Part shown: positions 1 to 64,000 of the stretch, piece by piece
Layout of the letters: each line of letters opens with the position of its first letter
Numbering within the stretch: the first letter of the stretch is position 1
From: Macrostomum hystrix
Taxonomy: Eukaryota > Animalia > Platyhelminthes
Direction: 5' to 3'
Assembly: GCA_950097015.1 (NCBI GenBank)
Contig: CATNEN010000025.1
Coordinates: forward strand, 7,192,001 to 7,256,000
Length of the DNA stretch: 64,000 nt
Program-made: the position numbers and the translations under genes
The notes under the pieces: model-generated
The model's database searches: none
Seen by the model: only the letters and a program-made list of their open reading frames with translations
Told to the model about the DNA's origin: nothing

Positions 1-1213
1 CCGGAAGCTTGATAGTTTTCGTCCCAGTGGTAGACGTGCCGGACGGAGATATGAAGCGCACTTCGTTGCCAGAGGTCAGTTCGATAACTGTGGTTTGATC
101 CGCGTCCTCGGACCGGAGGATGTGCTGTTTCATGCCACCTTAAAATGTTTGAAAATTATTTTATTAAGTAACTCCTCGAGAAGCAGAGCAAGCTGGGGTG
201 TCTATTGGGTGTGTGATAACGTGGGACGCCAACACAAGGATTTAAATCCTGTAGGTTTTCGAGTTGGACAGCGATCGCGGTTGGTGCACCGGAAAACTTA
301 GCGGTCAAATGTTTTGTAGCTGATTGTGTGTGGCTTACCTGTTCCTGCAGAATTGAAGATCTTGTCGGAAACGTAGACTGAACCCGCGGCCGCACCAGCG
401 ATGGCGGCGGGGTTGCTACCTGAGGCTATGGCGCTTGCGGCGGCGGCTATCACGACTGTTCCCACCTTTGCCAGGAACTCCAGCGAGTCGATGAAGTCAC
501 GAAAGTTCTTCGGATCAGTGACCTTCATTGTCACTCCGTCCTCCAGAACGTAATTCACCGACCACCTGGTGAAGGTTGTGCGGGACATTGGATTGATTTG
601 ATAAGCGGTACATGCAAATTTCGAAAACAACAAATAATTAATTACACCTGTACCAGTCCAGCCGTCAGAACAGCGGCAGCTATTGTGCGGCGCATCTGAA
701 GGCTGCGTACGGCTGTTCAGTCCATGGACTGGGGGGACGCCACGCCTACCCTCAATTAACCCAGATAATGCCGGTACCCATTTAACAGCTGGGTGAACTG
801 AAGCAATGGAAGGTTAGGTGTCTTGCTAAAGGGCACAATTTTATCCAGTGGGGTCGGGAGTCGAACCCCCGACCTTCAAGACCTTCAAGTCGTTAGTCCA
901 ACGCCCTAAAGAGGCGATAATTAGGTCAAACTATTCCATGCTTATTGGCTCACCAGTCTCTCCCGGTAGTGAGGAAGCCGGTGTGGTAAGTGACCTCCAA
1001 GTCTGTGCCCGTCTCTCCGCCATTCGGAATCCAGCCCTGCCAGGTGTACTTTTCTTTGTAGTCGTCGCTGTACTTGTGCACCACAGAGGCACTCGCCAAA
1101 CGTTGTCCAGTGCGGTTCCGGATGCGGACTCTAGCCTTGCGGACCGTCTTGCCCTCCACGAGGACGCTGAGCAGAAGCAGGGCAGACACGAGGAGCGTTT
1201 TGCGAAGCAGCAT
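1..1213 (-). CDS. Secreted PUD-1/PUD-2 (Up-regulated in Daf-2) domain protein; exons 1213-954, 565-339, 138-<1 (3' end outside window)
   Basis: Signal peptide MLLRKTLLVSALLLLSVLVEG. GT-AG joins keep frame and give ...VVHKYSDDYKE...YHTGFLTTGRDW|WSVNYVLEDG...DPKNFRDFID...FNSAGT|GGMKQHILRSEDADQTTVIEL...FISPSG. The motifs TGFLTTGxDWW and KQHILRSED are recalled as PUD1_2 family hallmarks. Confidence 0.8.
640..912 (-). mobile_element. tRNA-derived SINE with CORE-like domain (family A, copy 1), in intron 1 of the PUD gene
   Basis: Reverse complement closely matches 30903-31190. B-box-like GGTTCGACTCC. Central GTGCCCTTTAGCAAGACACCTAAC...CACCCAGCTGTTAAATGGG resembles the CORE-SINE domain. Confidence 0.75.
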
Positions 1214-2072
1214 TTCCGACTAACAGTTGCGGAAGGCGAAAGCGGTGAACTTTTATTAAAAGATTGATTCTCTAATTTAATTTCTGTGAGCAAAAGTGTC
1301 GGTTAAAGTGTGTAATTTCCTACAGGAAGTTCTTTAACTAAATGAGAATTGGTAATAAACATTTTCTTACCTTCTGCAGGCGTTGCGCAAAATTCTGGAA
1401 GTTCTGGAAGCAGCTCAAACCTGTAGCTCGTATTTTGGCCGGTTCAATTTAAACAAAAAACTTCAGCCACTTAAAATACCACAGTCAAATCAATCGTTAG
1501 CCCTATTATAAAAACTGGTTTGATCCGGTTATGCATAGGCCAGTTCACACAGTAGTCAAATCTATCTCTCTGTGGGGTAGCAGACCAACCCCCTCCTCTT
1601 TATGCAGCCAGAGGGACGAAAAACTACGTACATATGGGGGCTTAACCGACGTTCAGATAACCAGCCGCACAGTCCTCAATCCGGCCAGCCCTAAACCGAT
1701 GAGTCATGTTTAATTTTGCATTTAGCACCAACAACAACAGGATTAGCCATCTGTCTCAAGCACATATCTAACCCTCGCTCTGATTGGTTGGCGCGATTGG
1801 TGTGTTTAAAAAGTTTTAACCCAAACAATGTGAGTAAATTTCAGCTTTATTTCTAACTGCTAGTCCATCCATCCTTCCTCTACCACCTTTACAAAATAGG
1901 TGCAACGCTCTTGAAACCAATTGATTGAACCAATTTTGATCGCGTTTTCTCTAAAAACCTTTCATTTGATCCAGTTTATCTATTCTGTCTTAATCATAAA
2001 GGTTAATAAATCTTCGGTATAAAGGTATAACAGAAATCATTTTCCTATCATCATAGAGTTTCAATAGGCTGT

Positions 2073-2492
2073 ACTAAATGTAATTTCGTCTTCAAGGGGA
2101 ATTCATGCTCAGACTAAATGTAATTTCGTCTTCAAGGGGAATTCATGCTCAGACTAAATGTAATTTCGTCTTCAAGGGGAATTCATGCTCAGACTAAATG
2201 TAATTTCGTCTTCAAGGGGAATTCATGCTCAGACTAAATGTAATTTCGTCTTCAAGGGGAATTCATGCTCAGACTAAATGTAATTTCGTCTTCAATGGGA
2301 ATTCATGCTCAGACTAAATGTAATTTCGTCTTCAAGGGGAATTCATGCTCAGACTAAATGTAATTTCGTCTTCAAGGGGAATTCATGCTCAGACTAAATG
2401 TAATTTCATCTTCAGGGGAATTCATGCTCAGACTAAATGTAATTTCGTCTTCAAGGGGAATTCATGCTCAGACTAAATGTAATTTCATCTTT
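2073..2492. repeat. 40-bp tandem repeat, about 10.5 copies
   Basis: Unit TGTAATTTCGTCTTCAAGGGGAATTCATGCTCAGACTAAA, head-to-tail, no spacers. Confidence 0.95.
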
Positions 2493-2561
2493 AATCAAAA
2501 TGATTGCGTAGCTCCTATTTTAAACGACATTTTTCAACCTCTCCTAAATTGCTTCTATCAG

Positions 2562-5500
2562 GCTGAACGACTCAAACAACCAAAATGAGCACTGCAATGA
2601 GAAGATCGACCGCCTCAACCATGAGCTGGCCGATCGTGATGGTGAGATCGCCCTGCTGCGTCGTCGACTAACCCACCTGGAGGATGACAAGTCCAGGGTG
2701 AAGCAGCAGCTGGCCAAGATGAAGGAGGACATTGCCCGGCTTCACACGGATCTGGACGCCGAGACGGCGGCCCGCATCGGCTCCCAGACGGAGAATCAGA
2801 CGCTGAGAGAGGAGCTGGAGTTCCTCAAGCGGGTGCACGATCAGGTCCGTGTCTGGTGACTGGCCTCTTTATCAATAGATGCGGCATTGAAGCTCACTCC
2901 TTACTTCTTTAGAAAAAGCGTCGAACTTCCGAGTGAAAGCATGGATTTTAAGAGTGATTACGAGCTACATGGGTTTTAGGAATAACAGCAAGGATTTGAG
3001 TAATGACAGCATATTATTTTCTGAGTGCAGATGCTCAATGCTCTCACTCCCCCTCACGATGCAGGAGCTGAAGGAGCTGTATGTGCTCATCAAGCGAGAC
3101 GAAGACGACAGCCGCGAGTTCTGGAAGACGGAGCTCGGCCAGGCCATCCACGAGATCCAGAAGGAGTACGACGAAAAGGTTGACATGGTTCGCGTTGAAC
3201 TGGAGTCCATCTACATAAATAAGGTATGTTGCGAGTGTTTTTGAAATGTAAACTGCTGCTTATTTTATTTATCACGCATTCGATTTCTCGATTTTTCTTC
3301 TTAACCAAGAGGATAAACTTCCGGTGGGGCCGCTAACTTTACCCAAAGATCCCTAAACTCACATAAAAGTACCACTCCGAAAACTTCCCCTAAGATCTTG
3401 AACTTCCATTATCCCAAAGATCCCTAACTTCCCCCCATCCCAAAGATCCGTAACTTCCCCATCCCAAAGATCCCTAACTTCTCCCATCCCAAAGATCCCT
3501 AACTTCTCCCATCCCAAAGATCCCTAACTTCTCCCATCCCAAAGATCCCTAACTTCCCCACCCCAAGGATCCCTAACTTCCCCATCCCAAAGATCCCTAA
3601 CTTCCCCACCCCAAGGATCCCTAACTTCTCCCATCCCAAAGATCCCTAACTTCTCCCATCCCAAAGATCCCTAACTTCTCCCATCCCAAAGATCCCTAAC
3701 TTCTCCCATCCCAAAGATCCCTAACTTCTCCCATCCCAAAGATCCCTAACTTCTCCCATCCCAAAGATCCCTAACTTCTCCCATCCCAAAGATCCCTAAC
3801 TTCTCCCATCCCAAAGATCCCTAACTTCTCCCATCCCAAAGATCCCTAACTTCTCCCATCCCAAAGATCCCTAACTTCTCCCATCGCAAAGATCCCTAAC
3901 TTCCCCATCCCAAAGATCCCTAACTTCTCCCATCCCAAAGATCCCTAACTTCTCCCATCCCAAAGATCCCTAACTTCCCCACCCCAAGGATCCCTAACTT
4001 CCACATCACAAACATTTCCAACTTCCCCCATCCCAACTTCCCCCCATCCCAAAGATAAATTCCCAGCAATTCGCAAAGCCCTAACGCCCTAAAACGAAAC
4101 CATCTCTACCCAATTATTTAAAACTAATCGATTTCTGGTTAGTGCTAAATTGTCTCTTCCCATTTTACTAACCAAATTCACTGCCTTCTCTGCTTCAGTT
4201 TCGAGAGGTAAGTGCAGCCAATTTTTACTGTCTATTGCAAATTCCATAGTTTTTCAGTACAGCCGAAAAAAAGCTTTCGTTTATAAGTAGTTAACTTTTG
4301 TTGACTTAATTCAACCCCCACACACTTATTCTTTAATATGCCACGATTAACCCACCCATTGACCAAGTCATAACTTCTCATGCTGCTCCAGAGAACAGCT
4401 GATGCGGAGTCACGCAGAACAATTTGCCTAGTGTTATTGTCCCAACCGGTCTGCACATGAGATCGCATATTTTTCGTCGGTCATTTTTTGCCATCCGACT
4501 TTGCCATTTTAGCGCAATTAAAGATCTCCAGAATTCACACAAGTTAATCATATATATATTATTGTTCTATATTAATGACAAGCAGTTGACAAACTCTGGT
4601 GCACAAAACTCCACCGCATCTTATCTCTCCCGTGTCTCATCTCTCCCCTGTCTCATCTCTCCCATGTCTCATCTCTCCGGTGTCTCATCTCTTTCCTGTC
4701 TCATCTCTCCCGTGTCTCATCTCTCCGGTGTCTCATCTCTCCCCTGTCTCATCTCTCCCATGTCTCATCTCTCCCGTGTCTCATCTCTGCCCGGTCTCAT
4801 CTCTCCCCTGTCTTATCTCTCCCATGTCTCTCCCGTGTCTCATCTCTCCCGTGTCTCATCTCTCCCCTGTCTCATCTCTCCCCTGTCTCATCTCTGCCCT
4901 GTCTCATCTCTCCCGTGTCTCAACTCTCCCGTGTCTCATCTCTCCCGTGTCTCATCTCTCCCCTGTCTCATCTCTCCCGTGTCTCATCTCTCCCCTGTCT
5001 CATCTCTCCCATGTCTCATCTCTCCCGTGTCTCATCTCTCCCGTGTCTCATCTCTCCCATGTCTCATCTCTCCCGTGTCTCATCTCTCCCATGTCTCATC
5101 TCTGCCCTGCCTTATCTCTCCCATGTCTCATCTCTCCCGTGTCTCATCTCTCCCGTGTCTCATCTCTGCCCTGTCTTATCTCTCCCATGTCTCATCTCTG
5201 CCCTGTCTTATCTCTCCCATGTCTCATCTCTCCCGTGTCTCATCTCTCCCCTGTCTCATCTCTCCCCTGGCCCATATCTCCCGTGTCTTATCTCATCCGT
5301 GCCTCATCTCCCCGCGTCAGTCTCTCCCTGTCTCATCTCTCCCCTGTTTTATCTCTCCCCTGTCTCATCTCTCCCCTGTCTCATCTCTCCCCTGTCTTAT
5401 CTCTTCCTTGCCTAGTCTCTCCTGTGGTGACTGTTCCATCAGTAGCTTCATAAAATGTCTCAATTGTTTCAGTTCCGCGATCTGGCCAAGAACCAGAATC

Positions 5501-8500
5501 ACGGCAGCTCGGAGTCCAACTACTTTAAAGAAGAGAACAAGAAGATCAAAGACGCCATGGCGGAGCTGCGCAAGAAGATTTCGGAATTGCAGGCTCGGGT
5601 GAGATGGCTTTCTGGCCTAGGGTTATTAGACAAAACTGAGGAACCACCTGACAGTCACAGTCATTAGTGAAGTGACAAAGACCATAAACTAAGAGATAAG
5701 AAGTTATAATAATAAGGTGTAAATAATTAGCCAGGTGTAACTTATTAGTCACACCTGTGCACCCACCACCCCATACCTATCTAAATAAAACTACGGCCTC
5801 TGATTAGTCACACCTGTGCGCCCACCACCCCATATCTGACGATCACCACATCCAGAACGACACCCTGGAGCGCATGCTGGAGGACCTTCAGCGCGAAAAC
5901 GAGTCTGAGCGCCGTCGCCACGCCGAGGAGCAGGAGCGCCTCGAGAAGGAGCTCACCAGCACCGAGGCCGACCTGCGCCGTGTGCTCAACGAGCTGCAGG
6001 CCCTCCTGGACGCCAAGATCAGCCTGGAGCTGGAGATCTCCGCCTACAAGAAGCTGCTGGACGCCGAGGGAGTCGCCCTGGACAAGATCGACAGCATCAG
6101 CCGGCAGGGCAGCTTCAGGACCACCGAGAAGCCGACGGTGTCCATGGAGCAGCGGGTGGAGCGCCGCTCGGAGCAGCAGGAGAGTGAGTCTTTGTTCCTT
6201 CAGCTTGACTTGCTCTCTGTTGGCCGCCGCAATCTTTTTACTAGATGAAGAAATGACATTGCCATCTGAATACATCTTCAGCCCCAACCCGTGACCTCCC
6301 AGTCTAGCCGCTTCGCATTGTTTCGTTTGGCATTGACAAGCGGCTTCATGTAGTAAACACAATGGCTGTCCTCGCCTTGTTAATATAGCACACAATGCCT
6401 GTGTGTCTGGGGGATCTCAGTCTTAACAAGGAATTAGCTGGAACCATAGTCTCTCCCAATCAATTATCTAAACTTTTCTCTCTGCTCTTTCTAAGAGATC
6501 TGGCTGTCCCGACTACTTACCTTGGGCTGATCAATAATTCATTCTAGGCAAATACACTGCATATGCATATGCTACTTTATATTGAGGTATTTGACAAACA
6601 AACTCGACTAAGCAGAGAATTCTAGCAGACAAAAAACATTAGTTTGCGAATGCCATTTTCAGTGTCAAAATTCTAATTCCAATTGCTGCATTTGACTTGC
6701 TTTGGTAAGCAGAAAATTATTTTATTCTAATTTATAAAAGAAACTATATGGATATGCGGCACAGACTGCTGCACAGTAGTATGCACGGAATTCCAAGATT
6801 TTAATAAAAATGAGCTTAGAGACATAAAAGCCATAGAGAGAGGCTGGGATGTACGCAGATTGAATTGCTAGACGTGATTCGCCGCTAGGCATGCAGATTG
6901 CATTTTCATTGCACCTTTAGACATTTTCCGTTTGATTTGACTTCAACATTTTTTAGTTTATACTTTTTGGCCTGTTCTAACCACAGATGAATGTTGTTCA
7001 TTGCAATATATTGCTAATACTGATAAAATGTTTCGACTAAAATGTGTTTTAGTTTCAAAATTAGGTTTCGTACAATACATAGACTTTAGACTCGCGACCT
7101 ATTGCTTGCGTTTGTAAAAACTTTTATTATCTCGCATTAGACGACAATTAATTTCGGAACATTTTTCTACCTTTTTTTCACTCCAGTTTTCTGTGCTTAT
7201 TTAGAGTAGTATTTATTTAAACCCCTTTAGTTAGTTTTTTTACTAAAAAACTTGCGAAACGAATGAAAATGAGAAAATCTATTTCAAATGAAAACGGGTT
7301 CTGCAGCGGAATTACGAATATGTTGTATCATATGAGGCAAATCAGACGTTTTCAGTAGGCTTCAGTGAGCTGTGAGAATACGAGAAGGACTCCTATCGCT
7401 CTAACGCCTCACTCACTCCTTGAACCCAACTCACTCCCTGGAACACCCACTTTACGCCATACCTCAATCTCTGCCCCACCAACTCTATGCCCCACCTCAC
7501 TCCCTGCCATACTCACTCCCTGCCCCCTCGCTCCCTGTCCCCTCACTCCCTATCCCTTCACTTCCTGCCCCCTCGCTCCCTGTCCCCCTCACTCCCTGCC
7601 CCCCTCACTCCCTGCCCCCTCGCTCCCTGCCCCCCTCACTCCCTATCCCTTCACTTCCTGCCCCCTCGCTCCCTGTCCCCCTCACTCCCTATCCCTTCAC
7701 TCCCTGCCCCCCTCGCTCCCTGTCCCCCTCACTCCCTATCCCTTCACTCCATGCCCCCTCGCTCCCTGTCCCCCTCACTCCCTGCCCCCCTCACTCCCTG
7801 CCCCCCCGCTCCCTGTCCCCCTCACTCCCTGCCCCCCTCACTCCCTGCCCCCTCGCTCCCTGTCCCCCTCACTCCCTGCCCCCCTCACTCCCTGCCCCCT
7901 CGCTCCCTGTCCCCCTCACTCCCTATCCCTTCACTCCCTGCCCCCCTCACTCCCTGCCCCCTCGCTCCCTGTCCCCCTCACTCCCTGCCCCCCTCACTTC
8001 CTGCCCCCTCGCTCCCTGTCCCCCTCACTCCCTATCCCTTCACTTCCTGCCCCCTCGCTCCTTGTCCCCCTCACTCCCTGCCCCCCTCACTCCCTGCCCC
8101 CTCGCTCCCTGTCCCCCTCACTCCCTATCCCTTCACTTCCTGCCCCCTCGCTCCCTGTCCCCCTCATTCCCTATCCCTTCACTTCCTGCACCACCTCACA
8201 CCCCGCCCCACCCACTCCCTGCCCGACATCGCTATTGCTCACTCCAATCAATCTCGCCAAGATCATCTCCCGAAAGCAAAAAACTGGCCACACCGGTTTC
8301 TTGCAGTCACAACCCGCGGGTCAGGCTACCCCCAGCAGCAGCAGCAGATCGGCGGCAGCAAAAGCGTTGTCTACAGCAGCACCGCCAGCAGCGCCTACGA
8401 CGTACGTGGCGGTGCTGCGTCCGTTCAGCCGCCACCGTCGCTTTATAGACAGCAGCAGCAACAGCAGGGTTTCTCTTCAACCGGTGGCTCGTCCACCAAC

Positions 8501-11500
8501 ATCTAATTATGACAGGCTAAATTTTTGTTTTCCCGGCAGCTTGTCAATCTGTCACGTGTCTGGTTCCTAAAATGTTTTGCTTAGCTTTTCCTTTTCTATT
8601 TTCGGCTTATGTCGCCCTAAAACTTTTCTTTTAACTTAATCGCAAACTACCACATAAAAAACTTTTTCCCACTGCTAATTTTTAAAGAAAGCTTTATATC
8701 TAGTTTTTTAAGCTCTTGTCAAGCTGTCAAGAAATGTAACAATATAACGGCTGTGCCGCAGTTTCTTTGTAACCTACATTTTTTATATGCTTAGATTGTG
8801 GACAAACTTAGCGCCATATAGTTTGCACATGTTCTGTTTTGACTAAGTATTTTAAGCCTGACACTTACTGAGGCACCCCACTCCCTGCCCCTACCTGGAA
8901 GCCAGCTCACTCCCTGCCCCCAATCTGGCACCCACCTCACTCCCTGCCCCCAATCTGGCACCCACCTCACTCCCTGCCCCCAATTTGGCACCCACCTCAC
9001 TCCCTGCCCCCTATCTGGCAACCACCTCACTCCCTGCCCCCAATCTGGCACCCACCTCACTGCCTGCCCCCAATCTGGCACCGACCTCACTCCCTGCCCC
9101 CTATCTGGCAACCACCTCACTCCCTGCACCCAATCTGGCACCACATTTTAACAAAATTTATAACAAATCTAGCTCTTGATGAATGCTCGTATGCTGTAAT
9201 TAAACATGCCTGTTATGTTGATTGTCGAAAAAGAAATCGTAAAAAAAGAAAAAATATTTTTTTAATCAATGAATATTTTTCTCTTCGCATGCATCGGTGT
9301 CATGACTCTCATAGCAACAACTCAAACCATTTTTCTTGAGGACTTAAGCTACTCTTTTTGGTTCCTATTATTTATGTATCAGAAACCATAGCGACTAAAT
9401 GATAATACATGTTTTCCTGCCGTTTGAAAGCTGTTATAAAATTCGAAATAAAGCCAGTGACTTACAACCAATGCTCCTGCTGCTTTTGTCACCGATTTCC
9501 TGATTGAAAGCTAGTTATATTGACGGTGTCGCTGGCTGGTACGCCGACAAGCCTAACCAAAGCATGAGATTTTTTTCGTTTCTTTTTTTCCATGGTGTTC
9601 AATATCAGCGTACATCCCAGTCCTGATTGCTGAATACTAGCTAAAAGTACATTTAGGGTATATCGAAAAGTGCCGTTGCGCAAATGTGACAACAGAAATT
9701 TCAGTTATAGTGAGCAGTGGCCCAATCAGGTTTTGCCTTAGGGGGGCGGTCTAAACCTTTGCGTACATTGCCCCGCGGGGGCGGCCGCCATCCCCGCCCC
9801 CCCTGGTTGCGCCACTGATAGTGAGGTGTGCTATTTAAGGCTTCTTAGAAAATCCCCTATGTCGAATAAACTTCTTAGAAACTACAACTCTCGTGACATC
9901 CAACACATCACATCACATTAAAAACACATCACAGCTCTTATGTAATCAGACTAACAGGGGAGGGCTAACATTTACACTGAGAAGATAACAAAGGACTAGC
10001 ATCAAATTTATGAAACCGATGGAGAAAGTGATATCATTCAAATTAGTGGGATAAAAATTGGATATCATTCCAACAGTGGGATAAAAAGGGGAAATCATTC
10101 CAACAGTGGGATAAAAAGGGATATCATTCAAAATTGGGCTAACAATGGAATATCATTCAAATAAAAGTGGGATAAAAAGGGGATGTCATTCAAATACTCG
10201 TAGTGGGATAAAAAGGGGACATCATTCCAACAGTGGGATAAAAAGGGGATATCATTCAAAATTGGGATAACAATGGAATATCATTCAAATAGTGGGATAA
10301 AAAGGGGATGTCATTCAAATAGTGGGATAAAAAGGGGATATCATTCCAACAGTGGGGATAACAAAGAATATCATTCAAGCTGAGGGCATAACGATGGATT
10401 TAAATTAAAAAAGAGGGTACGATAGTGGGATAAAGCTCGAACTAAGGGGATAGCAAAGGGATTAGTTCATTTCAACGGAGGGACAAGAAGGTTGCAAAAT
10501 TCAAACTGAGGAAAAACGTCCCAGAGGCAGTGGGTGCTTAAGCCTGCTATCGGATGTTGTTCATTTATGGAACTGCGAAACGCATTTGAGCCAGAAAATC
10601 GTCCCCTGCTGCACAACTAACAGACAACTACCAACCGGTGCAAGCAGTAACCTCGGAGATCACGGCCAAGACTCAATACGAGAAGACCTACAAGGGCAGC
10701 GTATGTGTTGACGAGTGCGCGCCCGATGGCACCTGCATTGTGCTGCGAAATGTTGGAACAAAGGTGCGACCTTCATAACTCCTGCAATCACAAGCTCGTT
10801 GCATGAAAATCCGTTAGTATGATATAATAATAACAATAATAATCATTGCAGGGGTTCTGTGGGCAATGTCACATCATTTGGTGACACTAGACCCGCAGCC
10901 AGCGAGGAGGCAATTCTGCCCATTTCGCTGACTCCTGAGCACACACGCACACAGATACTGTACGCAGGCATAGCGCTCACACAGGTGTGTACATCTGCCC
11001 TGACTTTCTCATCGTCAGGCAGTGTACAGTCTCACTGTGCTTTGGAGGTTGGACCTCAAGGGCGTAAATTGCACGACAAGCTCCCAAGCCTTCTCTCCGC
11101 GGCTGCGCGCCCAAATAAATTCATGTGGCCTCACCGCGGAATCGAACTTACGGACCTTGGTGCGAGAGGCAAACGCGTACTAACCGCTCTGCCACCGACC
11201 CCCTCCGTTAGTATGATATCATTCGCTTTGATGTCGGCTAAATAATTTCATTTGTTGTTTGAAATTCGTTATATTTTAATGCGTTACTTTGTTATTTTTC
11301 ATTTTGATGTACTTTACTTTGATATCTGCTAAATTTACATCAAGTTACTTCGATATTGAGGGAACTTTATAGCCATTAATTATTCAGAAATCCGTCACTT
11401 CCGTCAACTTTACATCCTTTAACCGAACCGTAGACCGAGCGCCTCATTAACTGGCGCATTCGTCGCACAGTGGACGGTCGATTGAGTCAGCCGATCGCCG

Positions 11501-12823
11501 AGGTGCCGCTGCCAGCCCTGACTATTGAGCCTGGCGAGTCCGCGCGCCTCTGGGCAGCCGGGGAGCGCCCAGCCAACGGCCAGGAAGAGTCTGGCGGCAT
11601 GGACGTTGAGCTGCCAAGTGTGCGCCGCTGGGAGATCGGAAAGACTGCTCAAACTGTGCTGCTTAACGAGGAGGGTCAGGTAGAGTGCTACTCAAAAAAC
11701 CGCGATAGATTTATTATATTTTTTTCTAAAACTATGGCCTCCATGTGCGGCTATTTCTACTGTAAGTAGTAGAATAACTGAGTAGTCTGGCTTGATGAGG
11801 TTTTAATTCGTTAAGTTGCCCAAAATGCAGAAGCAAGGACTTCTGTATATATAGCTCATCTATATATGACACGGATACCGCAAACAGGCACAGACTCACA
11901 CTGGTGTGTACATGTGCCCTGATTTTCAGTGTACACTCTCTATCTATCTATTTGCAGGGGGGCCCGGGGCACTTGTCGCACAAGCGACGGAGCGGCACGC
12001 CCCCAGACCGGCGAACTAGGCGCTTTTGCGCCCATCGCGCCGCCTCCCCTGAGCAGGTACCACACACAGCAGCACAGACCAGCCGGAGAGGGCAGGAGGC
12101 ACCCAGAATAGGCAGCAGTGTCCCCCACCCCAGCCCCACACGCACATAGCAGACCAAGCCGGGGCGGAAAGCTGATAAGAAATCAGTCCTCAGGGGGGGG
12201 CCGGGTGATGAGTGTACACTTATCCAATCGCGCTGACGGAAGTCCAGAAATCGCGCGGCGGTGTACACCCGCCCCCCAGCCACCCCCGCAAGGCCTCACG
12301 CCCCAGCGCCAACGCACACAACTCACACAACGCAGAACAGGCACACAGAAAGGTAGGAGCGAAGCTATTATTTCAAGCTTTGATTGCACGAAATATGGTG
12401 CACCTCCGCCGGTCGCTACTGTCCAAACCCCCCAACAAGTCCCGAAATTAATCGTGACTTGAAGGGTGAATCGAACTAGCGTCCTTTGGAGTGCGAGGCA
12501 GCGACGTTAGCCGCTGACCCACTCGCCCCCAGTGCACAGTTTCAGTTGTGCCCTGTTTGAGCAGGTTTGCCATCAAAGGCATTAATTGTTCGACAAGCCC
12601 CGCAAAGCCTTCTCTACCCGGACATATGAATGTGGCCTCGCGTCAGATTCGAACTCAGGAGCTTTGTTGTTGGACTCGGGCGTGTCACCTACTCTACTAA
12701 ATCTCTAGCAGTAGTATATTATTTACTTACTATTTACTTTTCAACGTACAAGAATATTTCGTTTCAAATTTACAGGAACGCGCGATGCACCAGCAGAAAA
12801 CTGTGTTCAGCACGCCAAAGTAG
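2562..12823 (+). CDS. Cytoplasmic intermediate filament protein with lamin-tail domain; exons 2562-2844, 3065-3223, 5473-5598, 5856-6183, 10624(or 10648)-10763, 11434-11679, 12776-12823; head and coil 1a exons not in window
   Basis: Heptad coiled coil; coil-2 end motif LLDAKISLELEISAYKKLLDAEG; LTD exons EITAKTQYEKTYKGSVCVDECAPDG...NWRIRRTVDG...TVLLNEEGQ; terminal ERAMHQQKTVFSTPK* with no CaaX. All joins are GT-AG and in phase. Confidence 0.9.
3410..4010. repeat. 25-bp tandem repeat, about 24 copies (IF intron)
   Basis: Unit CCCATCCCAAAGATCCCTAACTTCT. Confidence 0.95.
4617..5410. repeat. 16-bp pyrimidine-rich tandem repeat, about 49 copies (IF intron)
   Basis: Unit TGTCTCATCTCTCCC(C/G/A); it produces the spurious [15 protein letters not shown] ORFs. 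Confidence 0.95.
7490..8215. repeat. C-rich 15-16-bp minisatellite (IF intron)
   Basis: Variants of CTCACTCCCTGCCCC, CTCGCTCCCTGTCCCC and CTCACTCCCTATCCCTT. Confidence 0.9.
8307..8506 (+). CDS. Candidate alternative terminal exon of the IF gene (Q/S/G-rich tail, no LTD)
   Basis: Acceptor TTTCTTGCAG at 8306, phase 1, matches the donor after 6183; reads ITTRGSGYPQQQQQIGGSKSVVYSSTASS...GGSSTNI*. Confidence 0.6.
8875..9145. repeat. 30-bp tandem repeat, about 9 copies
   Basis: Unit CTCACTCCCTGCCCCCAATCTGGCACCCAC; shares CTCACTCCCTGCCCC with the 7490-8215 array. Confidence 0.9.
9715..9817. mobile_element. 103-bp hAT-type MITE
   Basis: Imperfect TIRs CAGTGGCCCAATCAGG... / ...CCTGGTTGCGCCACTG; exact 8-bp TSD ATAGTGAG at 9707-9714 and 9818-9825. 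Confidence 0.8.
10030..10400. repeat. About 30-bp degenerate tandem repeat
   Basis: Unit AGTGGGATAAAAAGGGGATATCATTCCAAC. Confidence 0.85.
10826..11203 (-). mobile_element. tRNA-derived SINE (family B), full copy
   Basis: Head GGTGGCAGAGCGGTTAG...AGTTCGATTCC (A and B boxes); (ATT)n-like tail; exact 16-bp TSD TCCGTTAGTATGATAT at 10810-10825 and 11204-11219; homologous to 31770-32055 and 27848-27958. Confidence 0.85.
11870..12700 (-). mobile_element. Diverged family-B SINE interrupted by a second SINE (family C, about 11936-12529)
   Basis: Family-B halves at about 11870-11935 and 12530-12700. The insert has a tRNA-like head (TGGGTCAGCGG, GTTCGATTC), a (TAGA)n tail, and flanks CAGTGTACA / CAGTGCACA. 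Confidence 0.65.
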
Positions 12824-13870
12824 AACTGATGTGAAGTGACTCGGATTGTTTTACTTTAGCTAAACATTTCACCTCTTTAGTTGCGTATTGTTAAGATTAG
12901 CAACGGCAGCAGGCACTGCGAAGCTGTGTTTCACCACCACATGTAGGCTTGGTCCTATAGTAACTATACAGTAAATAGTTCACTTCTTAGTAATAAAAAA
13001 CTAGTGGTACAAAGATTCATAAAACACGCTCCTTTGCGCTACTAACGAGTAGCTTGAACGAGAATAGTTATCAAAAAATAATAAGTGATTAATATATCAC
13101 GCTGATAACAATTAACTAGACGTAGCTACACACAAGCTGGTTAAATTAGAATGTATTATCAAGTCTTGCCTCAAATTTTCAAAGCTGTCTATTTTCTTTG
13201 GCTTAAAAAAGTACATTTTCAGTCTTACATTGAAAGCTGAATTATATTTGAAGTATGAATATCAGAAGCGCCTAATTATTATTCCATTGTAATTGAAATA
13301 AAACAATGATATTTGACTGCGTTGGTTTCATTATTTAGAATTAGGAGATTTATAGCCAATCAAATTTTTTTTTATTTTTTTATGTATTTATAGAAACGTA
13401 GAAGTGAAGAAAATAATGGAAATGAACTCGATCGCACATATATACTGTACCAAAACTTTAAAGACATGCTTATTAAATCGATGCCTAACGAATAGGATAA
13501 GTGCTCTTTGGCTAAATGAGCTTTTCGGGAAAATTTTTTAGCTAAGCAACCGGCAAAAGTACTTTGAGACCAATGAGCTTTCTCACTACTAAACGATTGA
13601 AAACATGAACTTTTAAGACAGTGAAATATTTAAAGGCTAGTGAAGCATAGGCATAAACTGAACACACTTAGCCATAAAACCTCATTAACAGTTAATACAA
13701 AACAGAACGTTAAGCAAGCTTAAGAAATATTTAGAATTCGAGCAGGCTATATTGTGCTTTATTCATTTTGCAGAGTTTATCAAGAGTAAAAAATCCGTAG
13801 CTTTAGTAGAGGCAGCCGACACGAAATACTAACAAAGTTTTTTTAAGAATTCCTACACTCTGATTCGCTC

Positions 13871-16397
13871 TCAGGCGTGTGTTGTCGCGGGAGACGTGGG
13901 ACCACCACCACCGCCACCCCCGCTGCCTTTGTTTGTACTGCTGACAATGGAGACTGAAATCAATTTAGTAGAGTCTGTGGTATACCACTATTCTAGTGGT
14001 ATATTAACGAAAAAAACTAGCGCATTGACTGTTGCAGTATGAGATAGGGGAGAGATCAGACAGAAGAGATGACAGGGGGGATGAGACACGGGAGAGATGA
14101 GACACTTGAGAGGTGGGACGCAGGAAAGACGAGATAGCTATTGCGTGTCATAACCAAAGGCTATGTACACCTATTCAGTCCATGGACTTGGACTAACTTA
14201 ATAGTTATAAACGAAAGCAGTACATAAAGAAACATAAACTCACTAATGATGATGAGAATGATGATGAGCGCAACGACTCCAATAATGAGCATCATCTGCA
14301 AAAGAAGTCAGAGCAAAGGCGTTGGTTAAATATCTACAATATTTTTCATTCGTCTCTCAGATTATAATAAACTGCAGAGGACAAAGCAAACTAGATTATT
14401 TTTCGTGAAAAACGTTACACATTCACACTTGACTACTCGTTAGTCTAGTTAGTAGTCTATCTAGCACTAAACTGCATGTACAACCTTGGCATTCTGCCAG
14501 CAATATTTTCGTCGCACCCTGGACGCAGCATTAGAAAACTGCTGAGTGCCAACACGCAAATTGTCTGGCAAAAAAGGAAATAAAACGAACGCTTCATGAT
14601 TTATTCATACTACTTACTCGGCAGCATATTGAATGCGAATCATGCAAAAATATATAAAGAACAGAAAGCAGAAAAAATGTGTCCTAGAAATGGAACAAGT
14701 AGCCTATTTGGACCACATTGTGCAGCCAGTGGCACACACAATCTACGTACACATAATATTACAACCAATACTTGCTTTTTAATGGCATTAAAAATCTTTA
14801 AAAGCCGCACAAACAATTGTATTGCTTTTTTTCAAGACAATATTGGTATAATCATGCATACAGTGAATTTAGATTTACTTTGAACATTGTTGTTAACCCA
14901 ATTTAGGAAATAATTTAGAATTCATTACTCTTAAACTCAGCTAGTCCTTGAGAACAGAATCATTAGTTCAAGAGCAATTAATCAATCAATCAATCAATCA
15001 ATCGAGCAACAAAAAAACGGGCCATAAAATCCAGTCGAAGTTCAATTTTCTGCCAGACCTTGGTGTTCTGCCACCAATACTTTCGTTTAAGCCGGCCTGC
15101 GCTGGCTTCGAAGCGCGAAGCTCCCGCCTGCAGAGCGTCTGAATTTGGCGGCGGCGATGGCATCGATGGCGTGTTTTTAACGTGCACTTTTAGCCTACTG
15201 GACTAGGAGGGATAGACAACTGACTAGAGGCGAAAAAGACAACAGAATATAGGAGGAACAGACAACAAACCATAGGAGGAACAGACAATAGACCATAGGA
15301 GGAACAGACAACAAACCATAGGAGGAACAGACAATAGACCATAGGAGGAACAGACAACAAACCATAGGAGGAACAGACAACAAACCATAGGAGGAACAGA
15401 CAATAGACCATAGGAGGAACAGACAACAAACCATAGGAGGAACAGACAATAGACCATAGGAGGAACAGACAACAAACCATAGGAGGAACAGACAACAGAC
15501 TATAGGAGGAACAGACAAAAGACCATAGACAACAGAACAGACCAAATGAGAAACAGACAACAAACCATATGAGAAACAGACAACAAACCATATGAGGAAC
15601 AGACAACAAACCATAGGAGGAACAGACAATAGACCATAAGAGGAACAGACAACAAACCATAGGAGGAACAGACAATAGACCATAAGAGGAACAGACAACA
15701 GACAAAACAGCAAAACAGACACAAATCATCGAGCAGAGTATATGGCGGCAAACACCATGAGGTACTTAACTTGTAGTTAAACAACACAAATTACGTAATT
15801 ACACAATTACGTAATCCCTCCTACGTAATTACACAAATTATACAAACTAGTAGCTAGCATAGAAAATATGCAACTGTATAATTTATTAAACAGAAGTAAA
15901 ATAATTCATTTACAATCTAAAGTAAACGACAGTTATAGTAACACTTTAACCAAGCCGTGTGAGTTAGGAACTAAAGGAAAAAAATACAACGTAAGGAAAA
16001 AATGGAACACGTAATATTTATTTTTCTTACCAGCTCGATCATTGAGGTCCGTGATTTTCTCATCTCGTTGCATCACCTTCTCAACATTGACACGCATTAT
16101 GCCCACAACCTTGGAGAGTGGTGAAATTCAGGTTTGTAGATATTTAATTTGTAGGGACAACATTGGAGACGACTAATTTAAGTGGCTACAAACCTCATCA
16201 ACCTGAGCTTGAGTCTGCTGGAGACGCTTACTTGGTTCATAGCTTGGCCCAGGTCTAGAAAGGAGAAACACATTTCTAATTTAATGTCAAAGTGGCCTTT
16301 CTACGTAACTATAGGAAGACATTAAAAAATCACACAAAACCTACCTAGAACCACTGGTGCCAGCATCACCAGGTCCACCAGTTGCCCTGGAGGCCAT
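13871..16397 (-). CDS. VAMP: Synaptobrevin/VAMP R-SNARE, 135 aa; exons 16397-16345, 16254-16194, 16109-16031, 15138-15059, 14295-14244, 13953-13871
   Basis: Spliced product [12 protein letters not shown]|[26 protein letters not shown]|[27 protein letters not shown]|[17 protein letters not shown]: R-SNARE zero-layer Arg, WW motif, transmembrane helix. All introns GT-AG and in phase. Confidence 0.95.
15245..15715. repeat. 23-bp tandem repeat, about 20 copies (VAMP intron)
   Basis: Unit GGAACAGACAA(C/T)A(A/G)ACCATAGGA. Confidence 0.95.
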
Positions 16398-17012
16398 TGT
16401 TTTGGCTGAATTTTGTTCAAGTAGACAAACAATTTTTAACAACTCAGCATAAAACTATATATTCATTAACAAGATTCTCTAAGTTCTTGTTGATGGCTAG
16501 CTAGATTTAATGCACATTAATCTAATTGTTCATAAATAGCTTAAGGACCACTAGAAGATGGACAGGACACTTCATTTCTTGAAAAATTTATTAAAGGCAG
16601 ATTTTTACAGAAAAATGCAATGGTGAGATAGGAACAAATTAGCATTTTTCACATTAAAATTTTGATAACTTTTCATTGGAAGCAGATCCGATGCTGTTTT
16701 TAATATATCTGGCAAAACATGTTGCTTCACCAAATTTAAAAAAGTTTCATTCATGAATAATTGATCTAATTGTATTATATTGTTTCCAAATTTCTTAGAA
16801 AGCATATGGTAAAATTGATTAAATGTATTTGTTATAAATGGGACTTGTTTAGATGAATGAATATTTGTTATACTGTATAAAACTTTGTTAAAATGTGCCT
16901 GCCATTTCTATTACAAAATAAGTAAAATACAGCTGAGTTTAGCAAAAGAAAATAACCTGGAGTTTCATATCAAGTTCATATACAATACTCGGAAGTGTTC
17001 TTTCATTCTTTA

Positions 17013-18780
17013 TCTATATATATAAAAGTGAAAACTCTGTCTGTCTGTCTGTCTGTGTGTGTGTGTGTGTGTGTGCAACCTTTTGTCTTTATAGACGCCG
17101 AAACCGCTCAACCAAATCGCACGAAACTTTGCACATACCTAAAACCACCTACGCTGAGTGCAATAGGCTACTCAAATTCCCGAAAAATAATTTCCTTCCT
17201 GCTCAAAAGTGCAAAAAACTGCTCAAAAATCGTCAAAAAATCACTCAATTCGACATATCGTCGCCCCACTTTGTCAGATTTTCTCCAAATTTGATCCACT
17301 TACACTTTACATGTTTTCCAACAATGCTGTCAATTTTGAACATCTCTACTCAATCCAGAGCAAAGCCGCATCATCTCAAAGTGAGTCACTTTTTGTTTTC
17401 CGAGGACAGCCACCCCAACTCCCCTCCGCCACTCTGCGGGCCAAATTTTATTACAGCCACCCCCTCCCTTCCCCGGGCGCCGAAGCCTCAGACTGTACAT
17501 TGTATTTCAAGCCGTGAATGTACACAGCCCAAACCCCTAGACTGTCTACTGGCCCCCAAGCAGCACTGAGACTGAGTGCGGTGAGTGCGGTGGCGTCCCA
17601 GTGCGCAGGGCTCTCCGGTCGATATTTCTCTCCAGCCAGCCTGGGATAGAAGAAAGAGAGAGGCTGGCGATCAACTGATGGGTGGTGTCACTGCTGCTGT
17701 CTGGAGACTTTAGACAGACGCTGCCTGTGATTCCGCGTGGCACTCCTGCTGATGAGATTAATGCTTGCCTAAAATCATCTCACCTGTGGCCATCGGTTGT
17801 GAAGTTGCACCTACGAACAAACATGAGAGCTACAATTCAAGGAGACGAAACAGCTCATGAGTTCTCTGCCAATCTATTGCGAATCGGCAATGGTCTGCTG
17901 GAGATTAGCACCGAGGATGGGCAGTCATCGATCGCTACAATCGGAACCATTGTGCAGTCAGTGCAGGAGCTCAAGGCAAAAGTTTACCCGAACCTGATGG
18001 TTCGATATGCTGACGTTGACTGGCTGTCAGAGAGGGCAATTCTGTCCTAGAAATGATGCCGCCAACGAAATTAACTACCAACTGCGTTAGGAGTTGCCAG
18101 GTGCAGTTTTCACCTACAAGTCAATTGATACAACGTTGACTGATGACACCGCTGTGGAGTATCCTGTTGAGTTTCTGAACTCTCTAGATCCTCCTGGAAC
18201 TCCATCGCACAACTTGCAGCTGAAAGTTGGGGCACCAATTATGCTCCTCCGCAACCTGAATGCGCCAAGGCTGTGTAACGGCACCAGACTGATAGTCAGG
18301 CGGCTCTTCCCACACGTGATTGAGGCCACGATAATGACTGGATCTGGCAGAGGAGAGTCTGTGTTCGTTCCCCGGATTCCAATTATCCCCACGGACCTGC
18401 CATTTCAGTTCAAGCGACTGCAGTTCCCTGTGAGAGTGTGCTTTGCGATGACTATTAACAAGGCTCAGGGACAGTTGCTGAAGGTGGCTGGCATCAACCT
18501 GGAGACTCCTTGCTTCTCGCATGGGCAGCTTTATGTCGCCTGCTCCCGTGTTGGAACTCCAGCTGGCCTATTCATTTTCGCACCAAGGGGAAGAACGAAG
18601 AATGTGGTGTATCCCCAGGCCTTGAGGTGACTCGCAAGCAATTAATAGAAAAGTAGTCACGAATTGACCTTGACCTGTCTAACTCTGAACTCTGAAACAG
18701 TTTAATTTTGTTTCTTTGACATTGTTATTGTTATGCCATGGCTATTTTCCTTATGCATACGCGTGTACATGCATACTGTA
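17013..18780 (+). mobile_element. Internally deleted Helitron; 3' end not located
   Basis: A|TC start TCTATATATATAAAAGTG followed by a (TCTG)n(TG)n microsatellite, then a PIF1-family helicase C-terminal half. Confidence 0.7.
17668..18630 (+). pseudogene. Helitron Rep/Hel PIF1-like helicase fragment
   Basis: GDFRQTLPVIP, LCNGTRL and QFPVRVCFAMTINKAQGQ...HGQLYVACSRV motifs; frameshifts near 17690 and 18045 and an in-frame TAG near 18090. Confidence 0.85.
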
Positions 18781-20135
18781 TACAGAGGCAGATTTAGGGG
18801 GGGGGGGCGGAGGGGCAGTCGCCCCCCTAAATTTTAATCATGGGAATAAGATGCCCCCACCAGGGGCGCCAGTGCTGCGACTGTGCTGCGCCAGTGCTGC
18901 GACAGTTAAAAACATTTAAAGACAACAAGTAAGAAGGATTCAAAAGAGAAAAATTGGAAAGTATTGCTGTACACTTAAGATAATTGTTAACACTCTTTGG
19001 AAAGCCTATACTCAGAAATACATACATCTAATAAAGTAATCAACAAGAATAACTAAATATGCTACCTAGACTAACTAAATGTGCTACCCAGAAAAACTAA
19101 ATATGATAACTTACACCAACTAAATACTCTACCAAACTAAATACACAGCCAAGAAATTCTTTGAAATATATAAAATATATTTTCAGAGACAAATTCTAAG
19201 AAAATATTGAAATTACTTACACATTAAAATACCCTTGTAAACAACTTTTGTAGGCTATTAAAAATTAGAACTACCACAACTTTAGTTGCACATTAGGATT
19301 AAAACTTTACAAAGAAGTTAGGCCTACAACAACTTTGGTGACATCATATCCTTAGAATGATAATTAAAGAGAGAAGCATTACAAAATAACTATTTTGTTG
19401 ATTTATAATGAAGCACAATAGCCAGTCAATAGCTATGGTATAACTAACTCAAATTAACTGTTACTTTCTAATCAAGTATAAGTATATTATGAGAATTACA
19501 TATATTTTTTCATAAAAAACAACGGTCCGTGGAAATGCCGAAACTGACGAAACGGGCCGAAACAAACCGAAACGGACCGAAACGGACCGAAACGGACCGA
19601 AACGGACCGAAACAAACCGAAACGGACCGAAACGGACCGAAACAAACCGAAACGGACCGAAACGGACCGAAACAAACCGAAACGGACCAACTGGAACCTG
19701 AAAATGACAAAATTATTGATCGAGGGCAAACTATGGCTGATTAAAGCATCCGCCGTGCAAAGTGAAGCAACATCGGTGTGAGGGAGTGCGATCAATAGCT
19801 ACCGTACGTGCGATATTAGGGTGTGTGTTTTCTGTATTTTGTAATGCCGTTGCAGTTGCATATATCGAGTCGTCATTGCCTTTGTGCTTAGAATAGAATT
19901 TCAACCCTTGCTTATTGTATACTATTACGGGTCGTTTTAAAAGAAGCTTCAGTTTACATACCATACGCTTTTTCAAATCAATCGTGAGTTCTTTGTGCAA
20001 CACTTTGTTTAAACTAACTTACAGGAGCAGTTAACAAATTAAACTTACAGTATTCGATTTTGGACCGCCACGTGCAGACTATCAAATCACCAAGCCACAT
20101 TTCAATCAAGACGGTAAAGATCCTAGCAGTGTGCT

Positions 20136-23100
20136 ATGAGGATTCGGAGTCCTATGTACCCCTGCACTGGGTGTGGTCTTGAATGCGCTGACGATACAAT
20201 CTATTGTTGTGGATGCCAGTGTTGGAGCCATCGAACATGTCTTGCAATGAGCGAAGTGTTGTTTGCTAAGTGGGATTCCTCAAATGCAGACTTCCTTTGT
20301 CCCACGTGTGTCCACATCAACGATGGAGGATATGACATTCAGGGTGCTCTCTCTAGGTGAGTAAATGCTGTAGTGTGGTCTTCATATTAAATTCACAAAA
20401 TTCTATTGCTGCAGGGGCCTCGTGGCCTAATCACAGTGCTGTGCCCCACCAGATGTATATAAAATTATACATTTTGTCTATCTTAAGATTCTTCCCTTAT
20501 GACTTATGCTAGTCCCTAGGCCTATGACTTGCATCTTGATTAGAATCAAATTGATGTTCTTTGTGGTAGTGCTAGAGAGAGTAGACCTTACAAATGGTGG
20601 GCTTTAGAGTTCTGCCATAGCTATGGATATGTCTATGAGAAGTTACAGATATGGATTTTTTCATAAAAGATATGGATATGGATAGGCTATGGGAAAATTA
20701 AGAGGTTATGGATATAGATATGGATATGGGAAAATTTTAGTTATGGTGGAACTGAACTCTAGTGGGCTTCTTCATCAACAGTGATATAAAATGGTGGAAA
20801 GCATATTCTATAAAAATAGAGAATGGGGTAAAAGTCATCAACCAAACAAGAAATCAATGATTTTATATATTCAACCTTTTATTAAACTTTCAGTATGCTT
20901 CATATCAAAGTGAAGCTAACCCAAAGTTGCAGAAAGTTAATATTTTTCTTTTTGAAGAATATTGTTTTATCCAAAGCAGTTAATTAAGTTGAAAGAGGTA
21001 ATAGACCACTTTCTATCAAAACCAAGCAACAATTTTCATGCATTGTCAAGCTGAACAAAGAATCCGATGTTCTGTTTTTCATTTTGGCATAGTAAAGGCA
21101 TCATAGAACTTGAAATATCATAACAAATGAATAAAATAGTTAGGAAGAATCACATGAAAGATAAATATGACTTTCATTTCTCTTGAATGGTTTGGTTGAT
21201 GATGTTTTACCCTAAGGGCTTTTGATAAAAAAATGGGAAAAAAATATATACTGTACTTAGTAGTATAGTAGTAAGCAGTAAGTAGTTGCAAAGGAAAACT
21301 AAAACTTCAACTTCACTGTCATATGACATATTCAAGGAATTACTCATATCTGGATCATTTTTCTACATTCTCTTAATAGATTACATGCAATTCTAAATGT
21401 ATCATAAAGCTCAGATTGAGAACTGCTACAGTCTGCTATAGTGCATGATAGAAATCTTGATAAACTTGTATAAAGCATTTCCAGTGGATTTTGCAAGTCA
21501 GCTAGCTCAAATTCAACATAAAAGTTGCTACTTTCTTTTGTTTCAACAATTTCAGGCTACAGACTTCAGTGGCTATGTCTGCTAGTGAGCGCGAACAACT
21601 TCTGCTGGCGACATACTTTGTAGAACCACAACTTCAAGAGGTCATCTTTGGAAATGCTGGCACCGATAAGACTGGTACTGATGATATTGCCAAGAAGATT
21701 TTGCTGCTGTTCCAGCCATGTGTACTCAATTTGTACCACCCTGCAGCTGTTGCTGGGGATGGCAACTGTTTTTATCGTGCAGCCTCCCTGGCTCTCTATG
21801 GCACACAGGAGCACCATCTGTACCTTCGTTTGCGAATTGGGCTAGAGTTGATTGACAACAGATCATTCTATGATTTGGAAGCAGCAAACTTTACTGATCT
21901 AATAAATGACTGTCGGATCTATACACCACCATTTCTAGATGTAATGATGAGTGCTGTTACTCCTGGCTCCTATGCAGAGATGATTCACTTCTTTGCACTG
22001 AGTGCTGCCATTGGTAAAGCGATTCAGTCATATCATCCACCAAATGCTCTTATTTCTTGTGACCAGCATCCATACACACGCCTTGTGTGTGGTCGTGGTG
22101 TCCGCCGTCCATGCAGTCCGGTAATCACATTAATGTGGTCTCACTTTTCGCACGTTCCAGCCAAGGCAACTGCACTCGTTGCGAACCATGTCATTCCACT
22201 CATACGAATAGTCGATGCAACACATGAGTCACCAACAAGTGTTGAGATGGATGAGGAGGGGGCAGAGGACTATAGTGAGAACTCACGAGTTGACGACTCG
22301 AGGAATGATGGCGAAAAGGATGGTGAAGTTGGGAGTGACGAAGGTGAGTCGCATGCGAGGAGGGCTGAAGAGAAGAATGCGCAGGAAAGTGAAGAGGCAG
22401 CGAATGACAATGGTGCTGGAGTGGGGGACAAGGACAAGACGCGTTCGCAGAAGTCAAAGAAGAAGAAAGGCACAAAGAGAGAGAATGAAGCTGCAGGCGA
22501 TGATGCTGGGGTGGAGGAGAGTGGCGCTTCAAGTTCGCAGAAGTCAAAGAAGAAGAAAGGCACAAAGAGAGAGAATGAAGCTGCAGGCGATGATGCTGGG
22601 GTGGAGGAGAGTGGCGCTTCAAGTTCGCAGAAGTCAAAGAAGAAGAAAGGCACAAAGAGAGAGAATGAAGCTGCAGGCGATGATGCTGGGGTGGAGGAGA
22701 ATGGCACTTCAAGTTCGCAGAAGTCAAAAAGAAAGAAGTACAAGGACACAAGAAGAAGAGCGGACGAATCAATGAGCACCGATGATGAGAAGCAATCCAA
22801 TTCTGACTCAGATCCAAAGAATGCAAAGAGGAAGAATGATTACATCGCCGACGAGTCAAACCTGTTTACTGATTATGGAACTGATTCTAGTCTACCAGGA
22901 GGAAAATTCATGTCTGGCCAAAAAGTTTATGAGGTTTTGACTACAACCGGGATAGAGAATGCCCTAAAATCAGTTCCGACTGGAAAAAAGGACAATGTAT
23001 ACTTCGTGGTTGACAACACTGACAATATACAGCGTCGACTGGGTGGCAAGAAAAGCCTTTTTTGGGATGACTGTGGAGCGTGGGTCTCATCAAATTCGCC

Positions 23101-24691
23101 TACTATTAGAGTTCCATATTTATGTGCAAGTAATCGTCTTGGATCTCGATTGCATCGTAAAGAAGAAAAATACTGCACTGAATTTCAGTGCAGTAACAAA
23201 CGCTACTATGTTCCACTATCTCCACAGCCATTGAAGGAAGACGTTGTTACTTTTGTGCACCATTATTCAAGTTTGAAATTTGGCTCACAATCTGCTTCGA
23301 GCTATCGTCGCCGGATTACTTGGATTGAGAGTGCAGCACACTCAATTGCCATTTTTGAATACGCAGGTACATTCCCAGGACACAAGCAGCATGGGAACGA
23401 TAGTGCAGAAGATTCACACTTCATTCGAACACCAGAAGAAACTATACAGAAAATGAAGGAGATGCTGAAGTCGCTTCCACCTAGAGAAGTTTATGCTAAG
23501 TTAGTGAAGGACAATTTGGAAGAGAGTGAGAAGTCTCCTCGTAATCTTCAACAAGTAAGAGATGCAAATCGTAAAAATGCTTCGGGGCACAGGGTGCCAT
23601 TCGCAAACCCTGCAGACGAGTGGTTGGCTGTCGTTGAAATGCTTCAAATGAATGAATTTGTACGACATGTAATTCACCCACATGGAAGGCCGCCTTGCGC
23701 TGTTCTGTACACAGATAAGCAACTGCGAGACGTTAAAGAATTCTGCTGCGGTTCCAACGCAAGTGTACTGTCATTCGACAAAACATACAATCTGGGCTCT
23801 GTTTTTGTTACCCCTAGTTCGTATCAGAACTTGGCTTTGTATCGCAAATCAACAGGAGATACCCCCATTTTTATGGGGCCAATCTTTTTACATGGCAATT
23901 CTGATGCCACGACATATAACTACTTCTTCAGCCATTTATCTTTGATGCTGGAACATTCACCTCAAAAGAAGATTATTCTTGGATCGGATGCTGAGCTGGG
24001 GATGCGTAAGGCAATGATGCATTCCTTTCCATACGCGTTTACAGTGGCATGTACAAAGCATTTGAAGGACAATGCCAAAAGGCAGCTATCAGACACATGT
24101 GGTGTTGATAAGTACGAACGAAAGAAAATTATTTCACAAATTTTCGGTACACATGGACTTGCCAACTCTAATACAGTGACTGTTTTTGATGCTGCTGTGG
24201 CACAGCTTATACATGAAATGCGAAGTGCAATCCCAGCATTTGCGAAATACTGTGCCTCACACGTGCTACCACTGTTGCGAGAAAGCATTGTCTGCGAGCG
24301 TCACTTGTGGACGACCAACAATGCTGAGTCGCTGAATCACGTTTTGAAGATGAAAATAAGTTGGACACCAAGAAACCTTCCTGACTTGATTTTTCGCTTG
24401 GAGGAGCTATCGAGGCAGCAGCATTTAGAAGCAGAAAGAGCTCTCATCGGCTTTGGCGAGTTTCGACTGTCCTGTATGTATGTACATCATCAAATCACTC
24501 TCGATGCTTGGAAGAAAATGTCAAAAAAACAAAGAGATGCAGCTTTCCAAAAGTGCTTTCGAATGATTAAGGATGAAGGAGTGTTCACATCTACCAATGG
24601 CAGGTTCAAAACTATGAGGAAACCATCTGCTGGTAAGAAGCCCCACCAGAAGCGACGACAGAAGGCAGAGCGAGCGACTCAGTTTCGATAA
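20136..24691 (+). CDS. MULE transposase with N-terminal PHD finger and OTU-like cysteine protease; exons 20136(or 20154)-20356, 21556-24691
   Basis: Exon 1 CTGC...CCGC...HRTC...CPTC (C4HC3). The phase-2 join AG|G runs in frame into the 1040-aa ORF, which has GDGNCFYRA...NHVIPL (OTU) and SFDKTY / GSDAE / CTKH / NAESLN (MULE D-D-CxxH-E). Confidence 0.8.
22444..22735 (+). repeat. 90-bp coding repeat, 3 copies (30 aa) inside the transposase linker
   Basis: SQKSKKKKGTKRENEAAGDDAGVEESGASS; AAGTTCGCAG recurs at 22531, 22621 and 22711. Confidence 0.9.
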
Positions 24692-26440
24692 ATGTGTCAG
24701 CTAATTTGACAATGACAGGAATAAGTGCAGCGCTGCATTTCTAGCTATATATTTGTGTGCTTAGTTCGAATATTCGTTTTTATCCCGATAGAAATCCCAT
24801 GCACATGCCAGTGCCAGTGACCATCACAGTCTAAACCATATGACCATTTTTATAGACAGCGACGGTAATCCTACGACTGACTATCTAGTGTGCTTTGTAT
24901 TTCCAATTATTGTTCATTTACTTACCCCTGCCTAACCATATTTCTACTGCACCAGCCACTTTTTGTTTACCATCTCATATGCAACTGTCTGACTGTTACA
25001 GTAAGTACATATAGGAATTTTTAAGTGTGCAAATAATTTTTTTGCCAGCTGTGTTTCCTACTATACATGTACTACTTACTAGCTGTATGATGCTGTCGTG
25101 GAAAGCTGTTTGCATTTGCATTTTATTTTATCCTGCTTATTATGAATGTGATGTACTTCACATAAGGACCATTAGTCTTCAACTGCAACCTCAACTTCTA
25201 TTTCATGCTAAACAACGTCTACCAGCCCACCAGTGTCAACATGTTTTTTTGCTAAAGATGAATTTCAAAGCATTGGGCCAACATGATTCCAAACCACCCT
25301 TGCATTCATGCACTGTATCTTAAGTCCATCAATTCAGATTCCCTTGCTGAGTGAACGGAGTCAAGTATAGTAAAACGCTAATTGATTACTTTACTGAGTA
25401 AGAAGTAAAGATTTTAGCTGCTGCAATTTAAGAGAGAGAGAGAGAGAGAGAAGTGCACAAGCACCGGAGCCTATCGGTTCTGGGTGGGCTATTCCCCTGG
25501 GTGGCTGCCACATTGAGAAGCACCTGACATTCTCTCAATAGCTTCATGGAAATTAATTTCTTCCTTTGGGATAAGTTTCCCAACCTACCTTACTTTCGTT
25601 CTGATTATTTTTGTATTGCTATCTGCTGCTTTTAGTTGTCGATTTTGCCTGACATTTCCTGCTGAAGAAACGCGTGAAAGATTTTTTACCATCTTTTGGA
25701 TCGTCAGTTTTGCTTTATATACTGTAAGTCTTGCTGTCGGGTCGCACACTTTATTTTGCACCGCTGGCTTCCATGTGTACATTTTGGCGCTCACTGCATT
25801 TTTACATTATTCTTGCTTATAAGTTTTGCTTTTTCTGCTGTCGTTCTGCTGCTTTTAATCAATTTTTGCTATTCTCACTTGACTTGCCGATTTGTGCCGC
25901 TTTTAAATTGTGCCAGTAACGTTTTGTCAGCCCAACGGAATTGACTTTATAGATTCGTACTACCTGTCAGTGTCTTCACCTCGCTTTTATCAACCACAAC
26001 CAAATTTATCAACCACATTGACTTTTATGTCTATGAAAGATGCTTTTTGCAAAAAAGGTTTTTGTTTGCCTTTTTCTTACCATCTCTTTGAGTCTCTTTG
26101 ACTTGCTGAAATTAAACTGCTCTTAACTAAACCGTTTTTCGAAAAAAACTTTCAATAATTTTATCTTACATTTTTTCGTTCCAAATTATTTTTAAAACGT
26201 ATATCGGAGCGCAATGAGTAAAATCGATTAACTACAGTATAAACATTCTATTACATGTACTTCAGCATCGTTGAAATTCTAGTGGAGTCGACCTTCGGCG
26301 GTATATAAATTTTCATCAATTCAGATACATGTATAGTTACTGCAAGCCTTGTGCCTTCGTGTTTTGAATTCGATTATGCTGTAAGATAGGCTTGTGCGGC
26401 CAATTCGCTACAGAGTATTAGCAATTCAATGCGCGCAATG

Positions 26441-27085
26441 TTAATGTACTACGAGTACAACAATGTTTGGCTCTAGTTCGGATTTGATAGTTTCAAGAAG
26501 GTCATCGGCAAGAGAAGAGAAAGCGTTTGGGTAGTAGTCGACCAGACAGCGATCATTGACAAAGGATGTGGAGGTAAGACCCGAGGTGTTGATGGGCACT
26601 AGACCAAGTGGGCTTGGAGCGGCAGAAACAGCTTCCCCACTCACTACTCTTTCAAGATTGCCGGTACCGGTGCCAGAAGTTGAAGGCGAGGTCGGAGGAG
26701 TCGCAAATTCAGGTCTCGCGCCGTCGGCTCCAACGGTACCGTCAGCCGAAGCGATGTCGGTGTCTATCTCGATCGGGGAGTCGTCTCGGAGGGTCGTCTC
26801 GGCGGTCTCAGCAGACTCGGCCGGGTGCTCAACGATCTTCTCGTGACCGGAGTCGCTTGCACAGTTGGAATCGCTGGGACGGCCGGGGATCGAGGATCGC
26901 CCTGGTACGGCCTTAGGCTTCTTGGCGGCCGCTGCTGCTGCCGACTCTAGACTGGCACGGGAGTTCGACGGCCGCTGGCGCTTGGATGAAGTGGCTGGAG
27001 GGCCGGGGATGAGCTCTGCACCTGGCTTCTTCGACGCCGATGCCGCTGAAGACCTGGCCGGAGGTCGACTGCCGTTGCTGCTCAT
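26441..27085 (-). CDS. Possible second, convergent ORF of the MULE (214 aa, S/A/P-rich)
   Basis: ATG-initiated, GC-rich ORF in AT-rich surroundings; no recognisable domain. Confidence 0.35.
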   Translation of the reverse strand: MSSNGSRPPARSSAASASKKPGAELIPGPPATSSKRQRPSNSRASLESAAAAAAKKPKAVPGRSSIPGRPSDSNCASDSGHEKIVEHPAESAETAETTLRDDSPIEIDTDIASADGTVGADGARPEFATPPTSPSTSGTGTGNLERVVSGEAVSAAPSPLGLVPINTSGLTSTSFVNDRCLVDYYPNAFSSLADDLLETIKSELEPNIVVLVVH

Positions 27086-27847
27086 GCCCGAGCGAGATTT
27101 GCTAATGTGGAGACTTTCTATTCTATGCTTGCTATGTAAATATGTTATAATAATAAAATAAATAAATGTAAAAGTTGCTATTTACCGTCAAAATAGACAG
27201 AAAGACTAAAGTCTAAGTGCAATGAAAGCTATTTGGTGTCTAAAGTTCACTATGACTAGCTAAGCTAAGCTAAGGGACACAGTGAGCCTGCTAGCGCAGG
27301 GAGGGGGAGGTGCCAACCGACAGACAACAGGTGAGTACACGCCTAGCCGGGGGGAACCGGGCGCTCACTCACAAGCTGAGAGACGGAAGGCAGATGGAAA
27401 GGATCTAGGCAGGTGAGAAAGGGGCGATCGGCACTGCCAGTGGAAAGGGTAGTAAAGCTATAGCTGGCGTGCGCACGTGGCGGCAAAGCGGAGAAAGCGA
27501 AATAGGCAAAAGGCACGGCCGGGGCGCGAAAGCTGGACTGGACAAGGGAGGCAAGCTTATACCAACAAGCTTAGCTTATAGCAAGCTTATACCAAAGGGA
27601 TGAAGCGATGAATTTTCTTGCGATAGAATTGGCTCGTATATATAGCACGGGGGAGTGAGGTTGCTGCACAAAGATGTTACGAGGTTTAAACGTAAAACCC
27701 GGAAATTTACACCGGAAAATAGTTACATGAATAGCTAGAAGAAATACCTATATCATATGCTTTATGCTGAAAATGTACACCAATTTCCGCCTAATTGATG
27801 CACATTTTCAGCATTAAGCATAGAGAATACTTTCATAAGAAACCCCC

Positions 27848-27958
27848 CAGGAGTCAGCGGAATGGGCAGAATTGCCTCCCCGCTGGCTGTGGGACGATGA
27901 CGCCAAACGTGCTGCGCCAGTGAGCCCACTGCCCTCCTGCAATTATTGTTATTATTCG
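27848..27958 (+). mobile_element. 3' fragment of SINE family B inside the MULE
   Basis: CAGGAGTCAGCGGAATGGGCAGAATTGCCTCCCCGCTGGCTG...TGCAATTATTGTTATT matches the 3' end of 10826-11203. Confidence 0.7.
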
Positions 27959-28784
27959 CCCCCCCGACTTTGTTAATCAGGCTTCAGTTCCCAGTCCCCA
28001 ATCAGGCGCGAGTTTGAAAGGGAAAAAATCCGACATCAACATCAGGTACACGTTACATATATGCATATAGATTCTGAAGTTAAGTCTCCCGATTCGTCCA
28101 TTTCGGTTGGTTTCGGTCCGTTTCGGTCCGCTTTGGTTGGTTTCGGTTCGTTTCGGTCCGTTTCGGTTCGTTTCGGTCCGTTTCGGTTCGTTTCGGTCCG
28201 TTTCGGTCCGTTTCGGCCCGTTTCGGTCCGTTTCGGTCCGTTTCGTCCGTTTCGGCATTTCCACGGACCCTAAAAAACAATAGACCAAGCTGTATGCTGA
28301 TCTTATGACTGCTTGGTTGCTATTTTGCTTATATATAATTTTTTTATGAATGAAGCTTTTGAAAATCAGAATGCATCTTTTTGAAATTCATACCTTCAAG
28401 CATGTTTCTAAAAGCATAGAAATTTCATAATCCTAATGCACAATAAATGAATCACACAATATTATTAAACTGTGTTGCAATTATTAGTGCAATGAATCAA
28501 AATTCTATCAATAACACAATTGACAACCATTCTTCTGTACATTAATCTAGGTATTGAACTCAACTTTGTATCAATTGAAATACCACCTTTAGAATTTATT
28601 ATTTTGATATGGCCAAAAGAGTAAATGAGTTAAAAAATTCTTTCAATTTTTTTGAAAGAAGCTTTTTTTCTATAACTTAATTTGTAGTGCCAGATTATAA
28701 AATACATTAACCACGTTCAACACGCCGATCATTTGTCTTAAACAAATATATATATATGAGTACAAATAGAGACTTAGTTAAGGT

Positions 28785-29010
28785 TCAACAAGCAAAGTTG
28801 GCAAGCAAACTTCCCACAAGCAAAGTTTGGCAAGCTAATGTGTTGCAAGCAAATTTCCTGCAAGCAAAGCTTGGCAAGCAAACTTCAGCAAGCAAACCTC
28901 AGCAAGCAAACCTCCACAAGCAAAGCATAGCAAGCAAAATTCAGCAAGCAAATTTCTGCAAGCAAACTTCCTGCAAGCAAATTTCGGCAAGCAAATTTTG
29001 GCAAGCAAAT
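28785..29010. repeat. Irregular array of GCAAGCAAA motifs
   Basis: About 15 copies of (G)CAAGC(A/T)AA separated by 2-10 variable bases. Confidence 0.8.
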
Positions 29011-30642
29011 TTCATAGACCCCAATTGGATAGCTAGGCCCTAGGCCAAATGTCACTTATATTTTTAGAACTCCTTTCAATTAAAATGTGATTTCTAATTC
29101 TAGAAATATTTTTAGCAGTTTTTTAATAGGGATGAATTTAGATAAAAGGCAAAAAAATTGTTTGTAGATAGGCCTATATATACAGATAGGCTATGACAAT
29201 GGCTAAAGAAATAGGCCCTACAAATAGGTAATGGCTACAAAGGGGTCATACAGGCTGAGTCTGATAGGCAAAGGTAAAAAAGGCCTATGTTAATTAACAA
29301 AAAACATAAAGATTAGGCCTACTGCTACAGCTTAAATATTTACACTAGGTCTTGACGGAGGTTAAGTAAATGACCACTTTGGTCTGGTTCACCAAGGAAA
29401 ACATAAATAATGCTGAGACAGCTAAAAACCGAAATTTTATTAGGATTCAAGTTCGATAGCTAGCTAGCTAATCAACAATCGGCCAACTAGGCCGACAAAA
29501 AAAACAAAACACCGAAAAACAACGCATAATGAATAAAAAATGAGCATATAAAAACTATTATAATTAATACCGATAGAAGTTTAACGGGACAATAAATAGC
29601 GCAAGGCCTATCGTTTATTAACAAGTTATTTTATATAAATGAGACCTTTTACACAGCCTTTACGAAAGACAATACTTTTTTGCTCTAATTTAGTAAATAT
29701 AGAAGCAATTTTTTTTCTAAAGCTCTCTAGAAGATTTTGATATTAAATATTATATTATAAACGCAGTTTACACTTCTAGTTTGTTAAACAGTTTTTATTT
29801 CTAACATATTTGTGTTTCCGTTTGAAAGTGTCCGATTACTGGAAAACAATAAGAAATCTGAGTGAGTCTGTCAACAGAGTAAACGTGTTTCTAATGGCTT
29901 TTCGACAAACTCGATCAGTACGTTTTTACTACATAACCACTTTTATTAACTGGAACATTTTAGCTTCAGATTAGAATAGATAGATTCAATATTAAAATTA
30001 ATAACGATTGTAAAATATAAATAATCTTAGAAGTGTTAAGAGCAGTTAACATTTTTACTTGCTTTATTTTTTGCTTGAAATCTTAATTATTATTGTTTTT
30101 TGTTCGCTTATACGGTAGTTCTGTCCATATCATTTAGATTCCATCTGTCAGATAGAAAAAAGTTGTCTGTATGACTAGCTGACATTTCGCGATATCACTT
30201 CGCGATGCAATTCTACATGTGCGCCTATGTTGTTAAGGTTATTTGTCATTGTGTTTTTTAAAGATGCAATATATATATTCAATTTTTTTCTAAACCATTT
30301 ATTTTTATGATGATGTATTTTAAGTAATTCAATGTAATATAAGTGTCATAACTGAATTTTGGTTGGCAGCCTTATGAGACAATTCTTATTAGTGTCTTTA
30401 ATAAGTTACTTTAATTAGTTTATCTATCCATGTTACTTACATTGCATTAATAAGTGATGTGGTGTACATTTTCTATCCAAAATTATTAATTTTTTTAAAT
30501 TAAAAATTTTGTGGATTACAATTGAATGGTCAGTCTAGATTGTGACTTTTTGGATTCTAGAAGTCATTTTTTATCATTGACTTTGATTTTCAGGTATTTG
30601 CTAAAGTAAGGTGCTCTTGAAAAGACATTGAGAGAATAGCTA

Positions 30643-41756
<11,114 letters not shown>

Positions 41757-42248
41757 CAATGGCGGCTTGCCCGCATTTAACTTTGTCCGAGTTCGCAGAA
41801 ACAAATTTCGCATACGATATTCACTGCACTTACTTATAAGTAGCTTTTTAGTGTTTTTTATTTGTTTTCTTTCTGCATCGTTTCAGATTTGTGTCTTTTG
41901 CCGTAACGAACAAGACACTAAAAGTATTCAGTCAATGCTTTCCTGTACGTGAAACTTCTTATGGCAAGATGCGCTGCTTTTGCGTTTGTTGATTGCGCTT
42001 ATTTCTCTCTACTTTAAGTAGTTCATTCGCCTAACATTTACCATAATCTCAACTTTTTATTTTTATTTTCTCGTTGACAAGCCTTCGCGCAGTTTTCCTC
42101 ATCCTAAGCTTTGGCATTTCTCTGTTATTTTTTCTGAACTTTCTATGCGGAAAACTAAATTTTATTTGTATTTGTCTTGCTTTTTCCGGCATGCCCTAAT
42201 GATTCAGACGTTTCAGGCAGGACTGCTAAAAAATCACAATGAGCACTG

Positions 42249-42410
42249 GGTGGGTGAGCAGTGACTGCAGTGCTCCACAATCACACAAAGGTGGGTGAGC
42301 AGTGACTGCAGTGCTCAACAATCACACAAAGGTGGGTGAGCAGTGACTCCAGTGCTCAACAATCACACAAAGGTGGGTGAGCAGTGACTCCAGTGCTCAA
42401 CAATCACACA
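42249..42410. repeat. 41-bp tandem repeat, 4 copies
   Basis: Unit GGTGGGTGAGCAGTGACT(G/C)CAGTGCTCAACAATCACACAAA. Confidence 0.9.
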
Positions 42411-43954
42411 GTGAGATGATAAAAGCCTGGAATTTCTGAATCTTAAGCTATTCTACAGAAAGTTTTCTATGATCATCATGAATAAATGTTAGAGTAATGC
42501 GCCATGCCCAGAAGTACACGGCGTCACATGCACTGAACGCATGCGAACTATTGTTTTCTCATTCCGAACTAGTCGATTGAGTTTTGTCTTGCTGGCTGGT
42601 ACACATGCCAAGTTAACTATCTGATTTGTTAAGGAAAGTTTCTCGATGACTTTTGAACTATACATCTTTTCCGTCATTGTGTTGAACTGTGAACAATTTT
42701 GGGCTGCTTAACTGTTAGCAGAAAAATAAATTCTTTCAAAGAACGAATGTATACTTTTTGGCACTTTCGTTAAATTTATTTGAGCACAATGTTAGTCTAG
42801 CGCTAGATAGATTTATTATTGATGCTTTACTAATTGCACACTTTACATATAGAAATCTTTATTACAGAATTTTACCTACTTGTTTCGTTGCAAATTTTTA
42901 ATATTGGCCAGTTTTGAAATCATGGCTTACTGTTTTTTATTTGCTGGTTAAATTCCAAAATTTTAGCACAATTTAAAACCTTTTGCTTTATTATTCTACT
43001 CTATTGATTTCCTGTTGTAAAAGTAATTCAGAATAACAAACCAAGTTGAAAGTCGAATCATCTAGCCATCGCTTTCTTATTGCTTGCTCTATTTGTCATT
43101 TGCCTACTGGAGTTTTGCTGATTTTAAGCTTTCTTTTAACAGTAGGACTACCAACCCATTTTGCCACCCGTTTTTATACCAAGGGCCCTCGCTGAATCCT
43201 TTGGCAGCGCCTGAATGCTAACAGCGTTGGGTGGTGACTGATTGGTTGACAGGCTAGGCGATGGTGTCCTGTGGTTGAGCTGCGCCTAATATTTTGGCCT
43301 GATCAGTCAAATTCGAGAAATTCGCGTCAGGGTGTCCATAGTGGCCTAGTTCCACCTGTTGTAGCCCTTGAAGGTCCAGCAGTCCGTCTAGATAAGGTAG
43401 GTGACCACCGAAGACGGAGATGATGCAGGCACACTCGGGTGACATGCTGATAAGTTTTGAAGGCCTGGCAAGGCCGCACTGAGGCCCAGTGCTAATTCGT
43501 GTATAGGGGTGTATGAAATACACTAGCGCTTATAGGAAAAATAGACCTTCGGCCAGAAACATTGAATATCTCGACGGTCTGAAGAGCTGGCGACTTGTTT
43601 CAGTTGGCCTGTGTTCTTCCTTTCTTTGCAGCAAAAAATTGTCAGGGGGAAAATCTCCCCCTTTTGGTGGTTCTACTGTAGACGGAATGGCACATTAACT
43701 TGAAAATCATTTAATTACTCACTATCTGCTGACGGCTCGTTGTTAAAATTTCGCGGACGGAGAAGATTGGAGTGAGAGCGCCAGCCACTCCAACCAATCA
43801 GCACTGGCCTGGAAGGGGTGGGCTATCGACGGGCTGGGGATTGGTTGGTCCTGTGGGGACTTTGACTTACTTGACTTAGCTGCAGGGGGCATCTACCGGA
43901 TGCAGCGGGGAGGCGTTGCCGCCCATTCCGCTAGCCCCTGGCGACCACGGGCAA

Positions 43955-46900
43955 CTAGAGCTGCGGTGTCGCGCAGGGGGATCCGGTGGTGCCGGCATCC
44001 GCAGCGCGGTCCTCCTCCGGAGTGTCCAGGAGGTGGAGGGTTGCTCGCCCGGTGGCCCTCAGGTATCGGACGAGCTGGCAGATGTTCTCAGGCCTGAAAA
44101 CGTCGGGGAGATCCGGATTTGGGCCGAGATAGGTGAGCCGGTCCTGAGTGAAGGCGGGGCAGTCGCAAATAAAATGCTCTGCATCCTCAACATAGGAGAG
44201 GCAGAAGGGGCATTCCTCACTGCGGATTTTGCCTTGCAGGAAGCGGTGCCTGGCGAAACAGCCATGGCCAGAGAGGGCCATGGTGACTGCCCTGACGTCC
44301 TTGCGGTTCAGTCCAAGCAAGGCTTTGCGAAGGGCAGTGGAGGGACAAGGGACAGCAGCGCGAGACTGCCGACAATCGGCGGTATTGATCCATCTGTCCT
44401 TGTGCTTTGAGGTCACCCACTGGTTAATCCGAGTGTTGACGACGGCGGTAGGGGTGGAGACCGCAGGCACGGGGCCAAAAAGCGAACCCGTCGAACCGGC
44501 CTTGGCGAGGCTGTCGGCCAATTCGTTACCAGGGTGGCCAGAGTGCCCTGGAATCCACCTTAGGGACACCTTGTTGTGGGTCCCTAAGCGGTTGAGTTGC
44601 GCGACGCAGTCGAGGACTGTGCGCGAGCAGGTGTGCGTGCGTCCAAGGGCATGGATCGCCGCCTGGCTGTCCGAGTGGAGGAAGATTTCTGCTCCGTGGA
44701 CGTTTTGGTTGATCAGCTCCAGGGCGCAGGAGCTGATGGCGAGAACTTCCTTCTGGAAAACAGTAGAGTTTATGCCGGTGTGCTGGGAGAAGGTCGCCAC
44801 AGTTTTCCCTCCGGACATAATGCAGTAGCCGAAACCAGAGACCGAGTTGATTTGCGATCCGTCGGTGAAGCAGTGAATTTCACGGGGTTGGCCGTGGTCA
44901 CGTACTTCCTGGCGAGGCGGAATGCTGGTTTTGAATTTTTGCGGTGGGCACAGCGTCGACGGGATTCCGTCGGAGAGAATTTTGAGACCTCCTGCTGCGT
45001 CCAGGTCCCGTAGGCTGAGGTCGCCATGGGGCTGGAGGTTCCGCTTGCTGAAGGCAAGTTGCTTCCGGATGGAGATGCCCGCGTCCAGAAGACGACGAGC
45101 CGTCTTCATCGCCTCCCCCTTGATAAAAAGATCTAAAGGGGGAAGGTCCAGGAAGGCATTCATGCCAGCGAAGGGAGTTGAGGGTGCCGCACTCATGATG
45201 GCTCGACAAGCACGGCCCTGCACCTTGTTTAGGGCCTCCAGGACCCCTTTGGTCTCCAGGGCACTATTCCAGATGAAGCCGGCAAAAGAGATGGCCGGTC
45301 TTACAATGGTAGTGTAAATCCACCAGAGACGGCGGGGGGTGAGGCCCCAGGTGGCGCCGAAGGCTCTGCGGATCTGCGCGAGCGTCGCAAGAGCTTTACG
45401 GGTTTTGAATTTGACGTGAGGTGTCCAGCTCAACCTGTGGTCGAGGATGACACCTAAGCATCTGGTTTGCTTCTCCATGGCGATGGGTTTGTCTTAGAGA
45501 AGGAGAGGCTCAATCCTCCAGTTTCGTTTGCTGGTGAACATAATGGCGACGGTCTTGGACTCAGAGAGTTTGAGGCCGCAGCCATTGGCCCAGCGCTCGG
45601 CACGGTGGATGAAAGCTTGCAAAAGGTCTCTAAGGACCGGGGGAGACGGTCCGGCCACGGTGGCGGTGACATCGTCAGCATAGCCGATTTTTTGGACCGG
45701 GTCCGGGTCAGGGCTGCAGAGCAGTTCGTCCATGACAAGGTTCCAAAGGATCGGACTGAGAACGCCACCCTGCGGGCCTCCCTTCTGGACATTCACAGAA
45801 CGGGAGTGTCCAAGCAGGTGCGAGGTGGCAGTTCGGTGAGAGATCATATACATGATCCAGCGGGTGAGGTGCTCGTGCGTAGCCCGGCGTTCCAGGGCTC
45901 GCCTAAAGGCTCCGAAGAGCACATTGTCGAAGGCACCATCAATGTCGAGGAAAAGCGAGAGAGCAAAACCGGTGCCAAGCACGGCGCGCTCAAGCTTGTC
46001 GACAATGGCATGTAGAGCACTTTCGATGGAACGTCCGGATCGAAAGGCGTGCTGGTTGGCGGAGAGCGGGGAGTTCCTCAGCTCAACGTGAAGGAGGCGC
46101 CAAAGAACAAGCCTTTCAAGCAGCTTAAGAAAGAAGGATGTTAAGCTGATGGGGCGGAAGGCTTTGGCGGAGTGGTAGTCTCCCTTCCCAGGTTTGGGGA
46201 TGAAGACGATAGTGGCTTCCTGCCAAGACCTGGGTACGTACCCGAGGGTGATACAGGCCTTGAACAGGTTGCAAAGGAGGCCGAGAAACCTGTCATTTTT
46301 CACCGCTTCATGTAGGAAGGCGGGGTAAATGTTGTCAGGTCCAGGCGACTTAAAAGGCGAGAAGGAGTTTGCAGCGCGAGCTGTCCGTTCTCTAGTGATA
46401 ATAGTTGTCGCAAGGATGTGTCCACCCGGAGTGTGGTCCGGCGGGTCCTGAAGCGGCGCAGTCTGGGGGAAGGCGCTGGCGAGCATGATGTCCAGCGATT
46501 CGCCAGGATTCTCAGCAAGCCGGCCGTCCGGTCTTTTGATCACTGAGAGCTTCGACATTTTGTCAAGAGTGAGCGCTTTTACAACGCGAGAAGTTGGGCG
46601 GGCGCCCTCCAGCTCGGAGCAGTATTGGCGCCACTTTTCGGACTTCGCTTTCCTGGTGTCACGCTTAAAGTCACGAATCGCATTCTGGTAGGCGGTCAGG
46701 TCAGCTGGGTCCTTGCTTTTCCGCGCAATCCGCTGGAGGGATTTGGCCTTTCGCCGGAGGGTTCCAAGCGCTGGGTTCCACCAGGGAGCGGATTTTTTGC
46801 CTTTGTAGGCTTTAAGAGGGCAAGAGGTTTCATGAGCTGTCAAGATGGTCATGCTGAGTAGATCAGCCAGATCGTCCACTTCTTGACAGGTGGCAGGAAC

Positions 46901-47659
46901 AACGGATTCTAACTGGTTGGTCTGGCGCTTCACGGATTCCGCAAAGGCCGTCCAGTCAGTATTCCGGGCGTTCCTTTTCCACAGAATACCAGGCTTGGAG
47001 TAGGAGCTTAGCAACCGGAAACGAATGAAGCAATGGTCAGACAGAGATTCCTCTTCGTCCCACACCTGCCAGTTCCTAATCAGAGGGATCAGGCCCTGAG
47101 AGGCGAGGGTGGCGTCAAGGACCTCCGTCCATCGCCCATTGTCAAAGGTGGGTGTGCCACCCGAGTTGCAGAACTCAATATTGGTGGTGCAGATGTAGTC
47201 AAGGAGATCTTCGCCTCTGCAGTTTGAGGTAACACTGCCCCAGTGGGTGTGGTGGGCATTTATGTCGCCTGCCACCAGCAGCTCAAAGTCGCGGTCTGAG
47301 CAGTAGTCCACGAGGGAAGTGAGACTGGGCGGAACCGCAGGACCGTCACCAGGAATGTATATAGAGGCGATGATGACGGTGCGGTTCGGGAGAATGTGGT
47401 TGGTTTGGATGACACAGAGGTCTTTGTCAGAGAGGTCTGGTCTATACCAAGCTTTGAGATCGGTAGTCGCGAACACAGCAGCCCTGGGGTTTTGGGGCAT
47501 GAAAAAACAGTCAAAACCAGCAGGAATGTTCGGAATCTTACCTTTCTTCGTCCAGGGCTCTTGGAGGAGGATGATGCCCGGTTTTTCGAAGTCCACCACA
47601 CGCGCCAGGTTGGTCGAGGCCGCGATGCAGTGGTGCAGGTTCAGCTGCAGGAAGCTCAC
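43955..47659 (-). pseudogene. LINE ORF2 (AP endonuclease, reverse transcriptase, RNase H, CCHC) with one in-frame TAA at 45494-45496
   Basis: LQLNL, LLQEPW, GDINAHH, LSDH (APE); PQGGVLSP, YADD (RT); [26 protein letters not shown] (RNase H); [14 protein letters not shown]. The two track ORFs share one frame, with only 15 nt between the stop and the next ATG. Confidence 0.9.
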
Positions 47660-47694
47660 CCCAGGAGGGGCGGTCCGTGCGGCTATCTGCTGGC

Positions 47695-49182
47695 CTACGG
47701 CGAGTTGTTCAGGAGCGATTCCTCGTCCTCGCCGGTGTTTTGCCCGAGCTCCATCGGTTCCTCCTGAATCGGATCCAGAGCTGAGGCCGGGGCTGCCGCA
47801 ACAGCGGCGTCCGTGTCCTCAGCCCGGTTTTCCGCTGGGGGTTCCGATGAAACATTGGGCCGGGTGGTGCTGCGGTGGCGTCCACTGTTGGGGTCCGACA
47901 GCTGTCTGGCGCGCTGAGTCAAGCCAGCTCGGATGGTGTTGCGGGCGGGTTTCCGGCCCTTACCACGTCCGCCTGTCGTTGCGGCTCGCGCGGCTTTGCC
48001 CCTGATAGGGTCCGCATCCTCGGAGTGGTCGTGACGATCAGGAGTCTGTGTTCCAGGGCGCAGGGGCCCGGCAGAGCTCTGGTTCGTCCGTTTCTGCTTT
48101 TCCGGGGGCGGCGGGCGAGTGGCGTCGGACTCGAAGCTGAAAATCTGCATTCGAGTGAGGCCTGCACTGATGTAGGACATGTCTGGGCAGCGGAGCATCC
48201 AGCTGTCCGACAATCCTAGGATGGCCGTGAAACCGTCTCCACCAGGTCTGGTGATGGTTTCATGAACTACGACACCGTTTGCTGGCAGATCCGGGTGGAT
48301 TGCCAACAGCAGGCGGCGCAGTTCTCCGGCGTTGGTGATGGCGCTGCGAGCTGGAATCCAAACACGATGACGCTGTGTCTGGGGGCGCTCGTCCTCCCTG
48401 TAGATAAACAGGTTGCCCATTTCCGTGCCCCAGTCGAAGGATTTCAGCATCTCGAGGAGTTGCTGTCCGGACTGGTTGTCGGCAGGCTGGACAATGAGGG
48501 CTTGGTCCTGGATGTCGGTCTTCAGGACGTGCAGTACAGTGCCGCTCAGTGCCAGTTTGACCAGATGGGAGTCCAATCTGCGCCAGATCTGGTCGAGTTG
48601 CGCTGTTGTGAGGGGCGTCTCCTGGCCTCGGATAACCAAGGCCGGCTGCCTCTTTGCCATAGCAGCGTAAGTGCGTTTTGGCCTTGTGGTTTGGCCGGCG
48701 CCTCCCGCAACGGGCCCCCCAGCAGTCGTCGGAGTTTCCGTATGACTGTGAGAGGTTCCGCCGCGAGAGGAACCGGATGCCCCAGAGGCCTGGGCGGCAC
48801 TTTTCCGCGCTTCCGGGTTTCCCGGATGACGCGAGGAGTCCGCCTCCTTGTTGGGTGCCGGTTCCTCCGCGATGTTCGCAGAGTTGCCGGCCCCCTCCTC
48901 GGAGGCGGTGGTTGGCGCGGACTTCGCAGCCAACCGTCCTTCCTGTTTGCGCCGCCGGAATTCCTGGAAGCGGGCGAAGCTGCGGGCCTGCGTGGCAGGG
49001 GAGCGTTTGCTCTTTGATCCAGCCGCTCTGGTGTTTTCCTGAGTGGCGGAGGAGCAGGATGGGTTTTGGGCGCCGGTGGAACCGGTGTCGCCCTGGCGCT
49101 GGTCCTGAGGATCTGCGTCGCCGGCCGGGGTCGGCGTTTCAGCAGGGTCCTGGGACGTGCTGGAGCTGTAGTGGGACTCCAT
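47695..49182 (-). CDS. LINE ORF1, 495 aa (DUF4780-like central domain)
   Basis: Directly upstream of ORF2. RHRVWIP...LLLAIHPDLP...GFTAILGL resembles LOA/R1 ORF1 DUF4780 from memory; no CCHC knuckles. Confidence 0.75.
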   Translation of the reverse strand: MESHYSSSTSQDPAETPTPAGDADPQDQRQGDTGSTGAQNPSCSSATQENTRAAGSKSKRSPATQARSFARFQEFRRRKQEGRLAAKSAPTTASEEGAGNSANIAEEPAPNKEADSSRHPGNPEARKSAAQASGASGSSRGGTSHSHTETPTTAGGPVAGGAGQTTRPKRTYAAMAKRQPALVIRGQETPLTTAQLDQIWRRLDSHLVKLALSGTVLHVLKTDIQDQALIVQPADNQSGQQLLEMLKSFDWGTEMGNLFIYREDERPQTQRHRVWIPARSAITNAGELRRLLLAIHPDLPANGVVVHETITRPGGDGFTAILGLSDSWMLRCPDMSYISAGLTRMQIFSFESDATRPPPPEKQKRTNQSSAGPLRPGTQTPDRHDHSEDADPIRGKAARAATTGGRGKGRKPARNTIRAGLTQRARQLSDPNSGRHRSTTRPNVSSEPPAENRAEDTDAAVAAAPASALDPIQEEPMELGQNTGEDEESLLNNSP

Positions 49183-49315
49183 AGGTCGCTGGAAAAAGAG
49201 AAAGAAGAGAATAAAAATAAAAACCGCTAATGGCCGGATAGACTCCCCGGACCTTTCAGCCCCTCAGCGCGGTGAGACCTTAGGCATAAGAGGACACCTA
49301 AAGCAGTGCCAGGCC

Positions 49316-49775
49316 CGCAGACTGGCTGCGTACCCTGTTGAGGTCGAAGGGTGACACCTGTCCCTCAGAGCCGTAGCCAGAGGTACCTGATCACGCACAG
49401 GTGAACGAGCGCTGCGGACTGGCCGCATACCCTGTTAAGGTCAAAGGGTGACACCTTTCCCTCAGAGCCGTAGCCAGAGGTACCTGATCACGCACAGGTG
49501 CACGAAAACTGCGGACTGGCCGCATACCCTGTTAAGGTCAAAGGGTGACACCTTTCCCTCAGAGCCGTAGCCAGAGGTACCTGATCACGCACAGGTGCAC
49601 GAGACGCTGCGGACTGGCCGCATACCCTGTTAAGGTCAAAGGGTGACACCTGTCCCTCAGAGCCGTAGCCAGAGGTACCTGATCACGCACAGGTGCACGA
49701 AAGCTGCGGACTCGCCGCATACCCTGTTAAGGTCAAAGGGTGACACCTTTCCCTCCAGCCAGGGCTAGAGGTACC
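49316..49775. repeat. About 97-bp tandem monomers, about 4.7 copies, in the LINE 5' UTR
   Basis: AGGTACC recurs at 49381, 49478, 49575, 49673 and 49769; the array lies inside the TSD-bounded element. Confidence 0.9.
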
Positions 49776-50529
49776 CAGTTTGGCCGGAGGCCCTGGATGG
49801 GTCATCCAGCGCTGTTGCCCATTCTGTCCGGCTGCCCTAGGGTCAGCCTTGAACACTCGCGGGACGTGCACCCATGGGTCAGCTGACGGGACAGCGTGGA
49901 GGGATCCCTGCACCCGGAGGTACAGGGCTCCTTCCTGCCAGGCCTGCTCAAAAAACGACTGCAGGTGTGAGGCATCGCAGACCTTAGCCCGTAGGCCTGG
50001 TCTGACTCATACCTCACAGGCATTGTGTCCCGCCGGTGCGAGCGTCCTGTGGGGACAGAAAGCCTGGGGCGATAACGACAACGGCTCTAGCCAATCAGGG
50101 GTGGTAGGGCAAGCTCAGGGTTAGGCATTGGCGGAAAGAAAGTTCATGTGATAGCCAATCTAGCCAATGAGCGCCAGGGTACGAGAGGTGGTTATGCATT
50201 GTAAGGTACCATGAGAACTCAGACGAGAGGAACATACCAGCCAATCAGAGACCTCCAAGGCTTAGCAGAAAGTCAGACGGGCAGTACAAAGTCGTTGCGA
50301 ATCAGGCAAGAGCTTCTTGAAAATTGAAAAATGCTTAACGTTTTAACATAAAATTCCTGCTAACTACTTGCCCGTCTTTTATCAGTAGTATTCGCGTGCT
50401 CATACCAACCTACGGTGAATATTCGTACGTACGAGTATATTAAAGAGAAAATTTACTTAATGCAGTTGCACGCATTACTTCTAAAAAGAAATCCCCTCTT
50501 TTTGTCTCCCACCCTAGGGATTTCGCTAA

Positions 50530-51870
50530 TTAGAAATCTGTCCCAGGTACAAAGCTCTGTTGTAACTCTTCGTTTCTAGGTAGGACAGGAGCTTTTGCGC
50601 CGAAAAAGAAGCTCATGCGAGAGAGAATCGGCGGGGGGCTGTGTGGAGCGGCAACGAGTTGACGGGCTAGGCCGGTGAGGTGAGGTGAGGTAGCTCCCAT
50701 GGGGATTTCGTCAGAGTGAGTCAGGCGCGGGTCGATTCTCACCTGTCTGGCTGGGTTCATCTCATTTCGAGTTTTTTTCTTCCTTCTCTCTGTCGAACAG
50801 TCCCGGTTGGATGGGGCCATGCGAAGCAATCTGTGAAGCTCACACTCTGCTTGGATTTTCTCTTCCCCGTCTTTAATGCAATCTCTAAAGTAGCTCGTAG
50901 ATCTGTCTCTCGTCATTTTATAAGCTTGAGCTGCTTGTTCTTGTTCGAACCGGAGCGGGACGGATAAAAGTTGCGAGCTACCGCCCATAGTTACTAAGGG
51001 ATTTAATCGCAAGGAAGCTTTCAATTACGATGGAAGGTGAGTTGACGACAGATATCATATTCTGGCAAATCTTCCGAGAAATTTTTTTTTACGATCTGCA
51101 GGCTCAATTCCTGAACAATCCATTCTGTGCACACCATTCTGAGCACTCCATCCTGAGCATTCCATTCTGAGCATTCCATCCTGAAAATTCGATCCTGAGC
51201 ACTCAGGTACAATTATCTCAACTATTGCACTAATCCGCAGAGTTCATGATCGCGGCAGATGTTACACTGTACTCAAATCCGCTCGATCTGGCGTTAAGTA
51301 CCGCCTCCGAGGATCCGACGGCGTCGGCGACTGCGAAGGCTACCACGGCTACGTCTTCGTCGGAGAAGATTAAAGAGAAGCCGACTTTGACCGAGACGGA
51401 AGGCAGCGGCAGCAACAATGCGGATGAGATTCACGTTGCAGCCGACCTGACTGAGTACGTGAGTCCCATGATCAAGATTGACCGGGGCCAACACCTGGCC
51501 GATTCAAGGACCCGCGGCACCGCTGCTGCGGACAAACCAACAGCCAACTCCAACTGATTCTAAGGCGTCATTACCTGTTAGACATCGCTCAACTGTTAGA
51601 CAGATTAGTTAGACTCAATAAGCTACAACTGAATGCATACGCTAAAAGTTTATTTTTAAACAGTACGTCCATTACTAGTAATTATTTCCATTTCGATCCA
51701 AGGCTTACTACATGCATAATTGCATGGTTCACAGTCTAATAGTCCTTAATAGTCTGGCTTTGTCCCCTAGGCGTAGATGACTATAATTGAGCGGGTGAAA
51801 TCAACCTAGTGAATACTTGTAACGTTCGTCAATTCTCCCTGTCCTGGATACATGTTTCAGTCTCTCGCGT
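50530..51870 (-). other. Possible exons of an unidentified gene
   Basis: A splice-site-bounded segment near 51097-51033 (IVKKNFSEDLPEYDICRQLTFH) joins in phase to about 50945-50530 (QAAQAYKMTRDRST...); no recognised homology. Confidence 0.25.
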
Positions 51871-51914
51871 TCAGAAGGTAAGAGGTGGGTAGCTGTCTGG
51901 AGAGGCAAGAAACG

Positions 51915-52115
51915 GGAGGCGGAGAGTGGGGTGGCTATCATGAGGGGCAGGAAACTGCTGGAGGCGGAGAGTGGGGTGGCTATCATGAGGGGCAGGAAAC
52001 TGCTGGAGGCGGAGAGTGGGTGGCTATCATGAGGGGCAGGAAACTGCTGGAGGCGGAGAGTGGGGTGGCTATCATGAGGGGCAGGAAACTGCTGGAGGCG
52101 GAGAGTGGGGTGGCC
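51915..52115. repeat. 45-bp tandem repeat, about 4.5 copies
   Basis: Unit GGCGGAGAGTGGGGTGGCTATCATGAGGGGCAGGAAACTGCTGGA. Confidence 0.9.
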
Positions 52116-52956
52116 GTCAGTGTGAAGGAGGTTCATTTTATTTTTCAAGAGTTTAATAAATAAGCGACAAGTTTTTTTCGCCACCATTTTAGAAGGTATA
52201 ATATGCAGAATATGTTTTATTCTTGTTTTAAAAGGCGATTTATAATAATTAACTTTCTTTCAATAAATTGTTATTCATGGATGTTTGAAGAACAAAAAAT
52301 ATAGTTTTGGTGATCACATCTTTCATTATGTTTTTAAAGTTAATGGTTTACCTGCATATCATTAACAATCAAGTAGTGGTTATGTTTTGGATACTGTGAA
52401 ATATTTTTGAATCCTTCAATATCCTTAGATTTTATGCTAATTAAGTTTTTCAAAGTTTCAAGGCTTTATTACAAAATTAAAGAAAATATTACATCCATAG
52501 GCTACAGTTATTTATTTTCATTATTCTACTATGCTCTGAAGGATCCAATTTATCACATAGCCTACTTAAAGTAGCTTAAATAAAAATATCACCCAAACAC
52601 CGGATGCAATAAAAAGATAAATTTTCTTGTCTTTCTTATTACGATAAAATGACGCAAAAATAGTGGGAAAATTCGCTAACTTTCGGCGGAATGTTAGTTA
52701 GCACAAATGCCTGTATTACCTATAGTATTACAAGCTAATTCAATCATCTGAAAGTGAGCCATGTTTCTCAAAGGAATCTAGCAAATAGTTGTTATGAAAC
52801 CGGCTAGCTAAAAACCTGAGCCAATATCTAAAAAAGTCAGCCATTTCTTAGAAAGTTCAGTTAATTGAAGTCCATCTACAAAACACTTCCGCCAATAATA
52901 CGAGCGTAAATAACAGCTTTCAACCAAAATAATATAATCCAATTAATGAGTCCAAG

Positions 52957-55900
52957 GTGTCAGGTAGCCGGGCACGGAACCTGCTGGCAGCGGCAGGAGC
53001 CAATGACGGGCATGCGGAGCAGGCGGGTCTCGCCAGACTGGCACTTCACCGGCGTCGGTATCGGCGAGTAGGTGACGCGGTCCGGCTGGCAGCCGGTACA
53101 CCTGGCTCCTGGAAGTTCCAGCAGGTAGACCTGGCTGGCGGCGTTGTCGTCGACTCGCCTCGGCGCAATCAACGGAGAGGCCTGCGGGCAGTGGCCTCGG
53201 CAGTGGGGCACGCGGATTGGCTTGACCAGCTGACAGGCGGAGTCCAATCGGCTGATGGTGACCTCCTCGCGACTGCAGGCTGTAGGAGCGGCTCGGTAGC
53301 AGCAGCGCTTCGAGTCCTTGGCCTTCTGCTCGATGGGGAGTTACGAAAGAGAAGGTAGAAATGCCAGGTTTTTGTTTTAATTGTTTTATTGCAGCAGAAA
53401 TTATAGTGTCGTGCCGGAGTTCTCACCGGAGCAGTCTGGGCCATCCGTTCGTCATTCAGGCTGCAGGCAGGCATCTGGTCGACGCTGAGCGGAATTGTGC
53501 TAGTGCGGCCCTTGTCACAGGTCACCACCTGGCAGGCCGCCAAATCGACGGCGTAGCCGCCGTGCTGCAAGTGGCAGAGAAAAAAGTTGAAGTCTGTTTC
53601 ATTGACTAAATAAGTGCCGGAATGTTTCGACCTGGGAGTTCCTAATTCTTAATTACTCAACAGATTTTCGACAAACATCTGTCAGCATCATTTCAAAATT
53701 TTGTGTCTACTGGCCTTCAACTAGGCGACGCATCTGGATCTTCTAAAACGCTTCTGGAAACCTAAGAATAGCAACTCGAGGACACCAACTGTCTCACTGG
53801 ACTGAGATTCGAACTCCGGATCTCTCGTTAAGGAGTCCAAGGCTCTACGCCCTAGGCAACAGCCTCCACCATATGTACTACAGTACTACTAACACTCACA
53901 TTGAGAGTAGTATTGCCGCTGACGCATCTGTAGCACTCGGCCAGTGGCACGCAGGCGTCGCCTCGCTTCACCAGGCCGCGGGCGCAGACGCAGGCCTGCT
54001 CCGGACAGCGCTGCCGAGGCTGACCGAGGCCACCAGCAGAATAGCACTGCTCGTCGCATTCGCCGAATTCGTTGTAGCGCTGGCCGCTGGGACACAGAGA
54101 GTCTGTTTCGGGTGGGACAATTTAAGGAAACAAGTTGTTGAGCTTCGATCGACAGAAAAAATGTGGCATTCGAAATACCCCCGTGGTTTTTCTACTGTTA
54201 AGCAAGCTGTCAATCTGCTTCAAGAGTTGAATTAATTTACCGCAGCTCAGCGTCGAGTTGCACAGCTCGTACTTCACAGACGGTCCCTGGCAGGCCTTGG
54301 ACTCCAGGTAGTCGGAGTTGCGAGGCGAGCGCACAAACTTCTGCAGGCCCGGCTTGAGACGGCAGCCGGCGGTGCACTGACCCTCGGGTCGCCAGTTGGA
54401 CCAGTGGCACTCGTCTGAGCAGCTGGACAGCCGGCTGCATTTGAACACTCCATCCTGGCAGGTACTGATTTAATTGGTTATTAGAGATAGCGCGGATTTT
54501 AGTTTTTTTAGGTCGACTTTGTTTGATCAGATTAGTTTGAATAGCGAATTACGTGTTCAAGTTCTCACCAGTTCTTGCATCCCATGATGAGGCGCTCGCC
54601 CGGAGCAAACTCTTCCTTCGTTCCTGGACTTCTCCGGCCCATCAGCTCTTCATTCCAGCGGCAGCGGCAGACCTGCCTGGTCACGCAGCCGCCGTCCTGT
54701 TCATATTGACCGGCGGGGCAGGCGCACACAGTTGCCACGGTGTTGACGGCGGTGGCGGCGGTGACAATAGTGACGTTAGCAGTTGGTGCGGCGACGCACT
54801 TGTCCTCGCTGGCTAGATCAGCGCAGCGAACAACGCACTGACTCTGCCGCAGTGGCCGCTTAGTCATCGGGGCCCGACAGATGCTACTGGTCTGGCAGCC
54901 AGGTGTTAGGCAGGAGCGCAGCTGCCTGGCCTCTTCGCAGGCGCGGCCTCCGTTGGCCGGCTGTGCGATGACGCCACGCGATCGGACCTGTAGGCCGGCA
55001 CAGCCGGCGGCCGAAGATCGGACGCAGGCGCCCCAGGCGGACCAGGCGGCCTGGGAGCAGTCCACCGGGCAGGGCTTCGAGCAGGGCACATCCTCGCGTC
55101 GCAGCTCCGGGCATGGCGTGCCACCGTCCGATGGAAGTTGGAGAATGCGCCGGTAGAGGGTGCGGAAACCACTGGCCTGGGCAAAGCGGACCATGCAGTT
55201 AGCGTAGCAGGTGCCTTCGATCCATTCAGGCGACACAATACAGTCTCTCTTCGTTACTGTGATGCGTTTGTGGGGATGCCGTTTGTTGTTGACATAATAA
55301 TGTAAATACCAATAAAAACCAACTGCTACCACTATTTATCCTCTTGGGTAAAAAACTCACCTGGTGTTCTAGGCAGGCAGTCCTTCCATTCGATCGACTC
55401 CTCTTTGTCGAAAAATTCGCCACATTTTCTTAAATCGTCCGGGCAGACTCGGATGCATCGACGGCGCCGCTCTTGGCGTCGGTTGGCAGAGTCGGCGTTG
55501 ACACAAGCGCTCCAGGTAGACCAGGCTGACCAGACTGGTGCAGGGACCGGCTCGCCAGTCTTGGCCTTACTCACGCACTCAGTGCGGTTGGCATGGCAGA
55601 AGCTGAATAAATGGTCATGGCGGCAGCGGTGTGATTTGAAAGTATAAAACGAATGAATAAACCTTTAAGACTCTAAGGTGATACGATTATAAGACTAGGA
55701 GATCTAGTCTATTGTCTATTGAAAGACAGTAAAAGGAAGCTCTTATTATCAGATGCATTATCAGATTTTTCGCAAGGTCACACTGAAACGGACACAAAAG
55801 CTTACCACAAGGAGCATTGGTCCTGAGCCGGCATTGCCTGGCCTTCTGTGTACAAATCGCCGTTGTGATCCTTGCAGGTGTAGCCACATAGGCGAGCGTT

Positions 55901-58900
55901 GCAGTGGCGAGTCTCAATTAGGTCAGACTTGCCGCAACCAACGGCTTGTTTGGCTCCGCGATGGCCCTCCTGCAGCAGCTGTCGGGTCCGGTGGCTGACG
56001 CCCTCGCCGCAGCTTACAGAGCAGGCGGACCAGGCCGACCACTCGGTATAGAGGCGCTGGCAAGTGAGGTCAGGCTGGCAGGTAGGCTGGCCATTGAGGC
56101 AGACTGGCTTGTAGCTGAAGTGAAATTTGGTGGTGATTCGCTAGGCCTGGATTTCGGTAATGTACTCTTAGTTTGGGAGCTGATCACCTTTTGATGCGAG
56201 CAATACGAAATTTAGTCATACAAAAAAATCGATGGATTTCAACTCTGAACTCACCAAGCCGAGCACTTGATTGCATTTGTTGAACACGCGCACTTACTAG
56301 TCGCAACGCACTGACCTCTGGGATCCATTACTTGACCCTTGGGGCATAGGCAACCGCTAAGGCACGCGTCGGTCTGTGAGCAGAGAGTCTTCGTGTTAGC
56401 TCCGGCTGAGCATGCCACATCGCAGCCAGTGGCATTGTGGCAAGCGCTGTGAATTTGACCGCTAGAACAAGCGGCTCGCGCAGGTCGCAGCTGGCAAGGC
56501 TGCAGCTCTCGGTCGGCACCGGGGCAGCTGCCAATCGGCTGGCGGCGCCGCTCTCGCACGCCAATATCGTTTCCAGCGCCGCCAGTGCAGTTGCTCCATG
56601 GCGCCCAACTTGACCAGGCGCAGCCAGGACAGGGCTCCAGGCCGCATACCTGCGTGTCCGTGAAACCTGCTGATTGGCAAGCGGCACCGTCGCCAACCGC
56701 CGGCTTGTAAACCGTTCGGCGTCGTGTCTGCAACCCTCCACCGCAGGTAACGCTGCAAGCAGCCCACGGCTGCCAGGCACTCCATTGACAGTCGCTCGGA
56801 CAGCGCTGAAGCTGGCAAGCGAAGCCACCGTCTTTGCAGGTGCAGTGAAGACAGCCAACCTTCAGCACGGTTCCGCTCTCAAGTCTATCGCCATCGTTCA
56901 CCACTTCCAGAGCATTGGAGAGGCCAGGCTTGCCGTCTCGCTCCACCCACATCTCGGCGTGATAATAGTCGTCTGTTAGAATCCACTGCAGCTTGGCTCT
57001 ACTGTAAACACAGTAGCAATCCACACCTGAGCAAGCTCGAGACTCGTTTGCATGTCCTGATACGGCGCAGGCGGGTCCACTGCACTGACGGAAGCGGTAC
57101 TGCTTGCCTTCGCCGCAGTGCGCGCTGCAGTTTGACCAGGTTGTCCACGTAGACCATGAAGCCAGCGAGCTGTCCTGACCTCCAACACAGGTTGTCTTGC
57201 CGGAAGTGCATGTGCAGTTGCTGCCACCGACCAGCACCCAGCCGCTAGTTGTTTGTGAAACGGCAAGCGTGGTAGCTGAGACAGAAATAGGCCTTGAAGG
57301 CGTTGTCTGGAGGGCGCCAGGAGCGCCTGATGAGGCACGCGGCCCGGCTGGTGGGCCTCCTGGGAACTGTGGCGCGACTGGCTTGATCGTCGATGGCCTC
57401 GTGGATGTTTGCGAATGCTGGCTTGACCCGCTTGTGTGACGACTTGTGATGCTTGGCATGGATCGAGTAGTTGGTGTTGAGCGCTTAGTAAACTGAGAAG
57501 GCTTCTGAGTTGTTAGCAGAGCAGGCAGGTTTGGCAGCGTAGGAATGAACAAGTTAACGCGATCATCAGCAGCTGTTCCGCGATGTCTAGCTGCCTGACT
57601 GGACATCATATCTGGCTTCCTTGTGGTTGTAACAGCGGACACAGCGGCCGTATGAGGGCCGGCTGGAACTGGCTGAAGGCCAGGCCGGTTGACTGGGGTC
57701 TGTTCTTTAGGCTGCTTTGTTGAAGATTTAACTGGGTCAGCAGGTCCTGAAGGGCGAGTCACGGATGGATTCAATGGTTTCACCTCGGGCTTTGCGATCG
57801 GATTGAAAGAGGTGCCTCCAGGTAGACGGAAAACTGGTTGAGCAGGGTTGAACTGACCGAAGCTACTTCCGCCGGGCGGGCGGAACGCTGGTGGAGGCCT
57901 AAACTGGCCAGGCAGTTGCAATGCCGGACTGCGCACTGCTGGAACTGGCAATCGGAACCGGGGCGGAGGGCGGAACGCAAAATGTTGGTAAAATCCGCGA
58001 TTGCCGCCATGCATCGGAGGAGGCGGTACTGGTAGTCGCATGATGCTGTGCGGTGGTGTAACGCGGAATGCAGCTAGTGTGTTTGGCTTGAATGGGGCCT
58101 GTCCAGGAGCGACGAAGTTCTTCACAGTGAAGCTACCAAACGATCCTTTCGTCACGCCAGCAAAAAACGCCGCTGGAGTGGCGACGTTGGATGGCGCGAC
58201 GGGACTTGCCTTACCAGAAGCAGTCGTGGTTACGGAGGCTGCCGCGGTCGTGGTCGATACGGCAGCTGAAGTAGAAGTCGATGCTGCTCTTGAAGTAGAT
58301 CCTGGCGGTAGCACGGGTATCAAAAGATTCAGGCCATCAGGGGCAGCAGTTCCACGAATTCTGGCCGGTGTCGTCGCCGATGAGGTCGAAGTTGTTGAGT
58401 GGGTCTTGATAGTCGTAGTCACCACACCCACAGGTAGCTTCGGTATAAGCATGCCGACGCGATCCGGTGCTGCTGTACCTCTGATGCGTGGAGGCAGCGG
58501 GCTGGACGAAGGTGGAGTACTGAGGCTGACGACTCCGCTAGCCCCTGACGACTTTTGTAGACCCAAGCTGAGAGCCGAAGTAGTAATGACTCCGCCACTC
58601 AGTACTGTTGGCAGAGCTGGAATCAGCAGATTAAGATCCGGGATGAGCATCGACATGCGATCCGGAGCGGCGGTGCCGCGAATGCGAGCAGCCTGGCTGG
58701 ACATGAAAAAAATCGAGCTGCTGGCTTTAGCGCCTGGCGTTGTTGTTCCATTCAAACTAATTGTTATGGTCGTCGGCGATAGTCCTGGGCAGCGACACTG
58801 CGATTGTGGCACACACCTGCCGTCCTGCAGGTAATAACCAGGCTTGCAGAAACACCCGGGCACACAGGCAGACGACATGACACATGAAGAAAGTTCGGAC

Positions 58901-61900
58901 AGGTGGCCACAAGTGAGCGGACAGTGATTAGAGCAGTTCGTCCAGGCTGCGTTAGGATCCTTGCACACTAAAACATATTCGGAGTTAGATCATTTAGTTG
59001 GCAGGCAAAACGGTTTCGTGCCAGCGATTTAAAATCGCAGATTTTTTTCTAACAGAACTTACAGCACTTTTCGGCATTCGGACACCAACGAGACTCCGGT
59101 TTTACGATCATTTTGCAGAAACTAGACAAGACGACTCCGCGCGGCTCTCGCTTTCGCTCGGAAAGCAAAGTGTTGCACTGGCCCAAGCATGGACTCCAAG
59201 GACCCCATTCACCAAGGTTGCACTCGTCTTCTGAAAGAAAAATATTGCAGTTGCTTTCGATGCCTGATCGTATGCACCAGTCAAGAAAACGAAGGCACTC
59301 ACTTTGACATCTTCGAATAAAGCACGGCTGACGTTCCACCTGGTTGAAGCACTTCTCCAGTGTTGTCAAGTTTCCTGTTTCAAACACATCCCGGAAGCTA
59401 GGACGGCAAATTTTCATGCGACTTCTAAAACCACCGTCACAATCGGAGGAACAGTTCGACCAAGATGACCACGAAGAACAATCATAAAGTGGCTCCCATG
59501 ACCTTTTGCGGCACATACTAAAAATTATATGTTAAAACGAAGCATATTTGCACTACACATAACATATACGACCCAATTACAAAAAAGCGATACGACAATA
59601 ATATTATTAAAGAAAACTTACTGGTAGTTACAACTCCGGTCTCCAAAAGTTAAAATCGATCCCTCCGAAAAAGTCGATCCATTAAACGAACAATTCCTAC
59701 AAGGCTCCTGGCATGAAACAACGTCAACATTCAGCATCGATGAAAAAACGACAGAAACTGAAACAAAAACAAACTTCGGCAGCTTCGGCAGCTCTGGCAG
59801 TGCCACGTTCTCTAGATCGCTCGGTCGCAGTGCACTTCCTGGTCGAGGCGTCACCTTGTTCACCTGCACGTACTTCTCTGGCTTGTCCTCGTCGCCGACA
59901 AACACGGTCACCTCGCTCACCGAGTCGGGAGTGCTGCTCGAGAGCACCACCTTCATCAGGCTGGCAGTATTTGGCAGTTTAGTTACATCGAAGGTCAGCT
60001 GAGTAACACTACCAGGCTGAACAGGTAGTCCGCGACCTCCAGGCAGCACCTCGTTTCTCTCACCGACTGGGACCTCCTTCTTCTCTGGCAGTTTCTCGAC
60101 TCTGGTCAGGGCGCTGCGTGGCAGCTCGCCGCTCTCAAACAGTTTCACACTTTTGCGCAGGCACTGGGCCGGTCGTCTGGTTGTGGTGGTCGCAGGCACA
60201 GGCGTTGTGGTCGTCTTTCCTCCCGCCGCCGGCAGAGATGGCATCGGGAAGGTGAGCTTCTCAGCAGCTGGTGTTCCGCGCGATCTGCCAGACGTGCTGG
60301 CTGCAGCGCGTGTTGTAGTCGTCAAAACGGTGGTCTTCGGCTCGTGACAGGCCTTTAGCTCAGCCTTGATTTTGGTCGCCTTGCCGGGCTGCGTCTTCAC
60401 TGTGACGCGAACAAACTTCGGCAGCTTCGGCAGCTCTGGCAGTGCCACGTTCTCTAGATCGCTCGGTCGCAGTGCACTTCCTGGTCGAGGCGTCACCTTG
60501 TTCACCTGCACGTACTTCTCTGGCTTGTCCTCGTCGCCGACAAACACGGTCACCTCGCTCACCGAGTCGGGAGTGCTGCTCGAGAGCACCACCTTCATCA
60601 GGCTGGCAGTATTTGGCAGTTTAGTTACATCGAAGGTCAGCTGAGTAACACTACCAGGCTGAACAGGTAGTCCGCGACCTCCAGGCAGCACCTCGTTTCT
60701 CTCACCGACTGGGACCTCCTTCTTCTCTGGCAGTTTCTCGACTCTGGTCAGGGCGCTGCGTGGCAGCTCGCCGCTCTCAAACAGTTTCACACTCTTGCGC
60801 AGGCACTGGGCCGGTCGTCTGGTTGTGGTGGTCGCAGGCACAGGCGTTGTGGTCGTCTTTCCTCCCGCCGCCGGCAGAGATGGCATCGGGAAGGTGAGCT
60901 TCTCAGCAGCTGGTGTTCCGCGCGATCTGCCAGACGTGCTGGCTGCAGCGCGTGTTGTAGTCGTCAAAACGGTGGTCTTCGGCTCGTGACAGGCCTTTAG
61001 CTCAGCCTTGATTTTGGTCGCCTTGCCGGGCTGCGTCTTCACTGTGACGCGAACAAACTTCGGCAGCTTCGGCAGCTCTGGCAGTGCCACGTTCTCTAGA
61101 TCGCTCGGTCGCAGTGCACTTCCTGGTCGAGGCGTCACCTTGTTCACCTGCACGTACTTCTCTGGCTTGTCCTCGTCGCCGACAAACACGGTCACCTCGC
61201 TCACCGAGTCGGGAGTGCTGCTCGAGAGCACCACCTTCATCAGGCTGGCAGTATTTGGCAGTTTAGTTACATCGAAGGTCAGCTGAGTAACACTACCAGG
61301 CTGAACAGGTAGTCCGCGACCTCCAGGCAGCACCTCGTTTCTCTCACCGACTGGGACCTCCTTCTTCTCTGGCAGTTTCTCGACTCTGGTCAGGGCGCTG
61401 CGTGGCAGCTCGCCGCTCTCAAACAGTTTCACACTTTTGCGCAGGCACTGGGCCGGTCGTCTGGTTGTGGTGGTCGCAGGCACAGGCGTTGTGGTCGTCT
61501 TTCCTCCCGCCGCCGGCAGAGATGGCATCGGGAAGGTGAGCTTCTCAGCAGCTGGTGTTCCGCGCGATCTGCCAGACGTGCTGGCTGCAGCGCGTGTTGT
61601 AGTCGTCAAAACGGTGGTCTTCGGCTCGTGACAGGCCTTTAGCTCAGCCTTGATTTTGGTCGCCTTGCCGGGCTGCGTCTTCACTGTGACGCGAACAAAC
61701 TTCGGCAGCTTCGGCAGCTCTGGCAGTGCCACGTTCTCTAGATCGCTCGGTCGCAGTGCACTTCCTGGTCGAGGCGTCACCTTGTTCACCTGCACGTACT
61801 TCTCTGGCTTGTCCTCGTCGCCGACAAACACGGTCACCTCGCTCACCGAGTCGGGAGTGCTGCTCGAGAGCACCACCTTCATCAGGCTGGCAGTATTTGG

Positions 61901-64000
61901 CAGTTTAGTTACATCGAAGGTCAGCTGAGTAACACTACCAGGCTGAACAGGTAGTCCGCGACCTCCAGGCAGCACCTCGTTTCTCTCACCGACTGGGACC
62001 TCCTTCTTCTCTGGCAGTTTCTCGACTCTGGTCAGGGCGCTGCGTGGCAGCTCGCCGCTCTCAAACAGTTTCACACTCTTGCGCAGGCACTGGGCCGGTC
62101 GTCTGGTTGTGGTGGTCGCAGGCACAGGCGTTGTGGTCGTCTTTCCTCCCGCCGCCGGCAGAGATGGCATCGGGAAGGTGAGCTTCTCAGCAGCTGGTGT
62201 TCCGCGCGATCTGCCAGACGTGCTGGCTGCAGCGCGTGTTGTAGTCGTCAAAACGGTGGTCTTCGGCTCGTGACAGGCCTTTAGCTCAGCCTTGATTTTG
62301 GTCGCCTTGCCGGGCTGCGTCTTCACTGTGACGCGAACAAACTTCGGCAGCTTCGGCAGCTCTGGCAGTGCCACGTTCTCTAGATCGCTCGGTCGCAGTG
62401 CACTTCCTGGTCGAGGCGTCACCTTGTTCACCTGCACGTACTTCTCTGGCTTGTCCTCGTCGCCGACAAACACGGTCACCTCGCTCACCGAGTCGGGAGT
62501 GCTGCTCGAGAGCACCACCTTCATCAGGCTGGCAGTATTTGGCAGTTTAGTTACATCGAAGGTCAGCTGAGTAACACTACCAGGCTGAACAGGTAGTCCG
62601 CGACCTCCAGGCAGCACCTCGTTTCTCTCACCGACTGGGACCTCCTTCTTCTCTGGCAGTTTCTCGACTCTGGTCAGGGCGCTGCGTGGCAGCTCGCCGC
62701 TCTCAAACAGTTTCACACTCTTGCGCAGGCACTGGGCCGGTCGTCTGGTTGTGGTGGTCGCAGGCACAGGCGTTGTGGTCGTCTTTCCTCCCGCCGCCGG
62801 CAGAGATGGCATCGGGAAGGTGAGCTTCTCAGCAGCTGGTGTTCCGCGCGATCTGCCAGACGTGCTGGCTGCAGCGCGTGTTGTAGTCGTCAAAACGGTG
62901 GTCTTCGGCTCGTGACAGGCCTTTAGCTCAGCCTTGATTTTGGTCGCCTTGCCGGGCTGCGTCTTCACTGTGACGCGAACAAACTTCGGCAGCTTCGGCA
63001 GCTCTGGCAGTGCCACGTTCTCTAGATCGCTCGGTCGCAGTGCACTTCCTGGTCGAGGCGTCACCTTGTTCACCTGCACGTACTTCTCTGGCTTGTCCTC
63101 GTCGCCGACAAACACGGTCACCTCGCTCACCGAGTCGGGAGTGCTGCTCGAGAGCACCACCTTCATCAGGCTGGCAGTATTTGGCAGTTTAGTTACATCG
63201 AAGGTCAGCTGAGTAACACTACCAGGCTGAACAGGTAGTCCGCGACCTCCAGGCAGCACCTCGTTTCTCTCACCGACTGGGACCTCCTTCTTCTCTGGCA
63301 GTTTCTCGACTCTGGTCAGGGCGCTGCGTGGCAGCTCGCCGCTCTCAAACAGTTTCACACTCTTGCGCAGGCACTGGGCCGGTCGTCTGGTTGTGGTGGT
63401 CGCAGGCACAGGCGTTGTGGTCGTCTTTCCTCCCGCCGCCGGCAGAGATGGCATCGGGAAGGTGAGCTTCTCAGCAGCTGGTGTTCCGCGCGATCTGCCA
63501 GACGTGCTGGCTGCAGCGCGTGTTGTAGTCGTCAAAACGGTGGTCTTCGGCTCGTGACAGGCCTTTAGCTCAGCCTTGATTTTGGTCGCCTTGCCGGGCT
63601 GCGTCTTCACTGTGACGCGAACAAACTTCGGCAGCTTCGGCAGCTCTGGCAGTGCCACGTTCTCTAGATCGCTCGGTCGCAGTGCACTTCCTGGTCGAGG
63701 CGTCACCTTGTTCACCTGCACGTACTTCTCTGGCTTGTCCTCGTCGCCGACAAACACGGTCACCTCGCTCACCGAGTCGGGAGTGCTGCTCGAGAGCACC
63801 ACCTTCATCAGGCTGGCAGTATTTGGCAGTTTAGTTACATCGAAGGTCAGCTGAGTAACACTACCAGGCTGAACAGGTAGTCCGCGACCTCCAGGCAGCA
63901 CCTCGTTTCTCTCACCGACTGGGACCTCCTTCTTCTCTGGCAGTTTCTCGACTCTGGTCAGGGCGCTGCGTGGCAGCTCGCCGCTCTCAAACAGTTTCAC
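52957..64000 (-). CDS. Giant secreted mucin/SCO-spondin-like glycoprotein, C-terminal part; exons >64000-59622, 59517-59063, 58967-56255, 56114-55806, 55602-55361, 55244-54569, 54464-54241, about 54102-53899, about 53570-53430, about 53340-52957
   Basis: Many TSP1 motifs (WSxWSxCSxxCG..R.R.R), TIL domains (CPLTC..C..C..GCFC), VWC-like segments, a Pro/Thr/Ser-rich region and a C-terminal cystine knot (C..CRGHC..CTGC..CRC) ending in TGA at 52957-52959. The larger joins are GT-AG and in phase. Confidence 0.85.
59760..64000 (-). repeat. 642-bp (214-aa) near-perfect coding tandem repeat, at least 6.6 copies
   Basis: Track ORFs recur at a 642-bp period (60153, 60795, 61437, 62079, 62721, 63363); the only difference noticed between full copies is synonymous CACTTTTGC vs CACTCTTGC. 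Confidence 0.95.

What the first reader, a model, noticed from the sequence alone, without database searches (positions are those of the whole stretch)
20136..24691. Intact Mutator transposase fused to a PHD finger and an OTU-like protease
Seen: an in-frame spliced PHD exon, an OTU-like domain with Asp/Cys (GDGNC) and His (NHVIPL), a K/E-rich repeat linker, and a DDE core with all catalytic positions, with no stop over 3.1 kb. Knowledge: PHD fingers read histone H3 tails, OTU domains are deubiquitinases, some MULEs carry Ulp1/OTU proteases, and vertnin is a transposon-related OTU-like protein. Inference: a single polypeptide that reads chromatin, removes ubiquitin marks or protects itself from degradation, and integrates; a possible self-contained anti-silencing or targeting system.
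Basis: partly seen in the sequence, partly recalled or inferred. Interest (0 to 1): 0.78.

Follow-up and report, generated by a model that had tools for sequence, protein, structure and literature searches.

The report
Mutator transposon with PHD and OTU
This is an intact, very young 8.7-kb Mutator-type jumping gene whose transposase also carries a histone-reader-type zinc finger and a ubiquitin-protease-type domain. Protease-carrying transposons are known, but I found no description of this combination, and its role is untested.

Summary
Window 19523-28270 is a complete MULE-superfamily DNA transposon. It has roughly 170-bp inverted ends built from 10-bp tandem repeats and a 10-bp target-site duplication. 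The genome holds four copies, 99.9% identical, each in different flanks.

Its two-exon gene runs 20136-20356 and 21556-24691, about 1118 codons. In order it encodes:
- a Pygopus-like C4HC3 PHD finger;
- an OTU domain with D64/C67/H207 conserved;
- an acidic/basic linker of 90-bp repeats carrying KKKK motifs;
- a MULE/IS256-type DDE core (D737/D807/E920 plus CxxH).

The window protein scores below every Pfam cut-off. Relatives at 24-44% identity score above them, and profile and fold searches hit OTU deubiquitinases, PHD fingers and the ISCth4 Mutator-family transposase.

The splice is supported by homology only. It rebuilds a motif that is continuous in intron-less relatives. One of these is a second PHD-like-OTU-MULE ORF in the same genome at about 25% identity.

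The "anti-silencing or targeting system" reading is untested. Ulp1(+PHD) MULEs, OTU-bearing Ginger1 elements and OTU-bearing Helitrons are published. I found no paper on OTU in a MULE, and Repbase could not be checked. This scan already followed up another copy of the same element (s1-268096) and reached the same reading. Verdict: a new variant of a known kind, of moderate interest.

The parts
19513..19522 (.). Left copy of the 10-bp target-site duplication (TAAAAAACAA)
   Evidence: The same 10-mer lies at 28271-28280. The other three copies have different duplications of 10, 10 and 9 bp.
19523..19690 (+). Left terminal inverted repeat: C + GGTCCGTGGAAATGCC, then about 15 tandem 10-bp units (CCGAAACGGA)
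   Evidence: Tandem array at 19538-19688. It aligns to the reverse complement of the right end over 167/177 bp at about 90%. Homology among the four copies starts here. The number of units varies between copies.
20136..20356 (+). Exon 1: start codon, PHD finger (ligands C10 to C58, 20163-20309) and the start of a conserved 'AL.R|L' motif
   Evidence: BLASTP against the N-termini of P0002 (1e-13) and P0005 (3e-10). Identical in all four copies.
20357..21555 (+). Intron (GTGAGT ... pyrimidine tract ... CAG), 1199 bp, phase 2
   Evidence: The splice sites are unchanged in all four copies. The junction is inferred from homology. No RNA evidence.
21556..24691 (+). Exon 2: OTU, repeat linker, putative DNA-binding region, DDE core, basic tail, stop
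21737..22207 (+). OTU-like cysteine protease domain (ORF residues about 57-213; D64 at 21758, C67 at 21767, H207 at 22187)
22443..22733 (+). Linker made of a 90-bp tandem repeat (3.2 units) encoding acidic stretches and KKKK motifs that resemble nuclear-localisation signals
   Evidence: The C32 and C1 copies have one extra unit, in frame.
22886..23668 (+). Conserved beta-rich N-terminal part of the transposase (ORF residues 440-700), probably the DNA-binding domain
   Evidence: Invariant columns in A2. Beta-strands in the model. Language-model look-alikes are FAR1-, GCM- and FLYWCH-type clusters, scores 0.86-0.93; this is a lead only.
23756..24358 (+). RNase H-like DDE catalytic core with an alpha-helical insertion (D737 at 23777, D807 at 23987, C828/H831 at 24050-24061, E920 at 24326)
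26441..27085 (-). ORF2 (214 aa) inside the element. Its last ~47 residues resemble the stretch upstream of the 2OG-Fe(II) oxygenase domain in 872-891-aa genes elsewhere in the genome. Probably a captured gene fragment.
   Evidence: It is 100% identical in three copies and carries a 2-bp deletion in the C32 copy.
28093..28270 (-). Right terminal inverted repeat (about 16 tandem 10-bp units, the terminal GGCATTTCCACGGACC, then C)
28271..28280 (.). Right copy of the target-site duplication (TAAAAAACAA)

Best explanation
Window 19523-28270 is an autonomous cut-and-paste DNA transposon of the Mutator (MULE) superfamily that moved very recently.

Shown: the gene and its product. Its single two-exon gene encodes about 1118 residues. 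In order these are a Pygopus-like PHD finger, an OTU-fold cysteine protease with Cys and His intact, a repeat linker with KKKK motifs that resemble nuclear-localisation signals, a beta-rich region, and an IS256/MULE-type DDE core.

Shown: the element. It has inverted ends of about 170 bp made of roughly 15 copies of a 10-bp unit. It makes 9-10-bp target-site duplications. Four copies 99.9% identical lie at unrelated sites. The PHD-OTU-MULE domain order is conserved in relatives down to about 25% identity.

Inferred: the transposase binds the reiterated 10-mers through its N-terminal beta-rich domain. It then excises and integrates with a 9-10-bp stagger.

Inferred, moderate confidence (about 0.6): the OTU domain is an active isopeptidase for ubiquitin or a ubiquitin-like modifier.

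Inferred, low confidence: OTU acts in trans near the transposition complex. It might stabilise the transposase or adjust ubiquitin-dependent repair or chromatin marks. The PHD finger would tether the complex to a histone H3 tail and bias where this happens.
For: Element boundaries, inverted ends and target-site duplications.
Four copies 99.88-99.94% identical in different flanks, with the transposase frame open in three of them.
Splice geometry, and a junction that rebuilds a motif continuous in P0003, P0005 and the C35 paralogue.
PHD.
OTU.
DDE.
OTU and transposase diverge to a similar degree from relatives (38% against 40% with P0001; 24-44% against 32-40%), so both appear to be under constraint.
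Background on protease- and deubiquitinase-bearing transposons: PMC2836005, PMC9741609.
Against: The window protein itself falls below every Pfam gathering score.
The OTU model has low confidence (pLDDT 55).
There is no transcript evidence for the splice, and an ATG at 21575 could give a PHD-less product.
No biochemical evidence exists for any activity. According to PMC9741609, transposon OTU domains have never been assayed.
No acidic residue follows the His at +2. The third catalytic residue would have to be D64 or another residue.
Only four copies exist and no non-autonomous derivatives were found, so current mobility is inferred, not shown.
Confidence: 0.85

Rival explanations
1. The element belongs to a family already catalogued in Repbase or Dfam, for example the Rehavkus branch of MuDR. 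That branch is defined by a PHD finger, 9-bp duplications and tandem repeats in its inverted ends. On this reading nothing about the architecture is new.
For: Rehavkus is described with a PHD finger, 9-bp TSD, long TIRs and subterminal or terminal tandem repeats (PMC6446971; bioRxiv 10.1101/2024.12.02.626372). This element has a PHD finger, 9-10-bp TSDs and ends made of tandem 10-mers.
Against: The Rehavkus catalytic motifs visible in the supplement of PMC6446971 differ from those here. Around the first D they read D-[AS]-T-G-S against D-K-T-Y-N. Around the E they read NNAIERYF against NNAESLNH. The motifs here look like canonical MULE/IS256. None of the papers I read mentions an OTU domain in Rehavkus or any MULE.
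Confidence: 0.3
2. The OTU domain is a cis-acting processing protease, as in some RNA-virus polyproteins. It would cut the primary product to release the transposase from the PHD-OTU part, rather than act on host ubiquitin conjugates.
For: OTU-fold proteases of viruses do both jobs (general knowledge). Many of the best structural matches are viral OTUs. A long disordered linker separates OTU from the transposase.
Against: No Gly-Gly site is conserved across relatives in or next to the linker. LPGGK and RLGGK in the window are not kept in P0003-P0005.
Confidence: 0.12
3. The PHD exon is not joined to the long ORF. The transposase is translated from the ATG at 21575 as an OTU-MULE protein, and 20136-20356 is a separate short ORF or a leader.
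For: No RNA data are available. The long ORF has its own ATG three codons in. Some relatives (P0001, P0013) lack a called PHD.
Against: The exon has consensus splice sites and the correct phase. The junction rebuilds the conserved '...AL.RL...' motif seen in continuous ORFs of P0002-P0005 and of the C35 paralogue. The exon is intact in all four copies. P0001 comes from a 3.3-kb contig that may simply lack the exon.
Confidence: 0.08
4. The OTU and PHD domains are non-catalytic binding modules, a ubiquitin-binding pseudo-protease and a generic zinc finger, kept only for protein-protein contacts.
For: No acidic residue lies at His+2. The window scores below the Pfam cut-offs.
Against: Cys, His and the DGNC Asp are invariant at 24-44% identity. 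They are also kept in the paralogue at about 26% identity.
Confidence: 0.1

Closest known systems
Ulp1-protease MULEs (KI-MULE/Kaonashi type in plants; Ulp1-bearing MuDR in Hydra and lancelet)
   Same: A Mutator-superfamily transposase fused to a papain-fold cysteine protease of the ubiquitin-like-modifier system, sometimes together with a PHD finger (PMC2836005). A Ulp1+PHD MULE is also noted in this genome (scan note s1-344280).
   Different: Here the protease is OTU (clan CA, family C85-like), not Ulp1 (C48). No Ulp1 hit appears in Pfam. In the scan's note on this genome's Ulp1-PHD MULE that module forms the tail of the transposase; here PHD-OTU lies N-terminal of it.
Ginger1 DNA transposons
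   Same: Their transposases carry an OTU or Ulp1 domain, and one family has Ulp1+PHD. They occur in invertebrates (PMC2836005).
   Different: Ginger1 has a Gypsy-integrase-like DDE with YPYY, H2C2 and GPY/F motifs, and its protease is C-terminal. Here the core is MULE/IS256-type, the target-site duplication is 9-10 bp, and the protease is N-terminal.
Helitron/Helentron elements with OTU or VTD deubiquitinase domains
   Same: Transposon-encoded deubiquitinase-type domains with conserved active sites. The VTD domains were shown to cleave ubiquitin chains (PMC9741609).
   Different: Those are rolling-circle RepHel elements, not DDE cut-and-paste elements. No PHD finger is reported for them.
Rehavkus group of MuDR (Repbase)
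   Same: PHD finger, about 9-bp TSD, long inverted ends carrying tandem repeats, elements of 5-18 kb, invertebrate hosts.
   Different: No OTU is reported. The catalytic-motif wording differs.
IS256-family transposase ISCth4 (PDB 6XG8/6XGW/6XGX)
   Same: It is the best structural match (E 5e-7) and the only PDB sequence match at E<0.1 (E 0.005) for the catalytic core. The second D, the C/H position and the E-S-x-N motif align.
   Different: It is a bacterial protein of about 400 aa, without PHD, OTU or the beta-rich N-terminal region.

Membership tests
Mutator/MULE superfamily (Pfam PF10551 MULE, PF00872 Transposase_mut) | Transposase homologous to the MULE/IS256 DDE core | tested here: met
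   The window scores 16.6 bits against a cut-off of 27.6 for MULE, and 19 against 21 for Transposase_mut. Its relatives at 31-40% identity all match MULE, and P0006, P0010, P0013, P0016 and P0041 pass the cut-off. The family profile hits 6XG8 at E 0.005. The model's top five structural hits are ISCth4.
Mutator/MULE superfamily | D, D, E triad plus a C/D-x2-H motif after the second D (signature recalled from Yuan and Wessler 2011) | tested here: met
   D737, D807, E920, C828 and H831 are invariant in nine sequences.
Mutator/MULE superfamily | Target-site duplication of about 8-11 bp and long terminal inverted repeats | tested here: met
   TSDs of 10, 10, 10 and 9 bp in four copies. TIRs of 167/177 bp at about 90%.
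Rehavkus branch of MuDR | PHD finger in the transposase, tandem repeats in or next to the inverted ends, 9-bp TSD | tested here: met
   PHD in exon 1. Ends made of 10-bp tandem repeats. TSD of 9-10 bp.
Rehavkus branch of MuDR | Transposase sequence groups with Rehavkus transposases | tested here: inconclusive
   Only short motifs could be compared by eye with the published alignment, and they differ. No Repbase sequences were available for a search or a tree.
OTU cysteine proteases (PF02338) | Sequence match to the family | tested here: met
   The window scores 16.7 against 23.3. P0002-P0004, P0013, P0016, P0021 and P0041 score 24.9-30.4 bits. The profile hits OTUD1 at 6.9e-6 and OTUD5 at 3.4e-5 over the whole domain.
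OTU cysteine proteases | Catalytic Cys in a D-G-N-C loop and catalytic His | tested here: met
   D64, C67 and H207 are invariant. They are also present in the C35 paralogue.
OTU cysteine proteases | OTU fold | tested here: met
   The 31 Foldseek hits with E<=0.001 that are listed are all OTU-fold proteases. OTUD1 gives E 2.3e-6 and TMt 0.62. The model is weak (pLDDT 55).
OTU cysteine proteases | Isopeptidase activity on ubiquitin or a ubiquitin-like modifier | not testable with these tools
   This needs an enzyme assay.
PHD finger (PF00628) | C4HC3 ligand spacing and sequence match | tested here: met
   The spacing is canonical. Pygopus PHD matches at E 3.8e-5 over residues 5-66. The Pfam score is 16 against 24, and P0005 scores 23.6.
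PHD finger | Binding of a histone H3 tail | not testable with these tools
   The Trp two residues before the His (C-W-S-H) is kept in P0002, P0004 and P0005 but not in the C35 paralogue. I take it to be a cage residue from memory only.
Ulp1-type (KI) MULEs | Ulp1/C48 protease domain | tested here: not met
   No PF02902 hit in the window protein or in relatives.
Ginger1 | Gypsy-integrase-like DDE with a GPY/F motif (PMC2836005) | tested here: not met
   The core is MULE/IS256-type and the TSD is 9-10 bp.

The most novel reading that the evidence does not exclude
PHD-OTU is a chromatin-directed deubiquitinase module that the transposon brings along. The PHD finger would dock on an H3 tail. The OTU domain would strip a ubiquitin mark, or rescue the transposase or a repair factor from degradation, at the site of transposition. 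That would make this clade an animal cut-and-paste element with a self-encoded enzymatic counter to host control, and a young, apparently intact copy would be available to test it.
Probability: 0.15. Interest if true: 0.75.

Novelty: new variant of a known kind. Interest (0 to 1): 0.42.

Why it matters
Transposons of several unrelated classes have picked up proteases of the ubiquitin or SUMO system: MULE, Ginger1, Helitron and, according to this scan's notes, pogo. In the papers I read, what these domains do for the element remains a matter of suggestion. Transposon OTU domains have not been assayed (PMC9741609).

This element is a clean test case. It has an intact gene, defined ends, four near-identical copies and conserved catalytic residues. 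It also has an N-terminal PHD-OTU module that can be deleted or mutated without touching the DDE core.

The finding adds OTU to the proteases seen with Mutator transposases. The fusion is also old: the same domain order is found at about 25% identity within one genome.

Tried and rejected
1. The word-index protein search on the OTU part alone (residues 1-225) returned nothing. I read this as a limit of the index, because P0001-P0005 clearly share the domain.
2. The repeat finder did not report the inverted ends. They were found through the copy boundaries and the tandem-repeat finder.
The ends and duplications of relatives in other organisms therefore could not be examined.
4. I did not run the large HMMER search of protein representatives. 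The size and host range of the family therefore remain unknown.
5. I considered a vertnin connection and dropped it for lack of evidence.
6. I looked for a conserved Gly-Gly self-cleavage site and found none.
7. ORF2 as a second transposition protein is rejected. Its only recognisable similarity is to the N-terminal piece of a multi-copy 2OG-Fe(II) oxygenase gene, and no oxygenase domain lies in the element.
8. The sigma-70 promoter scan does not apply to a eukaryotic element.
10. The contig is not human: the assembly is 220 Mb in 42 contigs.
11. I could not verify this, because the relatives I retrieved carry no organism names except one MULE-only clam protein.
Full report
WHAT IS THERE

It spans 21569-24691, 1040 codons without a stop. 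Upstream, a 74-codon ORF starts at ATG 20136, and an in-frame TAG lies four codons before that ATG.

Exon 1 ends at 20356 and is followed by GTGAGT. A pyrimidine tract and CAG end at 21555. The split codon AG|G reads Arg and continues exactly in the frame of the long ORF. The gene model is therefore 20136-20356 plus 21556-24691, about 1118 codons. The two exons were always used separately, by reference.

THE ELEMENT AROUND THE GENE

A search of the window's own assembly (220 Mb, 42 contigs, not human) found four copies. These are the window copy and one each on contigs C38, C32 and C1. Homology begins at window 19523 and ends at 28270.

Both ends begin with GGTCCGTGGAAATGCC, followed by about 15 tandem copies of a 10-bp unit. 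The two ends align in inverted orientation over 167/177 bp at about 90%.

Each copy sits in unrelated flanking DNA and is bracketed by its own direct duplication. The window copy has TAAAAAACAA. The other three have 10, 10 and 9 bp.

The copies are 99.88-99.94% identical. The differences are:
- repeat-number changes in the ends;
- one extra in-frame 90-bp linker unit in C32 and C1;
- a 1-bp deletion that breaks the transposase frame in C38;
- a 2-bp deletion in ORF2 of C32.

The transposase frame is open in three of the four copies. I found no shorter derivatives. Apart from one very distant paralogue, described below, the genome holds no diverged relatives.

This is the signature of a cut-and-paste element that moved very recently and has a short history in this genome.

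THE DOMAINS

The window protein alone scores below every Pfam cut-off:

| Pfam family | Window score (bits) | Cut-off (bits) |
|---|---|---|
| Transposase_mut | 19 | 21 |
| MULE | 16.6 | 27.6 |
| OTU | 16.7 | 23.3 |
| PHD | 16 | 24 |

The assignments hold on other evidence.

PHD
- Exon 1 has the canonical C4HC3 spacing.
- On its own it matches Pygopus PHD fingers in the PDB at E 3.8e-5 across residues 5-66.

OTU
- Relatives at 24-44% identity pass the Pfam cut-off: P0002-P0004, P0013, P0016, P0021 and P0041 score 24.9-30.4 bits.
- A profile of six family members hits OTUD1 (6.9e-6), OTUD5 (3.4e-5, whole domain) and OTUD7B.
- D64, C67 (in GDGNC) and H207 (in NH) are invariant.
- The AlphaFold model is weak (pLDDT 55, from only six sequences). 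Even so, all 31 Foldseek hits at E<=0.001 are OTU-fold proteases, cellular and viral.

Transposase
- All nine aligned relatives match Pfam MULE, several above the cut-off.
- D737, D807, E920 and the C828-x2-H831 motif are invariant.
- The family profile's only PDB match at E<0.1 is the 'Mutator family transposase' ISCth4 (E 0.005). The second D, the C/H position and the E-S-x-N motif align.
- The model (pLDDT 76) has ISCth4 as its top five structural matches (E 5e-7). P-element and Hermes transposases follow.

Other regions
- ORF residues 440-700 form a conserved, beta-rich block. Its language-model look-alikes are FAR1-, GCM- and FLYWCH-type clusters. That fits the WRKY-GCM1-type DNA-binding domains described for MULE transposases (abstract of PMC1702500), but it is only a lead.
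- The linker is a 90-bp repeat encoding acidic runs and KKKK motifs that resemble nuclear-localisation signals.

IS THE PHD REALLY PART OF THE PROTEIN?

No transcript data were available, so this rests on homology.

- P0002, P0004 and P0005 are single called proteins from other sources. They carry a PHD finger, a short conserved motif ('..AL.RL..'), a second motif ('E.LL..TY.V') and then OTU.
- In the window the first motif is split by the intron. Exon 1 ends in ...GALS-R and exon 2 begins L-QTSV...EREQLLLATYFV, so splicing rebuilds it.
- The same genome also holds a very distant paralogue at G000:C35:893676-896318, an 880-aa ORF with 23-26% identity. A PHD-like C4HC3 finger, OTU and MULE lie in one uninterrupted ORF there.

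The three-part order is therefore ancestral to a clade. It is not an accident of this locus.

FUNCTION

Shown:
- an intact transposon gene with conserved catalytic positions in both enzymatic domains;
- OTU and transposase diverged from relatives to a similar degree (38% against 40% with P0001). This argues that OTU is under constraint comparable to the DDE core.

Inferred:
- The transposase recognises the reiterated 10-mers and cuts with a 9-10-bp stagger.
- OTU is an active isopeptidase. I put this at about 0.6.

What OTU acts on is open. Published suggestions for transposon proteases are modulation of ubiquitin- or SUMO-dependent repair (PMC2836005) and protection of transposition proteins from the proteasome (PMC9741609). 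A cis-processing role is a rival, but I found no conserved Gly-Gly site. A histone-tail tether for the PHD finger is plausible, given its resemblance to Pygopus/DIDO/MLL-type fingers, but it is untested.

COMPARISON WITH WHAT IS KNOWN

Published cases:
- MULEs with Ulp1 proteases, in plants, Hydra and lancelet.
- Ginger1 transposases with OTU or Ulp1, one of them with PHD.
- Helitrons with OTU (all three in PMC2836005).
- Helentrons with VTD and OTU deubiquitinase domains (PMC9741609).

Rehavkus, now placed within MuDR (PMC4455052), is described with a PHD finger, 9-bp duplications and tandem repeats in long inverted ends. This element shares those traits. However, its catalytic motifs read like canonical MULE/IS256 rather than the Rehavkus motifs visible in the published alignment. 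I could not run a proper comparison without Repbase.

Seven full-text searches turned up no paper describing an OTU domain in a Mutator-superfamily transposase.

This scan had already followed up another copy of this same element (note s1-268096) and reached the same reading. My tests agree with that note. Its remark about amphioxus could not be checked.

LIMITS

- The large representative search was not run.
- Repbase and Dfam were not available.
- There are no RNA or biochemical data.

VERDICT

This is a new variant of a known kind, a protease-bearing MULE with OTU in place of Ulp1 and an N-terminal PHD. Interest is moderate, mainly as a tractable system for asking what transposon-encoded deubiquitinase-type domains do.

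Noticed in passing
window 26441-27085 (minus strand): ORF2 inside the element (214 aa, no Pfam hit). Its last ~47 residues are 51% identical to the stretch just upstream of a PF13532 2OG-Fe(II) oxygenase domain in 872-891-aa single-ORF genes elsewhere in the genome (11 weakly matching loci). The element contains no oxygenase domain, so this looks like a captured gene fragment, as in Pack-MULEs.
   Followed up: partly
L020:2707-5382 and L021:2001-4619 (G000:C1:17586706-17589381 and C1:22499000-22501618): A multi-copy family of intron-less genes of about 880 aa, with an AlkB-like 2OG-Fe(II) oxygenase domain (105 and 101 bits) and a long low-complexity tail. It could belong to another mobile element.
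   Followed up: no
window 18094-18884: The tail of a Pif1-type helicase ORF (Pif1 2B domain, 70 bits). It is followed by a ~280-bp segment present in at least 40 copies at 98-100% identity across the genome. This looks like the 3' end of a young, abundant Helitron-like element lying about 640 bp from the MULE insertion.
   Followed up: partly
L027:4677-7319 (G000:C35:893676-896318): A second PHD-like-OTU-MULE gene, only 23-26% identical to the window's, as one 880-aa ORF without an intron. The match stops before the catalytic E, so it may be truncated or spliced. Its first 427 bp recur 100% identical on contig C30.
   Followed up: partly
window 30900-31200 (query 6201-6501): A ~300-bp repeat present in many copies genome-wide at 90-94% identity, probably a SINE- or MITE-like element.
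   Followed up: no
window 19538-19688 and 28096-28255, compared with the other three copies: The number of 10-bp units in the inverted ends differs between copies that are otherwise 99.9% identical (indels of 10, 20 and 30 bp). The terminal arrays therefore change faster than the rest of the element.
   Followed up: partly

Follow-up and report, generated by a model that had tools for sequence, protein, structure and literature searches.

Ap2 is already known as the surface-binding glue protein of Macrostomum. In M. lignano it was described as Mlig-ap2 (GenBank MH586845; Wunderer et al., 2019, PMC6410801), and it carries PNA-reactive Gal-β1,3-GalNAc, for which PNA staining has been published (PMC6410801). 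The M. hystrix gene gives an in situ hybridisation signal in the tail plate, and its silencing by RNAi leads to complete loss of attachment (PMC8621496). Surface binding is credited in these papers to ap2 overall and not to its modules, and the repeats are presented as motifs without a known domain (PMC6410801, PMC8621496). The repeat core of M. hystrix ap2 could not be assembled in the 2021 comparison, which pointed to the need for good genomes (PMC8621496).

Gel-forming mucins, SCO-spondin and hemocytin-type proteins resemble ap2 in their VWD-C8-TIL head, Thr/Pro-rich O-glycosylated stretches and TSP1 repeats, and probably also in a C-terminal cystine knot. The centre of ap2 differs from that of mucins: it has no plain PTS mucin domain, and modules predicted to fold as β-sandwiches alternate with short PTS linkers.

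Here we describe an ap2 locus of M. hystrix. The window, that is the whole stretch of 64,000 nucleotides that was analysed, ends within a repeat array; coordinates beyond it are given in the same numbering as extended coordinates. We are highly confident that the array in the window represents the 3' portion of the Mhtx-ap2 RP-2 region, with the architecture, fold and glue mechanism proposed below. Because the gene encodes a known Macrostomum glue protein, the finding is ordinary if taken as the discovery of a new adhesive. What is new is the structural prediction that each repeat consists of a discoidin/CBM32-like β-sandwich followed by a mucin-like linker. The locus moreover supplies the missing core of M. 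hystrix ap2, namely unit sequences, their order, approximate counts and junctions.

Identity and architecture of the gene

The gene runs on the minus strand from extended position ~108040 down to at least 55806 and encodes ~15,000 residues, about three-quarters of which are repeats. It opens with a signal-peptide-like start (MKRRLLPLASAVLLLAFLA), and Pfam recognises TIL, VWD, TIL, VWD, C8 and two LDLa domains, in this order, in the N-terminal exons. Four diverged modules lie between the LDLa exons and the RP-1 array, which comprises 18.9 units of 729 bp (243 aa; extended 80825-94590) and is followed by RP-2; the two arrays succeed each other in the same order as in the ap2 core. The tail carries TSP_1 and TIL matches (Pfam; 56254-59517 and 55806-56113) and then probably a cystine knot.

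The two gene-specific primers of the AP2-3' probe, which served for in situ hybridisation and RNAi in M. hystrix, each map to a single site in the window, inside this gene, and two of its exon junctions recur in the published Sanger cDNA (Table 1). The published transcript start translates to the genomic RP-1/RP-2 junction. Mhtx-ap2b (OK245469; PMC8621496) is the gene described here: the primers of its probe, the Sanger cDNA and the RP-1/RP-2 junction all agree exactly with the genomic sequence. On the M. lignano side, protein P0004 shares its first residues with published Mlig-ap2; 13 upstream exon pieces, together with the first RP-1 unit, align to it colinearly, with identities of 47-85%. 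Two M. lignano fragments bearing the published anti-Mlig-ap2 epitopes match the repeats, P0001 matching RP-2 and P0005 matching RP-1. Amino acid identity to the Mlig-ap2 repeats is 75% for RP-2 (221-aa M. lignano units) and 85% for RP-1. The mapping of the primers, the colinearity of the N-terminal exons with Mlig-ap2 and the match of the units to RP-1 and RP-2 identify the gene as Mhtx-ap2, the ortholog of Mlig-ap2. Both proteins have a VWD/TIL/C8/LDLa N-terminus, RP-1, RP-2 and a C-terminal TIL/TSP1 part, and both show adhesive-gland expression and a non-adhesive RNAi phenotype (PMC8621496). They differ in the repeats: RP-1 has 18.9 units of 243 aa in Mhtx-ap2 versus 21 of 255 aa in Mlig-ap2, RP-2 has 32.6 units of 214 aa versus 25 of 221 aa, and the units were homogenised separately in each species.

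A preliminary description of this DNA, made from the sequence, had proposed that it might encode an undescribed adhesive or cocoon component and had cited Mlig-ap2 as an analogy. The claim of novelty is not supported: the published probe and cDNA map inside a gene that encodes an already characterised protein, ap2, silencing of which abolished attachment (PMC8621496). That the locus encodes an undescribed mucus, cocoon or adhesive protein merely resembling ap2 is extremely unlikely. The unit lacks a Pfam domain and the M. hystrix ap2 repeat region had never been assembled in the literature (PMC8621496), as such a protein would have it, but the published M. hystrix probe and cDNA lie in this gene, colinearity with Mlig-ap2 extends from the signal peptide onward, and the module occurs at just one other locus of the genome, in a paralog that is clearly more distant.

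Downstream of RP-2, Pfam was run exon by exon and natural M. lignano proteins were used for junction checks; P0001 is one such protein and contains the spliced equivalent of the post-array segment. The large exon encodes a TIL domain, a low-complexity, mucin-like region in which ARIRGTAAPDR..LIP.LP motifs recur, three TSP1 domains and another TIL. The TAA that ends the frame of the following exon (~55802-55806) overlaps a consensus GTAAG donor, and the open reading frames beyond it lack both a start codon and a signal peptide; they probably represent 3' exons of Mhtx-ap2.

Table 1. Features of the Mhtx-ap2 locus (window coordinates unless marked as extended)
Feature	Position	Strand	Evidence and remarks
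RP-2 array, window part	59768..64000	-	6.6 of 32.6 units, each 642 bp (214 aa)
Representative globular module, 156 aa, Cys2 to Cys154	62909..63376	-	AF2, Foldseek, VIA-align
Representative Thr/Ala/Pro-rich basic linker, 58 aa	62735..62908	-	Composition; pI 12
Frame-breaking 1-bp insertions	extended 69137-69779 and 73632-74274	-	One insertion in each of two units
Diverged end of last module and short Cys-rich spacer	59622..59767	-	Coding; exon end 59622 before GTAAGT donor
Intron, GTAAGT...TAG	59518..59621	-	Junction reproduces M. lignano P0001 ...HVCRKRSWEPLYDC
Exon with TSP1 domain	59303..59517	-	Pfam TSP_1; forward primer site 59349-59370(-); Sanger cDNA junction 59303/59230
Exon with second TSP1 domain	59063..59230	-	Pfam; cDNA junctions 59303/59230 and 59063/58967
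Large exon, ~905 aa	56254..58967	-	Pfam, translation; reverse primer site 58547-58568(+)
Exon with TSP1 domain	55806..56113	-	Pfam; frame ends in TAA
Further ORFs: TSP1, TIL, cystine-knot domain	52963..55664	-	Pfam, ORF list, splice-site reading

The RP-2 array and its homogeneity

The open frame that holds the RP-2 array extends on the minus strand from 59618 to 64000 and continues past the window end. When the contig was followed beyond the window, the whole array occupied extended coordinates 59768-80694, its far end corresponding to contig position 7272694. Units were mapped by local BLAST on the fetched loci; Tandem Repeats Finder missed the array because its period exceeds 500. DNA identity among the 642-bp units is 99.5-100%. 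Any two of the six complete units in the window differ at no more than one position, and across the full array of 32.6 units each carries 0-3 substitutions. Central units are identical, while the variants are concentrated at the array edge, on the 5' side, where they are ordered and common to adjacent units. In each unit, a segment of 156 aa with Cys2 and Cys154 at its bounds is followed by a linker of 58 aa rich in Thr (29%), Ala (16%) and Pro (14%), which is likely to be an O-glycosylation stalk. The linker contains the motif GTPAAEKLTFPMPS, which is also carried by the RP-1 linkers, and the predicted β-sandwich of each repeat unit is likewise basic (pI ~9.4-10).

The seventh unit in the window, the last of the array, diverges after its base 381 (window 59767). 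Its final β-strands, as modelled, are replaced by a different coding sequence that ends in Cys and is followed by a short Cys-rich piece. A short in-frame intron was considered as the cause of this divergence and was rejected because M. lignano P0001 aligns through the stretch, across the diverged end, as coding sequence.

Much of the preliminary description stood up to this analysis. The array of 214-aa modules, the near-100% DNA identity, the Cys-bounded globular segment (put at about 155 aa), the Thr/Ala/Pro linker (put at about 55 aa) and the divergence of the last unit were all recovered, the peptide strings quoted there were found in the translation, and the idea of units homogenised by concerted evolution is supported. 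The claim of one uninterrupted exon holds inside the window; further upstream, two units have a frame-breaking 1-bp insertion each, in a short C run. The segment after the last unit had been called VWC-like; Pfam searches at E up to 10 gave no match to the VWC profile in window 59621-60148, window 59621-59770 or P0001.

Near-identity of the units within the array, set against their 75% identity to M. lignano units, indicates that homogenisation is ongoing, via unequal crossing-over or gene conversion. Both copy number and near-perfect identity are taken from a polished PacBio assembly, and polishing could itself have homogenised the units. The assembly was built from PacBio and Illumina data with several polishing rounds (PMC10468722), the two arrays together amount to ~35 kb of near-identical sequence, and 1-bp insertions in short C runs are typical of residual long-read errors. 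It might thus be argued that homogeneity and copy number largely reflect the way in which the assembly was made and polished, that the real units are more divergent or different in number, and that the frameshifts are errors of the same kind. We regard this as quite unlikely, as the variants are ordered, edge-clustered and shared by neighbours, which is the prediction of unequal exchange and unlike blanket consensus polishing. Furthermore, M. lignano independently has 21 and 25 near-identical units, and unit and junction sequences identical to those of the locus are present in the published M. hystrix transcript. If the two frameshifts are real, no full-length protein would be made from this allele.

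Predicted fold of the module and the glue mechanism

Sequence searches did not connect the module to known domain families. Pfam, including F5/8 type C (PF00754), gave no match at E up to 10 for RP-2, RP-1 or 13 modules, a profile search of PDB sequences with the module returned nothing relevant, and a word-index search with alignment A2, which had no match at E <= 0.001, was uninformative. An ESM Atlas language-model search listed discoidin/CBM32 clusters as weak neighbours (0.90, few shared features, recognition below threshold). As a link at the sequence level is absent, the fold assignment rests on AlphaFold models.

The AF2 models of the RP-2 module (pLDDT 86.4, pTM 0.83) and of the RP-1 module (pLDDT 94.0) rest on shallow alignments (13-15 sequences), and their TM-scores to matched structures are only ~0.5. 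Foldseek matched the RP-2 model to DOC, CBM32 and DDR2 domains (E 6e-5 to 2e-3). VIA-align gave Z 8.3-11.1 for RP-2 and up to 11.4 for RP-1, and almost all of the top 50 chains have the galactose-binding-domain-like fold, among them CBM32, DOC, neuropilin b1, DDR1/2 and factor V/VIII C domains. Cysteines near both module ends are conserved in at least 90% of 15 modules, and the model ends align with the chain ends of DDR2, DDR1, neuropilin b1 and factor V C2. Each module is therefore predicted, with high confidence, to be a Cys-bounded β-sandwich of ~150 aa of the galactose-binding-domain-like type (discoidin/CBM32/DOC). The preliminary description had read a discoidin, or F5/8 type C, domain from the end motif; AF2, Foldseek and VIA-align bear this out at the level of the fold, while at the level of sequence Pfam finds no such domain.

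CBM32 and DOC domains (HERC2, APC10) are the best structural matches (Z 10.3-11.4, 121-133 residues aligned), yet sequence identity is 8-15%, so that the similarity applies to the fold only and allows no residue-level transfer. CBM32 modules are bacterial and joined to glycosidases, and DOC domains are intracellular ubiquitin-ligase modules; unlike the ap2 modules, neither has terminal cysteines or an extracellular repeat context. In CBM32, the carbohydrate-binding residues and a structural Ca2+ site are located in loops at one end of the sandwich. The discoidin family (DDR1/2, neuropilin b1, factor V/VIII C, muskelin, CASPR2, discoidin I) has the distorted jelly-roll β-sandwich that is predicted for the ap2 modules (Z about 8.3-10.2), and its animal members, like these modules, have cysteines at both domain ends. 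Sequence-profile similarity is lacking here too and ligand-binding loops are not comparable. Ap2 also differs from discoidin proteins in having more than 50 units, set apart by long mucin-like linkers.

For the roles of beads and linkers and for multimerisation, we infer the following scheme. In ap2, the giant surface-contacting glue protein of the duo-gland adhesive organs, ~56 predicted β-sandwich beads would make up a long, multivalent thread able to adsorb to the substrate. The linkers may bear the PNA-reactive core-1 O-glycans and serve as stiff mucin-like stalks. The VWD/C8/TIL head, together with the possible cystine-knot tail, could mediate disulfide multimerisation as in mucins, and ap1 would attach the thread to the animal. 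The beads-on-a-string glue protein that had been suggested at the outset is supported, the protein being a secreted one.

The modules might instead be working lectins that bind Gal/GalNAc-type glycans, as do CBM32 and some discoidin domains. Their ligand would then be either the conditioning film of the substrate or the Gal-β1,3-GalNAc on neighbouring ap2 linkers, which would result in a self-crosslinking network. Among the closest matches of the models are numerous CBM32 modules that bind galactose or GalNAc, as well as discoidin domains; Gal-β1,3-GalNAc is present on ap2 (PMC6410801); and echinoderm temporary adhesives make repeated use of discoidin domains, as in sea urchin Nectin with its six FA58C domains in tandem. 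Nevertheless, members of the fold that are not lectins match equally well (HERC2/APC10 DOC, IFT25, PITH, BIRC6), and no binding residues can be transferred because the modules resemble no lectin in sequence. Published assays, in which attachment took place on self-assembled monolayers of diverse chemistry (PMC6410801), argue for non-specific adsorption. Lectin activity appears unlikely. Somewhat more doubtful is the broader proposal that the ~56 modules are active discoidin/CBM32-type lectins recognising either Gal-β1,3-GalNAc on the linkers of adjacent ap2 molecules or glycans in the film on the surface, and that the glue sets as a self-complementary lectin-glycan network; if true, temporary adhesion by flatworm ap2, by sea urchin Nectin and by sea star footprint proteins would have a single solution in common at the level of the fold. 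With adsorbing beads as the preferred reading, the predicted fold still offers a concrete, testable structural model that ties flatworm glue to the adhesive discoidin domains of echinoderms.

A paralog on contig 39

The only other genomic locus with the module lies on contig 39. This paralog has its own array of 218-aa modules and a 5380-aa Thr-rich frame, and it is 25-38% identical to Mlig-ap2 over the matching N-terminal parts. Three VWD-like exon pieces were also seen, according to an unchecked reading of the ORF list. Two strings from the start of the M. hystrix AP2-5' transcript (taken as ap2a, OK245468; PMC8621496) map to contig 39; a 30-nt string from the same transcript has no match in the genome and probably spans an exon junction. 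The published Mhtx-ap2a 5' fragment thus appears to derive from the paralog, and the M. spirale ap2 5' fragment probably does likewise. Such an origin of the 5' fragments would explain the extra VWD-TIL-C8 reported in M. hystrix and M. spirale, and it is relevant to probe design and to comparisons of domain architecture.

Public protein data contain very few members of this module family. In ENA/Logan, five single-module proteins (P0010-P0014) were found.

The 642-bp repeat array and the gene that carries it

A minus-strand open frame spans 59618 to the edge of the window at 64000 and is built of 642-bp units encoding 214 aa each (RP-2). Six full units lie inside the window and differ from one another at 0-1 positions, while a seventh diverges past its base 381 (window 59767). 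Such an array cannot be chance, and the preliminary description had placed it accurately. Each unit comprises a Cys-bounded segment of 156 aa (Cys2 to Cys154) and then a linker of 58 aa, which is rich in Thr (29%), Ala (16%) and Pro (14%) and has a pI of 12. Carrying the numbering of the window (G000:C25:7192001-7256000) on past 64000 for 60 kb, on the upstream side of the gene ("extended" coordinates), places the related 243-aa unit RP-1 in front of RP-2, and a single open frame of 7537 codons (96747 down to 74137) leads from an LDLa domain through four diverged Cys-bounded modules and RP-1 into RP-2. Aligned with one another, these four modules, RP-1 and RP-2 are 10-26% identical, and the motif GTPAAE..TFPMPS is common to the RP-1 and RP-2 linkers. 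Two RP-2 units measure 643 bp rather than 642 bp because a short run of C is one C longer in each. Either insertion throws the giant exon out of frame, and both are probably residual long-read assembly errors.

Features of the ap2 locus and of the related gene on contig 39 of Macrostomum hystrix
Feature	Position	Strand	Basis or remark
RP-1 array, 729-bp (243-aa) units, 18.9 copies	extended 80825-94590		directly upstream of RP-2
RP-2 array, 642-bp units, 32.6 copies	extended 59768-80694	minus	local comparison of units
Frameshift units in RP-2	extended 69137-69779, 73632-74274 (G000:C25:7261137-7261779, 7265632-7266274)		1-bp insertion
Giant repeat exon, end	59622	minus	GTAAGT donor next
Small TSP1 exon 1	59303-59517	minus	Pfam
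Small TSP1 exon 2	59063-59230	minus	Pfam
905-codon exon: TIL, mucin-like region, three TSP1, second TIL	56254-58967	minus	Pfam
Further TSP1 exon, last clear one of ap2	55806-56113	minus	Pfam
ORFs with TSP1, TIL, cystine knot	52963-55664	minus	without own start or signal peptide
Second giant gene, same module family	G000:C39:2062001-2102000

The M. hystrix assembly (Wiberg et al. 2023, PMC10468722) could be compared with a published transcript fragment, AP2-3', for which Supplementary Table S5 of PMC8621496 gives the sequence, probe primers and a Sanger read. The gene-specific parts of the primers have one exact match each in the window, at 59349-59370 (minus) and 58547-58568 (plus). The Sanger read gives the exon junctions 59303|59230 and 59063|58967, as found in the genome, and the translated start of the transcript matches the tail of an RP-1 unit and the single RP-1/RP-2 junction of the genome. 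The primer-to-primer span less the two introns is 657 bp against a tabulated expectation of 671 bp, a 14-bp difference that is unaccounted for. Protein fragments of M. lignano independently support orthology. PAA86063.1 (P0004), the first residues of which are identical to the published start of adhesion protein 2 (Mlig-ap2), aligns in the same order with the upstream exons and with the first unit of RP-1 (47-85% identity). Two further fragments (P0016 and P0003) consist of 221-aa units with 75% identity to RP-2, another (P0005) has 255-aa units matching RP-1, and the antigen peptides of the anti-Mlig-ap2 antibodies are found in P0001 and P0005. The published order of Mlig-ap2 (VWD/TIL/LDL, 21 x 255 aa, 25 x 221 aa, TSP1) matches the layout of the M. 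hystrix gene. From the mapping of probe and cDNA together with the M. lignano orthology it therefore follows that the gene is Mhtx-ap2 and the array its RP-2 region.

The AP2-3' probe labels the tail plate as its sole signal site in M. hystrix, and RNAi leads to complete loss of attachment (PMC8621496). The proposal that the array encodes a glue protein was thus right; that it might be an undescribed one was wrong because the gene is the already characterised ap2. What the present analysis contributes is the full M. hystrix repeat map, the fold assignment of the units and a correction concerning a paralog. Automatic UniRef names are misleading for the Mlig-ap2 fragments P0003, P0005, P0006, P0016 and P0017, which are listed as 'Microtubule-associated protein futsch', 'Protein abnormal spindle', 'C2 domain-containing protein' and 'AHD domain-containing protein'.

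Exons were searched singly. Upstream minus-strand ORFs encode TIL, VWD, TIL, VWD, C8 and two LDLa domains (Pfam), preceded by a signal-peptide-like start near extended 108040. Within the 905-codon exon, after the first TIL and before the TSP1 cluster, a mucin-like low-complexity region (57541-58693, minus) shows a recurring ARIRGTAAPDR..(L/M)LIP.LP motif along with FRPP/FRLP repeats rich in proline. In the last clear TSP1 exon the frame closes with a TAA (55802-55806) that overlaps a consensus GTAAG donor. Judged from sequence, the ORFs beyond it may be unreported 3' exons of ap2, with a CTCK domain as the last; if these are real, an intron-retaining transcript would seem to stop early. Just downstream of the locus (43958-49263, minus), three long open frames with high GC content (512, 774 and 522 codons) look like a retroelement, going by their peptide text.

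Fold of the repeat module

The preliminary description had called the units discoidin-like. Pfam returned no family match for RP-2, RP-1 or any related module, and a 13-module profile found nothing relevant among PDB sequences. AlphaFold2 modelled the RP-2 module with a pLDDT of 86.4 and a pTM of 0.83 (13-sequence alignment) and the RP-1 module with 94.0 and 0.88 (15 sequences), with the same strand order in both. A Foldseek search of the PDB matched HERC2 DOC, CBM32, BIRC6, APC10, DDR2 discoidin and neuropilin b1 (E 6e-5 to 2e-3, TM ~0.5). VIA-align against 48,161 chains gave Z 11.1 (HERC2 DOC) and 10.3 (CBM32) for RP-2 and Z 11.4, 11.1 and 10.8 for RP-1, well in excess of the stated background of the tool. 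Nearly all of the best 50 chains for both models have the galactose-binding-domain-like fold (rank 50 at Z 8.3-8.9); neuropilin b1, DDR1/2, the factor V/VIII C domains, muskelin, CASPR2 and discoidin I scored Z 8.3-10.2. In animal discoidin domains a disulfide links both ends. A Cys near each end is kept in at least 90% of the modules, and these positions coincide with the start and finish of the aligned ranges on animal discoidin chains. The models support a module that is discoidin-like by fold, not by family membership.

Previous work reported that ap2 bears Gal-beta1,3-GalNAc and that polycationic ap1 ties it to the animal (PMC6410801, PMC8621496). According to the models, the core of ap2 would be a string of some 56 folded beads, each a basic beta-sandwich, with basic linkers rich in Thr between them. 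We propose that the linkers serve as O-glycosylated stalks, that the beads provide multivalent contact, and that the VWD/C8/TIL head and the possible cystine-knot tail allow mucin-like disulfide polymers. The main alternative, that the beads are true lectins, appears unlikely, as many of the top structural matches are non-lectins.

Homogenisation of the arrays

Within each array, units are 99.5-100% identical at the DNA level. Their M. lignano orthologs share 75% (RP-2) and 85% (RP-1) protein identity with them and also differ in unit length. The units of M. lignano all obtained one equal score against the M. hystrix unit and so also look near-identical to one another. RP-2 units are identical in the array centre; the few substitutions concentrate in ten units at the 5' edge, and edge variants are common to neighbouring units. 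Identity within arrays, divergence between species and shared edge variants are the classical signature of concerted evolution, as had been suggested from the window alone. Unit counts and identities derive from a polished assembly (PMC10468722) and the exact counts are thus provisional.

A paralog on contig 39 and distant relatives

A search of the whole M. hystrix genome with the module profile matched only the ap2 gene and G000:C39:2072905. The latter lies in a second giant gene, in which VWD/TIL/C8/LDLa-type exons are combined with 11 modules, of which eight are near-identical units of 218 aa; a Thr-rich frame of 5380 codons and a tail rich in Cys complete it. Over matching N-terminal parts it is 25-38% identical to Mlig-ap2. 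The start of the published 5' fragment AP2-5', which we took to be Mhtx-ap2a and compared within its first 400 nt, falls on contig 39 with zero mismatches and has no placement on contig 25. The ap2a sequences of M. hystrix and M. spirale are described as having an additional VWD-TIL-C8 at the beginning (PMC8621496), and the M. spirale 5' sequence starts like the contig-39 gene. On the simplest reading of these first 400 nt, the published M. hystrix ap2a fragment looks like a product of the contig-39 paralog, and the M. spirale fragment probably comes from the paralog too.

A profile built from the six module types of M. hystrix and run against 1.84 billion representative proteins found just 12: four M. 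lignano ap2 fragments, three partial matches (including at least one bacterial Ig-like protein) and five unnamed proteins from ENA/Logan assemblies that consist of a single module and measure 154-191 aa (P0010-P0014). These five and two others from ENA/Logan (P0025 and P0026) are remote relatives, 25-29% identical to the ap2 modules and to the contig-39 modules alike. Each of the seven ends in ...IK(V/I/A)C..TTT, and one 12.6-kb contig holds three of them.
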